This document shows, one piece after another, positions 1-57,119 of a stretch of DNA of 57,119 nt. This DNA is from an uncultured Aquiluna sp. (lineage in GTDB: Bacteria > Actinomycetota > Actinomycetes > Actinomycetales > Microbacteriaceae): the NCBI GenBank assembly GCA_964553455.1, contig CAZKLA010000002.1:1-57119 (forward strand), read 5' to 3'. Under the pieces are notes generated by a model. It did not search any database and was not told where the DNA came from. It saw only the letters and a program-made list of their open reading frames with translations. Numbering within the stretch: the stretch's first letter is position 1; every line of letters begins with the position of its first letter. Position numbers and translations under genes: made by a program.

Positions 1-1
1 G

Positions 2-1777
2 GGAATTAATCTTGAGAGGGTAAGTGCTCAATTTGGCTTTGAGGTTGCAAGATTCTTTTCATCACCATCATCAATTCAACTTTATATAGGCGGAGATGGG
101 ATATCCACTTTTGAAGGTAAAATTTATTTGGTAGGATTCTGCAACCAGTCAAATTTTGAACAAGTGCAAGGATCTTTTGATCAAAATGGAATAGCAATAT
201 CAGAAAACTATGAAATTCTCATAGACCATATTGCAAGTTACACACTAATTCCAGAATATCAGTACGGACAAATGTTCTTGGACATATCTATTGCATCAGA
301 ATGGGAAGAATATTACCCATTAAGTTACTTCGCTGGCTATGTAAAAGATGAAAACGGCAATTATAAGTATGATCTAGATGTAATGCAAATAAATGTTGGA
401 TATACATTTGTTGGAACAGAGGGAACTTGGACATATCAAGAATTACAAGATCAGTTTTTGGGTGACACATATGCAGACCTTTCATCACCAACATATTCAA
501 ACTATTTTAATCTATACAAAAACAACACATTAGGCCAAGACATTAATATATCAAAGTCTTCCTTAAATGCATATCTAACATTTCAAAGAATTGATCAAGG
601 AGCAAATGCTCCACTTTCATCTTTCTCAAATACAAAGTCATTGTCTACAGACTCAGTAATATATGCAGACAATGAAAATACTATAGACTTTCCAAACAGG
701 GTATATGATACAAAATTTGTTATAAAGGACAACGTTATTGTTTATCCACCTAAGACACAAAACTTTGAAGAATATGCAATGGTTGTTCATTTTGATATTA
801 AACAAAGGTCTATTCTAAAAAATCCTCTAAAAATTAAGAGTTTAGAAATATCTTCAAAAAATCTTAACGAGGTGTCACTAACAGATCCAATGTCTCAAAG
901 AAATATCATAGGAACTAAATTTGGTACGCCAGTATATCCACAAAAAGTACATTCTGGAACAATAAACTACAAAGCAGAAAATCCATTATTCATATATAAA
1001 ACAACTTCACCATATCTTTACACTACTAAAAAATCTGGAATAAGATTAGTTAACACCACTCCAGCGCAAGCATCACCAACAAATAAATTCGTTGCATCTA
1101 TTCCAGTAAACGCAAATGCATCTTATGACTTCTTTGTTGGAGCGCTGCACTTCTTCGTAAAGGGAGAGTTCTCTGAAGAGATTGAAAACATAAGACTAGT
1201 AGACATTAATCATAAAGATGGAGTAATCTCAGTTGTTTTAGAAAAAACAGAAGAAGGAAATTTTGTTCGCGCTTACAACAACAACGGGGTATCGCTTGAC
1301 GAATATACTCAAATAGCATTTTATCAAAATGGAAGATATGTTTTAACACCAACGCTAATAAACAATGAATGGAATTCAATAGGAATATCCTTTACGCAAG
1401 AACTAGATTTTAGTGAATACCAAGATGGAAGCATAGATTTGTTCGGAGGCGTGGTATTTAACAACATCTCATACTATCTTTCAAAAGGATTAGGAGTAAA
1501 AACAGATCTAACCCTAAGAGCATGGGAAAATGTTCTTAATTTTGATAGTATACAAAGAGCATGGTCATTTTGGGATACAGGGGATCAGGTATGGAGAGAT
1601 GTATATATTTTGGGACAAACATCGTCATACTTTAATACTCCAGCAGACATTTATAGATCATATACTGGCACAAATAAGAATATTATTGATGATAATGCTG
1701 GCATGTTGTTTAAAAAGACGGAATCAAGTGTCTACTCTGCCATATCTTGGCGCACTGTTACCGAAAAACCAGTATAA
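2..1777 (+). CDS. Large virion-associated protein, 5'-truncated by the window edge
   Basis: Frame is open from position 2 through the called ORF 128..1777; beta-rich, Asn/Ser/Tyr-rich; lies upstream of portal. Confidence 0.55.
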   Translation, partial: GINLERVSAQFGFEVARFFSSPSSIQLYIGGDGISTFEGKIYLVGFCNQSNFEQVQGSFDQNGIAISENYEILIDHIASYTLIPEYQYGQMFLDISIASEWEEYYPLSYFAGYVKDENGNYKYDLDVMQINVGYTFVGTEGTWTYQELQDQFLGDTYADLSSPTYSNYFNLYKNNTLGQDINISKSSLNAYLTFQRIDQGANAPLSSFSNTKSLSTDSVIYADNENTIDFPNRVYDTKFVIKDNVIVYPPKTQNFEEYAMVVHFDIKQRSILKNPLKIKSLEISSKNLNEVSLTDPMSQRNIIGTKFGTPVYPQKVHSGTINYKAENPLFIYKTTSPYLYTTKKSGIRLVNTTPAQASPTNKFVASIPVNANASYDFFVGALHFFVKGEFSEEIENIRLVDINHKDGVISVVLEKTEEGNFVRAYNNNGVSLDEYTQIAFYQNGRYVLTPTLINNEWNSIGISFTQELDFSEYQDGSIDLFGGVVFNNISYYLSKGLGVKTDLTLRAWENVLNFDSIQRAWSFWDTGDQVWRDVYILGQTSSYFNTPADIYRSYTGTNKNIIDDNAGMLFKKTESSVYSAISWRTVTEKPV

Positions 1778-1795
1778 TCTGGTACAATAGTGTTC

Positions 1796-2188
1796 ATGAG
1801 CAATCGCAAACGTCCAACTCTTGGTAAGTCTAAAGTCACAGTAATGAATACTGGTGACGCACAACGTAAGCACTTTGGTTTTGAGTGGGGTCTTTATTTT
1901 TGGAGATTGCCAGATGGACATTTGTTTAAAGATGATGAGGGAAGACTTCTCAATATACCATCTGTAAGAAATGATATTGGTCAGATTGCTAAATTAAGAG
2001 AAGCCGCAAAGTCATATGGTCAATCAGAAGGCACCCCTTGGTTCTATGCTGGAATCAATCGTGCAACAGATGAGGAGTATCAAGAGCAACTTGATCGCCT
2101 TGATCAAGGACTTATTCCATCTTTGAATGATATTGGTGCGGTAGCCGCAGCCAAGAAATCACTTGAACTTTATGGAGATGCTGAATAA
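1796..2188 (+). CDS. Hypothetical protein preceding portal
   Basis: ORF 1790..2188; ATG at 1796 lies 7 nt after TGGTACAAT; stop overlaps the portal start (TAATG). Confidence 0.7.
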   Translation: MSNRKRPTLGKSKVTVMNTGDAQRKHFGFEWGLYFWRLPDGHLFKDDEGRLLNIPSVRNDIGQIAKLREAAKSYGQSEGTPWFYAGINRATDEEYQEQLDRLDQGLIPSLNDIGAVAAAKKSLELYGDAE

Positions 2189-3816
2189 TGCAAGAACTTT
2201 TTATTGATGCTAAGATGGCAGATCAAATTATAGAAAATGAATGGGCAAATTCTGATCCATTCAACAAGTCATGGGACGACTTGCTTGGGCTTAGGGGTCT
2301 AGAAAAGAACTTTAAGCGTCGCGTTTCTCGCGTAGAAAAGGCAAACACTGTCATCAACAAGGTTCCATATCAGGCAGACGGTCAAGTATCTGAAAACTAT
2401 TTGAAGGATGCAAAGGCTGTTCAATATGGCAAGGACGACGCAAGATCAAAGGAAATTAATCCTGGTCAGGTATACCGTAATGGTTATGGAATCTTTGACC
2501 TTATTACCCCACCATATAACCTTTATGAACTTTCTTCATACTATGACACATCCTTTGCCAATCACGCGGCAGTAGATGCAAAGGTTTCCAATACCGTTGG
2601 ACTTGGATACAAGTTTGAAATGACTTCATCAACAATGATGAAGTTAGAAGCCGCCACAAACGATTCTGCCAAAGACAAAGCAAAGAAGAGAATTGAACAA
2701 GTCAAGATGCAACTATCCGCTTGGCTAGAAGAGTGCAATGATGACGATAGTCTTACTAAAACTTTGGAAAAGGTCGTCACAGATATGCAGGCAACAGGAA
2801 ATGGATATATCGAAATTGGCAGAACAGTAACTGGTGAAATAGGATATATCGGACACATTCCCGCAACAACGATGCGCGTCCGTCGCTTGCGTGACGGATA
2901 TATTCAAATCATTGCTGGAACAATCACATACTTTAGAAATTTTGGTGCGAAGAACTCAAATCCTGTCACTAGCGATCCCCGTCCAAACGAAGTGATCCAT
3001 CTCAAGGAATATTCCCCACTCAATACTTTCTATGGAATTCCAGATATCATTTCTGCTCTCACATCGCTTAGAGGAGATTTGATGGCAGCAAACTACAACA
3101 TTGATTATTTTGAGAACAAGGCTGTTCCAAGATACATCATCACTGTCAAGGGTGCAAAGTTATCTCCTGAGGCAGAAGACAAGTTATTCCGATTCTTCCA
3201 AACTGGACTTAGAGGACAGAACCACAGAACTCTTTACATCCCTCTTCCTGGAGATCAGGATGGGCAAAAAATTGAGTTTGAGATGCATCCAATTGAGAAT
3301 GGTGTACAGGAGGCATCATTCTCTCAGTATCGTCGTCAGAACCGCGATGATGTTCTTATGGCGCACCAAGTTCCTTTATCAAAGTTGGGCGGCGTAGACG
3401 GAAGCGCAGTTGCTGCTGCCATGACACAAGATAGAACATTCAGAGATCAAGTATGCAAGCCGCTACAAGAATATATTGCAAAGGCTATTAATAAGATCAT
3501 TCGTGAAAAGACAGACCTCGTTCAGTTTGTATTTAATGAGGTTAGCCTTACTGATGAAGTTGCACAATCTCAGATTCATGAGCGCTATGCGAAGATCAAG
3601 GCAATGACTCCTAATGAAATTCGTGAAGAAATTGGAATGCCACAGATGGATGGTGGCGATGAGCCCCTTGAACTTACTGCTCGTCAAGCAGCAGATGAAA
3701 GAGCAAATACAGCGCAGAATCGTGAACGAGATTCTGAAAGAGCGAACAATCAGTCTGATGGTGCTGGCGCGATTAGTGGCAGAAACCCAAAGGGCGAAGG
3801 CGCTAAAACACAATAA
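2188..3816 (+). CDS. Portal protein
   Basis: 542 aa with portal motifs TGNGYIE, NEVIHLK..SP..FYGIPD, N.DYFENKAVP, MTPNEIRE; upstream of protease and capsid. Confidence 0.93.
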   Translation: MQELFIDAKMADQIIENEWANSDPFNKSWDDLLGLRGLEKNFKRRVSRVEKANTVINKVPYQADGQVSENYLKDAKAVQYGKDDARSKEINPGQVYRNGYGIFDLITPPYNLYELSSYYDTSFANHAAVDAKVSNTVGLGYKFEMTSSTMMKLEAATNDSAKDKAKKRIEQVKMQLSAWLEECNDDDSLTKTLEKVVTDMQATGNGYIEIGRTVTGEIGYIGHIPATTMRVRRLRDGYIQIIAGTITYFRNFGAKNSNPVTSDPRPNEVIHLKEYSPLNTFYGIPDIISALTSLRGDLMAANYNIDYFENKAVPRYIITVKGAKLSPEAEDKLFRFFQTGLRGQNHRTLYIPLPGDQDGQKIEFEMHPIENGVQEASFSQYRRQNRDDVLMAHQVPLSKLGGVDGSAVAAAMTQDRTFRDQVCKPLQEYIAKAINKIIREKTDLVQFVFNEVSLTDEVAQSQIHERYAKIKAMTPNEIREEIGMPQMDGGDEPLELTARQAADERANTAQNRERDSERANNQSDGAGAISGRNPKGEGAKTQ

Positions 3817-3865
3817 TAATGCTATATAATAAAAGTTTATAAAATTGTGATAAAATAGGATTGAT

Positions 3866-5413
3866 ATGGAACTCAATAAGGCGCATTGGTCAACAGACAA
3901 AGATCACATTCGTCTTTCAATGCCAATCAACAAGGTTGACAAAGAAAGAAGAATTGTTTCAGGGTTTGCAACCCTAGATAATCTTGATCGTCAAGGAGAT
4001 GTTGTTCCAGCAGAAGCATCCCGCAAGGCGTTTGAAAGTTTTCGTGGCAACGTAAGAGAAATGCATCAGCCAATCGCCGTTGGCAAGATTGTTTCTTTTA
4101 AGGAAGATAAGTATTTCGATCCAGAATCAAAGAAATTTTATAACGGAATATATGTTTCTGCATATGTATCAAAGGGTGCTCAGGATACATGGGAGAAGGT
4201 TCTTGATGGCACCCTTACAGGTTTCTCAATAGGTGGGGAAATTCATGACTCAGAAAAAATGTATGACGAAGAAATGGAAAAGTCATATCAAGTAATCAAG
4301 GAATATTCTTTAAGTGAACTTTCCTTGGTAGACAACCCAGCAAATCAATTTGCTAATGTTATTAGTATTGAAAAGGGTGAAATGACTGGGTATTTGTCTA
4401 AGGCATACATTGAAAATGTTTTTTGGTGCAGAAAAGATGATATTGTACAAATGTCAAAGGATTCTTCTGCAAAGTGTCCACAATGCGACACCTCAATGAA
4501 CAACATCGGATTCGTAGAGTCAAATGACGAAGACAAGGCCACAATGGTCAAGGGTATTCTTCACAATGTGAAAAAGTCAGAGATTCAAAAGGATATTGAT
4601 GTAAATACTTTTGTAAAGTTTGATGGTAATTATGGAAAGGTTTCTCAGATAATTTACCACGGCGGCGCAAGACTTTCGTCAGACGACAATGCTGTTATGG
4701 CTAAGTCAGACGATCCAGTTGTGATTATAAACGCATATTCACAAAATGACGGTATAATAATACCTACAAATCGTCGCGTTATTAAGAATATTTCTTCATT
4801 AGAAAAAGTTAATGCGATTAGTAAATCAGAGGTAAAGGAGGTTAGCAAGATGGACTCAGACGTAATTGTTGTAGACGAAATCGCAAAGAGCGAGGCAGTC
4901 GAAACAGAACCAACTAATCTTCCAGTTGAAGAGAATGATGCTACAGTTGCAGAGACAGTTAAGGCCGACCAGCCAGAAGACGTTGAAAAGGCAATTGAAG
5001 TAGAAATCGAAGAAAATGACGAAGAAGATGAAATGGAAGAAGAGGACAAGGAAGACGAGGAAGCCATGAAGATGGATGCTCCAAAGTCTGACGAGGAAGA
5101 GGATAAGACTGAGAAGATGATTAATCAGATCTCAGAGTCTCTTTCATCTGCCCTATCCACTCTTGCTGAGACAGTGAAGGCTCTTGATGCCAAGATTGAA
5201 GGCATTAACAAGGCTGTTGCTGGAGTAGCAGGTAAGGTTGAAGAGGTAGAAGATAAGTTTGGAAAGCGTGTAGACGCAGTGGAAAAGGACACTGCTTTCC
5301 GTAAGTCTGCTGATCTTGGCGAGATCTTGCAGGAAGAACCAGTAAGTATGCAGAAATCTATGGAATCTGCATGGGGCGGTCGTTTCCTCACAAATGCCGA
5401 CCTATTTAACTAA
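3866..5413 (+). CDS. Prohead maturation protease (HK97 type) fused to acidic scaffold region
   Basis: VSGFAT..LDRQGDVV, EMHQP, GFSIGG, ELSLVDNPAN protease motifs; very acidic coiled-coil C-terminus. Confidence 0.88.
   Translation: MELNKAHWSTDKDHIRLSMPINKVDKERRIVSGFATLDNLDRQGDVVPAEASRKAFESFRGNVREMHQPIAVGKIVSFKEDKYFDPESKKFYNGIYVSAYVSKGAQDTWEKVLDGTLTGFSIGGEIHDSEKMYDEEMEKSYQVIKEYSLSELSLVDNPANQFANVISIEKGEMTGYLSKAYIENVFWCRKDDIVQMSKDSSAKCPQCDTSMNNIGFVESNDEDKATMVKGILHNVKKSEIQKDIDVNTFVKFDGNYGKVSQIIYHGGARLSSDDNAVMAKSDDPVVIINAYSQNDGIIIPTNRRVIKNISSLEKVNAISKSEVKEVSKMDSDVIVVDEIAKSEAVETEPTNLPVEENDATVAETVKADQPEDVEKAIEVEIEENDEEDEMEEEDKEDEEAMKMDAPKSDEEEDKTEKMINQISESLSSALSTLAETVKALDAKIEGINKAVAGVAGKVEEVEDKFGKRVDAVEKDTAFRKSADLGEILQEEPVSMQKSMESAWGGRFLTNADLFN
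4850..5413 (+). CDS. Nested in-frame scaffolding protein (internal start in protease gene)
   Basis: AAGGAGG at 4835-4841, 8 nt before in-frame ATG 4850; TATAAT at 4753-4758; product acidic and coiled-coil. Confidence 0.65.
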   Translation: MDSDVIVVDEIAKSEAVETEPTNLPVEENDATVAETVKADQPEDVEKAIEVEIEENDEEDEMEEEDKEDEEAMKMDAPKSDEEEDKTEKMINQISESLSSALSTLAETVKALDAKIEGINKAVAGVAGKVEEVEDKFGKRVDAVEKDTAFRKSADLGEILQEEPVSMQKSMESAWGGRFLTNADLFN

Positions 5414-5442
5414 GAAAGAAATTCACAGGAGGTGAAAGTCAA

Positions 5443-6582
5443 ATGGCAGAAGAGATTCTAAAGAATCAGCCTTCAGAGTCAGGAGAGTATGGCGATCCAA
5501 ACCCAGGTCTATATCAGGGTCAGGGTGCAGTCGCTAACCTTGGCATCGGAGGCACAGATCCAGTAGTTGGTGGAGATCCATGGGGAACCCCAGGAAACAT
5601 TCCAAATGCTAACTACGGAGTAACGACAGGCCCAAACGCAGTTAACCCAACTGGCGTACCTGGCGGTATTCTAAATCCCGAACAAGCCCGTCGTTTCATC
5701 GACTATGTTTGGGACGCAACAGTTCTCGCCCAAGATGGTCGTAGAGTTACAATGCGTGCAAACACCATTGAACTTGAGAAGGTCAACGTAGGCGAGCGTG
5801 TTATTCGCGCTGCTGCACAGGCACTTGGCGAGTACACAAATGCAGGCGCAACATTCACAAAGGTAGAACTTACCACAAAGAAGATCCGTTTGGACTGGGA
5901 GGTTTCAACAGAGGCACTTGAGGACAACATCGAAGGTGCTGCTCTTGAGGACCACCTCGTTCGTCTTATGACAAACGCTTTTGGTAATGACCTTGAGGAT
6001 CTTGCCATTAATGGCAACGGAGGTGTTGATCCATTCCTCGGAATCATGAACGGTTTCGTTAACCAGGTTAAGACTTCTGGTGATGCACATGAGGCAGTGG
6101 TCGATGACTCCCTTGGTTGGACACCACAGGTAATGCAGGAGTTGATTTACGCTCTCCCACGCAAGTACCGTGCAATCAAGTCAGGTCTAAAGTTCTACGC
6201 TGGTACAGATGTTTTCGCAAGCATCGTTGAGAAGAACGGAACTCTCGCTGACGCAATCGCAGAGGCATTTGCTGGCAACCCAGCAGGTACTCCTGCAAAC
6301 CGTCAGGCCTACCTCAATGGACAGGGACAGACATTCGGTGGTGCTCGCACTACCCGCGTCCTTGGCATTGACGTTCAGGAAGTTCCTTACTACCCAGCAG
6401 ATTTCGTAGATCTCACATTCCCACAGAACCGCGTATGGGGCTTCCAGCGCGATATTACTGTGAACCGTGAGTACAAGCCAAAGAAGGATACAATTGAGTA
6501 CACCATCTTTGTCCGTTTCGGAATCACATGGGAAGAACTTGACGCTGTTGCATTCGCTGACACATCAGCCGCAACTTCATGA
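5443..6582 (+). CDS. Major capsid protein (HK97 fold)
   Basis: GILNPEQARRFID, ELTTKKIRL..EVSTEALEDNIEG, DLEDLAING; strong RBS AGGAGGTG; host-like codon bias. Confidence 0.93.
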   Translation: MAEEILKNQPSESGEYGDPNPGLYQGQGAVANLGIGGTDPVVGGDPWGTPGNIPNANYGVTTGPNAVNPTGVPGGILNPEQARRFIDYVWDATVLAQDGRRVTMRANTIELEKVNVGERVIRAAAQALGEYTNAGATFTKVELTTKKIRLDWEVSTEALEDNIEGAALEDHLVRLMTNAFGNDLEDLAINGNGGVDPFLGIMNGFVNQVKTSGDAHEAVVDDSLGWTPQVMQELIYALPRKYRAIKSGLKFYAGTDVFASIVEKNGTLADAIAEAFAGNPAGTPANRQAYLNGQGQTFGGARTTRVLGIDVQEVPYYPADFVDLTFPQNRVWGFQRDITVNREYKPKKDTIEYTIFVRFGITWEELDAVAFADTSAATS

Positions 6583-6598
6583 TAGTGAAGTAATCAAG

Positions 6599-6636
6599 AC
6601 CTATGGGGGGTCAGCCTGTTGGCTGGCCCCCCTAGG
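6599..6636 (+). terminator. GC-rich hairpin after capsid gene
   Basis: CCTATGGGGGGTCAGCC-TGTT-GGCTGGCCCCCCTAGG; no U-tract. Confidence 0.7.
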
Positions 6637-6643
6637 CATATTC

Positions 6644-6652
6644 TGATATAAT
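6644..6652 (+). promoter_or_regulatory. Extended -10 promoter
   Basis: TGATATAAT directly after hairpin and before ORF 6676. Confidence 0.6.
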
Positions 6653-6675
6653 TGCAATAAGAGAAGGGTATTAAA

Positions 6676-7164
6676 ATGACAGAAGCAATTACCGACAGTG
6701 CAGGATTATCAGGTCCAGTAGAGGAAAAGCCTGTACCTAAAAAGCGTACAGCAAAGACCGCTACAACTGCTAAGGTAGCAGAAGCCGCACCAGAAATCAT
6801 TGATGCTTCAATCCAAGAGGCTGTAACAGAAGAAAAGACTGAGGATGGTCAGACAGTAATTACAGGACCAAAAAAAGTAAAGGCACCAAGAAAGTCAAAT
6901 ACACGCGCAAATAACGATGGCGTTGTTTCTTCTAATGCAGCAGACTATGCTCTTAATAAGAAGGAACAACTACAAGAAAAGAAGGCTGAAAAGGAAAAGG
7001 ATAAGGTAGCCCTTTGGTCAGCAAGCAACGTTCGTTGGACAGGAGTTGGATCTCTTTCAAAGGGATACAATATTATTAATAAGGAGGCTGCCGAAAAGTG
7101 GCTAACTCGTAATGGGGTAAGAGAGGCTACCCCAGAAGAAGTGGCAACACATTACGGCAAATAA
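6676..7164 (+). CDS. Hypothetical head-module protein
   Basis: ORF; low-complexity Ala/Lys/Glu N-terminus, compact C-terminal domain. Confidence 0.7.
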   Translation: MTEAITDSAGLSGPVEEKPVPKKRTAKTATTAKVAEAAPEIIDASIQEAVTEEKTEDGQTVITGPKKVKAPRKSNTRANNDGVVSSNAADYALNKKEQLQEKKAEKEKDKVALWSASNVRWTGVGSLSKGYNIINKEAAEKWLTRNGVREATPEEVATHYGK

Positions 7165-7167
7165 AAT

Positions 7168-8181
7168 ATGGAAATTACAAGACTACAGCCATTTCCACTA
7201 ACTTTTACTCAAGGAGAACTACAGCCAAATGTAGAATATGTTGTAGTCATTCTTGATGATCACGCTATAGACCTAATAGAAATACCAGCAATTTCAGATG
7301 AAGATGGTGTAATCGAAGTAACTCTTCCAGATTATTTTTCCAAATACGATAGTGAGTATTCTTTAGAGATATATGAGAATATACAAGAAGATCCAAGTTT
7401 GCCAATGATCAGGGGCAACTTGGCAATTATAGATACGCTTACTATTATGCGTCCATATGTAAATCCAATCCTCCTTGCTGAGACAGAAGAAGACATTGAG
7501 CAAGCAAAGACGTATGAGGCCATTGCTCGCGCAATTATAAATTCCATAACTGGTGGATTCATGTATGAAATAAAAACCATAGAAACCACTGGATTTGGTA
7601 GCGATTATCTTCCAATACCATTTAGACTAAATAGAATAGTTAAAGTTTATGAGAATGACGTTCTTGTTTATGACGAATCTCCTACAGACGAAAACTGGGT
7701 AAACAAAAAATCCTACTATATAACTCCAGACAAGGCTGCTATAACTGTAGGTCCAATATCCTCTTACGGAGTAAATCGTCGTCAACATAAACCAGTATTA
7801 GGAAGAAACGCTGGATCTGATTCATTTACCCTTTATAACACTAATGATTCTCCTAACTATTCAGATGCCATATATGATACAAAGACATTTATAGATTTAA
7901 CTGGAAATAATTCATTTTTCCCAAATGGATGGGATTACACTGTTGAAATTGAAGCGGGATGGCCTATAATCCCTCAGGATATCAAGCAAGCAACCATGCT
8001 TCTTATAAACGATCTAAAGTGCAACAACATTCCATATATTAATAGTTATATTAAGGACTACAAGAGCGATCAATTTACTCTATCATTCGATCCAGGAGTG
8101 TTCAAAGATACTGGTAATAGAATTGCAGACAAGATTCTTTCTGCATATGTAAGACCTATTTATCGATTGGGAGTTCTATAG
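7168..8181 (+). CDS. Head-to-tail adaptor (putative)
   Basis: C-terminal AGWPIIPQDIKQATMLLI and KILSAY adaptor-like motifs; synteny. Confidence 0.65.
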   Translation: MEITRLQPFPLTFTQGELQPNVEYVVVILDDHAIDLIEIPAISDEDGVIEVTLPDYFSKYDSEYSLEIYENIQEDPSLPMIRGNLAIIDTLTIMRPYVNPILLAETEEDIEQAKTYEAIARAIINSITGGFMYEIKTIETTGFGSDYLPIPFRLNRIVKVYENDVLVYDESPTDENWVNKKSYYITPDKAAITVGPISSYGVNRRQHKPVLGRNAGSDSFTLYNTNDSPNYSDAIYDTKTFIDLTGNNSFFPNGWDYTVEIEAGWPIIPQDIKQATMLLINDLKCNNIPYINSYIKDYKSDQFTLSFDPGVFKDTGNRIADKILSAYVRPIYRLGVL

Positions 8182-8182
8182 C

Positions 8183-8665
8183 ATGGGGCTTCTTGATTCT
8201 AATTGCTCAAGTCTTTTCTTTCAGATGAAGTGTGATGTTTACTATGCTGGAGAAGCGCAGGGCAAGCATGGATCAATTGAAAAAAAATGGGAACTTGACT
8301 CTACCCTATCTTGCTCTTTTTACACCATAGCAGATAAGGGAAACAATAATAACTTTACATTCGATGACTCTAGATTTTATAGACTAGAGACAATGCTTTA
8401 TGGAAGATTAAACAAAGATCCAAGAAAGTCCTCTTCTGGACTATTTTACCCTCTTTCACATATATTGTTAACAAATATTAGAAGTGGAACATGTAATGAT
8501 GAGGTGTTTTTTGTAGAGACAACTGGAGAGTATGAGTCAGTACCAACGATATATGAAATTAAAACTTGTCAGCCATACATAGGACCATTCAATACAGTTG
8601 AATACTATAAGATTCAATTAGAAAGATCAGACACGCAGGAGTTGAACAGCCGTGTTGCGTGTTAA
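8183..8665 (+). CDS. Head closure/stopper protein (putative)
   Basis: Size, beta-rich pattern, position after adaptor. Confidence 0.5.
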   Translation: MGLLDSNCSSLFFQMKCDVYYAGEAQGKHGSIEKKWELDSTLSCSFYTIADKGNNNNFTFDDSRFYRLETMLYGRLNKDPRKSSSGLFYPLSHILLTNIRSGTCNDEVFFVETTGEYESVPTIYEIKTCQPYIGPFNTVEYYKIQLERSDTQELNSRVAC

Positions 8666-9335
8666 AATTGACTCAAAAGAAATAAATAGAATTCTTAAAA
8701 ATTCAGTTTCCTACTCTTATGGATTTTTAGACGGAGTAGAAATAGATCAAATATTATTTAATCAAAGATTAGGCGAGTATGCAGTAGACGCCCTTGGAAT
8801 GTATATAGATGCTCAAGCAAGAGGAAATCCAGAGGCATTCCATCATGTTTATGAATGGGGGAGCGTTGGAAACAAAAACGCAAGATTGTTTGAGATTAAT
8901 GTAAGATCATCAAAAAGAATTATAACGTTCTCTGGCAAGTTTTTAAAATCAAATACGCCATCTCCAGAATCAAACGATATATTTTATGACAAAGCATCTG
9001 TGATGGAGAATGGAATTGAAGTTGTAGTGGAACCAAAATTTTCAGATGTGTTAGCCTTTGAGGTAGACGGGGAAATGGTTTTTACAACCAACTCAATCTT
9101 TATTGCTAATCCTGGTGGGGAGCAAGTAGAAGGAAGTTTTGGAAGAGCAGTAGATAATTTCTTCAATGTATATTTCACCAAATCCTTATTGAAGCCATTT
9201 ATGAAGAAATTAGAAAATCCAATAGAATTTTCACAGTCCTTCGCGGCTGGAGCAAGAGTCGGAAGGTCAGCAGGAATAACGGCTGGCAAGACATATTTAA
9301 GATCAGCGGGGAGTATAGTAGATGACCTTCTCTAA
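8652..9335 (+). CDS. Neck/tail completion protein (putative)
   Basis: Position between stopper and tail terminator; overlapping start/stop. Confidence 0.45.
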   Translation: MLRVKIDSKEINRILKNSVSYSYGFLDGVEIDQILFNQRLGEYAVDALGMYIDAQARGNPEAFHHVYEWGSVGNKNARLFEINVRSSKRIITFSGKFLKSNTPSPESNDIFYDKASVMENGIEVVVEPKFSDVLAFEVDGEMVFTTNSIFIANPGGEQVEGSFGRAVDNFFNVYFTKSLLKPFMKKLENPIEFSQSFAAGARVGRSAGITAGKTYLRSAGSIVDDLL

Positions 9336-9825
9336 TTTTGTTTATCCAGCAGACACAGTTAATGGCTACCTTTGGTCAGTAATGAAACAAATAGAGCCAA
9401 CATTTCAAAAACAATATGGCAATATAATCCCATTTTTCCCTATTAGTGATGCTCATAGTGGAGAAAAGTCATGGGAAAAGAAGCCATATGTTATTTATGA
9501 CAGAATTTTAAGAACAACAAGTTCGCCATTTTATCCAATAAAAAAAGAACACCTTCTTTATTATGTAAAAGGTGATCAAAACAAAACAATAGAGTGGGGA
9601 ATGGCAATCCAGTATATCTTGGATCGACAAGATGATGCTGCACAAGATATTAATGATTGGAATAGACAGCAGGAAGAGCCATCAGGAGTATACTTCCATC
9701 ATCTAAGAGCATATCAAGATGATTCATCTGTATCAAGAGACTTTAGCAACAGGCCATTTTACATTACTAAATTTATCGTTGAAACTGAATATCATTTTAC
9801 AAATTCATTAGAAACCTTTTTGTAA
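9322..9825 (+). CDS. Tail terminator protein (putative)
   Basis: KPYVIYD motif, size, directly upstream of major tail gene. Confidence 0.55.
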   Translation: MTFSNFVYPADTVNGYLWSVMKQIEPTFQKQYGNIIPFFPISDAHSGEKSWEKKPYVIYDRILRTTSSPFYPIKKEHLLYYVKGDQNKTIEWGMAIQYILDRQDDAAQDINDWNRQQEEPSGVYFHHLRAYQDDSSVSRDFSNRPFYITKFIVETEYHFTNSLETFL

Positions 9826-9898
9826 CAAAATGCAGTATAATAGGTATTGAGGAAACGCCCCTATTATTCTAATAAGGAAAAAAGAGGTGAAATAAATT

Positions 9899-10570
9899 AT
9901 GGCATATACCCGTGGTGATTCAAAGCAGATTATCGTAGGCGCAGCAGCGCTCTTCGTATCAAAGACTGCTGAATTTGATCCAACCAACACAAGCCCTGCT
10001 CTACCAGACTTCGTTGCAGGAACATCATACCGTGAGACACTTTCAGGCTCAAACGTAGTTCGCAACGTTGGTTACACCATGAATGGTTTGGAACTTCAGT
10101 TCCAGCCAGACTTCGGTGAGGTTCAGGTCGATCAGTTGCTTGACGTTGCAAAGTTGTACAAGCAGGGTATGCAGGTTAATCTTGCAACCGCATTTGCAGA
10201 GGCAACTCTAGAGAACCTTCTCGTAGCAATTGCAGCCCCAACATCCTCACTTGCTAAGGATGTTAAGATGGACAACCCAATCGAAACAGGCACAACCAAC
10301 TTCGCTGACGTACTTGAAATCAAGTCAGGCGAACTTGGCGAATGTCCTGTAGAGCGCGGTATCGTTGCAGTAGGACCAGGAACTGGTGACTGTGCAGCAG
10401 GTTCATCAATCGAAAGAATCTATGTTGCTTACCGTGCGCTCTCTATTGAGAACGTTACAGTGTCTGCAAAGCGTGACGAGGCTTCAATGTTTGAAGTTTC
10501 CTTCCGTTTGCTCCCAGCCAACAACGGTTCTTACGGAAAGATTGTTGATCGTCTAGTACCATCTTCATGA
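9899..10570 (+). CDS. Major tail (tube) protein
   Basis: NVGYTMNGLELQFQP, VDQLLD, FAEATLENL tube motifs; RBS GAGGTG; upstream TATAAT 9836-9841. Confidence 0.88.
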   Translation: MAYTRGDSKQIIVGAAALFVSKTAEFDPTNTSPALPDFVAGTSYRETLSGSNVVRNVGYTMNGLELQFQPDFGEVQVDQLLDVAKLYKQGMQVNLATAFAEATLENLLVAIAAPTSSLAKDVKMDNPIETGTTNFADVLEIKSGELGECPVERGIVAVGPGTGDCAAGSSIERIYVAYRALSIENVTVSAKRDEASMFEVSFRLLPANNGSYGKIVDRLVPSS

Positions 10571-10598
10571 TAAGACCCCTATAATTTAATAGAGATTG

Positions 10599-10630
10599 AC
10601 CCCCGTCAGGCTTGACCTGCGGGGGCTTTC
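10599..10630 (+). terminator. Hairpin terminator after major tail gene
   Basis: CCCCCGTCAGG-CTTGA-CCTGCGGGGG followed by CTTTCT. Confidence 0.6.
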
Positions 10631-10669
10631 TCATGCTATAATTTATGCACCAAGACAAGGAAGGTAATA

Positions 10670-11005
10670 ATGGCTACAACAGTTTATGAAACAGCAGAGA
10701 TTGAACTTATGGATGGCACAAAGATTAAGATGCGTCCACTAAAGATTTCTCTTCTTCGTGATTTTATGAAGAAGTTCGACACCATTGTTGATGTTGCAAG
10801 CAGCAACGTAGAATCAATGGATGTTCTCGTTGAATGTGCCATGATTGCTATGAAGCAGTATGGTCCAGAGTATGCAGAAGACAGAGAAAAGTTTGAGGAT
10901 GCTGCTGATATCAAGATGGTCTACAAGATCATTGAGGTCGCTTCTGGCATCAAGTTGGACTCTGAGGGAAACGAACTGACGGCGGGACAACTTGGCAAGA
11001 GTTAG
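10670..11005 (+). CDS. Tail assembly chaperone (G)
   Basis: Between tail tube and tape measure; slippery site near 3' end; TGCTATAAT at 10634-10642. Confidence 0.85.
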   Translation: MATTVYETAEIELMDGTKIKMRPLKISLLRDFMKKFDTIVDVASSNVESMDVLVECAMIAMKQYGPEYAEDREKFEDAADIKMVYKIIEVASGIKLDSEGNELTAGQLGKS

Positions 11006-11370
11006 ATCTCGCCACTCTTGAATCAGAAGTATTCTTAATTGGTAAATGGAAAGATTTTGAGGAGTTAGAGCAAAGTATTTCCATGCCAGAACTTCTTGCT
11101 ATTCTAGAGGCACACAGAGAAGAAAGACAGAGAGAGCATAGGTTCCTTGCAGCAATACAAGGAATCGATCTTGATAAGTCTTCTGGTGGCTCAAAGGGGC
11201 AAAAAGAATGGGAAGATCTTAAGTCAAGAGTATTTAGTGGTGGTCAGGCCACCGACTCAAATGATATTCTTTCTCTTCAAGGGCAAAACGCTACAAAGGC
11301 TGGATTTGGTATAGGCAACGGAATAGAATATACTAATGCCAAAGACCTTGAAAATCCTTCATGGACATAG
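10966..11370 (+). CDS. Tail assembly chaperone frameshift extension (GT, -1 frame)
   Basis: G GGA AAC at 10966-10972; the -1 frame stays open into ORF 11083..11370. Confidence 0.85.
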   Translation, partial: GKRTDGGTTWQELDLATLESEVFLIGKWKDFEELEQSISMPELLAILEAHREERQREHRFLAAIQGIDLDKSSGGSKGQKEWEDLKSRVFSGGQATDSNDILSLQGQNATKAGFGIGNGIEYTNAKDLENPSWT

Positions 11371-11403
11371 GTTCGAATGATATAATGTATTTGGTGATAC
11401 TTC

Positions 11404-14400
11404 ATGGCAGACGTTAATGCAAATATTAATATTGACATTAATTCGTCTGATGCCCTTTCTTCATTAAGGAGACTTGAAGGGCAAATCAATTCTTTTCAAA
11501 GATCTGTTGCTGCAAGCAATGCAGCGGCTGCTGCACAACAAAATGCAATAAATAGGGCACTATTTGATGGCATAAATGCTACAGGGCTATTTACTGCAAA
11601 GCAAGTTTCTGCTATAGATTCTGCATCAAGATTTACTAATGCCCTTGAAAAGAACAAACTTAGCCTAGCAGAATATACAAGATATGCTTCATCACAACTT
11701 CCTGGCCTAAGTCGCGTATTCCGCAGGGAATTCGAAACAATGGAAAGAGTTGCTACTGATAGAGTAAAGGCAATTAACAGCCAGTATATTGCAATGGGCA
11801 AAACTGTTGACGGAGTAACCAAAGCAATAAGATCAACACCAACAGGCTTAGCAAGTGGGTATGCAACAGAAGTAGCCTTGGCCGCACAAAGGCAGCAAAT
11901 GTTTAATAAGTTGATTGATGATGGATCAACTAAACTACTAAACTGGGGAAAGAATACACAGTGGGCTGGTCGTCAGTTGATGGTTGGACTAAGCCTACCA
12001 ATGGCAGCCTTCGGTGCTGCCGCTGCCGCTGCCTTTATGGAACTTGACAAAGCAACGGTCCAGTTGAGAAGAGTTTACGGAGATCTTGATACTACAACAG
12101 CAGAAGTTAACGCTAATGCTGAGGCCATTAAAAATTTGGGTGCAGAATACACCAAGTATGGTATTGCTGTTGCTGATACCATATCCTTGGGCGCTCGCGC
12201 AGCCGCAACTGGTGCGACAAACGAAACCCTCTTGGCTGCAACAGAACAAACCCTAAGATTCGCAACCTTGGGACAGATTGACTATAATCAAGCACTTGAT
12301 ACAACAATCTCACTTCAAACAGCGTTTGGAGTTTCTAACGATGATTTGGCAAGCAAGATTGATTTTCTTAACGCAGTTGAAAACCAAACCATCTTGACAA
12401 TTGAAGATATGTCTCTTGCAATTCCTCGCGTTGCTACCGTTGTCAGAGGATTGGGTGGAGATGTAGAGGACTTGGCTATCATGATGACAGCCATGCGTGA
12501 GGGAGGAGTTAGCGCTGAAAACGCTGCTAACGGACTCAAGTCAGGTCTTGCTTCCATGATTAATCCAACAAATAGAGCAACAGAAATGCTTGACAAAATG
12601 GGGATTAATTTAAAGGGAATTGTCAGGGAGTACGAGGGAGATCTTATCGGCACAATCAGGGCATTCGGCCTTGAACTTGATAAGTTAAGCGATATGGATC
12701 GCCAACGAGCATTGGAAAAGACGTTTGGAAAGTACCAGTATGCAAGAATGTCGGCCCTATTTGACAACATAATTTCAAAATCTGGTCAGGCGGCTAGAGC
12801 AATGGATCTAGCATCCTATTCAATGGAAGATCTTGCATCAATTGCTGAAAAGGAACTTGGAACCATATCAGAGTCAACAACCGTTAAGTTCCAAGCATCT
12901 CTTGAGCAATTAAAGTTGGCTATCGCCCCACTTGGAGAAGCATTCCTTAAAGTAGCAACGCCAGCAATTGAAATGATCACAAAGATTGCTAACGCATTCA
13001 ATGATCTTCCAGATTCAATTAAGAATGCAATAGGTGTAGCCACCATAGCAATTGCAGGAATTGGCCCAGTTCTCCTAATGGGAATAGGTTTGATGGGCAA
13101 CCTTATAGCAAACATTATCAAGGGTATTCAGTGGTGGAGAAAGTTAGGCGCTCGCGTTAGTGGAAATGCATCAGCATTTGAATACATGACAAAAGCAGAA
13201 CTTGATGCGTTGGCTGCTAGCGAGGCACTTGAAGCAAGCGCAACTGGACTAACTGGAAGACTTAACATGCAGGCTGGCGCTGTCAGAGCATTGACAGCAG
13301 AATATCAAAGATTTGCTTCTGTTGCTGGGGTTGCTGGCGCAACAATGGGCAACATTGGCGGCAGGGGGCCAAGAGGTGGAAGAGCACCGCTAAAGATGGC
13401 TCGCGGAGGTGTGGTACCTGGAAGTGGGTCTGGAGACAAGATCCCAGCACTCCTTGAGCCAGGAGAGACAGTTGTAACAAAGAGTGCTAGCAAGCAATAT
13501 GCTCCAATTATTGCAGCAATGAATGCTGGAACATTGCAGGGATTTCAACAAGGCCTTGATCCACAGTCTGCAAGAGAGTCATTGGTTTTTGCTCACGCAC
13601 AAGCCCCATCAGATCTAGCAAACGACATTGTTGAAAAAATTAAGAAGGAAGCACCAGGAAGCAAGTATCTACAGCAAGCAACAAGAATGCAAGGCTTGAG
13701 TAACTTTGGGGTTGTTGCACCTGAAAGATTCAATCGTGGTCAAATGAGTGGAACTCAGGCAGCAAAACTCTTCCAAGATCCTGCAATTGTTGATAGGACA
13801 ATGTATCCAATGTATGAAGCAATTGCTCGTAGCATGGGTGCAAAAACTCCAGCACAAGTAAAGCAAATCATGGGTGATCCAGCAATACAAAAGGATGTTC
13901 GATCATTTGCTGACAACATTGGTAGAGGTCTTGCACAAGCAGGAGCAAAGAATATCGGTGATGCTCAATTTTATAGCGTTGTTGAAGAGTCTTTGTCTAA
14001 AACAGATATGTCAGCAGCATCTAGAGAGGCTATTCAAAGGTCAAGAAACGTTACTACTGTTGCTGCCTACGGTGGTGGAATTAGAGAAAAGGGCGAAAGA
14101 GTAGCACTTGGAACCGCAAGACAAGAAAAGATTTTTGGTGCATCTGGAGGAGTTTCTTATAAATCAACATCTATGATTAAAAAGGCTGGACTAGTTCTTG
14201 GAGCAAGATTTGGAGAGGCTGTACGCTCCTCATTGAAAATTAAGTCTCCTTCAGAAGATGCCAAGCAGGTTGTAAAAGAATATGTTGATGGAATGGAAGT
14301 CGGAGCACAGCAAAATGCCAAGGATGCAGCAAAGGCTGGAACACAAACTGGTCAAGCATATTCTGGAGCAGTTAAGCAAAGCGTAAGTGCTACCTCTGCT

Positions 14401-17400
14401 CAACAGATGACTAGGCAACAATACGTTACACAGCAGTCTGCTGTTCGTCGCAATGCTTACAATGTTTCTCGCATGGAAGAGGCAGGAATGTCTCAGGTTC
14501 AAATTTCTAGAACACAAAGAAGACTTGAAGAATCAAAGAGAAGGCAAGAGGCAGCAGCCGTTGCAGCAGAAAGAAGAGCACAGTCTGCCAGAATAAGAGA
14601 AGAAGAGTCTAGAAGAAGGCAGGAGCAAGAGGCTGCCGACAGAAGAATGCAGAGAGATGAAAGACGAGCATCAAGGGGATCAAGAATTAGGAGGGGTATT
14701 GGTCGCGCTGGTGGCGCAGTTGGAGCACTATCCTTAGTACCCTTTATGGCACAAGATGAACAGGGTAAGTTCATGGGCATGGATGCAAACATGCTTGGCA
14801 TGGGAATGATGGCTGCACCAATGATTGGCCCTGCAATGAAGGGCGTCGCTACAGGTGCTACTGCTCTTGCAGGGGCAATGGGGGTTAGTGTTGCAGCCGT
14901 CGCTGCTCCCGCTGCCGCACTAGCAGCAGTTGCTGTTACAGCATATGCACTCAAGAAGGGGCTTGACAATACTATAGAGGCTGGTAGACAATTTGCAGAT
15001 GCAATGACAACCTCTGCTGAAGAACAAAAGAAATTAGCAGACCTCTTTGGAACTCAAACATACGCAGAAAAAAGAAGAATAAAAGAAGTTGAGAAACTAA
15101 CTGGACTTACTTCAGAGCAACAGAAGCAAGGCAAAGAGTTTCTTGCAACCGAACAAGGTCAAGCAATGGCTGGAGAGGCCAGAACCCTACTTGAAAGAGG
15201 TGGAGGGGCCATGTTCTCCAGAAACATGGCAACTCAATTAAGCCAGCAGGTTTTGAGTGGGGCAATTGATGTAAGCCAAGCAAAGGCAATTGCTACGGGA
15301 ATTGCTGATGAACTTGGAAGAGCAGACCTTGTAGCACCAATTACTGGTGAAATAAATAGAATTCTTGCACCAAATGGGGATGAAATTGGTGCAAAGCCAA
15401 TGCAAATTCAGGCTGCCATTCAGGGTAACTTGGAACAAGATGAGGCAGAACTTGAAAGACAGATGAAGAATCTTACAAAGACTGCTGAAGGTGCCTTTAT
15501 GGGGCAGGGTGGGTCCGTAGCAAAACTTTGGTCTGGAGATTGGGATGCAGCAACAGCAGCAAGCGTTGCATACTACAACACCCTTGTTTCAAATAGTGCA
15601 TCAATGTACTCAACATACTTGGATCAAAGAGGCTTAATTAAGGATCAGATTGAAGACCTTAAGGAGCAAATTAAGCAAGAAGATGACAAGGCAAAGAAAA
15701 TTGAATTGCAGAATCAATTGCTTGCTGCACAAAATGAATTAAGAGGAATTGACGAACAAGGCGAAAATCTTGCTGCAAGAAAGCAGGCAGAGATGAATGC
15801 CCTGCGTGGTAGCGATGAAGCCCAGCACTCCGCTCGCTTGGCTATTGAAGAAATGGGTGTTGTGGATACAGGCGCTCTTATGCATCAAATGGCTATGGCA
15901 AGAGAGCGCGAACTTGGAAGATTTATGACAGAAGGAGAAAGAGAAGAGTTTGAAATCTCTTTCATGGTAGATCTTCAAACAGGAAGAATTGACCCTGTAG
16001 CATTGCAGACTTTGCAAACTGCAAACGAAAGGTTGCACGGAGATGCTGAAAACATTATTGACACAGTAGTAGATCTTCAGGCAAGAGGAGATTTTGAAAC
16101 AGCAAATCAAATACTTCAACTCACATCAATGATGCCCGATGAAGTTCTTACTGTTTTCAACAATCAAATTGATGGCATGGATGAAGAGCAGGTTAAGGCT
16201 TATGCAGATGTTATGTCAATGATTCCAGCAGAAGTTGCAACAACAATCGGTGTTGAGTTGGCTGGTCTAAGCGCAGACGATCTTAAAACATTTAAAGAAG
16301 ACTTGGCATCTTTACAAGATCTTGGCATTGATACTGCACAGTTGATTGATGAGGGAGGGGTTAAGTCAATAAATGATGCTGCCAAAGGCCTTGAAGATAT
16401 GGAGAAGCAACTATCAAGCAAAAAGATTCAAAAGGGTCTTAAGGAAATCGGCTCTATAGATAGCAAAAATGTTAAAGGAAAACTTACAAAGCAAATTGAG
16501 GTTGTTACAGAATTAACAGATAAAGATGGCAAAAAGATTACTCCAAAGCAAGCGCAGGAGGCCCAGCAGGCATTAATTAATAGCCCAGAACTATCACAGC
16601 AAACAATCTCACAACTTCCCCCAGATGTTGCAGTAAAAGTTATTGCAATGCAAGTTAATGCAGAGCAATATAAGCAAATGGCTATTGCAGATAGAATTGC
16701 AGCCCAAGCGTTTAAAACAGCAGAGATGCCAGAAGAGGCTGCTAAAGCCACTGCCAGAGCAGATGCTTTTAATGCAGTATATCAAGCCTATAAGTCTGCT
16801 GCGATAATTGGTGCAACAAGCGGTGGAGCGTCTATGGGAATGGGCGGCGGAGGAACAACATCTGGTGCTCCACCAGTGAAGGAAAAGCCTGCTGGTGGTG
16901 GCGGTGGTGCAGAAAAGAAAGATCCATTTAAAGATCTAAAGTCATCTATTGAGGCCCAACTAAAGTCAACCATAGATGTAAAGGCTAATATAAATAAGTT
17001 GATTAAGGGCAAGTTAGATGTATTCAAACTTTTGTCAAAAAATAATGGAATAGACGACAAGATTCGCAAACTTGGACTAGAAGGAACATCACTAGGAGAT
17101 CAGATCGCTGGACTTGATCCCAAGGATGCAGAAAAGATTATCAGGCAAATCAGCGATAGAAGTGGAAGACTTAATCAAACTGGAAGGAATTTACAAACCG
17201 CTCAACTTGCAGTAGACTTAGACAAGTCTAGAACTGAATATGGGGAAAGAGCAGTTTCTGCACAAGCGCAGAGATCAGCACGAATGACCTTGCAAACAGG
17301 AAGATTTGGAAGAGCAACTACAGGAACGATGGCTGAAATTGCTGGAGATCCAACCAGAGCAAAACTTTATAACGATCTTGTTTCTGAGGCACAAAGAAAA

Positions 17401-19239
17401 GAGCAGGCATGGATAAATGCTGGTAGCAAGAATAGAAAGAAAGCACAAAGTGAATGGATTGCTGCTAGAGATGCTGTAAGGTCATATGTAGGGGAAGTAG
17501 AAAGAGCAACAAGAGAAGATACAGTAGAACTAGTTCTCTCTGGGTTTGATCAAAGACAATTAGAGCAATCAAATAAGGATGTTGCCAAATCAATCTTGCA
17601 GCAAAGTGGCCTATCTGAAGAACAGATTGAATCAGCACTAGATGAGCAGGACTTTGTTACTGCTCTTGCTGATACAGAAAAAGAAATTAATTCAATAATA
17701 AGCCAAATATCAAATGCAAGAGGAAAGAAGAGAAAAGAACTTCAGTCAAGACTAGAAAGAGAAAGACAAACAAAGCAAACCTTGATTGATGAGTTTAAGG
17801 TAACTTTTGAGGCAGAAGTTGAAGTAGACAAGGATAAGGCTGCTAATGATGCTCAAGAAGCATGGGATAAGTATTCTGACTTGGTTAATGATGCATTTGA
17901 TAAAGAAGAAAGAAGAATAAAGACTCAGTATTCAGTAGAATTCCAAGAGCAAAATGGCATGACTGTAGAAGCCATGGAGCGTCAGGTTGTTCTTAATAAC
18001 AGGCTTATTAGACAAGAGCAGGAAAAGGTTGATGCCAAGCAAGAACAAATCAATGATTATCAAAGAGAAAATGATCTAGTTCAGCAAGCCATCTCTGACA
18101 TGCAACGTCAGAATGAACTTCGCCAACGTGTTGCAGACACATATTCTCGTGATCTAGAAATCATGAGTATGCAGGAAGCAAAGATAACTGAAACATTTGA
18201 CAACAGAATTTCTGCACTTGACAAGGTAACTCAACTAAATGATCAAATAATAAGTCAGCAAAAGTCCCAACTTGGATTGTCTCAGGCATTAACTTCAGGA
18301 GATGTTTATGCAGCCGCTGCTGCGGCTCAAGAGATTCAGGCCCAAAATGTTCAGTTTGCCACTGAAAGACAGCGTGAAGCACTAGAGATATCAAAGCAAA
18401 ACCAAATAGATGCTTTGACAAATGCTCAGGGAATGACAAAGAAGCAAATTGAGGAAGAAATAAATTCCATTAAAGAACAAAATTACCAAAACAGTCTTCT
18501 TATTCAGATCAAAGAAGATGAGATTTACCAAAGATCTCTTCTCATTCGTGACCTTACAAATCAAATTTACGAAATAAATGAAAATAATATTGAGCCATTA
18601 AAGAATGCAAACCTTGCTATGCAAGAAAAACTAGACATGCATAAGCAAGAACTTGACTACGCAATTTCTAACCTAACCGCCGCTGGCCTAACAAAGAAAG
18701 AGTGGGCAGATGCTCAAGAGAATGCAAAGGGTGTAATACAAAGTCTTAGAGATGGAGAGACAACATTAGAGAAGGCAAGGGCTGACTGGGCAGCGATTGC
18801 TGCTTCTGCTGCGGCTGCTGCGGCAGATGCTGCCAAGATAGGAACAGGAAAGACGACTAAGAAGTTCGCAGGAGGATTTATATCAAGATATGCCTCAGGA
18901 GCGATGGTTAGCGGGGATGGCTCAAGAGACTCTGTAAATGCATTGCTAACTCCAGGAGAGTTCGTAATAAGAAAATCAATGGTAGACAAGTATGGTCAAA
19001 CAATGTTTGAAAAGATTAATCAGGGATCTTTTGATCTACCAAGATACTCTATTGAGGGAACTCCAAATGTAAAGCCAATGAGTGTTTCCACAGTGACTGC
19101 TCCAGTGTATAATAATAACTACAGCATTAACGTGCCTGTCAATCAGCCAAACGCTAGTGCAGACGAAATTGCTTACAAGGTCATGAACAAGATTAAAGGC
19201 ATAGATAGCGCAAGTATAAGGAGAGTAAATGGATATTAA
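11404..19239 (+). CDS. Tape measure protein
   Basis: 2611 aa, Ala-rich helical, TP901-like core, two GG.V.G.G..D.(I/V).ALL.PGE.V motifs; TGATATAAT at 11378-11386. Confidence 0.95.
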   Translation: MADVNANINIDINSSDALSSLRRLEGQINSFQRSVAASNAAAAAQQNAINRALFDGINATGLFTAKQVSAIDSASRFTNALEKNKLSLAEYTRYASSQLPGLSRVFRREFETMERVATDRVKAINSQYIAMGKTVDGVTKAIRSTPTGLASGYATEVALAAQRQQMFNKLIDDGSTKLLNWGKNTQWAGRQLMVGLSLPMAAFGAAAAAAFMELDKATVQLRRVYGDLDTTTAEVNANAEAIKNLGAEYTKYGIAVADTISLGARAAATGATNETLLAATEQTLRFATLGQIDYNQALDTTISLQTAFGVSNDDLASKIDFLNAVENQTILTIEDMSLAIPRVATVVRGLGGDVEDLAIMMTAMREGGVSAENAANGLKSGLASMINPTNRATEMLDKMGINLKGIVREYEGDLIGTIRAFGLELDKLSDMDRQRALEKTFGKYQYARMSALFDNIISKSGQAARAMDLASYSMEDLASIAEKELGTISESTTVKFQASLEQLKLAIAPLGEAFLKVATPAIEMITKIANAFNDLPDSIKNAIGVATIAIAGIGPVLLMGIGLMGNLIANIIKGIQWWRKLGARVSGNASAFEYMTKAELDALAASEALEASATGLTGRLNMQAGAVRALTAEYQRFASVAGVAGATMGNIGGRGPRGGRAPLKMARGGVVPGSGSGDKIPALLEPGETVVTKSASKQYAPIIAAMNAGTLQGFQQGLDPQSARESLVFAHAQAPSDLANDIVEKIKKEAPGSKYLQQATRMQGLSNFGVVAPERFNRGQMSGTQAAKLFQDPAIVDRTMYPMYEAIARSMGAKTPAQVKQIMGDPAIQKDVRSFADNIGRGLAQAGAKNIGDAQFYSVVEESLSKTDMSAASREAIQRSRNVTTVAAYGGGIREKGERVALGTARQEKIFGASGGVSYKSTSMIKKAGLVLGARFGEAVRSSLKIKSPSEDAKQVVKEYVDGMEVGAQQNAKDAAKAGTQTGQAYSGAVKQSVSATSAQQMTRQQYVTQQSAVRRNAYNVSRMEEAGMSQVQISRTQRRLEESKRRQEAAAVAAERRAQSARIREEESRRRQEQEAADRRMQRDERRASRGSRIRRGIGRAGGAVGALSLVPFMAQDEQGKFMGMDANMLGMGMMAAPMIGPAMKGVATGATALAGAMGVSVAAVAAPAAALAAVAVTAYALKKGLDNTIEAGRQFADAMTTSAEEQKKLADLFGTQTYAEKRRIKEVEKLTGLTSEQQKQGKEFLATEQGQAMAGEARTLLERGGGAMFSRNMATQLSQQVLSGAIDVSQAKAIATGIADELGRADLVAPITGEINRILAPNGDEIGAKPMQIQAAIQGNLEQDEAELERQMKNLTKTAEGAFMGQGGSVAKLWSGDWDAATAASVAYYNTLVSNSASMYSTYLDQRGLIKDQIEDLKEQIKQEDDKAKKIELQNQLLAAQNELRGIDEQGENLAARKQAEMNALRGSDEAQHSARLAIEEMGVVDTGALMHQMAMARERELGRFMTEGEREEFEISFMVDLQTGRIDPVALQTLQTANERLHGDAENIIDTVVDLQARGDFETANQILQLTSMMPDEVLTVFNNQIDGMDEEQVKAYADVMSMIPAEVATTIGVELAGLSADDLKTFKEDLASLQDLGIDTAQLIDEGGVKSINDAAKGLEDMEKQLSSKKIQKGLKEIGSIDSKNVKGKLTKQIEVVTELTDKDGKKITPKQAQEAQQALINSPELSQQTISQLPPDVAVKVIAMQVNAEQYKQMAIADRIAAQAFKTAEMPEEAAKATARADAFNAVYQAYKSAAIIGATSGGASMGMGGGGTTSGAPPVKEKPAGGGGGAEKKDPFKDLKSSIEAQLKSTIDVKANINKLIKGKLDVFKLLSKNNGIDDKIRKLGLEGTSLGDQIAGLDPKDAEKIIRQISDRSGRLNQTGRNLQTAQLAVDLDKSRTEYGERAVSAQAQRSARMTLQTGRFGRATTGTMAEIAGDPTRAKLYNDLVSEAQRKEQAWINAGSKNRKKAQSEWIAARDAVRSYVGEVERATREDTVELVLSGFDQRQLEQSNKDVAKSILQQSGLSEEQIESALDEQDFVTALADTEKEINSIISQISNARGKKRKELQSRLERERQTKQTLIDEFKVTFEAEVEVDKDKAANDAQEAWDKYSDLVNDAFDKEERRIKTQYSVEFQEQNGMTVEAMERQVVLNNRLIRQEQEKVDAKQEQINDYQRENDLVQQAISDMQRQNELRQRVADTYSRDLEIMSMQEAKITETFDNRISALDKVTQLNDQIISQQKSQLGLSQALTSGDVYAAAAAAQEIQAQNVQFATERQREALEISKQNQIDALTNAQGMTKKQIEEEINSIKEQNYQNSLLIQIKEDEIYQRSLLIRDLTNQIYEINENNIEPLKNANLAMQEKLDMHKQELDYAISNLTAAGLTKKEWADAQENAKGVIQSLRDGETTLEKARADWAAIAASAAAAAADAAKIGTGKTTKKFAGGFISRYASGAMVSGDGSRDSVNALLTPGEFVIRKSMVDKYGQTMFEKINQGSFDLPRYSIEGTPNVKPMSVSTVTAPVYNNNYSINVPVNQPNASADEIAYKVMNKIKGIDSASIRRVNGY

Positions 19240-19864
19240 CCCAAGCAATCCTTCTGCGACCTCTTCATATATTGCAGGAAGAAAAAGATACGCCAGACCT
19301 CAAGCAATGATTTGGGCCAATAATTTTGGAACCATATCAGAAGGAATAAGAAGACCGATAGGAAACGAAAAGGAAGACTTTCTTATTCTGTCTGATCACA
19401 ATCGTGGAGAAATAAACATCGCCCAACAAAGAATAGAAACAAGGCAAAGAATGATTAATGCAACCATGAGGTCATATCATGTTGCAGATAAGATTAGTGT
19501 TTCTTGCAGTTGGAATAGAATTCCATCAAGATCATATTCTAGAAACGTAAACTTTAGTACCTCTGGAGCAGCAACACTATCTGGAGCAACTGAATACACT
19601 GTGGACGGTGGCGCAGGAGGCGTTGAGTTGCTTGACTGGTATGAAAACAATTCTGGTCCATTCTATGTATACCTTGCATATGATAAATACAATAACGATT
19701 CCTTTAGGGTGGCAGGAAGCGTAACAGATGAATCATTTAATTATCTGTCAATTTACAATGATGTAAGACTTATGTATTTTTCAAATTTTGATTATTCTAT
19801 TGAAAAAAGAGGCGGAACAAATTTTGATTTTTGGAACATCAATGTCTCCTTGGAAGAGGCATAA
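19229..19864 (+). CDS. Distal tail/minor tail protein (putative)
   Basis: Directly after tape measure; ends WNINVSLEEA, typical of Dit-like proteins. Confidence 0.6.
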   Translation: MDINPSNPSATSSYIAGRKRYARPQAMIWANNFGTISEGIRRPIGNEKEDFLILSDHNRGEINIAQQRIETRQRMINATMRSYHVADKISVSCSWNRIPSRSYSRNVNFSTSGAATLSGATEYTVDGGAGGVELLDWYENNSGPFYVYLAYDKYNNDSFRVAGSVTDESFNYLSIYNDVRLMYFSNFDYSIEKRGGTNFDFWNINVSLEEA

Positions 19865-22800
19865 TGTTTAATTCCAACGAACTTAGCAATCACTTAAAGT
19901 ATTCGCACACAATAAAAGCAAATCAAGCAGTGTGGCTAGAAATTAATATGAATCAATCTTACAACATTAATAAGGTTGGGAATTATAGATATAGGCCTGG
20001 ATCTTCTGATCCGCAATACGGTATCATCAAGCCAATTTACGAGGAAGTAGATTCTGGAAACAACTATACTGGTGCTACAGATTCAGACACAATAATTAAT
20101 GCTGGTTTTGATGACAACGACAATCCAGCATTTTATATCGCTCCCAAGAAAAAGATAAATCTTCTATATTCTTTAGATGATTGCTTTAAGCAGAATAGAC
20201 CAAGATCTGGAATAAATAAGTTGCTCTACCTTGGAGTTGCTGGATCTCCAGAAAGTGGCTTCAGTCAATATATTGATAGTTTGACTACAAGAGGTCAAAG
20301 CGAAGACCCATCTTATCTTGCTACTGTTAATATTGCTAGAAGACCAAGATACTACATGGCATCACGATACGATGATTTTAAATACTGGACTTCATACAGA
20401 ACAGAAGTTGTTGATAATGTAACAAACGAATATGGAGTTTCTATATATGAAAACTCTGGTCAGTATTACATTTATGATGCTGCACCATTTGTTGTGTATA
20501 ACGAAAAAGTTCCTGCAAACAGGATAGTATTAAAGATGCAAACAAATGTGGGAGATTTAAACAATGGACCATTTAGAATCGGGGCAAGCGTCAATGTTTC
20601 CGATCCTCTTTACGGAGAGCAGAATAAGACAACTCCAAAAAGATGGGCAGTTCAAAAACTAAATGAAAATAATGAATGGACAGAATTAATATCATTCACT
20701 GAGTCTTCTGTCAGATCAGATGGATCTTCCATTATTGGACCAGACGGATATGTTGAGTTGGAGTATGGACTTTCCGTTCCCGTAGAATATGAAGATACCT
20801 TTGTTTTTGTGGGAGAAATACTATCTACTGAATTTCTTCCAGACTTAGCGCCACTTGGGTATGCCTATCTATACAAAGAATTAGAGACTGACAAGGGAGT
20901 TCTTTACATAAGTGACGGGGGCAACTGGCAAACATTCGATGCCGTTTATGGATGGTCGTTGGGTGGAACAGATATAACTAGAAACACGAAGGTCGTCCAC
21001 AAACTTTCCAATCCAGACTTTTATCAAGATGGTAGCAATACCGTGTTCAGGGAATTTGATTTTCTTAATGGTTTAAGAATTGTTGTTGACACAATGAATA
21101 AGCCAAACTGTACTTTCGATCTTATAGAAATGTCTCCTAGAATTGTCGCAGATATCACAGACAAAGTTGTTACTTTTTCAATTACAAAGACACTGGCAGA
21201 CTTGGGAAATAACTCAATGCCTACTGGAGCACTTCTTGCATCAACAGGGAATATTGAAATATTTGACGAGGATCTTTCTTTTAATGAAAATAATACCTTT
21301 GATGATGAAACAAATGTTGGCAGTATAGTAAGCCAATATGTAAATTCAAGAGCAAAGTTTATGTTTTACGATATAGTTAAAAATGTTGGGGGAAACGATT
21401 ATTATATTCCAATTAAAACACTATATTCAGAAACATTCCCACAGGTAAGCAGCGTCGCAGCCAGCCTCTCTATGCAGTTAAGAGACATGTTCTTCTATTT
21501 AGAATCAAAGAAATCTCCAGAACTTCTACTCACAAACGTTTCACTTAGTTATGCAATGACAGTTCTTCTTGACAATATTGGATTCAGCAATTATGTGTTC
21601 AAAAGAACTGAGGAAGATGAAGAACTTATAATTCCATACTTCTTTGTTGGACCAGATCAGAATATGGCAGAAACATTGCAGCAACTTGCCATATCATCTC
21701 AAAGCGCCATATTCTTTGACGAATACAATAATCTTGTTGTTATGTCTAAGAATTATATTCTTCCATCAACGGAGGCTAGACCAACAGACTTGGTTCTTTA
21801 CGGTCAAGAGCAGCCTGAGGATGACGGTATTGCCTTACCCAACATCATAGATATTTCATCACAAGAAAAGAAAGTTTATAATGGTGGAGAAATTAATTAC
21901 ACCACCAGATATATTCAAAGATCATTGGGATCAATAAATCAAGCGCCATATATAGATGAATATAAAACATATGTGTATAAGCCAGTTCTTCTGTGGGAGG
22001 TCGCTGGTCAAGAAGCAACTAAGACGATAAATGAATCAGCAGCGCAAGCATCTGGCTACTCCTTGGCAGCCATGCCTCTAAAAACTGATTTATCTTCAGA
22101 TGTTCCAGCATATGTTGATGGAGAAATTATAAACAATGTTATAGATTTTGGTGAAAACATATATTGGCTAGGCAATTATGCAGGTTACTTTTATGCTAAT
22201 GGAGAAATAATTAAGTATGATGCAGTAGAGTATTCTGTAGCGGGGGTAGGAACTGTATGGGTTAAAAATAATCAAGAGTACCAGAATTACTTTAGTAGAT
22301 TGAAGTTTAATGGAAAAATGTATCCAACAGGAAGAGTAAGAATATATACAAATCTTCAAGGAACATCCATAAAAGAGCACGGTCGTGCTCAATTCGGAAC
22401 AGAAATAACTTCACATCCTGCTGGATTAGAGGGGTCAACATGGACTCAAGACTCTAATGTTAGAGGATGTATTCAAAACGCAAAAGAATATTTGTTTAAC
22501 ACCAACAAAAATCTATCATATCCAATCAACTTGGGAATAGCAGAGGCTGGAAATACAAAGAGTATAAACGGAAACATTTATACTTCTCAGTCATATGCAA
22601 TAAAGTCATCAAGAAATGGTGTAATCAAAAACTTTATGGCAAACACAAACATAACTGAATCAGAAACAAATTACTACAAAACTGCTAGATCTGGCTCAGT
22701 TCAAACATCTGCTTTAGTTTTTAACGGACCATCATTGCCAGATGACATTAATCCATCAGAATTCGTTACATATTCATACAAGCCACTTGATAAGCCATAC

Positions 22801-24750
22801 AGACATTTCGGCACAAGAATGAGAATCATTGGAAAGATTGAGTCTGGAACCAATAAGAGTCAAGCACCATTAGGAGCATTTGATCTATATCCAGCAAGCG
22901 AACTTATTTCAGATGATCCAGCAAAACAGATATCTATTTCGGGAGGATCTGGAGGACTAGCGTTTGGATTAAACAAAGATACCAACATTGGCTACTACTT
23001 TGAAATTGCCGCATTAACACAAAATACAGTTTCTGCGTATAAAAATAATTCAAATCAAGTAAAATATAACATTGACACAACAATACAGACACAATCAGAA
23101 AATGATCTTGTTACCATTACTCTAAAAGAGCAACACGACTTTACTGAGGGAACGCGAGTCTTGGTATCTGGACTAAGCACAACAGGAGTTAATAGATTTA
23201 ATGGCGAATTTGTTGTCACTGCTATATCTCAAGATAGAAAGCAATTTCAGTATCAGTTGCTAGCGCCAACGGTAACGTCTATCTCCGTCACTGGAGCGGT
23301 AGGGGACGGCTCAAAGATTGTCTATACGGCAGAAGGACACAGATTCTCTGCTGGTCAAGTTGTCAACATTACAGGAATGTCAAATTCATCTTTCAACATA
23401 AACAATGCAGTAATAACCGCTGTATCAAATCCAACAGGTACAGGAAACGACACCTTTACAATTGCTGCAAGCGTAACAGGAACGCTATCGGCAGAAACAG
23501 GAACTGCAACGTATGTTCCATTTAATGCCACAACAACAAGCGGTGGAAATGTTGTTCAGGTTCTTGACTCAGATACTTTAATATCAGATGTTTTCTTTTA
23601 CAAGATAGTTTCTGATGAAGAGGGAAATGCAATTCCACAAATACTTTGGAGAGGCTTTACAGAAATCATTGTTGATGACGGAAAGTTTACAACTCAGTCT
23701 AGACTTACAACATCAGAAAAAACAACGGTATATGATTTATCAGCAGAGTTTCTTGATGTTGGAACTAGCAGGGATTTTTACTTATACATTAATAATAAGC
23801 AAGTTGCAACTGTAACAGATCCATCACCGTTGCCACAATACAACAATCTCGCACTATTTGTTAGAGGATCTTCTAGAGTCATGTTTGAAAATGTATATGC
23901 CTTGTCAGATAACCTTGGACAAAACAATGTAAGATCCCTTCAGGTTCCAATTTCAAAGATTTTTGGAGATGAACTTATTACAGAATCTGAAGCAATTAAT
24001 AAATACGCTATCAGTGGAATGGTGCAAAACACATATCTTTCAGGAATTAGTTCAGAATCAGAACCAGCATACAACTTGTATTATGAAGAATTCGGAACCA
24101 TTATGAGAGAAGCCGCATACTTTAATATTAAGTATGATCGTGCCTACCCAGCGCTTTATGCAAAACTTGCAGAAACAATTAACAGGGTTCGCGGATACAC
24201 TTCATCAGGATTCTTGGCTGGGTCATATGGAGCAGAGTTCTTAATCTTTAATGCAATTGACAAAAACCTAAACCTAGATGACACATCTGGAAACTACCTT
24301 AGAATTCTTGGCATAGCATTTACACAGAACACAACTAGATCTTTAAAGGTTGATGACTTTTTCAAAAAGAATAGTAACTTTACAAATGCTGTATATGATG
24401 GTACGATAAATCCTCAAGAATATCAAAGAGTATACAACGATATAGAAAACAGCAGAAACAAGTACGGTAAAAATGACTTTACTATTGATGCTCAATATGT
24501 GCAAACTGATGCAGCAGCAGAATCAATGATGGATTGGATAATTAAAAGAGTTATTAAGCCAAGAAAAGCAATAGGTGTATCAACTTTTGCTACGCCACAT
24601 TTGCAATTAGGCGATATCGTTACGATAAATTATGCAAAAGACGGAATGGATATTGTCTCTCCATCAGACACAAGGTATGTTGTCTATAACATTGAAAACC
24701 AAAAGAATAACAATCAATACTCTATGACGGTTTATTTGGCGGAGGTGTAG
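19864..24750 (+). CDS. Large minor tail/hub protein
   Basis: ATG 19864 overlaps the upstream stop; AIFFDEYNNLVV and PHLQLGDIVTI hub-like motifs. Confidence 0.7.
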   Translation: MFNSNELSNHLKYSHTIKANQAVWLEINMNQSYNINKVGNYRYRPGSSDPQYGIIKPIYEEVDSGNNYTGATDSDTIINAGFDDNDNPAFYIAPKKKINLLYSLDDCFKQNRPRSGINKLLYLGVAGSPESGFSQYIDSLTTRGQSEDPSYLATVNIARRPRYYMASRYDDFKYWTSYRTEVVDNVTNEYGVSIYENSGQYYIYDAAPFVVYNEKVPANRIVLKMQTNVGDLNNGPFRIGASVNVSDPLYGEQNKTTPKRWAVQKLNENNEWTELISFTESSVRSDGSSIIGPDGYVELEYGLSVPVEYEDTFVFVGEILSTEFLPDLAPLGYAYLYKELETDKGVLYISDGGNWQTFDAVYGWSLGGTDITRNTKVVHKLSNPDFYQDGSNTVFREFDFLNGLRIVVDTMNKPNCTFDLIEMSPRIVADITDKVVTFSITKTLADLGNNSMPTGALLASTGNIEIFDEDLSFNENNTFDDETNVGSIVSQYVNSRAKFMFYDIVKNVGGNDYYIPIKTLYSETFPQVSSVAASLSMQLRDMFFYLESKKSPELLLTNVSLSYAMTVLLDNIGFSNYVFKRTEEDEELIIPYFFVGPDQNMAETLQQLAISSQSAIFFDEYNNLVVMSKNYILPSTEARPTDLVLYGQEQPEDDGIALPNIIDISSQEKKVYNGGEINYTTRYIQRSLGSINQAPYIDEYKTYVYKPVLLWEVAGQEATKTINESAAQASGYSLAAMPLKTDLSSDVPAYVDGEIINNVIDFGENIYWLGNYAGYFYANGEIIKYDAVEYSVAGVGTVWVKNNQEYQNYFSRLKFNGKMYPTGRVRIYTNLQGTSIKEHGRAQFGTEITSHPAGLEGSTWTQDSNVRGCIQNAKEYLFNTNKNLSYPINLGIAEAGNTKSINGNIYTSQSYAIKSSRNGVIKNFMANTNITESETNYYKTARSGSVQTSALVFNGPSLPDDINPSEFVTYSYKPLDKPYRHFGTRMRIIGKIESGTNKSQAPLGAFDLYPASELISDDPAKQISISGGSGGLAFGLNKDTNIGYYFEIAALTQNTVSAYKNNSNQVKYNIDTTIQTQSENDLVTITLKEQHDFTEGTRVLVSGLSTTGVNRFNGEFVVTAISQDRKQFQYQLLAPTVTSISVTGAVGDGSKIVYTAEGHRFSAGQVVNITGMSNSSFNINNAVITAVSNPTGTGNDTFTIAASVTGTLSAETGTATYVPFNATTTSGGNVVQVLDSDTLISDVFFYKIVSDEEGNAIPQILWRGFTEIIVDDGKFTTQSRLTTSEKTTVYDLSAEFLDVGTSRDFYLYINNKQVATVTDPSPLPQYNNLALFVRGSSRVMFENVYALSDNLGQNNVRSLQVPISKIFGDELITESEAINKYAISGMVQNTYLSGISSESEPAYNLYYEEFGTIMREAAYFNIKYDRAYPALYAKLAETINRVRGYTSSGFLAGSYGAEFLIFNAIDKNLNLDDTSGNYLRILGIAFTQNTTRSLKVDDFFKKNSNFTNAVYDGTINPQEYQRVYNDIENSRNKYGKNDFTIDAQYVQTDAAAESMMDWIIKRVIKPRKAIGVSTFATPHLQLGDIVTINYAKDGMDIVSPSDTRYVVYNIENQKNNNQYSMTVYLAEV

Positions 24751-24751
24751 T

Positions 24752-25357
24752 ATGGCATGGAATTCAGGAGGGGCACCATGGGAATCCTCTGGCAATACAG
24801 AATTCGATAGGCAGGCTGGAAAAGGAGCCTTCTGGCCCTATGGCGTAGGCAATTATGGGCCACCATCAGGAGCAAGTGTGCCCCCAGCGCCTCCACCCCC
24901 ACCACCTCCACCTCCAATACCACCGTTACCAACATTTAACAGGATGACAGCGCCTGATAAAAACATCAAGCCTGCTCCAACAGACATTATTCAATTTGAT
25001 GATAACGCAATAGATATTGCGCTTATACAAGATTTGTTGTATGAAGATATTGGTGCAGTAGAGTTGGCAAACATTTCTAGGACAGACCTCATTGACGGGC
25101 AAGAAGTTTTATACTCTCCTATTCGTAATCTTTCTTCAGTTAGAAGAGAGTTTAATCCAAATAACATTATTGCAACATCATATTCTACAGACTATTTTTC
25201 TAGATTTGGAATTGATCTAGATTCAAGAGGGGTATACGAACCATATTTTGATGAAGATGGAAACCTTGTTATAGAGGTGGAAACTGTTAATGACGGAGAA
25301 GAGATACAAGTACAAATTCTCTCCAGTGGTACAATTAACATAATAGAGGAATTATGA
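24752..25357 (+). CDS. Tail-module protein with polyproline tract
   Basis: VPPAPPPPPPPPPIPPLP; embedded among tail genes. Confidence 0.7.
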   Translation: MAWNSGGAPWESSGNTEFDRQAGKGAFWPYGVGNYGPPSGASVPPAPPPPPPPPPIPPLPTFNRMTAPDKNIKPAPTDIIQFDDNAIDIALIQDLLYEDIGAVELANISRTDLIDGQEVLYSPIRNLSSVRREFNPNNIIATSYSTDYFSRFGIDLDSRGVYEPYFDEDGNLVIEVETVNDGEEIQVQILSSGTINIIEEL

Positions 25358-26751
25358 TTACCAACGACGGAAAAGAAATCATCTCAAAGTTCTTGCTGGG
25401 GCAACTACCAGAATACGCCACACACCTATCTATTGGTTGTGGTGCAAAGCCTTTGTCAACATCAGAAGCAGTTCCAAATTCTATTTATGCAAAGCAAAGA
25501 ATGGATTTTGAAATGACAAGGGTGCCCATCTCTTCAAAAGGATTTGTTGACGATTCTGTTTCATATTCAATTACACATAAGCAAATTGTTTCTAATCTAG
25601 CAACTCTGACAACATCTGTTGCACACGATATTGTTCCTGGAGAAACTGTAATAATTTCTGGAGTAGGAAGTTCTATTGATGGTCAATATAGAGTTTCTGC
25701 CATTACGTCAAATACATTCTCTTATGAGGTTATTGCTGCAAATGTAAATCCAGCAGTTGCTCTTTCTCCAAATGGAAATGCAATAGTGTCCAGAACAAAG
25801 ATTTCTTTAACGGCAGAATTGCCAACAGAAAACAGATACGATATAACTGAGGTAGCAATTTGGTCAGCAGCAAACAACAACCTTGCATCACAATACGATA
25901 GCAAAGTGTTTTTTAATTTCTCAGATGGGTGGGAAATCCATGAGACAGCCATTACTCAGCCATCGCTAAATACCAATCTAGGTTTTGATGGAAGTACGAC
26001 AACCGTTGACATTCAAGATACGACTTCTCAAGCATTTTATGCTAATACGTCTGATCCTATTTTTCAGGTATCATCTCGTAAGGCAAGAAAAGAAGGTCCA
26101 AGATATTTAAATAGAACTCTAATGCTTAGAGGAGATTTTTCAAATATTGACGACTCAGACGGTATTGATAGCAATTGGACAGCAACAGGTAAGCACGTTC
26201 ACCTTAACAACATATCCTTTGACATTTCTGGAAATAATACATCTGATTTATTAAAACTAGCATTTTCACTAATAGATAGAAATGCTTCAGGAGATGCAAC
26301 ACCAGAAAACATTAAGATCCTTATGGAATTTTACAAGAACGAAGTGTCTGATACAACATCGTTTGCAAAAGCACAGATATATGTTCCTGGATCTGCTCTA
26401 GATACCAACAGATACTTTGTTGGCGGTATGCAAATTTCTCAGGATATTGATTACAGCAACGAGTCAGCAAGTACATCATTGCCATATATTAGGTTCTATA
26501 CTTCTCCAGATTTTGCTTCAACACAAATTAGAGTTTGTAGAATATTTGCACAGGTTACAAAATCAGATCTTACAAGTTCTGACGATCACTTTATTGCGTT
26601 TGATGGATTTAGAATTGATAACACTACAGAAAATCCAGCATACAAAATGTCTGGGTATTCTGTGGTAGCAACATCTGGCGCAACTCCTATTACAAAAACA
26701 GCAAATTCAAATAACTATATTGACTTTAGATTCTCGTTGGGGATCTCGTAA
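25354..26751 (+). CDS. Minor tail/baseplate-like protein
   Basis: MITNDGKEII..L start and ITEVAIW motif typical of tail fibre/collar N-terminal domains. Confidence 0.6.
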   Translation: MITNDGKEIISKFLLGQLPEYATHLSIGCGAKPLSTSEAVPNSIYAKQRMDFEMTRVPISSKGFVDDSVSYSITHKQIVSNLATLTTSVAHDIVPGETVIISGVGSSIDGQYRVSAITSNTFSYEVIAANVNPAVALSPNGNAIVSRTKISLTAELPTENRYDITEVAIWSAANNNLASQYDSKVFFNFSDGWEIHETAITQPSLNTNLGFDGSTTTVDIQDTTSQAFYANTSDPIFQVSSRKARKEGPRYLNRTLMLRGDFSNIDDSDGIDSNWTATGKHVHLNNISFDISGNNTSDLLKLAFSLIDRNASGDATPENIKILMEFYKNEVSDTTSFAKAQIYVPGSALDTNRYFVGGMQISQDIDYSNESASTSLPYIRFYTSPDFASTQIRVCRIFAQVTKSDLTSSDDHFIAFDGFRIDNTTENPAYKMSGYSVVATSGATPITKTANSNNYIDFRFSLGIS

Positions 26752-26894
26752 TGTCAAAAAGAATAATCATAACTCCAGAAGAGTTGACCGCTTTAGGAAT
26801 CACTGGACCAGATTATCATATAAGGTTTAGATTGATTTCTGAGGATAGAAACAGAATCTCTCCTTGGACCCCCATCTTTACAATTTCTTCCTAG
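26751..26894 (+). CDS. Small 47-aa hypothetical protein (not in ORF track)
   Basis: TAATG coupling; MSKRIIITPEE...YHIRFRLISEDRNRISPWTPIFTISS. Confidence 0.6.
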   Translation: MSKRIIITPEELTALGITGPDYHIRFRLISEDRNRISPWTPIFTISS

Positions 26895-26911
26895 AATGGT
26901 ATAATTTACTC

Positions 26912-27355
26912 ATGGCAAAAATCCCACTTCCAGATAGAGGTCAGCCGCTAGACGTTACATACATCTATCAAATCGCAAATGCAATTAATGATGTATCCAA
27001 TGAAATATCTTCAGCAACTTACAATTACACAACAATCTCTACAAGAGATGCTGGAAACCAAGTTATTCAGACAAGGGCTGCAAGAATTATTGGCGGGTAT
27101 GTGGATATTGTAACCAACGAATCTGTAACTGCTGGAACAACAAAGCCGTTTTCATTCTCATACTCTTCAGACTTTAAGTATCCACCAATTGCTACAGCAA
27201 CAGTAGTTAATCGTGGTACATCAGATATCGGTGATGACGTTACAGTTGTTATTCGATCTATCACAACTTCTAGGATCGAAGGTGTTGTAAAGTTCAACTC
27301 CTCTGGTCAAGTTACAACAACAGTAAACATAACGGCTATTGGCATCCCTACATGA
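26912..27355 (+). CDS. Small virion protein, H-type-lectin-like beta domain (putative)
   Basis: ATG 26912 is 6 nt after TGGTATAAT; FSYSSDFKYPPIATAT...ITAIG pattern. Confidence 0.6.
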   Translation: MAKIPLPDRGQPLDVTYIYQIANAINDVSNEISSATYNYTTISTRDAGNQVIQTRAARIIGGYVDIVTNESVTAGTTKPFSFSYSSDFKYPPIATATVVNRGTSDIGDDVTVVIRSITTSRIEGVVKFNSSGQVTTTVNITAIGIPT

Positions 27356-27370
27356 TATAATTTTTGCACT

Positions 27371-27562
27371 ATGATTCGGTGTGAAAGATGTAAGGGAAGA
27401 GTTTTTATAGATAGTGCATATACGGCACATAACCATGTTGAAACCTTTTGCATAAGGTGTGGTTGCAGAAAATTCTATCATGGAGAAGACATAAAGTACG
27501 GTGAGGGATTAAGATTATGGCTAATAGAGAAGATGAGGGCGAAAGCCTCAATTTGCCAATAG
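27371..27562 (+). CDS. Small zinc-ribbon protein
   Basis: CERC...CIRCG; TGATATAAT at 27353-27361. Confidence 0.65.
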   Translation: MIRCERCKGRVFIDSAYTAHNHVETFCIRCGCRKFYHGEDIKYGEGLRLWLIEKMRAKASICQ

Positions 27563-28053
27563 TTCAGCGCCCCAGAAGACGGACTTGGTTCTTAGATGAA
27601 GATTTGGTTAGGATTACTCACGTTAGCCGTGCTCAAGGACTTGTAACCCTGTATAATTGCACCAAAGATTGCAATATGTCAATTACAATGGTTGAGTTTA
27701 AAAGAAAAAGACGTAGAGCGTATACAGTTTCAGAAACTGCACAACTGCTCAATTATCACAAGAAAAGCATACCAAGGCTAATCAAGGCTGGACTTTTGCC
27801 AGAGCCTATGGGAGAATTACCAAATGGTGAAAGAGCATTTCACCATCTATCCTATTATTCTGAAGATCAGATTTGGGAGGCAAGGAATCTTATGGCTCAA
27901 ACCCACATGGGAAGAGCAAGAAAAGATGGTCTTGTCACTAACAATAAAACACCAACTGAACAAGAACTAAGATACGCAATGGGCGACGGACTTATCTACT
28001 ATGTAAAAGATGAGAATGGAAAATTTATCCCCATCTTCTCTGAAACAATGTAA
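27517..28053 (+). CDS. HTH DNA-binding protein (MerR/excisionase-like)
   Basis: YTVSETAQLLNYHKKSIPRLIKAGLLP...YYSEDQI. Confidence 0.7.
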   Translation: MANREDEGESLNLPIVQRPRRRTWFLDEDLVRITHVSRAQGLVTLYNCTKDCNMSITMVEFKRKRRRAYTVSETAQLLNYHKKSIPRLIKAGLLPEPMGELPNGERAFHHLSYYSEDQIWEARNLMAQTHMGRARKDGLVTNNKTPTEQELRYAMGDGLIYYVKDENGKFIPIFSETM

Positions 28054-28056
28054 TGC

Positions 28057-28085
28057 TTGACATATGTTTCGTCCTGCTATATCAT
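28057..28085 (+). promoter_or_regulatory. Sigma70/SigA-type promoter for replication genes
   Basis: TTGACA-N17-TATCAT. Confidence 0.65.
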
Positions 28086-28113
28086 TGTGATGACCTACAC
28101 AGAAAGGACTGGC

Positions 28114-28311
28114 ATGGAGCCAACTAAGGTACAGTGGTCTTTGGGCTACACACTTAACACAGGTAATTTTCAATCATTGCGCCTAGACTGTCAAGTAACA
28201 GACTATGTGCGTGATAATGAGACAACCAAGGAGGCATCTGATAGGGTGTACGCCTTTGTAGAGCAAGAACTTATTAACAAGTTGAACGAGGCTAAGGAGG
28301 AACTAGCATGA
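28114..28311 (+). CDS. Hypothetical protein
   Basis: RBS GAAAGGA before ATG 28114; in frame with ORF 28057. Confidence 0.7.
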   Translation: MEPTKVQWSLGYTLNTGNFQSLRLDCQVTDYVRDNETTKEASDRVYAFVEQELINKLNEAKEELA

Positions 28312-28520
28312 AGGCATATGTAGCAACAGGAGAGTATGCACAGATGGTTTGTGCGTATGACAAGAATCCTGCAAAGGCGCTCAAGGCAATTGCTAAGAAA
28401 GTAGAGAAGATGACTCATGGAGATGAGTGGGCAATGCTTTCAGGAGTCAATGTCGGCTATGATGATGAGGGCTTTTATAATATCACCGCTACTGTTTCTA
28501 CAACCAAGCACATCGTATAA
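28308..28520 (+). CDS. Hypothetical protein
   Basis: RBS AAGGAGG; coupled to neighbours. Confidence 0.7.
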   Translation: MKAYVATGEYAQMVCAYDKNPAKALKAIAKKVEKMTHGDEWAMLSGVNVGYDDEGFYNITATVSTTKHIV

Positions 28521-28837
28521 TGGCAGAGCGCAAGAATAGGTTCGCACTCATCTCAAAGTTTGAGCAGATGTGTAGAATCAATGGTTATCAGAAGCCTACG
28601 CTCAACAAACATAGGGAACAATGGGCTGCTGACGATTTACTTGAATCTTGGGATGATCCAGAACTTTACTCAGCAATGGAATATTACTTTCAAGTCAACA
28701 GTTCTCCATCATGGAAGGGCTTTTGCAATAATGTAGATCGACTGCTACAATCTATGCAGGCGAAGAAAGACGACGAGGCATTTCGTGCAGAAATGCGTAT
28801 TAAAGCAAAGGAATGGTTGAGTGAATCTAGAGGCTAA
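28520..28837 (+). CDS. Hypothetical replication-associated protein
   Basis: Overlaps the start of the helicase gene. Confidence 0.6.
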   Translation: MAERKNRFALISKFEQMCRINGYQKPTLNKHREQWAADDLLESWDDPELYSAMEYYFQVNSSPSWKGFCNNVDRLLQSMQAKKDDEAFRAEMRIKAKEWLSESRG

Positions 28838-30032
28838 GACACTATCTGCCGCACTAAATGACAAGCAGGTTCACGTTCTGCTACAGGCAAACGTAGATAC
28901 CCTGCTTAGAACACACAACGATGTGTGGGGCTTTATGCGAGACTACTATGAGCAGAATCAAACTGTTCCACCAGCACAGATTGTTAAGGATAGGTTTGTA
29001 GACTTTGACTACACAGAAGAAACTGGTAGCACAAAGCACCACCTTGATGAACTAAGGACGGAATTTCTCAATGACAATATTAAGGTTATGCTGCGTGCTG
29101 CTGCCTCTGAAGTTCAAGAGGGCAAGGCTACAGATGCGCTCAACTCTCTTATCGCTGAGACTACCACGCTTAAGCGCATTACATCAACGGTACGAGATCT
29201 TGACGTATCAGACTTGGATGATGCGGTCGCGTATTTTGAGCAAGTTAAGAGGTTAAAAGAAAGTGGATCGCATGGAATCTACACAGGTCTTGCAGGATTT
29301 GACAACTATATGCCAGCGGGAATCACGGCTGGGCAGTTGGGGGTACTTCTGGCTTACCCTGCTATTGGGAAGTCTTGGATGGCTCTTTATCTCGCTGTTC
29401 AGGCTTGGAAGAATGGGAAGTCTCCGCTTATCGTTTCGCTTGAAATGACTGAAGCAGAGGTTCGCAATAGAATCTTCACCATTCTTGGTCAAGGAATGTG
29501 GAGTCATCGCAAACTTTCAAGTGGTGACGTAGAAATCGACATGCTTAAGAAGTGGCATCAAAAGACATTCGACGGAAAGCCGTCTATTCACATTATTTCA
29601 AACGAGGGCGTTGGTGAGGTGTCTCCATCAGTTCTCCGTGGCAAGATCGATCAATATAAGCCAGACATTGTTTTTGTTGACTACCTTAATCTCATGACAA
29701 GCAATCAGCGTACAGACAATGAGGTTGTCAAGATGAAAAACCTTAGTCGTGAACTAAAGTTGCTTGCAATCTCTGAGGAACTGCCAATTGTTGCTATTTC
29801 TTCTGCTACACCAGATGATGTAACAGACATGAATAGCGTACCCACACTTGGTCAGACTTCATGGTCACGACAGATCGCCTACGATGCTGACTGGCTACTC
29901 GCGCTTGGTCGTGCTGCTAATAGCGATGTTCTTGAAGCGGTATTTAGAAAGAACCGTAATGGATTTTTGGGAGAATTCGTTGTGCAAGTAGACTTTGATA
30001 GTGGAAGATTTGTTTACAAGGACTTTGAGTAA
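28821..30032 (+). CDS. dnaB: DnaB-like replicative helicase
   Basis: Walker A AYPAIGKS, SLEM, VFVDYLNLM, SRELKLLA, IAYDAD, KNRNG. Confidence 0.93.
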   Translation: MNLEAKTLSAALNDKQVHVLLQANVDTLLRTHNDVWGFMRDYYEQNQTVPPAQIVKDRFVDFDYTEETGSTKHHLDELRTEFLNDNIKVMLRAAASEVQEGKATDALNSLIAETTTLKRITSTVRDLDVSDLDDAVAYFEQVKRLKESGSHGIYTGLAGFDNYMPAGITAGQLGVLLAYPAIGKSWMALYLAVQAWKNGKSPLIVSLEMTEAEVRNRIFTILGQGMWSHRKLSSGDVEIDMLKKWHQKTFDGKPSIHIISNEGVGEVSPSVLRGKIDQYKPDIVFVDYLNLMTSNQRTDNEVVKMKNLSRELKLLAISEELPIVAISSATPDDVTDMNSVPTLGQTSWSRQIAYDADWLLALGRAANSDVLEAVFRKNRNGFLGEFVVQVDFDSGRFVYKDFE

Positions 30033-30049
30033 GGTGCTATAATATAATC

Positions 30050-30331
30050 ATGGCCGTTACTCATAACATTATAGAACTCAACGATGCTTCTGCTGTTCCA
30101 GTTTCTGTTATTGGAAATCACGCAGGAAGAGATATTACAATTCAAAATCTTTCAAATAGCGCTAATGTTTATATTGGTGGCGAAGGCGTTACTACAGAAA
30201 ACTTTGGATATAAGATAGCACCAAATAGCGCTTGGTCTGTGGAACTACGCAGAGAAGATGTTATTTATGCTGTATCTTCCTCAACAACAAATGTAGCAGT
30301 AATACAACTTGGGTTGGAGTCTTCTGACTAA
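30050..30331 (+). CDS. Small beta-sandwich protein
   Basis: ITIQNLS..NVYIGG.GVT..GY motif; ATG 6 nt after TGCTATAAT. Confidence 0.65.
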   Translation: MAVTHNIIELNDASAVPVSVIGNHAGRDITIQNLSNSANVYIGGEGVTTENFGYKIAPNSAWSVELRREDVIYAVSSSTTNVAVIQLGLESSD

Positions 30332-32148
30332 TGGCTAGATTTTATGATGCATCAGGCTCATCAGGTTTACAGATAACCCCACTTCCAGAATTTTTGACTT
30401 TTGCTGAGGGACGCGCACATCTTCCTATATTGAATCAAAACTTTGGTTGGGATCTTAACGGTGTATGGTTTGGTCCTACTCCCAATCCAGAGGAGGAGGG
30501 GCAATCTTATCCAATATTTACAAACTTCACGATTTCACAGAACACACCAAGCACCACCTCTTTTGATATTGATATTGATGATGAGTGTTCCGATGCTGGA
30601 GTTGCAATTTATGTAAATGGAGCAACCCCACAGTGGTCTTTTAATACTAATGGAACCAGAATTGCTGCTCAGTTTAATTGCCCTAATGGAGAGATACAAG
30701 GGCAAGAAGGCCTTGTTAATGCTCCCGTAGCAGTTCCAGGTCCAGGTGTTTATACCGCAACACTTTCATACAACCCTCTTGCAGAAGAGGAAAAGGTTGT
30801 ATTTTCTTTGCATATTGCAGGGGGCGACCCAGAAGACCCACTTTTTAGTATATCCTTAAATGAGGTTCTTCCAGAAGGAGACTACCGAATTGGTTTTGCA
30901 GCAGATATGGATGGCGGCGAGGGATCTGTTGATAATAGAACTTATATTAGAAATCTAAGCATCTTGGTTGGTCAAGATCTTTTTCAAGATACTTTAACAA
31001 ATGGATATTCTGGAGCACCCGCAGCAGACATTGCAAACTTTGTATTTACGCAAGGCAACATCGCAACTGAAGGTGGCTCTTCAATTACCATTGAGGCTGC
31101 AAACTCTTCTGTAAATATTTATGCTGATGAAGACGTAACTCTAAGAACAACAGATGACGATATTCGCATATGGGCAGCAGATGATATTAGATTTATTTCT
31201 GATTACGGAAATGACGATCACTCTTGGAGATTTAATAGCGAAGGACGATTTGAACTTCCAGGTAACGGATATATATCAAATCCTATAAACTCTTCTGGAG
31301 ATCCATCAACTCCGTCATCTGACACTATTCATATTGTTCCAGATGAAGCCCTTGGTTATGATCGTTATATAATTATTGATCCTACATTTCCAAATCATAT
31401 TCATATTCGTCCTGGTGGAGAAATTGATAATTCCTTAGCAGAATTGTTCCTAGGAGGCGAAAGAACTCATGTCGTTACAGACGATGGTAGTCATGAAGTT
31501 CGCGTACAAACTGGGGCAACCATAAATTACAACTCATACTTAAATATAAATGGTGAGAGCAATTCTAATTTTGTTGCAGAATCTGGACCAGTAGTTGTTG
31601 AAGTAGGATACAAGGTAAATGTAGATGGCATTGATTACATAGTTGATTCCGTAGTTCCTGATGCTCCCGCACCTGGAAATGTTATGATATCGGCTTCAGG
31701 GGCCACATTTAATTTTGGTCAGTCTTACACTTTTGTAGGAGACAATGGAACTAATAATAACTGGTCTTTTTCTTCTGATGGAACGCTTTACGGTCCAGAA
31801 GATGGTGGAAGTCTTGTCGTGGCTGGAATTGAATCATCACCAACCGTAGAAAACTTTCAGATTTCTTCTGATGGAAGTATGACCATTATTTCTGATGACG
31901 ATTTGAGGATTGAGTCTGTTAGCGGAGATATTAATCTATACATGGATGGCTCTATTTACATCGGGCCTTCAGTCTCAGGCAATAGACTAGCAATTCAGTC
32001 AGACCTAGACAATAAGGTAAGAAAGGCTCCAATTCCAGAAACCTCTAGCGATACGGGTGACGTTGGGCAGATTTCTTGGGACACAGACCACCTCTATGTC
32101 TGTGTAGCCCAAAATACTTGGAAGCGCACTACGCTACACAACTGGTAA
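30331..32148 (+). CDS. Acidic virion fibre/decoration-like protein
   Basis: 605 aa, very Lys-poor, repeated W.F.S(E/D)G motifs, C-terminal GDVGQISWDTDHLYVCVAQNTWKR fibre-type motif. Confidence 0.55.
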   Translation: MARFYDASGSSGLQITPLPEFLTFAEGRAHLPILNQNFGWDLNGVWFGPTPNPEEEGQSYPIFTNFTISQNTPSTTSFDIDIDDECSDAGVAIYVNGATPQWSFNTNGTRIAAQFNCPNGEIQGQEGLVNAPVAVPGPGVYTATLSYNPLAEEEKVVFSLHIAGGDPEDPLFSISLNEVLPEGDYRIGFAADMDGGEGSVDNRTYIRNLSILVGQDLFQDTLTNGYSGAPAADIANFVFTQGNIATEGGSSITIEAANSSVNIYADEDVTLRTTDDDIRIWAADDIRFISDYGNDDHSWRFNSEGRFELPGNGYISNPINSSGDPSTPSSDTIHIVPDEALGYDRYIIIDPTFPNHIHIRPGGEIDNSLAELFLGGERTHVVTDDGSHEVRVQTGATINYNSYLNINGESNSNFVAESGPVVVEVGYKVNVDGIDYIVDSVVPDAPAPGNVMISASGATFNFGQSYTFVGDNGTNNNWSFSSDGTLYGPEDGGSLVVAGIESSPTVENFQISSDGSMTIISDDDLRIESVSGDINLYMDGSIYIGPSVSGNRLAIQSDLDNKVRKAPIPETSSDTGDVGQISWDTDHLYVCVAQNTWKRTTLHNW

Positions 32149-32297
32149 TATAAGATAAAGCAGAGAACTTCCGTTTTTAATAAAGGCTCTGTTATAAATA
32201 AAATAAAGAATAAATAACAGGTTTTATTAGTTATGACCAAATTATTAAAAATTAAATCATTTTATCTTTTTAATTAGTAATCCTGTATAATTTAATC
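32149..32297. other. AT-rich intergenic region with imperfect inverted repeat (candidate origin)
   Basis: TAATAAAGGCTCTGTTAT (32178-32195) ... ATAACAGGTTTTATTA (32214-32229); lies in the replication module. Confidence 0.35.
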
Positions 32298-32633
32298 ATG
32301 AACTTCATGCACAAAAGAATAAAAAGATTTGAACTAACAGGACAAATTCTTGACGATATTTTTATTCCTCGCATGAAGGATGAATATGTTAGATTATTAA
32401 AACAATCAATGAAAGATTCTGGATATGTTATAAGGCTTGACATAGAGCCTGATTGGACAATACAATATACAGGAAACCATTACGAATTTATATTAAGTGT
32501 ATATGGATCATATATAGGAAAGAGAAATGCCGCATGTATAGACGGACTAGACAAGAACAGACCGATATATTCTCCGCAGAGCAAGTCAGGAGAGTCCTCA
32601 ACGGATCAGGAATCAGCATTGAATCAGAAGTAG
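32298..32633 (+). CDS. Hypothetical protein
   Basis: ATG 6 nt after TATAAT; overlaps primase. Confidence 0.7.
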   Translation: MNFMHKRIKRFELTGQILDDIFIPRMKDEYVRLLKQSMKDSGYVIRLDIEPDWTIQYTGNHYEFILSVYGSYIGKRNAACIDGLDKNRPIYSPQSKSGESSTDQESALNQK

Positions 32634-33478
32634 ACTCTGATTACCTTATTTATTGTCCCTATCACAATAACTACCGAACGCCCGCTGGCGAGGTAAGTAA
32701 AGATCATGGAACATTCTTCTGTTTCTCTTGTCATGAGTCTCGTTCTCTCTTAGAACTCGTAATGCATATAACTCACAAGTCATATTTTGAGGCTGCTAGA
32801 TTTATTGAGTCAGCCAAGGTAGAAACAGATATCGTTGATGCTATCGACAAGGTTCTAGAGAAAGATCCAGAATATGTCCCATTCGATGAAATTCTTATTA
32901 AAAGGCTGAATAATCAGGCGCTTGAATCCCCGCGTGCAGTTAGATACTTTGAAGGACGCAGAATCTCCAAGGCATCTATGGAAAAGTTTTCCTTAGGATA
33001 TAGTGAGAATCAGGACATGATTACCATTCCTATTAATGATCCTACGGGTAGGATGTTTGTAGGATTTGTTGCAAGATCTGTTGAGGGAAAAGATTTTAAA
33101 AATACTCCAAAACTTCCTAAGTCCAAAGTATTGTTTAACCTACATCGTGCAAAAGTATATGATTCAGTTTATGTTGTAGAATCATCATTCGATGCAATTA
33201 GGCTTGACCAATGTGGAATTTCTTCAGTAGCCACACTTGGATCAAATGTATCAAAAAGTCAAGTTGAACTCTTGACAAAGAACTTCAACAATGTTATAGT
33301 TGTTCCAGATAATGACGACGCTGGTGCTGATATGGCCCGACGCATTGTTGAAAAAATGGGGCCGAGGGCATCAGCAGTAAGGCTTCCAGATAGATTCAAA
33401 GATATCGGAGATATGACTGATTCAGATATCAACAAATTAACAGAAATTACAAAAGATCCATTATTCGCAATGTATTAA
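32534..33478 (+). CDS. dnaG: DNA primase (CHC2 zinc finger + TOPRIM)
   Basis: CPYH...FFCFSC; VVESSFDA, ATLGS, PDNDDAG, KDIGD; start site uncertain. Confidence 0.92.
   Translation: MYRRTRQEQTDIFSAEQVRRVLNGSGISIESEVDSDYLIYCPYHNNYRTPAGEVSKDHGTFFCFSCHESRSLLELVMHITHKSYFEAARFIESAKVETDIVDAIDKVLEKDPEYVPFDEILIKRLNNQALESPRAVRYFEGRRISKASMEKFSLGYSENQDMITIPINDPTGRMFVGFVARSVEGKDFKNTPKLPKSKVLFNLHRAKVYDSVYVVESSFDAIRLDQCGISSVATLGSNVSKSQVELLTKNFNNVIVVPDNDDAGADMARRIVEKMGPRASAVRLPDRFKDIGDMTDSDINKLTEITKDPLFAMY
33272..33300 (+). promoter_or_regulatory. Internal SigA-type promoter upstream of SSB
   Basis: TTGACA-N17-TATAGT inside the 3' part of primase. Confidence 0.5.
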
Positions 33479-33491
33479 GGAGTGTATTTAT

Positions 33492-34154
33492 ATGGGTATT
33501 ATGAAGGGTTTGAAGGCAATGGACCAAGCAGTAAATCGTTCTTCTGCACCAGCAGACGGCGGTTCCAAGGTTCGCTGGCTTAAGTTGGAAGACGGCCAGA
33601 GCGCAAAGGTGCGCTTTGTAAATGAGTTGGATGAGGATTCTCCAAACTATGATTCTGAGCGAGATGTTGCCATCGTCGTATCAGAGCATACGAATCCTAA
33701 GGATTATAAGCGCAAGGCTGTATGTACTCAGGACTCTGAGGGCCGCTGCTTTGGCTGCGAGATGGCCCGTAAGGAGCCTAAGAGCGGCTGGCGTGCTCGC
33801 TTCCGTTTCTACACCAACCTTTTGGTTGACGACGGTCTAGAAGACCCCTATGTGGCTGTATGGTCACAGGGTGTTGGCAAGCAGTCAGCGTTCAATACTC
33901 TACGAGAGTATGCGATTGACACGGGTTCAATCAGCAATCGCCCATGGCGCATGAAGCGTCAGGGCTCAGGAACAGACACCACCTACATTCTTCTTCCTGG
34001 AGATCCAGACACAGAGAAGTTTGATTGGAAGGGCGTTGAGCCTTTTAATCTAGAGAAGGTTGTTCGTGAAGTTCCTTATGCAGAGCAGGAGTCGTTCTAT
34101 CTAGGATTCGATTCTCCATCTTCTGCAAGTTCTACTAGCAATATTGATTGGTAG
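33492..34154 (+). CDS. Single-stranded DNA-binding protein (gp32-like)
   Basis: WLKLEDGQSAKVRF, H/C zinc ligands (CT..CFGC), KRQGSGTDTTY, Ser-rich/acidic tail; between primase and polymerase. Confidence 0.75.
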   Translation: MGIMKGLKAMDQAVNRSSAPADGGSKVRWLKLEDGQSAKVRFVNELDEDSPNYDSERDVAIVVSEHTNPKDYKRKAVCTQDSEGRCFGCEMARKEPKSGWRARFRFYTNLLVDDGLEDPYVAVWSQGVGKQSAFNTLREYAIDTGSISNRPWRMKRQGSGTDTTYILLPGDPDTEKFDWKGVEPFNLEKVVREVPYAEQESFYLGFDSPSSASSTSNIDW

Positions 34155-34158
34155 TTGT

Positions 34159-34191
34159 GTGGGAGGGCGGCTAACTGGCTGCCCTCCCTAC
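34159..34191 (+). terminator. Hairpin after SSB
   Basis: GTGGGAGGGCGGC-TAACTG-GCTGCCCTCCCTAC. Confidence 0.6.
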
Positions 34192-34208
34192 AATCATGAA
34201 AGGAAGTT

Positions 34209-34931
34209 ATGCCAAATATTTATTTTGAAGAACTCTTTGATGAACTTGGATGCCCAAAGCCAACACCAGCAGCACAGTCACTTCCAAGTTGGTACAAAGA
34301 TATGCCAAGGTTCTTTGCTCCAAATGATCAACATCTAGATTATATTAGAGACTTAGGTACAATCAGAGACTGTCCAGCAGTCAATGATGCAATGTTTGCA
34401 GGCTATACACTATACCTACCTGGGGATGTATATATAGATGCAACAGGAAAGCAGGTGGAATATAATACTGGAAGTTTCGGTATTGGATCAAGGATAGAAG
34501 GAGCCAACTTTGATTTTGTTGTAGCCCATGATCCGCTGGCAACAAAGGGATATCAATCCATGTTTACATTTCACGAACAAACATTAAAGTGGCAACCTTT
34601 CTGGGGGGTAAGAACAGATGAAGGATATAGCACAATGTTTATGCATCCTTTTCATAGAAACGACTTGCCATTCTATTCAGTAACTGCTATAGTTGATACC
34701 GACAAGTTTGCTACTAGAGATCCTTATGCTTTCTTTATAAAGAAAGGATTTAAGGGAGTTATCCATCGTGGCACACCAATCTTGCAAGTCATTCCTTTTA
34801 AGAGAGATGATTGGCAGATGCAGATAGTAGAGCCAGACGCTAAAGATTTTCACAAAAATAGACAGCAAACACAAAGCGTATTTAAGCAACCATATAAGAG
34901 ACTATTTTGGCAAAGGAAGAAGTTTAATTAA
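34209..34931 (+). CDS. Hypothetical protein (CPAV.D family)
   Basis: LPSWYK, CPAVND, IVDTDKF, GTPILQVIPFKR; resembles ORF 42572. Confidence 0.7.
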   Translation: MPNIYFEELFDELGCPKPTPAAQSLPSWYKDMPRFFAPNDQHLDYIRDLGTIRDCPAVNDAMFAGYTLYLPGDVYIDATGKQVEYNTGSFGIGSRIEGANFDFVVAHDPLATKGYQSMFTFHEQTLKWQPFWGVRTDEGYSTMFMHPFHRNDLPFYSVTAIVDTDKFATRDPYAFFIKKGFKGVIHRGTPILQVIPFKRDDWQMQIVEPDAKDFHKNRQQTQSVFKQPYKRLFWQRKKFN

Positions 34932-37900
34932 TGACCAACTATGTTCCCCTTCACGTTCACACTCATTATTCTCAGATGGATGGTGTTGCTACTCCAGAAG
35001 AGTATGTTGATCGTGCCAAGCAAAATGGCATGAGTGCTATTGCTATTACTGATCACGGTACGCTATCTGGTCACAGACCAATGTATCGTGCAGCAACATC
35101 AGCAGGCATCAAGCCAATTCTTGGGGTTGAGGGGTACATTACTTCAGATAGATTTGATAGGCGAGACAAGTCAGAGCGCACCACGCCTCTTGATTTGGTA
35201 TACAATCACATTGTCATTCTTGCTAAGAACGATCAAGGTTTAGAGAATCTTGGCAAGTTGAATGAGATTGCATGGAATGAAGGGTACTATCGAAAGCCAC
35301 GAATTGATTTTGAGGTACTTGAGAAATACCGCGATGGCCTCATTGTTTCTTCTGCCTGCATGTCTGGTCTTATTAATAAGGCAATTGAGGTAGACGATTA
35401 TGCTGCCGCCAAGGCTCATTTGCAATGGTTTTCAGACCGCTTTGGCGAGGATTTTTATGTAGAGGTTATGCCTCATAATACGCAGGGAATGAACGAGGCC
35501 TTGGTTGAACTTGCTGATGCAATGGGCCACAAGATTATCGTAACTCCTGATTGTCACCACGCAACGGTAGATCAAAAGATCATTCAGGAAATCATGCTTA
35601 TCAATAACACTCATGCCAAATTGCAGAAGGATGTTACATACGACAAGTCATGCAAGTGTGATGATATGATGGATCGTCTTGACTACCTCTACGGTGCAGA
35701 TCGAATGATGAGTTTTAATAAGTTTGACATTCATCTTTTATCAGCAGATGAGATGCGAGAGGCCATGGAGGAAAACGGTGGCTTCCGTGATGATATGTTT
35801 GTCAATACACTTGAGATTGCAGATAAGGTAGAAGAATATACTATTCATCGTAATCTAAACCTACTCCCTGTAGAGCACAAGAACCCTGACGAGACTATTC
35901 GCAAGCAAGCAGTAAGCGCTCTTAAGGACAAAGGGCTTGACTCAAACCAAGAATACGTTGATAGACTTGAAGAAGAGTTGTCTATTATTCAGCAAAAGAA
36001 GTTTGCGTCATACTTTATCGTAGTCCAGAATATGCTTAATTGGGCAAAGAAGAATGATATTATGGTAGGCCCAGGTCGTGGATCTAGCGCAGGCTCTCTA
36101 GTCTGTTATTTGCTAGGAATTACAGACATTGATCCAATCAAGCATGGCCTGCTGTTCTTCCGATTTATCGATATTGACCGTGATGACTGGCCTGATATTG
36201 ACTCTGATATTCAGGATTCTCGTCGTGAAGAGGTTAAGCAGTATTTAGAAAGGCAGTATAAGCATGTTGCATCCATTGCTACATTCCTACAGTTCAAAGA
36301 CAAGGGAGTCGTGCGAGATGTTGCTCGTTGTTTCAATATTCCGCTTGGGGATGTTAACCGTGTCCTTAAGACAGTGGATACATGGGAGGAATTTATAACC
36401 TCTAAGAATACTCAGTGGTTCAGAGAGAAGTATCCAGAGGTAGAGGTTTATGGAGATCAATTGCGTGGACGCATTCGCGGTACAGGCGTTCATGCCGCAG
36501 GCGTTGTAACTTCTAAGATTCCAATCTCCAAGATTGCCCCAATGGAGACTCGTAATGTCACAGGCTCTGATGGAAGACTCCCTGTGGTCGCGGTAGACAT
36601 GGAAGAGGCTGCCGACATTGGGCTTATCAAGATTGATGCACTTGGACTGAAGACTCTCACAGTTCTTAATGATTGTCTTAGCATTATTGAAGAGCGTACA
36701 GGCAAAAAGCCAGACCTCCATGCAATTGATATGGAAGATCGTAATATCTATAACATGCTTTCTGATGGACATACTAAGGGAGTGTTCCAGTGTGAGGCAG
36801 CGCCATACACCAATCTTCTTGTTAAGATGGGTGTGTCTAAGTTCGATGAACTAGTAGCCTCAAACGCTCTAGTGCGCCCAGGCGCCATGAACACAATTGG
36901 CAAGGATTATATTGCTCGTAAGCAAGGGAAGCAGGGCATCGTTTATCCTAGTCCCATTATGAAGGACTTCACAGAAGACACATACGGTACAATTCTTTAT
37001 CAAGAGCAGGTTATGCTTGCTTGTGTGAAACTTGGCGGCATGACCATGGGTGAAGCCAACAAGGTTCGCAAAATTATTGGTAAGAAGAAGGATGCCCGTG
37101 AGTTTGATCAATTCAAGGAGTTATTCGTTAGGAATGCGACTGGGCCGCTTGGTGGGGCTGCTGCTGAAAAGATGTGGCATGACTTTGAGGCCCACGCAGG
37201 GTACTCGTTCAATAAGTCTCATGCTGTGGCTTACTCAACACTCTCGTACTGGACGGCATGGCTAAAGTACTACTATCCACTAGAGTTTATGTTTGCCCTT
37301 CTTAAGAATGAAAAGGACAAAGATGCTCGTACAGAGTATCTGATTGAGGCAAAGAGGATGGGCATTCCCCTAAGATTGCCACACATAAATGACTCAGATA
37401 CTGACTTTAAGATCGAAGGCAAGGGAATTAGATTTGGGTTGGCATCAATTAAGTTTATTTCTGATAAGATCGCTTCTAGATATATCGAAGGAAGGCCGTT
37501 TGCTTCTTACAAAGAAGTTGAAGAGTTTACTTTTACTAAAGGAAACGGAGTAAACAGTAGGGCGCTCAATTCATTGAATGCTGTTGGTGCTCTTACTTTT
37601 GCTGACAATCCTAGAGACGATAACAAGATTCGTGAGAATCTTTATGAGTATCTTAATCTGCCAGAGTTTTCTAATGATGTTCCACAGCATTATCACGCTT
37701 ATATCAATTCAGTTGATGAGTTTGATGAAAAGGGTGCGTTCATTCTCATGGGAGTGGTGCGTGCAATTAAGCGAGGCAAAGGCTGGAGCAGAGTAGAGAT
37801 TCTAGACAATACAGGAGCGATTGGAATATTTGATGATGAAGAAACATCCATCGAAGCGGGTCGGGCTTATATTATTCTTGTTGGATCTAACAGAATTGTG

Positions 37901-38209
37901 GAAGCGGTTCCTGTTGACGAGATACGAGAAAGCAATAGCGCACTGGTACGCTTCTTAAACTACAAGCAGTTGCCATATGGCAATGACGAGTACTTTGTGC
38001 TATCCTTTAAACCACGCATAACAAAAGCGGGTAAAAGAATGGCTAGTCTAGTGGTGGCAGACAGTGGTAGAGAAATCATGAGCATGGTTGTTTTTCCCAG
38101 CACGTTTGCGATGGCTTATACCCGAATTGAAGCAGGAAACGCATATAAAATCAATTACAGTCTCTCAAAGGATGAGGACTTAATATTTCAGGAGGTAGTG
38201 ACAGCATGA
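34931..38209 (+). CDS. dnaE: DNA polymerase III alpha subunit
   Basis: PHP domain LHVHTHYS..DG, AITDHG; GPGRGSSAGSLV; PDIDSD; HAAGVV; YSFNKSHA. Confidence 0.97.
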   Translation: MTNYVPLHVHTHYSQMDGVATPEEYVDRAKQNGMSAIAITDHGTLSGHRPMYRAATSAGIKPILGVEGYITSDRFDRRDKSERTTPLDLVYNHIVILAKNDQGLENLGKLNEIAWNEGYYRKPRIDFEVLEKYRDGLIVSSACMSGLINKAIEVDDYAAAKAHLQWFSDRFGEDFYVEVMPHNTQGMNEALVELADAMGHKIIVTPDCHHATVDQKIIQEIMLINNTHAKLQKDVTYDKSCKCDDMMDRLDYLYGADRMMSFNKFDIHLLSADEMREAMEENGGFRDDMFVNTLEIADKVEEYTIHRNLNLLPVEHKNPDETIRKQAVSALKDKGLDSNQEYVDRLEEELSIIQQKKFASYFIVVQNMLNWAKKNDIMVGPGRGSSAGSLVCYLLGITDIDPIKHGLLFFRFIDIDRDDWPDIDSDIQDSRREEVKQYLERQYKHVASIATFLQFKDKGVVRDVARCFNIPLGDVNRVLKTVDTWEEFITSKNTQWFREKYPEVEVYGDQLRGRIRGTGVHAAGVVTSKIPISKIAPMETRNVTGSDGRLPVVAVDMEEAADIGLIKIDALGLKTLTVLNDCLSIIEERTGKKPDLHAIDMEDRNIYNMLSDGHTKGVFQCEAAPYTNLLVKMGVSKFDELVASNALVRPGAMNTIGKDYIARKQGKQGIVYPSPIMKDFTEDTYGTILYQEQVMLACVKLGGMTMGEANKVRKIIGKKKDAREFDQFKELFVRNATGPLGGAAAEKMWHDFEAHAGYSFNKSHAVAYSTLSYWTAWLKYYYPLEFMFALLKNEKDKDARTEYLIEAKRMGIPLRLPHINDSDTDFKIEGKGIRFGLASIKFISDKIASRYIEGRPFASYKEVEEFTFTKGNGVNSRALNSLNAVGALTFADNPRDDNKIRENLYEYLNLPEFSNDVPQHYHAYINSVDEFDEKGAFILMGVVRAIKRGKGWSRVEILDNTGAIGIFDDEETSIEAGRAYIILVGSNRIVEAVPVDEIRESNSALVRFLNYKQLPYGNDEYFVLSFKPRITKAGKRMASLVVADSGREIMSMVVFPSTFAMAYTRIEAGNAYKINYSLSKDEDLIFQEVVTA

Positions 38210-38541
38210 ATATTAACTTAGAAGAACTGTCCTTTACTATTCATAGCAATGCAATAGACAAAGGATTTTGGGAGCCAAATACTCCAGACAACCACATTGT
38301 GTTTTATCTAAAGCAACTAGCAATGGTTCACTCAGAAGTCTCAGAGGTGCTTGAGGCTATTCGTAAGGAAAAGGGCGAATCCGTAGTTGTAGAAGAGATG
38401 GCAGACGTAATCATTCGCTTGCTAGATCTATGGGCAGGGATGCAAAGAGATGGCGCTGTGCGTACAACCATAACTGATGCTCTTATGTCTAAGATGCAAA
38501 TCAACTCTGGAAGAGCGAAGATGCACGGGGTTTTGGCGTGA
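38206..38541 (+). CDS. MazG-like NTP pyrophosphohydrolase
   Basis: HSEVSEVLEAIRK...EEMADVIIRLLD. Confidence 0.85.
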   Translation: MNINLEELSFTIHSNAIDKGFWEPNTPDNHIVFYLKQLAMVHSEVSEVLEAIRKEKGESVVVEEMADVIIRLLDLWAGMQRDGAVRTTITDALMSKMQINSGRAKMHGVLA

Positions 38542-39548
38542 CCAATATTGAAGAGGTGCTTGCCAATCTTAATCCAAAACTACGAAAGAAGATTAGTTTG
38601 GGGTCTGAGATTGAGCATACACAGTTTGCACAAACACCAAGTTACGGTCTAAATCGTGCTCTCAATGGTGGCCTCCCATATGGTCGTCAAGTGCTCGTAT
38701 GGGGCAACAAGTCAAGTGGCAAGTCATCATTTCTATTGCAGACAATTGCAAAGGCTCAGGAGGAGGGAAAGGTATGTGCTTGGATCGACGCAGAGATGAC
38801 GTTCTCCCCAGAATGGGCAGCACACTTAGGCGTAAAGGTAGACGACTTGATTGTCTCAACAGCCCGTACCGTGAACGATATGGTCGATGTTGGTATCGAT
38901 CTTATGAAGGCTGGAGCAGATATCATAGTTGTTGATAGCATTTCTGCTCTTCTTCCAGCCATATACTTTGAGAAGGATTCAGACGATCTCAAGCAGTTAG
39001 AAAATACCAAGCAGATCGGTGCAGAGGCTAGAGACATGACCAATGCTGTTAAGATGCTTAACTATGCAAACAATCAGGAGAAGCCAACGCTTCTAATTCT
39101 AATTAGTCAGGCACGCAATAATATTGGAGCAATGTATGCAACGCAGCAGCCCACGGGCGGTATGGCAGTCAAGTTCTATTCGTCTACTATCATTAAGTTG
39201 TTCTCTTCTGAGTCTGATAATCAGGCTATCAAGGGGAAGATCTATGTTGGGGACAAAATCATTGAAGAAAAGGTTGGACGAAAGGTTCGTTGGGAAGTTC
39301 AGTTTTCAAAGACGAGTCCAGCATTCCAGTCAGGGGAGTATGACTTTTATTTCCGTGGCACCGACCTTGGCGTTGACACAATCGCAGATCTTGTTGATAC
39401 AGCAGAAATGCTTGGACACATTGAACGCGGAGGAGCATGGTATACCTGTGAGGGAGAGCGCTTCCAAGGACGAGACAAGTTAGTTCTAGGAGTCAAGGAG
39501 AATCTGGATATGCAAGAGGCACTAATTAAGAAGGTGCTTGGTGAGTAA
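38538..39548 (+). CDS. recA: RecA-like recombinase
   Basis: GGLPYGR, GNKSSGKS, IDAE, VVDSI, ISQAR, TGG.AVKFYSS, GAWY. Confidence 0.93.
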   Translation: MTNIEEVLANLNPKLRKKISLGSEIEHTQFAQTPSYGLNRALNGGLPYGRQVLVWGNKSSGKSSFLLQTIAKAQEEGKVCAWIDAEMTFSPEWAAHLGVKVDDLIVSTARTVNDMVDVGIDLMKAGADIIVVDSISALLPAIYFEKDSDDLKQLENTKQIGAEARDMTNAVKMLNYANNQEKPTLLILISQARNNIGAMYATQQPTGGMAVKFYSSTIIKLFSSESDNQAIKGKIYVGDKIIEEKVGRKVRWEVQFSKTSPAFQSGEYDFYFRGTDLGVDTIADLVDTAEMLGHIERGGAWYTCEGERFQGRDKLVLGVKENLDMQEALIKKVLGE

Positions 39549-39696
39549 GTATAGCGCCTATCAAGGAACCTTCTTCTGTCAAAAGTGTGGAGTAGAAGTC
39601 ACTAAAGCCAGATTCTGGAAGGACACCTATGACTTTACATGGATGTGTGACTGTAAGTTTGTTTCTAAGGTGAATCTATATGGCAAAGGCTACTAA
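39541..39696 (+). CDS. Small zinc-ribbon protein, 51 aa (not in ORF track)
   Basis: GTG start; CQKC...WMCDC; fills the recA-resolvase gap. Confidence 0.6.
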   Translation: MSKYSAYQGTFFCQKCGVEVTKARFWKDTYDFTWMCDCKFVSKVNLYGKGY

Positions 39697-40006
39697 TAAA
39701 ACAGAAGCGTCTGAACTACGACGTATGGGAGCAAAGATTCACAAGAATAGTGGTAGAGGGCAAGTTAAGGCAGACGGAAGTACAGAAACCTTTATAGTGG
39801 ATGTGAAAGAAGCAAGCAAGACCTTTACACTAAGTCAAGATGTGTGGGCAAAAATATGTACAGATGCCATGAAGGTAGACAGAAACAAATCTCCAATGCT
39901 ACAATTGGTGATTGGCGAGGGCGCAAATAAGATACGTCTTTCTGTTTTGGAATGGTCTATGCTAGAGGATCTTATAGAAAGGGTAGAGCACAATGACAAC
40001 GCTTGA
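39680..40006 (+). CDS. PD-(D/E)XK Holliday junction resolvase-like nuclease
   Basis: E...NSGRG..KAD.....VDVKE motif. Confidence 0.7.
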   Translation: MAKATNKTEASELRRMGAKIHKNSGRGQVKADGSTETFIVDVKEASKTFTLSQDVWAKICTDAMKVDRNKSPMLQLVIGEGANKIRLSVLEWSMLEDLIERVEHNDNA

Positions 40007-40286
40007 TCAGGTCAATGGTCTATACGAAATTGCAGACTATATGCAAGATGAAGAACTTACCGCAGCCCTAGAGTTTATTGCCAAGGTAATTACTAAGCCA
40101 GATATTCCTCCGCATGTTGCAACTGTTGAGATTGTTCGTCTTCAGGCTATTGCAGCAAAACTAGCAATGAGGGCAACATGGATGGCAAACGTTGATAAAA
40201 GTGATAGGGCAAAAAAGAATCTCTATTACACCGCTGCCGCAGAAATAGATAAGACAGTAGCAGCACTAAAGTTTATTCTAAAATGA
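39993..40286 (+). CDS. Hypothetical helical protein
   Basis: Coupled ORF in recombination module. Confidence 0.7.
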   Translation: MTTLDQVNGLYEIADYMQDEELTAALEFIAKVITKPDIPPHVATVEIVRLQAIAAKLAMRATWMANVDKSDRAKKNLYYTAAAEIDKTVAALKFILK

Positions 40287-40315
40287 TACAATTGTGTCCT
40301 AAACAAAGGAAAAAA

Positions 40316-41083
40316 ATGGCTAAGAATTTTTTAAAGCAAGTTCTAGATAAGCAACCAGAAGGCCCAATAGATACTAAGGCTTTGATCGAAAAGATTGAGT
40401 CTGGATATACGATCAACAGAGGCACAGAATTTAAAAAGAAGAAGTCTTTTAGTCCATCATCTTTGGTATATGGAAATGGAGCATGTCCACGATACTGGTT
40501 CTTGGCATTCGACGGAGCAGACTTTGAGGATAATGCAGATGCATATGCTGTAGCAAACATGGATAATGGAACGTTGAGCCACGGTAGAATTCAGAAGGCT
40601 ATTGAAGATTCTGGAATCATGGTGGAGACAGAGAAAAAGTTGATCACACAAGATCCTCCAATCTTTGGCTTTGCTGATGGAATCATCCAATGGGGTGAAG
40701 AGCAAACCGTTCTAGAAATCAAGACCATGAAGGAAGAATCTTTCTTATACAGAAAGCACGCAAAGCCACCTTCTTATCATCTTATGCAGTTGATTATTTA
40801 CATGAAGATTCTTGGTAAAAGACTTGGCGTGCTTCTTTATGAAAACAAGAACTCACATGAACTACACGCAATTCCTGTTGAGGTAAATGACGAATATAAG
40901 GCTTGGGCAGACTACGCCTTTGACTGGATGCGCAAGGTTCGCAAGGCTTGGGAAGATCGCACTCTTCCACAAAAGCCATATAGGTCTAACTCTAAGGTAT
41001 GCAAAACATGTCCTATTCAAAAGGCTTGTGCTGCCGCAGACAAGGGCGATGTAAAGATTGAGCCTTTGGAGTACCTTGAATGA
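40316..41083 (+). CDS. Cas4-like exonuclease
   Basis: SPSS..CPR, GTLSH, G.ADG, LEIKT, QL..YM, CKTCP...C Fe-S ligands. Confidence 0.85.
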   Translation: MAKNFLKQVLDKQPEGPIDTKALIEKIESGYTINRGTEFKKKKSFSPSSLVYGNGACPRYWFLAFDGADFEDNADAYAVANMDNGTLSHGRIQKAIEDSGIMVETEKKLITQDPPIFGFADGIIQWGEEQTVLEIKTMKEESFLYRKHAKPPSYHLMQLIIYMKILGKRLGVLLYENKNSHELHAIPVEVNDEYKAWADYAFDWMRKVRKAWEDRTLPQKPYRSNSKVCKTCPIQKACAAADKGDVKIEPLEYLE

Positions 41084-41376
41084 AAAACTGCGACTGGTGC
41101 TCTGGTGAATTTAAGCCCAATGTAAGTTACCAGATTTATTGCTCACCAGAATGCAGAGAACTGGCTACCAAAGATAAGGTCAGTGAAAAGTATAGGTTGA
41201 AAAAAAGGCAAAAACTTTCTCAAAAAGAAAGAAGATGTTCTAACAATTGTGGAACTCTTTTGAGCATTTACAATGAATCTTCTTATTGCAGTAAGTGTGC
41301 CATTGATCAAAAGCAAGTAAACAAAATGCTCAGAGAATTAAAGGGTTTAATTGAATATGAAAAGTCTAAAGAGTAG
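41080..41376 (+). CDS. Cys-rich zinc-finger protein
   Basis: CDWC, YCSPEC, CSNNC, CSKC. Confidence 0.7.
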   Translation: MKNCDWCSGEFKPNVSYQIYCSPECRELATKDKVSEKYRLKKRQKLSQKERRCSNNCGTLLSIYNESSYCSKCAIDQKQVNKMLRELKGLIEYEKSKE

Positions 41377-41923
41377 GCCAGAATCTTTTTGTTCGGTAGA
41401 TGCCAGCACAAACAGTTTAGCATTTGCTTATTTTAAGAACGATAATTTAGAAAAATATGGGAAAATAAAGTATTTTGGCAATGATATCTACGAAAAAATA
41501 GTGGATACATCAATGAAAACAAAAACCTTTTTTAATCAATTTGACAATCTCAACTATATGATTATTGAACAGGTTATCTATCTTAATTCTCCAAAGACTG
41601 CTGCCAACCTAGCAATGAGCCATGGAGCGCTTGTATCGTCTGCTGCTTTAGCAGGGGTTCAAAATATTGCGAGCGTCAGCCCTATGCAGTGGCAAAACTG
41701 GGCGGGGAATAAAAGATTAACAACAGAAGAAAAAAACGCAATAAGGCAGGGCAATCCAGGTAAAACAGAGTCTTGGTATAAGTCACAAGAAAGGTTGTTC
41801 AGAAAGCAAAGAACGATTAAGTTTGTGAATGATAAGTTTGATATAAACATAAACGATGATGACGTTGCCGATGCTATCGCCATTGGGGCGTGGGCTATTG
41901 ACAATTGGGGCAAGGTGTTCTAA
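41351..41923 (+). CDS. ruvC: RuvC-like resolvase
   Basis: SVDASTNSLAFA, IIEQ, DDVADAIAIG catalytic motifs; start may be ATG 41357. Confidence 0.8.
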   Translation: MNMKSLKSRPESFCSVDASTNSLAFAYFKNDNLEKYGKIKYFGNDIYEKIVDTSMKTKTFFNQFDNLNYMIIEQVIYLNSPKTAANLAMSHGALVSSAALAGVQNIASVSPMQWQNWAGNKRLTTEEKNAIRQGNPGKTESWYKSQERLFRKQRTIKFVNDKFDININDDDVADAIAIGAWAIDNWGKVF

Positions 41924-41926
41924 AAT

Positions 41927-42079
41927 ATGCCTAGAGGAAGTTCCCTACATCATTCAGAAGCATATCTTAAAAAACGCTTCCTTCTTGATAAAAAGAGTAT
42001 AGAAGATATTGCAAAAGAATGTGGAGTAAGTGTTCAAATAATATATAAGCAACTAAAAAAGTTTGGATTAAAAAAATGA
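41927..42079 (+). CDS. Small HTH protein, 50 aa (not in ORF track)
   Basis: KSIEDIAKECGVSVQIIYKQLKKFGL. Confidence 0.7.
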   Translation: MPRGSSLHHSEAYLKKRFLLDKKSIEDIAKECGVSVQIIYKQLKKFGLKK

Positions 42080-42291
42080 ATGATATGGTTAATCATCCAG
42101 CACACTACACCAGTGATCCAAGCGGCGTGGAGTGCATTCAGATCGTCCGTCATCGCAACTATAATATTGGTAATGCTATCAAGTACCTCTGGCGTGCTGG
42201 GCTCAAAAATGAGGACAAGCATGTTGAGGATCTTAAGAAGGCTATCTTTTATATCAATGATGAAATTAAGAGAATTGAGGGTGGTCACTAA
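42076..42291 (+). CDS. DUF3310/SaV-like protein
   Basis: VNHPAHY, GNAIKYLWRAG.K, EDLKKA.FY. Confidence 0.85.
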   Translation: MNDMVNHPAHYTSDPSGVECIQIVRHRNYNIGNAIKYLWRAGLKNEDKHVEDLKKAIFYINDEIKRIEGGH

Positions 42292-42575
42292 TGGGGCGTC
42301 GCAAGAAGTATGTTAGTCCTATTCAAAACAAATTTCATCGTGAGCAATTCTTTACGTTGGAAAGCGGAAGGGTAATTGAGCACGGAGAAGTAATTAAGAT
42401 TACTGGAGAGCATGGCTCAAAATTTAGATTTCTTGAGCATGTCACTAACATAGAAACTAACGTTGACTGGATTGATTGCTTTGAGTTGCGTCAAGGAATA
42501 GCATCTGGATGGAGATCATTTAGGTGCGACAGAATAAAGCCACTACCTAAAAAGCGTAGGCCAAGGTCAGCATGA
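42291..42575 (+). CDS. Hypothetical protein (SH3-like beta barrel)
   Basis: GEVIKITGE.G..FRF...WIDC...RSFR.DRI. Confidence 0.65.
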   Translation: MGRRKKYVSPIQNKFHREQFFTLESGRVIEHGEVIKITGEHGSKFRFLEHVTNIETNVDWIDCFELRQGIASGWRSFRCDRIKPLPKKRRPRSA

Positions 42576-43291
42576 GCGATCATGTAGTAGTTTATTGGGC
42601 AAACATCCCCGATGATGATTTAGATTGGGCAATTCTTTTTGAAGAGCCATCCCCTTTGATTCAGGAGTTGGTGAACAATAAGAATAAAAACAATCCAGAC
42701 AATAATCTATTGCGCTGTCCAGCAGTAACCGATCTATTTAAAAATGTTTTTGTAATCAAGAATCCATTAGAGTCTTCTGCCTCATTTGTTATAGAAGACG
42801 GAATGGTTTCAAGAGAAATGAATTCCAACGATAGTCGCTGGGTTGTCAATAGGCCACCTAGTTTTACTAATCAATTGCTTGCAATGTACCGCCATCCAAT
42901 AATTTTCTTTTCTGAAACTGATATTGAAATAATGATGACAGATCCTTATTTTTCAAAAGCCCAGCATAAGTCATGGGGATCTATTGTGCCTGGAATTTTT
43001 AGTTGTAGTTCATGGTTTAGGCCTATTCAAATAGAGTTTAATGTGTGGGATAACACCAATAATCTTTATCTAGAAAAAGATGAGCCTCTTGCATATATAA
43101 AATTTATGACCAACAAAAAAGTGATACTCAAAAGGTTTACCATGACAGAAGCGCTTATCAGTCAAGCAAAGATATGTAGTAGCGCTGGAAGGTGGGAGCC
43201 AAAAATCTCTCTTGCAAAGAGATATCAAAGATTTAGGGCAACAAAGAGGGATAAGTTTGTTATTCAAGAAATAAAGAATAACCTAGTGTGA
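42572..43291 (+). CDS. Hypothetical protein (CPAV.D family)
   Basis: RCPAVTD, IVPG.F..SWFRP, DEPLAYIKF. Confidence 0.7.
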   Translation: MSDHVVVYWANIPDDDLDWAILFEEPSPLIQELVNNKNKNNPDNNLLRCPAVTDLFKNVFVIKNPLESSASFVIEDGMVSREMNSNDSRWVVNRPPSFTNQLLAMYRHPIIFFSETDIEIMMTDPYFSKAQHKSWGSIVPGIFSCSSWFRPIQIEFNVWDNTNNLYLEKDEPLAYIKFMTNKKVILKRFTMTEALISQAKICSSAGRWEPKISLAKRYQRFRATKRDKFVIQEIKNNLV

Positions 43292-43302
43292 CTCTTGTCA
43301 CA
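43287..43302. promoter_or_regulatory. CRP/GlxR-family binding site
   Basis: Perfect TGTGA-CTCTTG-TCACA. Confidence 0.6.
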
Positions 43303-43329
43303 TAAAGATTTTCCCCTATAAATAGTTGA

Positions 43330-43359
43330 TTGGCAACGCAAACTATGCTAACCTATAAT
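43330..43359 (+). promoter_or_regulatory. SigA-type promoter
   Basis: TTGGCA-N18-TATAAT; RBS AAGGAGG downstream. Confidence 0.6.
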
Positions 43360-43386
43360 AATGTTGCCGCCGCAAGGAGGAAACAG

Positions 43387-43923
43387 ATGAAAACGAAACT
43401 GCTAGGAGGTGTGTTAATGGTAACGGTATTGTTGACAGGTTCATCTAACGCTATTGCTAACACTTCCACCGAACAGGTGTATGCTAAGTCTGCACCGATT
43501 GCGACGGAGGCTTTGTTCAAGCCTGTCGTAAAGAATACAAAGGCTGAAACAAAGCCAAAGGCCTGCAAAAACTGGCTCGTTCGTGAACTAAAAGAGGCAG
43601 GGTTTAAGGGCAAAGGACTGCGAATCGCATGGGCTGTTGCTATGCGTGAGAGTGGAGGAAGGGCTAACGCGATTTCTTCCACTGGGGACTACGGTGTCTT
43701 TCAGTTCAATCGCGCAGCGTGGAGCGGTCAATCTTGGTGGAATACTAAGAAATTGCTTACACGCGACTACAACATCATGATTGCCTATCGCATTTCGCAG
43801 AAGGGCAAGACGTTCTACCCTTGGGACATTGATGGTCAAGGAAGACACAAGGGTAACTACACATCTAGCGGTGTGTATGGAAAGTATAAGTCGTGGTATA
43901 ACAAGTATCCATGCGCTAAGTAG
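43387..43923 (+). CDS. Secreted lysozyme-like/lytic transglycosylase
   Basis: Signal peptide MKTKLLGGVLMVTVLLTGSSNAIA; AVAMRESGG, DYGVFQFN, PW motifs. Confidence 0.8.
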   Translation: MKTKLLGGVLMVTVLLTGSSNAIANTSTEQVYAKSAPIATEALFKPVVKNTKAETKPKACKNWLVRELKEAGFKGKGLRIAWAVAMRESGGRANAISSTGDYGVFQFNRAAWSGQSWWNTKKLLTRDYNIMIAYRISQKGKTFYPWDIDGQGRHKGNYTSSGVYGKYKSWYNKYPCAK

Positions 43924-43926
43924 TTC

Positions 43927-43980
43927 GTGGTGGGGCAGGTAACCGAATCAAACGTAGGTGGCAACAGCCTGCCCCATCAC
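43927..43980 (+). terminator. 14-bp hairpin with 26-nt loop
   Basis: GTGGTGGGGCAGGT / GCCTGCCCCATCAC; abuts TGCTATAAT at 43981-43989. Confidence 0.55.
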
Positions 43981-43999
43981 TGCTATAATATGAGGCATA

Positions 44000-44524
44000 A
44001 TGAGTGAAATATTAGATCACATAGAAGAAGTTAATCGTGTAGCCACAGAATACATCAAAGGCTTAAACGAAACAGAGATCAGCAGAGAACTAGATATTCC
44101 AAAGGCCAGAGTCTCCTCCCTTTTGAGAGAGTGGAAGACCATGGCATCTAGTTCTGAGGCGGTAAGGAGCAGAGCAAGAGAAGCCCTTGCATCAGCAGAC
44201 GTTCATTATAGTAAACTTATTAAACAAGCCTATGAGGTTATTGACGATGCAAACACAAACGCAAACCTCACAGCAAAGACAACAGCGATTAAACTAGTTC
44301 TTGATATTGAAACTCGTCGCATCGACATGCTACAAAAAGCGGGGCTTTTAGAAAACAAAGAACTTGCAGATCAACTTATGGAAACAGAAAGAAAGCAAGA
44401 ACTTCTTATGAACATTCTTAAGGAAGTCTCTGGTCAATGTCCAACCTGCAAGCCAAAAGTTCTTAATCGTCTAGCGGAGGTTTCTGGCCCAACAGGAGAG
44501 GCTGTAGTTATTCATGAGTCTTGA
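44000..44524 (+). CDS. Terminase small subunit (putative; HTH + coiled coil)
   Basis: GLNETEISRELDIPKARV HTH; overlaps the large subunit gene. Confidence 0.6.
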   Translation: MSEILDHIEEVNRVATEYIKGLNETEISRELDIPKARVSSLLREWKTMASSSEAVRSRAREALASADVHYSKLIKQAYEVIDDANTNANLTAKTTAIKLVLDIETRRIDMLQKAGLLENKELADQLMETERKQELLMNILKEVSGQCPTCKPKVLNRLAEVSGPTGEAVVIHES

Positions 44525-46301
44525 TTTTAGTGACTTCTTCTCAGCACTTGACGACGATCCTTTTGAAGAATATCCTGTAGACTTGGATACATTTTTGCAT
44601 GATAAAAACTTTTTAGATCAACCACCGCTATCTTCAATCCAAAGGGATTTAGTAGAAGCAATGAGTCAGATCTATAAAGAAGAAGATTTAATTAGATTCA
44701 TGGGAGAAAAAGAAGGCCGTGACCATTTCAAAAAATACACCAAATCAGAGGTTATCCTCCAGTTGGGCAAGGGTAGTGGAAAAGACCACACATCGACCAT
44801 TGGCTGTGCTTATTTGGTTTATAAACTCCTTTGCTTAAAAGATCCTGCTCGCTATTTTGGTAAGCCACCTGGCGACTCTATTGATATTATGAATATTGCT
44901 ATCAATGCACAGCAGGCACAGAATGTGTTCTTTAAAAACTTTATTACTAAAGTAAATAGATCTCCATGGTTTGCTGGCAAGTATAATCAAAAGGTAGCCG
45001 TCATGGAATTTGACAAGGCTGTAACAGTTTATTCAGGACACTCAGAACGAGAAAGCCATGAGGGTTTGAACCTGATCCTAGCCATCCTTGACGAGATATC
45101 TGGCTTTGCTCAGGAGTCAGCAAGTGGTAATGAGAATGCAAAGACTGGTGATGCTATCTACAAGGCGTTCCGTGCGTCAGTAGACTCCCGCTTCCCAGAC
45201 TTTGGCAAAGTGGTTCTCCTATCATTCCCTCGCTATCCAGGTGATTTTATTTCTAAAAGATATGATGAAGTTGTTGCTGAAAAAGAAGTAGAAGTTGTTA
45301 AGCACAAATTTATTATTAATCCAGAAATTCCAGAAGATGCGGAAGGAAATTCTTTCGAAATAGAATACAACAGAGATCATATTATTTCTTATAAATATCC
45401 TAGGGTGTATGCAATTAAGCGACCAACGTGGGAAGCAAACCCAACAAGAACTATTGAGGATTTTAAGGTTTCCTTTCTGACAGACTATGCAGATGCAATG
45501 CAGAGATTTGCTTGTATGCCATCATTCTTTTCAGATGCATTTTTTAAGGATCGTGAAGCATTAGAGCGAGCAATGTGTCTTCCTAATCCCATAGATAATT
45601 TTAAGAGAATAGAAAAGCGATGGGAGCCTAAAGAAGATATTCGATATTTCTTACACGCTGACCTTGCACAAAAGCACGACAAGTGTGCTATTGCCATTGC
45701 CCATGTTGAAAAGTGGGTAGAGGTGAGGACTTTTAATGATTACACTCAGGTTCACCCGTTCGTTGTTGTTGACGCTGTAGTTTGGTGGGAGCCAAAGAAG
45801 GAGGGGCCAGTAAATCTTTCTGAGGTAAAAGACTGGATCATTAACTTTAGAAGAGAAGGCTTTAGAATTGGCTTAGTTACTTTTGACCGTTGGCAATCAT
45901 TTGATATTCAGCAAGAACTACAATCCGTTGGTATCAAAACAGATACGCTTTCTGTTGGTAAAAAGCACTATGAGGATTTAGCAATGCTTTATTACGAAGG
46001 AAGAGTTATGATGCCACATATTGATATTCTTTTTGAAGAGATGAGCGAACTTAGAATTGTTTCAGATAAAAAAGTAGACCACCCTCGTAAGGGTAGCAAG
46101 GACTTATCTGATGCTGTAACAGGTGCGGTATACAATGCAATTGCACACACTCCTCGTAATGCCAATCAGGAAATTGAGATCCACGATTGGAAGTCAATTG
46201 CAAAGAAGCATGAACGTGAAGAGCGAGAAAACATGCGATGGGAACCAGAAGATATGCCAGAAGAAGTTGCGTCGTACCTTGACTCCTTTGGTCTGCTCTG
46301 A
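44514..46301 (+). CDS. terL: Terminase large subunit
   Basis: Walker A LGKGSGKD, Walker B AILDE, nuclease HADLA, TFDRWQS, DHP..GSKDLSDA. Confidence 0.92.
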   Translation: MSLDFSDFFSALDDDPFEEYPVDLDTFLHDKNFLDQPPLSSIQRDLVEAMSQIYKEEDLIRFMGEKEGRDHFKKYTKSEVILQLGKGSGKDHTSTIGCAYLVYKLLCLKDPARYFGKPPGDSIDIMNIAINAQQAQNVFFKNFITKVNRSPWFAGKYNQKVAVMEFDKAVTVYSGHSERESHEGLNLILAILDEISGFAQESASGNENAKTGDAIYKAFRASVDSRFPDFGKVVLLSFPRYPGDFISKRYDEVVAEKEVEVVKHKFIINPEIPEDAEGNSFEIEYNRDHIISYKYPRVYAIKRPTWEANPTRTIEDFKVSFLTDYADAMQRFACMPSFFSDAFFKDREALERAMCLPNPIDNFKRIEKRWEPKEDIRYFLHADLAQKHDKCAIAIAHVEKWVEVRTFNDYTQVHPFVVVDAVVWWEPKKEGPVNLSEVKDWIINFRREGFRIGLVTFDRWQSFDIQQELQSVGIKTDTLSVGKKHYEDLAMLYYEGRVMMPHIDILFEEMSELRIVSDKKVDHPRKGSKDLSDAVTGAVYNAIAHTPRNANQEIEIHDWKSIAKKHEREERENMRWEPEDMPEEVASYLDSFGLL

Positions 46302-46313
46302 TAGAATATCGTT

Positions 46314-46490
46314 ATGATTTTAGCGTTCCTTATAGCGACTCTCGTAATATTTTCTTTTAACTTAATCATCTCGCTTCTTGCAGTAGGAATTCAAATTCAG
46401 GAACAAGAAGTTTCCCCAATACACTTGATTAATATCGTTCTTGCTCTTATAATGATCTCGTGGAACATTGTTGCACTTATAAGTTTATAG
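46314..46490 (+). CDS. Small two-TM membrane protein, 58 aa (not in ORF track; possible holin)
   Basis: MILAFLIATLVIFSFNLIISLLAVG...LINIVLALIMISWNIVALISL; ATG 6 nt after TGATAGAAT. Confidence 0.6.
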   Translation: MILAFLIATLVIFSFNLIISLLAVGIQIQEQEVSPIHLINIVLALIMISWNIVALISL

Positions 46491-46495
46491 AGTTA

Positions 46496-46574
46496 CGGCA
46501 GGTAGGCAAATTGGTTACGCCGCCAGTCTTATAAACTGGGATTTCGATTGCGGGTTCAAGCCCCGCCCTGCCGA
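46496..46574 (+). tRNA. tRNA-Ile (anticodon UAU) with extended variable loop
   Basis: Acceptor CGGCAGG/CCTGCCG; anticodon arm CCAGT-CTTATAA-ACTGG; T arm GCGGG-TTCAAGC-CCCGC; CCA not encoded. Confidence 0.8.
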
Positions 46575-46597
46575 CAAAGATAGGGTATAATTAATTT

Positions 46598-47593
46598 ATG
46601 CCATACAACGTACAGCATAGAGGATCGTCATACGTCGTAGTAGATGACAGCGGTAAAGTAGTGGGAACACATGGAACAAAAGAAGAAGCAATAAATCATC
46701 AACGTGCGTTATATGCAAACGTTCCAGATGCATCAAAGAATATGAATCTGTATGAAATGTTAACGCCAGTAGAAAAGGCATACCATGATGCCCTAGTTGG
46801 CGTCGTGGCACAGCATGGATACTTTGATCAAGGCGCGCAAAGCGTTTGGGTGGGCTATGAAGGTGCAGCAGAAAATGAAAAGGCATCAATAGGCGTTGTA
46901 TGCTCTAACTGTTCTTTTTATAAGCAAGATGGTGGATGTCAAATTGTTTCCTTTAAAGTTGAGGCTGGCGGATATTGTAGGCTTGCAGCCATTCCAGATA
47001 ATCTAATTGTCGAGCCAAAAGAAGAGGACGACATGGAAGATATTGACAAGAAGGCCCCTTGCTGGGAAGGCTATGTCATGCGAGGAATGAAGCCATCAAA
47101 GGACGGTTCTGGAAGAATGGTCCCCAATTGTGTTCCAGCAACATCGAAGGCATACGAGGGATGTGGCTGCCAAGAGTGCTTGAGTGAAGACATAACATGT
47201 TCTGATTGTGATTTTTGTGCAGGCGAAATGTCTAAGGCAGAAGAAACATACACTCCAAACGATGGTATGAAGGCTGCTGCCCGTAGAGCACTAAAGTGGA
47301 AGGAAGAAGGCAAGGCAACTGGTGCAGGAACCCCTGTAGGATGGGGTAGGGCATCAGACATTGTTGCTGGAAGATCAATGTCCTTGTCAACTGTAAAGAG
47401 AATGTATTCCTTCTTCTCTCGTCATGAGGTTGACAAAAAGGGCAAAGACTTCTACAATACTTCTAATCCATCTAATGGTCGCATCATGTGGGATGCATGG
47501 GGTGGAGATGCGGGATTCTCATGGTCACGCAAAATAGTCGAAAGAGAACGAGCAAACAAGGTTTGGCAAGGTTCTCTTTTTACCTTAAGATAA
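46598..47593 (+). CDS. Mosaic Cys-rich protein
   Basis: Several short modules, including CSNC..C..GYC, PCWEGY..GMK..VPNCVP and C-terminal WDAWGGDAG. Confidence 0.75.
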   Translation: MPYNVQHRGSSYVVVDDSGKVVGTHGTKEEAINHQRALYANVPDASKNMNLYEMLTPVEKAYHDALVGVVAQHGYFDQGAQSVWVGYEGAAENEKASIGVVCSNCSFYKQDGGCQIVSFKVEAGGYCRLAAIPDNLIVEPKEEDDMEDIDKKAPCWEGYVMRGMKPSKDGSGRMVPNCVPATSKAYEGCGCQECLSEDITCSDCDFCAGEMSKAEETYTPNDGMKAAARRALKWKEEGKATGAGTPVGWGRASDIVAGRSMSLSTVKRMYSFFSRHEVDKKGKDFYNTSNPSNGRIMWDAWGGDAGFSWSRKIVERERANKVWQGSLFTLR

Positions 47594-47606
47594 GGAAGTG
47601 ATCTAA

Positions 47607-47927
47607 TTGCTATATCTCATAGCAATCATCCCATGGGTATTGACAGTAGCAGCATTGTTCTTTATAATATTACACAACAAGCCAATATACGAAGAGGAAG
47701 ATATCTTCATGGATTTAGATGATGAAGATGATAATCAAACAATTCATGTTGCTGTGTACGATGACAAAGCATATTGGGTAGTGAACAATGTGTTTTATGA
47801 GTCAGATGTTACTAGGGAGCCAGACTTTACAACGGCACGACCAATTGATACAATGAATCTTCCACCAAAGAAGTTGAACGAACTTCTTATTATTTTAGAC
47901 GAGTTGAAAGAACATCGAAAGGATTAG
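47607..47927 (+). CDS. Membrane-anchored hypothetical protein
   Basis: N-terminal TM helix, acidic linker; TTG start with AAGGAAG RBS. Confidence 0.6.
   Translation: MLYLIAIIPWVLTVAALFFIILHNKPIYEEEDIFMDLDDEDDNQTIHVAVYDDKAYWVVNNVFYESDVTREPDFTTARPIDTMNLPPKKLNELLIILDELKEHRKD
47640..47668 (+). promoter_or_regulatory. Perfect consensus SigA promoter inside ORF 47607
   Basis: TTGACA-N17-TATAAT. Confidence 0.7.
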
Positions 47928-47928
47928 T

Positions 47929-48273
47929 ATGAACATCGCAATTCAGGGAACCAAAGAGTTCTCTGATTACAATATTTTTATGCGTGCAATGGGAGTTGCC
48001 CTATCATCTATTGATGATGAAGAGTTCAACGTATATTCCGCTGGACCTGCACAGATCAATTCTTTCACATCTGAGTTTTGTAATCTTTCAGAGGAAGGCT
48101 TAAAGCGTCGTGGAATTAAGGTTAAATTCTACAAGGTGCCTCCTTCATATGTTGAGGAGAACATGTCGTCTTTCGATTACTTTGCCTTTCTCTCTACCCC
48201 GAATCAGCGACCGTCGAAGTTGGCGGCATCGGCTGAGTTGGCTGGAGTGGAGACTGGCATCTTCCGTTACTAG
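47929..48273 (+). CDS. SLOG/YspA-like protein (putative)
   Basis: MNIAIQGTKEFSDY N-terminus resembles the SLOG family. Confidence 0.45.
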   Translation: MNIAIQGTKEFSDYNIFMRAMGVALSSIDDEEFNVYSAGPAQINSFTSEFCNLSEEGLKRRGIKVKFYKVPPSYVEENMSSFDYFAFLSTPNQRPSKLAASAELAGVETGIFRY

Positions 48274-48281
48274 GAGTTGCC

Positions 48282-48668
48282 ATGCTTTCTAAAAGAGATC
48301 GTGCATATCTGAGCGTTGCTCGTTATTGTGCAGCAAAGTCTACCGCTAAGAACACCCATGGTGCTGTAGTGGTAAAGGGAGGACGAGTTCTCTCAACTGG
48401 ATGGAATAAGAATAGAAATCATCCAGCAATTGTCTCGCCTGAACACATCAAAACAGATTGCTCCTATCATGCAGAAGAGGTTGCAATTCGTGAAGCAGGC
48501 GAGGATAATGTAAAGGGCGCAGTCATTTATGTGGCTCGCATTAACCGTAAGGGACATGATAGAGATAGCAAGCCTTGTCCAAAGTGTGCCTCTCTAATTG
48601 AGAAGGTAGGGATTAAGCGAGTTATCTTTACAATGGAAGCAGGAGAAATAAACTATGCTAATAACTAG
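48282..48668 (+). CDS. Zn-dependent cytidine/dCMP deaminase family protein
   Basis: HGAVVV..G.N, HAE, SKPCPKC, GIKRV. Confidence 0.85.
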   Translation: MLSKRDRAYLSVARYCAAKSTAKNTHGAVVVKGGRVLSTGWNKNRNHPAIVSPEHIKTDCSYHAEEVAIREAGEDNVKGAVIYVARINRKGHDRDSKPCPKCASLIEKVGIKRVIFTMEAGEINYANN

Positions 48669-48885
48669 TCTAGAAGAGATGGAAGCGATTGTTGCAAGTC
48701 GTGGAGATCTTCAATGGGACGGATTCAATGTCGTCAAATACACCAACAGTGACAATGCTATGTATGGCGTTGATGGTGCATTCCTTAACGGCAAGTGGAT
48801 GAAGAAGAAGGTTTTTCCTCTCACTGAAGAAGGATGGAATCTTCCACATTATTTCGGGAGAGAACATGCACAGGTGGAAGGATGA
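48655..48885 (+). CDS. Hypothetical protein
   Basis: RBS AGGAG; coupled ORF. Confidence 0.65.
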   Translation: MLITSLEEMEAIVASRGDLQWDGFNVVKYTNSDNAMYGVDGAFLNGKWMKKKVFPLTEEGWNLPHYFGREHAQVEG

Positions 48886-49147
48886 CGCTAAGTGTTTAGG
48901 AATGGATACCAATCTATTCTTTGACAAGTACGAAGAAGAACAGTCTTTTGCTAAGACAATAGATAGTTTATGTAATTCTTGCCCAGTCAACAAAACCTGC
49001 TTTGCTTGGGGAGTTTCCCAAAAAGAGTGGGGAGTCTGGGGAGGTGTCTACCTGAAGGATGGTAAAATAGACAAAGAATTCAACGCTCATAAAACAAAGG
49101 ATGATTGGTCTACAACATGGGAGCATCTAACAATGGAGGTACAGTGA
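48866..49147 (+). CDS. whiB: WhiB-family Fe-S transcription factor
   Basis: W...AKC..D..LFF, CNSCPV..C, GVWGG. Confidence 0.88.
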   Translation: MHRWKDDAKCLGMDTNLFFDKYEEEQSFAKTIDSLCNSCPVNKTCFAWGVSQKEWGVWGGVYLKDGKIDKEFNAHKTKDDWSTTWEHLTMEVQ

Positions 49148-49398
49148 TTTATACTCCAGAGGTCAGCGCTGCCATTAGGTCAATACCTATGCCAGTTGAG
49201 ATGACTGTTGATATTGTCGATTACGGAGCCTATCTTGGTATTAGGTTCTACGAAAGTGAATGGGCACACTTGTCTGAATCTGAGCGCATGAAGATGGCTA
49301 TATATTTTCAGGCAGTAAGAAAGATGCTAGAGAAAGGTGGAGTAAATTCCACCTTAGATCCAATTTATGATAAGCCTGGGGTGCAGCAGTTAGGATGA
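49144..49398 (+). CDS. Hypothetical protein
   Basis: GTG 49144 after GGAGG RBS, in frame with ORF 49105. Confidence 0.65.
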   Translation: MIYTPEVSAAIRSIPMPVEMTVDIVDYGAYLGIRFYESEWAHLSESERMKMAIYFQAVRKMLEKGGVNSTLDPIYDKPGVQQLG

Positions 49399-50432
49399 GT
49401 ATATTTATTTCTATCGCGTCATATCGTGATCTAGAGTTAACCAAGACTGTTAGAAGTCTTATTGATAATGCCGATAATCCACAGGATTTGCATTTTGGCG
49501 TTGTAGATCAAGATCATAGAAATAAATGGGCCGACCTTTCTTTTGTGCCAAATCTCAAGCATGTAAAGATTCATTTCAAGGACGCAAAGGGTGCTGGATA
49601 TGCAAGAAAACTTGCAACAGAACTCTATGATGGTCAGGATTTCTTTTTCCAGACTGATTCACACATGCGCTTTGCAAAAGGATGGGACACCAAACTTAAG
49701 CAAATGTATGAGTGGTGCTCAAGGGATGCAGGGACTGACAAGGTTATTTTAAGTCAGTTCCCTGCACCCTTTGAGGTTCTAACTGATGGAAACGATTACT
49801 ACATCAAGGGTGACCCAGACTTCTGGGATGAACCATCATGGACTTCAGTGGTAAACACATACTACGGAGCATGGGCAGGCAATCGTGAAAAGATTAAAGA
49901 TTTTTCTAAGCCACATAAATCACATACAGTATTGGGCGCACTTATCTTTTCACGCGGTCAAATCGCATTAGACATTCCCTACGACGAAAGAATATCTTTC
50001 ATGGGAGAAGAACTTTGTTATGCAATTAGAGCATACACAAGAGGATATAGTATATACGCACCACATGAAATGCTGGCATGGCATTTTTATAAAAGAAATG
50101 ACAGGCCAAAAATCTGGGGAGACAAAAAGTTAGAATGGTTTAAGATAGAGAAAAATTCTAAAGACGTTCAGCGCGATGTGCTGCTTGGAATTGAGCAAGG
50201 TGTGTATGGCGTGGCAGACAAGAAACTTTATAAGCAATATCAAAATATGATAGGCATCGACTTTGAAAAGTTTTATAGTGAAGAGAAAGAGCCAACTAAA
50301 GATCTTGATTGGATATCTGAAGAGATAACCTTTGATTTTGAACCTGCGGTTAATTCTGGTCCATGTCTAAACAATGAACACAGCATCTGTACGGTAGATG
50401 TTTGCGTTTGTGATTGTCATAAGGAGAAGTGA
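49395..50432 (+). CDS. GT60-like polypeptide GlcNAc-transferase (Skp1 Gnt1 family)
   Basis: IFISIASYRD, AKGAGYAR, QTDSHMRF..GWD, PYD..F.GEE...RAYTRGY, WHFY.R. Confidence 0.8.
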   Translation: MSIFISIASYRDLELTKTVRSLIDNADNPQDLHFGVVDQDHRNKWADLSFVPNLKHVKIHFKDAKGAGYARKLATELYDGQDFFFQTDSHMRFAKGWDTKLKQMYEWCSRDAGTDKVILSQFPAPFEVLTDGNDYYIKGDPDFWDEPSWTSVVNTYYGAWAGNREKIKDFSKPHKSHTVLGALIFSRGQIALDIPYDERISFMGEELCYAIRAYTRGYSIYAPHEMLAWHFYKRNDRPKIWGDKKLEWFKIEKNSKDVQRDVLLGIEQGVYGVADKKLYKQYQNMIGIDFEKFYSEEKEPTKDLDWISEEITFDFEPAVNSGPCLNNEHSICTVDVCVCDCHKEK

Positions 50433-51067
50433 TGAGACAGCAAATAGTGCTACCTTGGAGAGATGCTGGGTGTTCGTACAGAAGGCATCATTTTGATTTT
50501 CTTCTTGACTATTATTCCAAAGAATTTGATGTTATTGTTGCTGACAACGATGGTGATTTTAATAGGTCTGCTGCTAGAAATGTGGGAGTAGAAAAGACAC
50601 AAAGCGAGGTTGCAGTAATTATTGACGCAGACAACTATATCCCATATTCACAAATTCATGAGGCAATAAAAGTTGCTTCAAGATCAGATAGATTGGTTAA
50701 GCCATTTCAGTGGTTTGGATATCTAACTGAGGAATCTACTGCACTGTTCTATGATTTTATTGATAGCCCTATAACAGATTTTGAGCCAACATACATCGAC
50801 CCTCCAATTGATGATTTTACTGGTGGCGCATATGTTATGAAAAAGTCTTTGTGGCAACTGCTTGGCGGCATGGACGAAGGTTTTATTGGTTGGGGTGCCG
50901 AAGACGATGCATTTCATCTTTTATGTAAGAAAAAAGGAGTTAGGGTAAGATATATAGAAGGATACGATTATCATCTATATCATCCTGCACACAGAGTAAC
51001 ATCTGAATTTAATTATGAAAAACTAATGAGAGAGTATGTAAATGGGAACAAGTCATCCAGAAACTAA
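50429..51067 (+). CDS. GT-A glycosyltransferase (GT7/GT2-like)
   Basis: PWR, FNRSAARNVG, IDAD, GGMDEGFIGWGAEDD, HLYH. Confidence 0.85.
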   Translation: MMRQQIVLPWRDAGCSYRRHHFDFLLDYYSKEFDVIVADNDGDFNRSAARNVGVEKTQSEVAVIIDADNYIPYSQIHEAIKVASRSDRLVKPFQWFGYLTEESTALFYDFIDSPITDFEPTYIDPPIDDFTGGAYVMKKSLWQLLGGMDEGFIGWGAEDDAFHLLCKKKGVRVRYIEGYDYHLYHPAHRVTSEFNYEKLMREYVNGNKSSRN

Positions 51068-51554
51068 GCCTTGGATCTTAGAAAAGATCAGGGAATATAA
51101 GCCAAAGACCATCCTTGATGTTGGTGCTGGCTCAGGAACATATGCAACAATGTTGAGGAAGAATGGATATACGAGAGCAGCAATAGATGCTGTAGAAGTT
51201 TGGACTCCCTATATCAAGGAGTTTAATCTTCACACAAAGTATAGAAGTGTCTATGCTGTAGACATTCGTGATTTTGATAGATACAATCATGATCTCGTAA
51301 TCTTTGGAGATATTCTTGAACACATGAGTGTAGAAGATGCGCTTAAGGTTTGGGACACAGCATCAAAATATTGTGCTCATGCAGTTATATCTATTCCAAT
51401 TATTCATTATCATCAGCACGCCATTAATGGAAACCCTTATGAAGAGCATGTAAAAGAAGATTGGTCACATCAAGAAGTTCTTGATACCTTTCCTAACATT
51501 GTAGATTCTTGGCAAGGTGACATTACAGGTGCATATTGGGCAAACTTTAGGTAA
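51042..51554 (+). CDS. Class I SAM-dependent methyltransferase
   Basis: ILDVGAGSG, DAVE, GDILEH. Confidence 0.85.
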   Translation: MGTSHPETKPWILEKIREYKPKTILDVGAGSGTYATMLRKNGYTRAAIDAVEVWTPYIKEFNLHTKYRSVYAVDIRDFDRYNHDLVIFGDILEHMSVEDALKVWDTASKYCAHAVISIPIIHYHQHAINGNPYEEHVKEDWSHQEVLDTFPNIVDSWQGDITGAYWANFR

Positions 51555-51584
51555 ATGCTATAATCTCACCAAAAGGAGAGATCC

Positions 51585-51791
51585 ATGTATGTTGCAAAAC
51601 TGGTTAAAAATAAATTAATATTTCATGCAACTGTTTTAGAAAAGCACTGGTCTAAAGAAATGCTTTCTAATAGCGTAAATATTATTTCAGAAAAAAGTTT
51701 TTTATCAAGGCGTTCGGCACACAAGTGGATTAATGCTGAAATAACAAGAGACTTGTTTATGAAAAAAAGATTGGAGATAATTGATGAATGA
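51585..51791 (+). CDS. Hypothetical protein
   Basis: TGCTATAAT at 51556-51564; RBS AAGGAG. Confidence 0.6.
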   Translation: MYVAKLVKNKLIFHATVLEKHWSKEMLSNSVNIISEKSFLSRRSAHKWINAEITRDLFMKKRLEIIDE

Positions 51792-51948
51792 AAATGAAGT
51801 AGTTATTCAAACACTAAACGCTATGCTTCAGCGTCATGCAAAAGTAGTTCAAGGATACGAGGTTGAGATTGCCAACCTAACCGCAGAGGTATACAGGCTA
51901 AAGTCACAGGTTGAAGAGTCAAAAACTAATGATTCTTTAGATTCGTGA
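51784..51948 (+). CDS. Small coiled-coil protein, 54 aa (not in ORF track)
   Basis: MNENEVVIQ...YEVEIANLTAEVYRLKSQVEE; GGAG RBS. Confidence 0.55.
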   Translation: MNENEVVIQTLNAMLQRHAKVVQGYEVEIANLTAEVYRLKSQVEESKTNDSLDS

Positions 51949-51980
51949 TAAAATAGAATAAAACACAAGGAGCGGATAAT

Positions 51981-52133
51981 GTGGAAGATATCAATGAGGA
52001 TGCATCAGATTATGTTTGCATTACACATCAGTCCTATACTCCTTGCGAAGAAGGCGAATTTCATTTAATATCAAATTGGCTTGCCGATGTTAAAAGAATA
52101 GAAAGACTAATAGAAAGAAAAAGAAATGTTTAA
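51981..52133 (+). CDS. Small hypothetical protein, 50 aa (not in ORF track)
   Basis: GTG start after AAGGAG; CITH...PC...H possible metal site. Confidence 0.45.
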   Translation: MEDINEDASDYVCITHQSYTPCEEGEFHLISNWLADVKRIERLIERKRNV

Positions 52134-52146
52134 AAAGGAGAAGAGC

Positions 52147-52851
52147 ATGAGTTGGAAACCAGTTGCTGGCGTTACTGTCTTGAGAGATCAGATTAACAAG
52201 CGTTGGCCTGATAGAGATAAGCGCAGTGACGGAATTTTGGGTGATGCCGCCCATGCTGCTAGACAGAGCGATCACAATCCAGATTCAAGGGGTCTAGTTC
52301 ACGCTCTTGACATTGATGAAGATCTTAGAGGATCTAAAAATGACAACGTATGGTTAGCAGATCAGATTATTGCATATGCTCGTATGCGTAGATCTGGATC
52401 TAATAGACTCAAGTATGTAGTTTACGAAAATGAAATTGCTAGCGGAACATATGCAAAGCATTTCTGGACATGGCGTGGAGACAACTATGGTCATGAGATT
52501 CATATGCATATTAGTTTTACTACACAGGGCGAGTCTGATGCGACACCATTCGATATTCCAATTCTTACAGACGGCAAGGGTGATGTTTGGGATGGTCACG
52601 TTCCATTTTTTGACATTCTTCAGGATGCCATTGCTCTAGGTGCTGCAAACAAGGCAACTTGGAGATTGGCTTGCAGATTAAAGGAACTTGGTTTTTATGA
52701 GGGTCAAGTACAGCCAGAAGGAAGGCAGGCATACCCAAAGAATGCTATTCGTAAGATGCAAGATTACATGGGATGGGAACGCCGCGACTATGATCAAAAG
52801 ACCCACAGAGCCATTTGGAAAGAACTAAAAATTTCCAATAATGAACCATGA
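52147..52851 (+). CDS. Endolysin (Zn-peptidase, M15-like) with C-terminal cell-wall-binding-like domain
   Basis: DGILGD.AH..R.SDHNPD...ALDID...H..HMHISF. Confidence 0.75.
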   Translation: MSWKPVAGVTVLRDQINKRWPDRDKRSDGILGDAAHAARQSDHNPDSRGLVHALDIDEDLRGSKNDNVWLADQIIAYARMRRSGSNRLKYVVYENEIASGTYAKHFWTWRGDNYGHEIHMHISFTTQGESDATPFDIPILTDGKGDVWDGHVPFFDILQDAIALGAANKATWRLACRLKELGFYEGQVQPEGRQAYPKNAIRKMQDYMGWERRDYDQKTHRAIWKELKISNNEP

Positions 52852-52907
52852 CCTTGATCACATTCCCCTAGAGTTTGTTTGACTATCCAACAAAATTTTG
52901 ATACGAT
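52847..52907 (+). promoter_or_regulatory. CRP-like site plus SigA promoter
   Basis: CATGA-CCTTGA-TCACA (52847-52862), then TTGACT-N17-TACGAT (52879-52907). Confidence 0.45.
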
Positions 52908-52936
52908 AGTATTACAAACCCAAAAGGAGGAATTTT

Positions 52937-53089
52937 ATGAAGGCTTTTTCACGCCTTTTTGCGAATGTTTTCACAAGATCCACAAGATCAAATGACAACG
53001 TTTATCGTGAATGGGATAGGATGAGGTCAAAGGCAATGTCACCAAGCGAGTTGTCTGAGATCGATGCAATTTTTTCTAGATCTCTATGA
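52937..53089 (+). CDS. Small 50-aa protein (not in ORF track)
   Basis: Strong RBS AAGGAGG; MKAFSRLF...REWDRMRSKAMSPSELSEIDAIFSRSL. Confidence 0.7.
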   Translation: MKAFSRLFANVFTRSTRSNDNVYREWDRMRSKAMSPSELSEIDAIFSRSL

Positions 53090-53092
53090 TCG

Positions 53093-53138
53093 TTGACATA
53101 ACCCATCGTCAAGCACTATAATTGGCGGTGGGTTAGTC
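53093..53138 (+). promoter_or_regulatory. SigA promoter overlapped by hairpin
   Basis: TTGACA-N18-TATAAT; arms at 53095-53112 and 53122-53138. Confidence 0.65.
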
Positions 53139-53159
53139 ATTTCTACAGTTAGGATAATA

Positions 53160-53648
53160 ATGCAAACTTTTGTTCCTTATGCAGATTTTAATCAGTCTGC
53201 CGCTGCCCTAGACAACAAGAGGCTTAATAAGCAACTTCTTGAAGGTCGTCAAATCTATAGCATTCTTGTATCGGGTCGTAGGTCAGGCGCTTGGGTCAAT
53301 CACCCCGCTGTTAAGATGTGGCGCAACTATGACATGGCTCTTTTTGAGTATCTGGTAGCAATGAAGGACGAATGCAATGATCGTGGTATTGCCACTGAAA
53401 AGAACTGGAACGCCATTCTTGAGTTACACAATAACAACTGGAATCGTGGCAGTAAGGTCGTAATGCCTCCGTGGTGGAATGATAATCGTGTGCATGAGTC
53501 TCATCGCAATAATTTGTACGTCAAGGATAGCGATTATTACTCCATGTTTTCTAACGCCAATCGTATTGCCTGTTGTGATAAGTGTAACTATTTTTGGCCT
53601 ACCCATACCCTGTTTTACAATGCAGAGTTTCTAGGTTATGTAGTATAA
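53160..53648 (+). CDS. Pyrimidine-dimer DNA glycosylase (DenV/MSMEG_6728-like)
   Basis: MQTFVPY.DF..SA..LD.KRL.KQ..E..QI, HPAVKMW, SHR.NL. Confidence 0.8.
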   Translation: MQTFVPYADFNQSAAALDNKRLNKQLLEGRQIYSILVSGRRSGAWVNHPAVKMWRNYDMALFEYLVAMKDECNDRGIATEKNWNAILELHNNNWNRGSKVVMPPWWNDNRVHESHRNNLYVKDSDYYSMFSNANRIACCDKCNYFWPTHTLFYNAEFLGYVV

Positions 53649-53658
53649 TAATTCCGTT

Positions 53659-54486
53659 ATGCTACACGCCTTAAATGTACATGATGAGATGCCACCCAAG
53701 GGTCCGATAAGAATATGGGACGCGGGTGTGCAGTGGGCCGATCTAGAAAAACAAAAAGGAACTTACGATTGGTCAAAACTTGATGCAATGATTGACGCAG
53801 CGGGCAAAAGATCTATTATGCTAGTTCTTGGTCATCCCCCAGCATGGGCTGCAAAGGGCGGTCCAGATGGCCGTCAAGCGGCATGGATGCCTGCGGGAAG
53901 CAACAGGCCTCCAGTAACTATGGCGGCTTGGAGAAGGCATGTAGAGGCTGTAGTGACCAGATACAAAGGGAGGGTGGCTCTATACCAAATATGGAATGAG
54001 CCAGCAGACAAAAGATTTTATTCTGGAGACTTCTCTGAAATTGGAACAATATGCAAGGCTGCATATCAGGTTATTAAAAAGATAGATAAAAATGCAAGAG
54101 TTGTTTCTCCTCCCTTGCAACCAAGGCGTCAGGCTGGGTGGCACAGAAGAGGAAAGGCAATCGTAAAGTCTTTGAAGGATGCTGGCTATCCTTTTGATAT
54201 TTGGGCTATGCACATTTATCCACAAAAGGGTGAAGGTGTAGAGGGCTTCATCAGAGACTGCAAGTTAGTTATTGATGAACTAGAAAAGCATCCAAAAAAT
54301 AATTGGTTGTGGATAACTGAAACAAATTACAATTTAGTTGGAGAAGGAAATCCATATCCTGTAAACAAGCAAAACCTTCTTATAAAGCAATCAGAAGATG
54401 CTTGCAGAATGCTTGACATTACCCGCATTTATTGGTATTCTTATATGACAAACGAGCCACATCTATTTGGCATTATTGAGTTCTAA
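53659..54486 (+). CDS. Clan GH-A glycoside hydrolase (GH39/GH5-like)
   Basis: W..LE..KG.YDWSKLD, QIWNEP acid/base, MHIY, WITE nucleophile. Confidence 0.8.
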   Translation: MLHALNVHDEMPPKGPIRIWDAGVQWADLEKQKGTYDWSKLDAMIDAAGKRSIMLVLGHPPAWAAKGGPDGRQAAWMPAGSNRPPVTMAAWRRHVEAVVTRYKGRVALYQIWNEPADKRFYSGDFSEIGTICKAAYQVIKKIDKNARVVSPPLQPRRQAGWHRRGKAIVKSLKDAGYPFDIWAMHIYPQKGEGVEGFIRDCKLVIDELEKHPKNNWLWITETNYNLVGEGNPYPVNKQNLLIKQSEDACRMLDITRIYWYSYMTNEPHLFGIIEF

Positions 54487-54494
54487 GGAGAACA

Positions 54495-54680
54495 ATGACA
54501 CTTACCGATGAGCAGGAGAAGGCTCTACGAGATCTTGCTTCTGCATCAGATGCACTACGTCGTACTTCTGGAGGAAAGGCAGGCGACGCTGCTGAGAAGA
54601 AGTATGGAGAGGCGTACACACGTTGCTACGTCCTTGGTCTAAAGCAATACAAGATGCAGGTATGTAAGACTACTCGTTGA
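54495..54680 (+). CDS. Hypothetical protein
   Basis: RBS AAGGAG; 61 aa ORF. Confidence 0.65.
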   Translation: MTLTDEQEKALRDLASASDALRRTSGGKAGDAAEKKYGEAYTRCYVLGLKQYKMQVCKTTR

Positions 54681-54715
54681 CAAATGCCTTGCCCCTAGGC
54701 TACAATATAGGGGCA
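54677..54715 (+). promoter_or_regulatory. tRNA promoter overlapped by hairpin
   Basis: TTGACA-N18-TACAAT; TGCCCCTA/TAGGGGCA flank the -10. Confidence 0.6.
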
Positions 54716-54718
54716 CAC

Positions 54719-54792
54719 GCGACTGTTGCATAATGGTAGTGCCTCTGCCTTCCAAGCAGATAGTGCCAGTTCGATTCTGGTCAGTCGCTCCA
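54719..54792 (+). tRNA. tRNA-Gly (UCC)
   Basis: GCGACTG/CAGTCGC acceptor, TCTGC-CTTCCAA-GCAGA, TTCGA T-loop, U73, encoded CCA. Confidence 0.93.
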
Positions 54793-54793
54793 A

Positions 54794-54866
54794 GCCTCCA
54801 TAACTCAGGGGACAGAGTAGGACACTTCTAATGTCAAGGTCGCAGGTTCGAATCCTGCTGGGGGCG
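54794..54866 (+). tRNA. tRNA-Arg (UCU)
   Basis: GCCTCCA/TGGGGGC acceptor, GACA-CTTCTAA-TGTC, GCAGG-TTCGAAT-CCTGC. Confidence 0.9.
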
Positions 54867-54877
54867 CAAGGAGAACA

Positions 54878-55522
54878 ATGAAACACTACAACGTAGTAAT
54901 TGCCACACCAGGCTCCATGATTACTGCTGCTTATGTCAGAAGTCTGACAGAAACATTGCAAACTCTTAATGAATTAAATATATCTTGGCATTATGTAAAT
55001 TATGAGTCTACATATATAAGATATGCTAGAGAGTCAATTGTTAATTACGGAAATCCAGAGGATTTGCACAACCAGATACCGTTTGACAATCAGTTTTCAT
55101 ACGACAAGATAATGTGGATTGATTCAGATATATCTTGGAAACCTAAAGACTTTCTTAATCTTTATTATTCTGATAGAGATATCATCGCTGGAATATATAT
55201 GATATTTGGTGGAATGATTTCTGCGTCAGTTGACGGTAACAACTTTTTGCATCCCAATCAAGTTCCTCAAAGCAGGGAGTTTCAGGTATCCACTACTGGT
55301 TTTGGATTTGTTTGTGTAAAAAATGGGGTATTTGAAAATATGCCAAAGCCTTGGTTCGATAGCGGCATATTTGAAAAAGATGGAAAGATAATTACTACCT
55401 TAGGTGAAGATAATTCTTGGTGTGTCCGTGCCCGTGAATCTGGATTTAAAATATGGATTGATCCCAATGTTAAGGTGGTACACAATAAAACAGTGCCACT
55501 TGCTTGGCCTGAAAATCTCTGA
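54878..55522 (+). CDS. GT-A fold glycosyltransferase
   Basis: VIATP, YARE, MWIDSDI, TGFGFVCVK.GVFE, GEDNSWC.R, V.H. Confidence 0.8.
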   Translation: MKHYNVVIATPGSMITAAYVRSLTETLQTLNELNISWHYVNYESTYIRYARESIVNYGNPEDLHNQIPFDNQFSYDKIMWIDSDISWKPKDFLNLYYSDRDIIAGIYMIFGGMISASVDGNNFLHPNQVPQSREFQVSTTGFGFVCVKNGVFENMPKPWFDSGIFEKDGKIITTLGEDNSWCVRARESGFKIWIDPNVKVVHNKTVPLAWPENL

Positions 55523-55549
55523 TACAATACTACCGATTAAGGAGAAACG

Positions 55550-56158
55550 ATGTACATTAATGATATTGAGTTGCAAGAAGGGGAGTATGTTCTTCCTGCT
55601 GTAAAGGTAATAGACAACGCTATAGATAATTCAGATAGGTTGATTGAGATTGCCAACAGCATTCCAGATGGATGGGAGCCCTCCCTAGTTGGTAGTGACA
55701 GAAACGTTGATCAGGATATTCGTAGATCTAATTCATTCCCATTTAACGTTCATTTTGATAACCCACTTGAGTTTTTTGCAACGGCACAGAAGATCTATCT
55801 TTATGCTCAACTATATGCACAGGAGAATGGCGTAATGTTTACACACATGGAGCCAATCTCAATGCTTGAATATCTTGCAGGAGATGGATTCTATAAGCCA
55901 CATCATGACTTTGGACCAGATATTCCCCGTAACATTTCTGCACTTCTATATTTGAACGATGTAGAGGATGGCGGAGAGACATATTTTGATAGATTTGATT
56001 TTTCTGTCAAGCCAAAGGCGGGAAGACTAGTTCTTTTCCCCTCTAATTTCCCTTACTCACATGAGGCGCGACACCCAATTTCTGGCAACAAATATGTTTT
56101 GGTAACTTGGTTTGGTATGCCTCTTGATCCATCGATCTTTGGAAACTACTACAGGTGA
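55550..56158 (+). CDS. Prolyl 4-hydroxylase-like 2OG-Fe(II) oxygenase
   Basis: R.S, Y..G..Y.PHHD, R.ISALLYLND..DGGET.F, PKAG..VLFP, HEA.....G.KY....W. Confidence 0.85.
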   Translation: MYINDIELQEGEYVLPAVKVIDNAIDNSDRLIEIANSIPDGWEPSLVGSDRNVDQDIRRSNSFPFNVHFDNPLEFFATAQKIYLYAQLYAQENGVMFTHMEPISMLEYLAGDGFYKPHHDFGPDIPRNISALLYLNDVEDGGETYFDRFDFSVKPKAGRLVLFPSNFPYSHEARHPISGNKYVLVTWFGMPLDPSIFGNYYR

Positions 56159-56162
56159 TAAT

Positions 56163-56741
56163 GTGAGCAGAATAGAATTAGTTGAGAAAAATGATGAATT
56201 GGGGTTTAGGATTTATCGATCTAATGAGATCGTAGAATACAAAGACGAGTTTATTAGACAGATTGAAAGTTCAAGAAGATCTTTGAAGGCAATTTATCCA
56301 GACATTGACTCTACATGGGGATACAATGTCTACAATCTTTTTGCCATATCTTCTGGCTATGAGTTGTTCTATAATCTTTATCAAGATTTAAAAACAATTA
56401 GCAGAGAGTTTTTGCAAGAAGACGGTCCCCTTTGGATGCAGTCATGGGCAAACTATCAGTGGGAAAATGATGTGCTAGATTGGCATACGCATTTTGACTG
56501 GAGATGCCACGGCTATATTTCTATTGAGCCACATGATTCTGTCACAATGTTTGATGGCTTTGATATTGTTAACGATGTTGGAAATATTTATATTGGACCA
56601 ACAGATGTTCCTCACAAGGTGTATATTAAAAAGCCCCTTGACTCACCAAGAATTACATGTGGCTTTGATATTGCAGATGCATCAACACTTCTTGATATGC
56701 AAGAAAGAGATGCGGTAAATATTTCCTTTATGCCAATTTAG
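56163..56741 (+). CDS. Putative 2OG-Fe(II)/cupin oxygenase
   Basis: SWAN, LDWHTH, HGYI, HKV, RITCGFD DSBH motifs; GTG start inferred. Confidence 0.55.
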   Translation: MSRIELVEKNDELGFRIYRSNEIVEYKDEFIRQIESSRRSLKAIYPDIDSTWGYNVYNLFAISSGYELFYNLYQDLKTISREFLQEDGPLWMQSWANYQWENDVLDWHTHFDWRCHGYISIEPHDSVTMFDGFDIVNDVGNIYIGPTDVPHKVYIKKPLDSPRITCGFDIADASTLLDMQERDAVNISFMPI

Positions 56742-56744
56742 CGC

Positions 56745-56773
56745 TTGACAATTCTGTGGCAAGGCACTATAAT
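56745..56773 (+). promoter_or_regulatory. Perfect consensus SigA promoter
   Basis: TTGACA-N17-TATAAT. Confidence 0.75.
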
Positions 56774-56805
56774 TTATACCAACAACACAATCAAAGGACG
56801 GTATA

Positions 56806-57033
56806 ATGGAAACAATGATGAGTACAGAAGAGAAAACTGACGTTATCAACGTTTCTGATCGTTGTGACAGGTGTAACGGTCAGGCGTTCTTTTGGGTAAA
56901 CGGAGTTTCAGGAGATCTTCTTTTTTGTCGCCATCATTTCCTTAAGTATGAGGATGCTATTAGGGCTTATGCATTTGAGGTCATCGATGAAACCCACAAA
57001 CTAAATAGCAAGCCTTCTGAATCAAGCGCTTGA
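56806..57033 (+). CDS. Small actinobacterial-type zinc-binding protein
   Basis: DRCDRC.GQA...G.LLFC.HH motif. Confidence 0.7.
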   Translation: METMMSTEEKTDVINVSDRCDRCNGQAFFWVNGVSGDLLFCRHHFLKYEDAIRAYAFEVIDETHKLNSKPSESSA

Positions 57034-57058
57034 CATATACAAAACAATAGTGTAAAAT
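57030..57058 (+). promoter_or_regulatory. tRNA promoter
   Basis: TTGACA-N17-TAAAAT. Confidence 0.6.
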
Positions 57059-57067
57059 TTTTGTGTT

Positions 57068-57119
57068 GGTTCTGTAGAGCAGCGGAGTGCTCGCCACCCT
57101 GTCACGGTGGAGGTCGTGG
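57068..57119 (+). tRNA. tRNA-Asp (GUC), truncated by window end
   Basis: GGTTCTG acceptor 5' strand, GAGC/GCTC D stem, CCACC-CTGTCAC-GGTGG anticodon arm. Confidence 0.85.

What the first reader, a model, noticed from the sequence alone, without database searches (positions are those of the whole stretch)
49395..56741. Candidate phage-encoded prolyl-hydroxylation and hydroxyproline O-glycosylation pathway
Seen: within about 7 kb lie a GT60/Gnt1-like GlcNAc-transferase (49395), a GT7-like transferase (50429), a methyltransferase (51042), a third GT-A enzyme (54878), a prolyl-4-hydroxylase-like enzyme with the P4H-type Lys 2OG ligand (55550) and a second DSBH oxygenase (56163). Established: in Dictyostelium and Toxoplasma, P4H (PhyA) hydroxylates a Skp1 proline, GT60 Gnt1 adds GlcNAc and other transferases extend the chain; some mycobacteriophages glycosylate their virions with their own GTs. 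Inference: this phage may build a methyl-capped glycan on hydroxyproline of virion or host proteins, a eukaryote-like and O2-dependent route I do not know to be described in phages.
Basis: partly seen in the sequence, partly recalled or inferred. Interest (0 to 1): 0.8.

Follow-up and report, generated by a model that had tools for sequence, protein, structure and literature searches.

The report
Phage mucin-type virion sugar-coating primer
A clade of uncultured freshwater phages keeps, as a fixed gene, an enzyme predicted to fold like the ones that start mucin sugar chains in eukaryotes, and it likely sugar-coats serines of their own particle proteins, while the nearby proline hydroxylase is an optional extra that most relatives lack.

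Summary
All six enzymes are real. The window is 57 kb of a ~105-kb freshwater actino-siphophage. The single hydroxyproline-glycan pathway is not supported. The GT60 gene is a clade-core gene at a fixed slot, whereas the P4H sits in a separate, optional unit. P4H is absent from 4 of 4 near-complete GT60 relatives and from cultured phage XacN1, which has a GT60 and glycosylated virions. P4H-like genes are commoner in the sister clade that lacks this GT60.

Best reading (0.6): Che8-like virion O-glycosylation. The next gene is a Che8 gp109 homologue. Capsid and tail-tube proteins end in Ser/Thr in 14 of 14 clade members. The GT60 (ppGalNAc-T fold) would replace the missing gp110 primer. Against: Ser-ended sister phages show no clear GT60.

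A Hyp route survives as a minor option (about 0.12): a tail protein carries an extensin-like polyproline run.

The scan reported Che8-like cassettes on other DNA before; a look-up with this GT60 sequence found nothing. Verdict: new variant of a known kind.

The parts
49395..50432 (+). GT60/PF11397 glycosyltransferase, ppGalNAc-T fold; predicted priming polypeptide HexNAc-transferase; Cys/His-rich C-terminal tail in one subclade
   Evidence: fixed slot after WhiB and the 97-aa gene in 35 of 39 distinct close loci
50429..51067 (+). GT7C-like transferase, homologue of mycobacteriophage Che8 gp109; predicted extender; ORF overlaps GT60 stop
   Evidence: 28% over 186 aa, E 4e-19; same phrog_1721; present in 11 of 29 loci
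51042..51554 (+). SAM methyltransferase, predicted glycan cap
   Evidence: 8 of 29 loci; Che8 gp108 also has a methyltransferase domain
5443..6582 (+). Major capsid protein ending in Ser after a variable linker; candidate acceptor
9899..10570 (+). Major tail (tube) protein ending in Ser; candidate acceptor
24752..25357 (+). Tail-module protein with N-terminal extensin-like Pro/Ser/Thr extension (run of 8 Pro); candidate acceptor and candidate P4H substrate
   Evidence: position between two tail genes
54677..54706 (+). Sigma-70-like promoter (11 of 12) heading tRNA-Gly, tRNA-Arg and the optional cassette
   Evidence: consensus match only
54878..55522 (+). GT-A enzyme (phrog_1574, cyanophage homologues, A197-like); first gene of optional cassette
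   Evidence: 2 of 16 loci
55550..56158 (+). P4H-like Fe/2OG oxygenase, Lys-ligand type; optional
   Evidence: absent from 4 of 4 near-complete relatives
56163..56741 (+). Second DSBH oxygenase-like protein (phrog_2696; H-x-H rather than H-x-D); optional
   Evidence: 2 of 16 loci

Best explanation
The GT60 enzyme likely primes O-linked sugar chains on Ser/Thr of the phage's own virion proteins, with no need for hydroxyproline. It is predicted to move a HexNAc (GlcNAc or GalNAc, untested) from a host UDP-sugar onto the C-terminal Ser/Thr of the capsid and tail-tube subunits, and possibly onto the Pro/Ser/Thr-rich tail linker. The swappable genes behind it (here a Che8 gp109 homologue and a methyltransferase) would extend and methyl-cap the chain. 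The GT-A/P4H/oxygenase trio is a separately transcribed accessory cassette. Its P4H likely hydroxylates a peptidyl proline (the polyproline tail linker or a host protein such as EF-Tu) and is dispensable. Shown: families, predicted folds, gene order, distribution, C-terminal residues. Inferred: donor, acceptor, order of steps.
For: Predicted fold is ppGalNAc-T and the SYRD, DSH, GEE and distal His motifs are invariant or nearly so. GT60 includes Ser/Thr mucin-type initiators (PMC8724618). GT60 is the only transferase common to the four near-complete genomes; the slot behind it holds changing GTs and methyltransferases. The neighbour is a gp109 homologue and no gp110 homologue was found. Che8 capsid and tail proteins end in Ser, and glycans sit at these C-termini (PMC12619734). 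Both proteins end in Ser/Thr in 14 of 14 clade pairs; the last capsid residue has entropy 0.66 bits against 2.3-2.9 for the five before it. The two termini agree in 53 of 56 sister-clade phages, null mean 27, maximum 48 in 5000 simulations. XacN1 ORF334 is PF11397, XacN1 virions hold at least two Schiff-positive glycoproteins, and no P4H-profile hit was found.
Against: No biochemistry. Ser-ended sister genomes G103, G105, G106 (79, 82, 67% complete) have no PF11397 hit, only a 24-25-bit ORF in two. Ala-ended G055, G089, G091, G101 carry distant GT60 paralogues. So GT60 and Ser ends coincide in one clade only, a single contrast. Independent-pair tests were not significant (p 0.22 and 0.25), and block recombination explains part of the concordance. 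Capsid proteins of GT60 jumbo phages do not end in Ser. Portal (13 of 21) and one neck gene (15 of 23) also often end in Ser/Thr. XacN1 has a second GT, and its glycoproteins were not identified in what I could read.
Confidence: 0.6

Rival explanations
1. Optional hydroxyproline glycosylation: where the cassette is present, P4H hydroxylates the polyproline run of the tail protein at 24752, and the co-inherited GT-A (54878) or the GT60 glycosylates the Hyp, as in plant extensins or Skp1.
For: Closest fold is algal P4H bound to (Ser-Pro)5 and viral collagen P4H. 79 of 120 homologues of the tail protein have runs of 5 or more Pro. Longest runs are 8, 12, 7, 4 in P4H-positive phages against 3, 3, 2, 3, 6, 6, 5, 1, 2, 5 in P4H-negative ones, uncorrected p 0.014. 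GT-A, P4H and the second oxygenase travel together in the window, L003 and L005.
Against: The run-length test ignores kinship, and 8 of its 14 rows (2 positive, 6 negative) got their P4H state only from matching longest-contig lengths across. Runs of 5-6 Pro occur without a close P4H. GT-A homologues occur without P4H in G002, and P4H occurs without this GT-A in L011 and L036. GT60 is kept in genomes with no P4H.
Confidence: 0.12
2. The GT60 block modifies host molecules (surface proteins, envelope glycans or cytoplasmic proteins), for example to block superinfection, and the Ser ends have another cause.
For: The block lies beside WhiB, away from head and tail genes. Family members carry many sugar-nucleotide, GT and sulfotransferase genes. 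Envelope roles are proposed for phage GT clusters (PMC7824862; PMC10202952).
Against: gp109 homology, fixed Ser ends and XacN1 virion glycoproteins. No membrane anchor is apparent in the sequence or model (no dedicated predictor run).
Confidence: 0.15
3. Virions are glycosylated, but GT60 primes only internal Pro/Ser/Thr linkers, and the C-terminal serines are served by a different enzyme or by none.
For: Ser ends persist in sister phages without clear GT60. Jumbo GT60 genes flank Gly/Ser/Thr- and collagen-repeat virion genes, and their capsid proteins lack Ser ends. All 11 clade orthologues of the tail protein have the extension.
Against: In G001 and G004 GT60 and the gp109 homologue are the only GTs detected. 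Similar extensions occur outside the clade.
Confidence: 0.1
4. The oxygenases and transferases hypermodify phage DNA.
For: Phage GTs and 2OG oxygenases are known DNA modifiers (PMC12619734).
Against: Folds match peptide-acting enzymes; no TET/JBP or DNA-GT family hit.
Confidence: 0.03

Closest known systems
Mycobacteriophage virion O-glycosylation (Che8 gp108-110, Corndog, Myrna; Freeman et al. 2023, seen only through citing papers)
   Same: gp109 homologue next to a methyltransferase; capsid and tail-tube proteins ending in Ser; actinobacterial phage
   Different: No homologue of the essential gp110 or of gp108 was found; a GT60/ppGalNAc-T-fold enzyme heads the block and is clade-core
Protist GT60 Golgi polypeptide alpha-GlcNAc-transferases (Dictyostelium, Trypanosoma cruzi) and GT27 ppGalNAc-Ts
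   Same: PF11397, same predicted fold, catalytic motifs kept, Ser/Thr acceptors predicted
   Different: Phage-encoded, no apparent signal anchor, no ricin domain; donor untested
Skp1 pathway PhyA-Gnt1-PgtA (Dictyostelium, Toxoplasma)
   Same: A P4H-fold oxygenase and a GT60 in one genome
   Different: P4H is Lys-type, optional and not co-inherited; no Skp1 substrate; extenders are not GT2/GT74, GT77, GT31 or GT8
Bacillus P4H, Pseudomonas PPHD, PBCV-1 vCPH, Chlamydomonas P4H-1
   Same: Fold and HxD..H..K set; RxS, Tyr and Trp positions align
   Different: About 20-25% identity; substrate unknown; carried on an optional cassette
Xanthomonas jumbo phage XacN1 ORF334
   Same: PF11397 GT60 (27% identity); virion glycoproteins reported
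   Different: Unrelated myovirus; never recognised as GT60 in the passages read; the matching capsid protein of its relative Xoo-sp13 does not end in Ser

Membership tests
GT60 / PF11397 | Profile match above cut-off | tested here: met
   173 bits against cut-off 21
GT60 / PF11397 | GT27-like GT-A fold with DxH and distal His metal site | tested here: met
   metal role of the motif is recalled
GT60 / PF11397 | UDP-GlcNAc transfer to a polypeptide hydroxyl | not testable with these tools
   needs an assay
Skp1-type Hyp glycosylation pathway | P4H obligately present with GT60 | tested here: not met
   0 of 4 near-complete genomes; absent from XacN1
Skp1-type Hyp glycosylation pathway | P4H of PHD/PhyA type | tested here: not met
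   Lys181; Bacillus P4H E 4e-19 against PHD2 E about 1e-3; Dictyostelium PHD fold rank 30
Skp1-type Hyp glycosylation pathway | Glycan on hydroxyproline | not testable with these tools
   needs glycoproteomics
Che8-type virion glycosylation | gp109-family transferase | tested here: met
Che8-type virion glycosylation | gp110-family essential transferase | tested here: not met
   no BLAST, phmmer or hhalign match; window is about half the genome, but complete G001 also lacks it
Che8-type virion glycosylation | Capsid and tail-tube proteins ending in Ser/Thr | tested here: met
   14 of 14 clade pairs; Che8 control
Che8-type virion glycosylation | Glycans on the particle | not testable with these tools
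   uncultured phage
Peptidyl prolyl 4-hydroxylase (collagen/algal/Bacillus type) | HxD..H triad, Lys 2OG ligand, P4H fold | tested here: met
Peptidyl prolyl 4-hydroxylase (collagen/algal/Bacillus type) | Hydroxylates peptidyl proline | not testable with these tools
   needs an assay

The most novel reading that the evidence does not exclude
These phages run two layers. A core mucin-type primer glycosylates Ser/Thr, and an optional oxygen-dependent cassette hydroxylates the extensin-like polyproline linker of a tail protein and glycosylates the hydroxyproline, giving plant-cell-wall-like glycoproteins on a bacteriophage particle.
Probability: 0.12. Interest if true: 0.82.

Novelty: new variant of a known kind. 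Interest (0 to 1): 0.52.

Why it matters
Phage virion glycosylation is established for a few mycobacteriophages. A GT60/ppGalNAc-T-fold primer would be a second, independent way to start it, using the enzyme family thought typical of eukaryotic mucin glycosylation. The concerted Ser/Ala/Tyr switches at capsid and tail-tube ends offer a sequence marker for such modification. A small soluble polypeptide HexNAc-transferase would also be a useful glyco-engineering tool.

Tried and rejected
Obligate P4H-GT60 pathway: rejected on distribution. My P4H profile search is not exhaustive: it missed a PF13640 gene in G033 that one search found, so 0 of 20 large-phage records is an undercount; Xoo-sp13 has a marginal 40-aa hit (E 0.007).

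GT60 as a gp110 homologue: no match. GT60 presence predicting Ser ends across the family: not found. A different GT shared by all Ser-ended sister genomes: none found; a GT4 is in 2, a FkbM methyltransferase and a Stealth-like protein in 3, GT25 in 2 others. Ser ends in GT60 jumbo phages: not found. Independent-pair tests were underpowered.

Sequence searches of PDB with GT60 found nothing. The GTDB scan for the tail protein found nothing. The protein atlas gave no answer. Freeman 2023 was not held. Pfam scans covered only part of the candidate ORFs: 56 of 66 and 65 of 88, 88 of 108, 95 of 100, 106 of 161. No complex prediction, read mapping or RNA-family search was run.
Full report
Setting. 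The window is one whole contig of an assembly, at 40% GC against a median of 54%. It encodes portal, capsid, tape measure, DnaE, RecA, terminase and WhiB. The nearest cultured phages are Streptomyces Stanwilliamsviridae at 42-45% capsid identity. Close relatives are IMG/VR contigs of 100-106 kb. An actinobacterial host is inferred from WhiB (PMC10202952); the freshwater habitat is my inference from the kind of relatives, not a call result.

Observation. All six ORFs exist. 49395 is PF11397 (E 1.6e-50). Its model matches polypeptide GalNAc-transferases at every listed top rank and keeps SYRD, DSH, GEE and His230 (metal role recalled). 55550 is a P4H-fold enzyme with H118, D120, H171 and K181 invariant in 36 of 36 rows. 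It is closest to Bacillus, algal and chlorovirus P4Hs. 54878 is a GT-A with cyanophage homologues and a weak match to PDB A197. 56163 is only weakly an oxygenase. The genes form two trios 3.3 kb apart. The second lies behind its own consensus promoter and two tRNAs.

Co-occurrence. GT60 follows the same 97-aa gene in 35 of 39 distinct close loci. Of 16 loci with 7 kb or more downstream, 4 have the P4H, 2 the GT-A and 2 the second oxygenase. In four genomes 92-100% complete, GT60 is present at 53-76% identity, and P4H is absent by Pfam, tblastn and family profile. The same Pfam search finds the window's gene. Over 50 GT60 records the profile hit 6, though it missed one gene later found by Pfam. 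Conversely, 6 of 80 P4H loci contain any GT60. In the sister clade 0 of 49 loci have GT60 at the slot, yet 18 of 26 long loci carry a P4H-profile hit against 2 of 19 in the GT60 clade. GT60 needs no Hyp: the family includes Ser/Thr mucin-type initiators (PMC8724618).

What GT60 likely does. The gene overlapping its stop codon is a homologue of Che8 gp109 (28% over 186 aa, E 4e-19; both phrog_1721). It is followed by a methyltransferase, as Che8 gp108 carries one. No homologue of gp110, described as essential for capsid glycosylation (PMC12363180), was found. The slot behind GT60 is filled by different GTs and methyltransferases in different phages, as expected for a fixed primer with variable extenders. 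Mycobacteriophage glycans sit at the C-termini of capsid and tail-tube subunits (PMC12619734), and Che8's two proteins end in Ser. Here both end in Ser, and both end in Ser/Thr in 14 of 14 distinct clade pairs, with variable residues just before. Across 70 ingroup pairs 67 agree. In the 56 sister-clade pairs 53 agree, against a simulated null mean of 27 and maximum of 48; one phage has Tyr-Tyr at both ends. Five distant rows (four named, plus G061) were left out of that tree. Independently, cultured XacN1 has a PF11397 gene (ORF334), no P4H-profile hit, and at least two Schiff-positive virion glycoproteins.

Results against this. Independent-pair tests did not reach significance. Some concordance reflects block recombination (L492 and L496 change place between trees). 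Three Ser-ended sister genomes, 67-82% complete, have no PF11397 hit, and four Ala-ended ones carry distant paralogues. GT60 and Ser ends therefore coincide in one clade only. Jumbo-phage capsid proteins end otherwise. Two other structural genes also often end in Ser/Thr. The acceptor is inferred, not shown.

What is left of the Hyp idea. The tail-module protein at 24752 has an extensin-like extension. All 11 clade orthologues examined have a Pro/Ser/Thr-rich extension and 8 sister orthologues printed do not, but more distant sister-type orthologues have their own long repeats. Among 120 homologues, 79 have 5 or more consecutive Pro. Runs are longer in four P4H-positive phages than in ten P4H-negative ones (p 0.014). 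That test ignores kinship, and 8 of 14 states rest on matching contig lengths. The closest P4H structure is bound to (Ser-Pro)5; bacterial relatives act on EF-Tu (PDB titles). A P4H acting on this linker is plausible. If its Hyp is glycosylated, the co-inherited 54878 GT-A is as good a candidate as GT60. I give this 0.12.

Novelty. The system works like Che8-type virion glycosylation but fails the gp110 criterion, so it is a variant with a different primer. It is not a member of the Skp1 pathway. Nine literature searches showed no paper on a phage GT60 or on phage Hyp glycosylation; the library lacks most subscription journals. UniProt already labels such phage proteins as GlcNAc glycosyltransferases. 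Earlier scan notes describe Che8-like cassettes with C-terminal serines on other DNA. I saw them after reaching this reading and did not check them; a look-up with this GT60 found none.

Papers seen. Passages: PMC8724618, PMC12619734, PMC11256854, PMC13445384, PMC12363180, PMC7824862, PMC13033339 (nothing relevant), bioRxiv 10.64898/2026.10.24.761521. Part 1 of 2 of the text: PMC10202952. Passages plus supplement table rows and the Fig. S4 legend (gel image not visible): PMC5852040. Freeman et al. 2023 was not held and is known only through citing papers; its data on acceptor residue, first sugar and gene roles bear on the comparison.

Verdict. Observation confirmed, interpretation partly supported. 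Best explanation: GT60-primed Ser/Thr virion glycosylation (0.6). New variant of a known kind, interest 0.52.

Noticed in passing
L344 (capsid at 10001-11098, tail gene downstream): Both capsid and tail-tube proteins end in Tyr-Tyr where kin have Ser or Ala: a concerted switch to another hydroxyl residue; the contig does not reach the terminase region.
   Followed up: partly
window 50360-50432: GT60 ends in a tail with five Cys and two His, invariant in one subclade and absent in the 305-319-aa forms; possible metal-binding module, low model confidence.
   Followed up: no
window 1-57119 (G000:C2): Phage contig of 40% GC inside an assembly whose median contig is 54% GC; probably misbinned or a free phage. 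Contig C4 (39% GC) has helicase and primase matches and may be another phage.
   Followed up: partly
L041-L080, L359, L694: A second GT60 clade (about 415 aa) in 200-385-kb PolB phages heads variable GT clusters beside collagen-, Gly-rich and YadA-repeat genes.
   Followed up: partly
window 34209-34931 and 42572-43291: Two more accessory proteins of unknown function (phrog_7084, phrog_17480); homologues often sit among oxygenase clusters in relatives.
   Followed up: no
window 53659-54486: GH10/39/42-like glycoside hydrolase, recurrent downstream of GT60 in the clade; could trim glycans or attack the host envelope.
   Followed up: no
L677-L684 (G112, G113): Single sister-type genomes carry three to four distant GT60-like paralogues together with three P4H-like genes; best place to look for a true P4H-GT60 pairing.
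   Followed up: no
window 57067-57119: Truncated tRNA-like sequence with a GTC anticodon at the contig end, not called by ARAGORN.
   Followed up: no
L651-L667: Distant orthologues of the 24752 tail protein carry long Lys-Pro and Thr-Thr-Lys-Pro repeat extensions.
   Followed up: no
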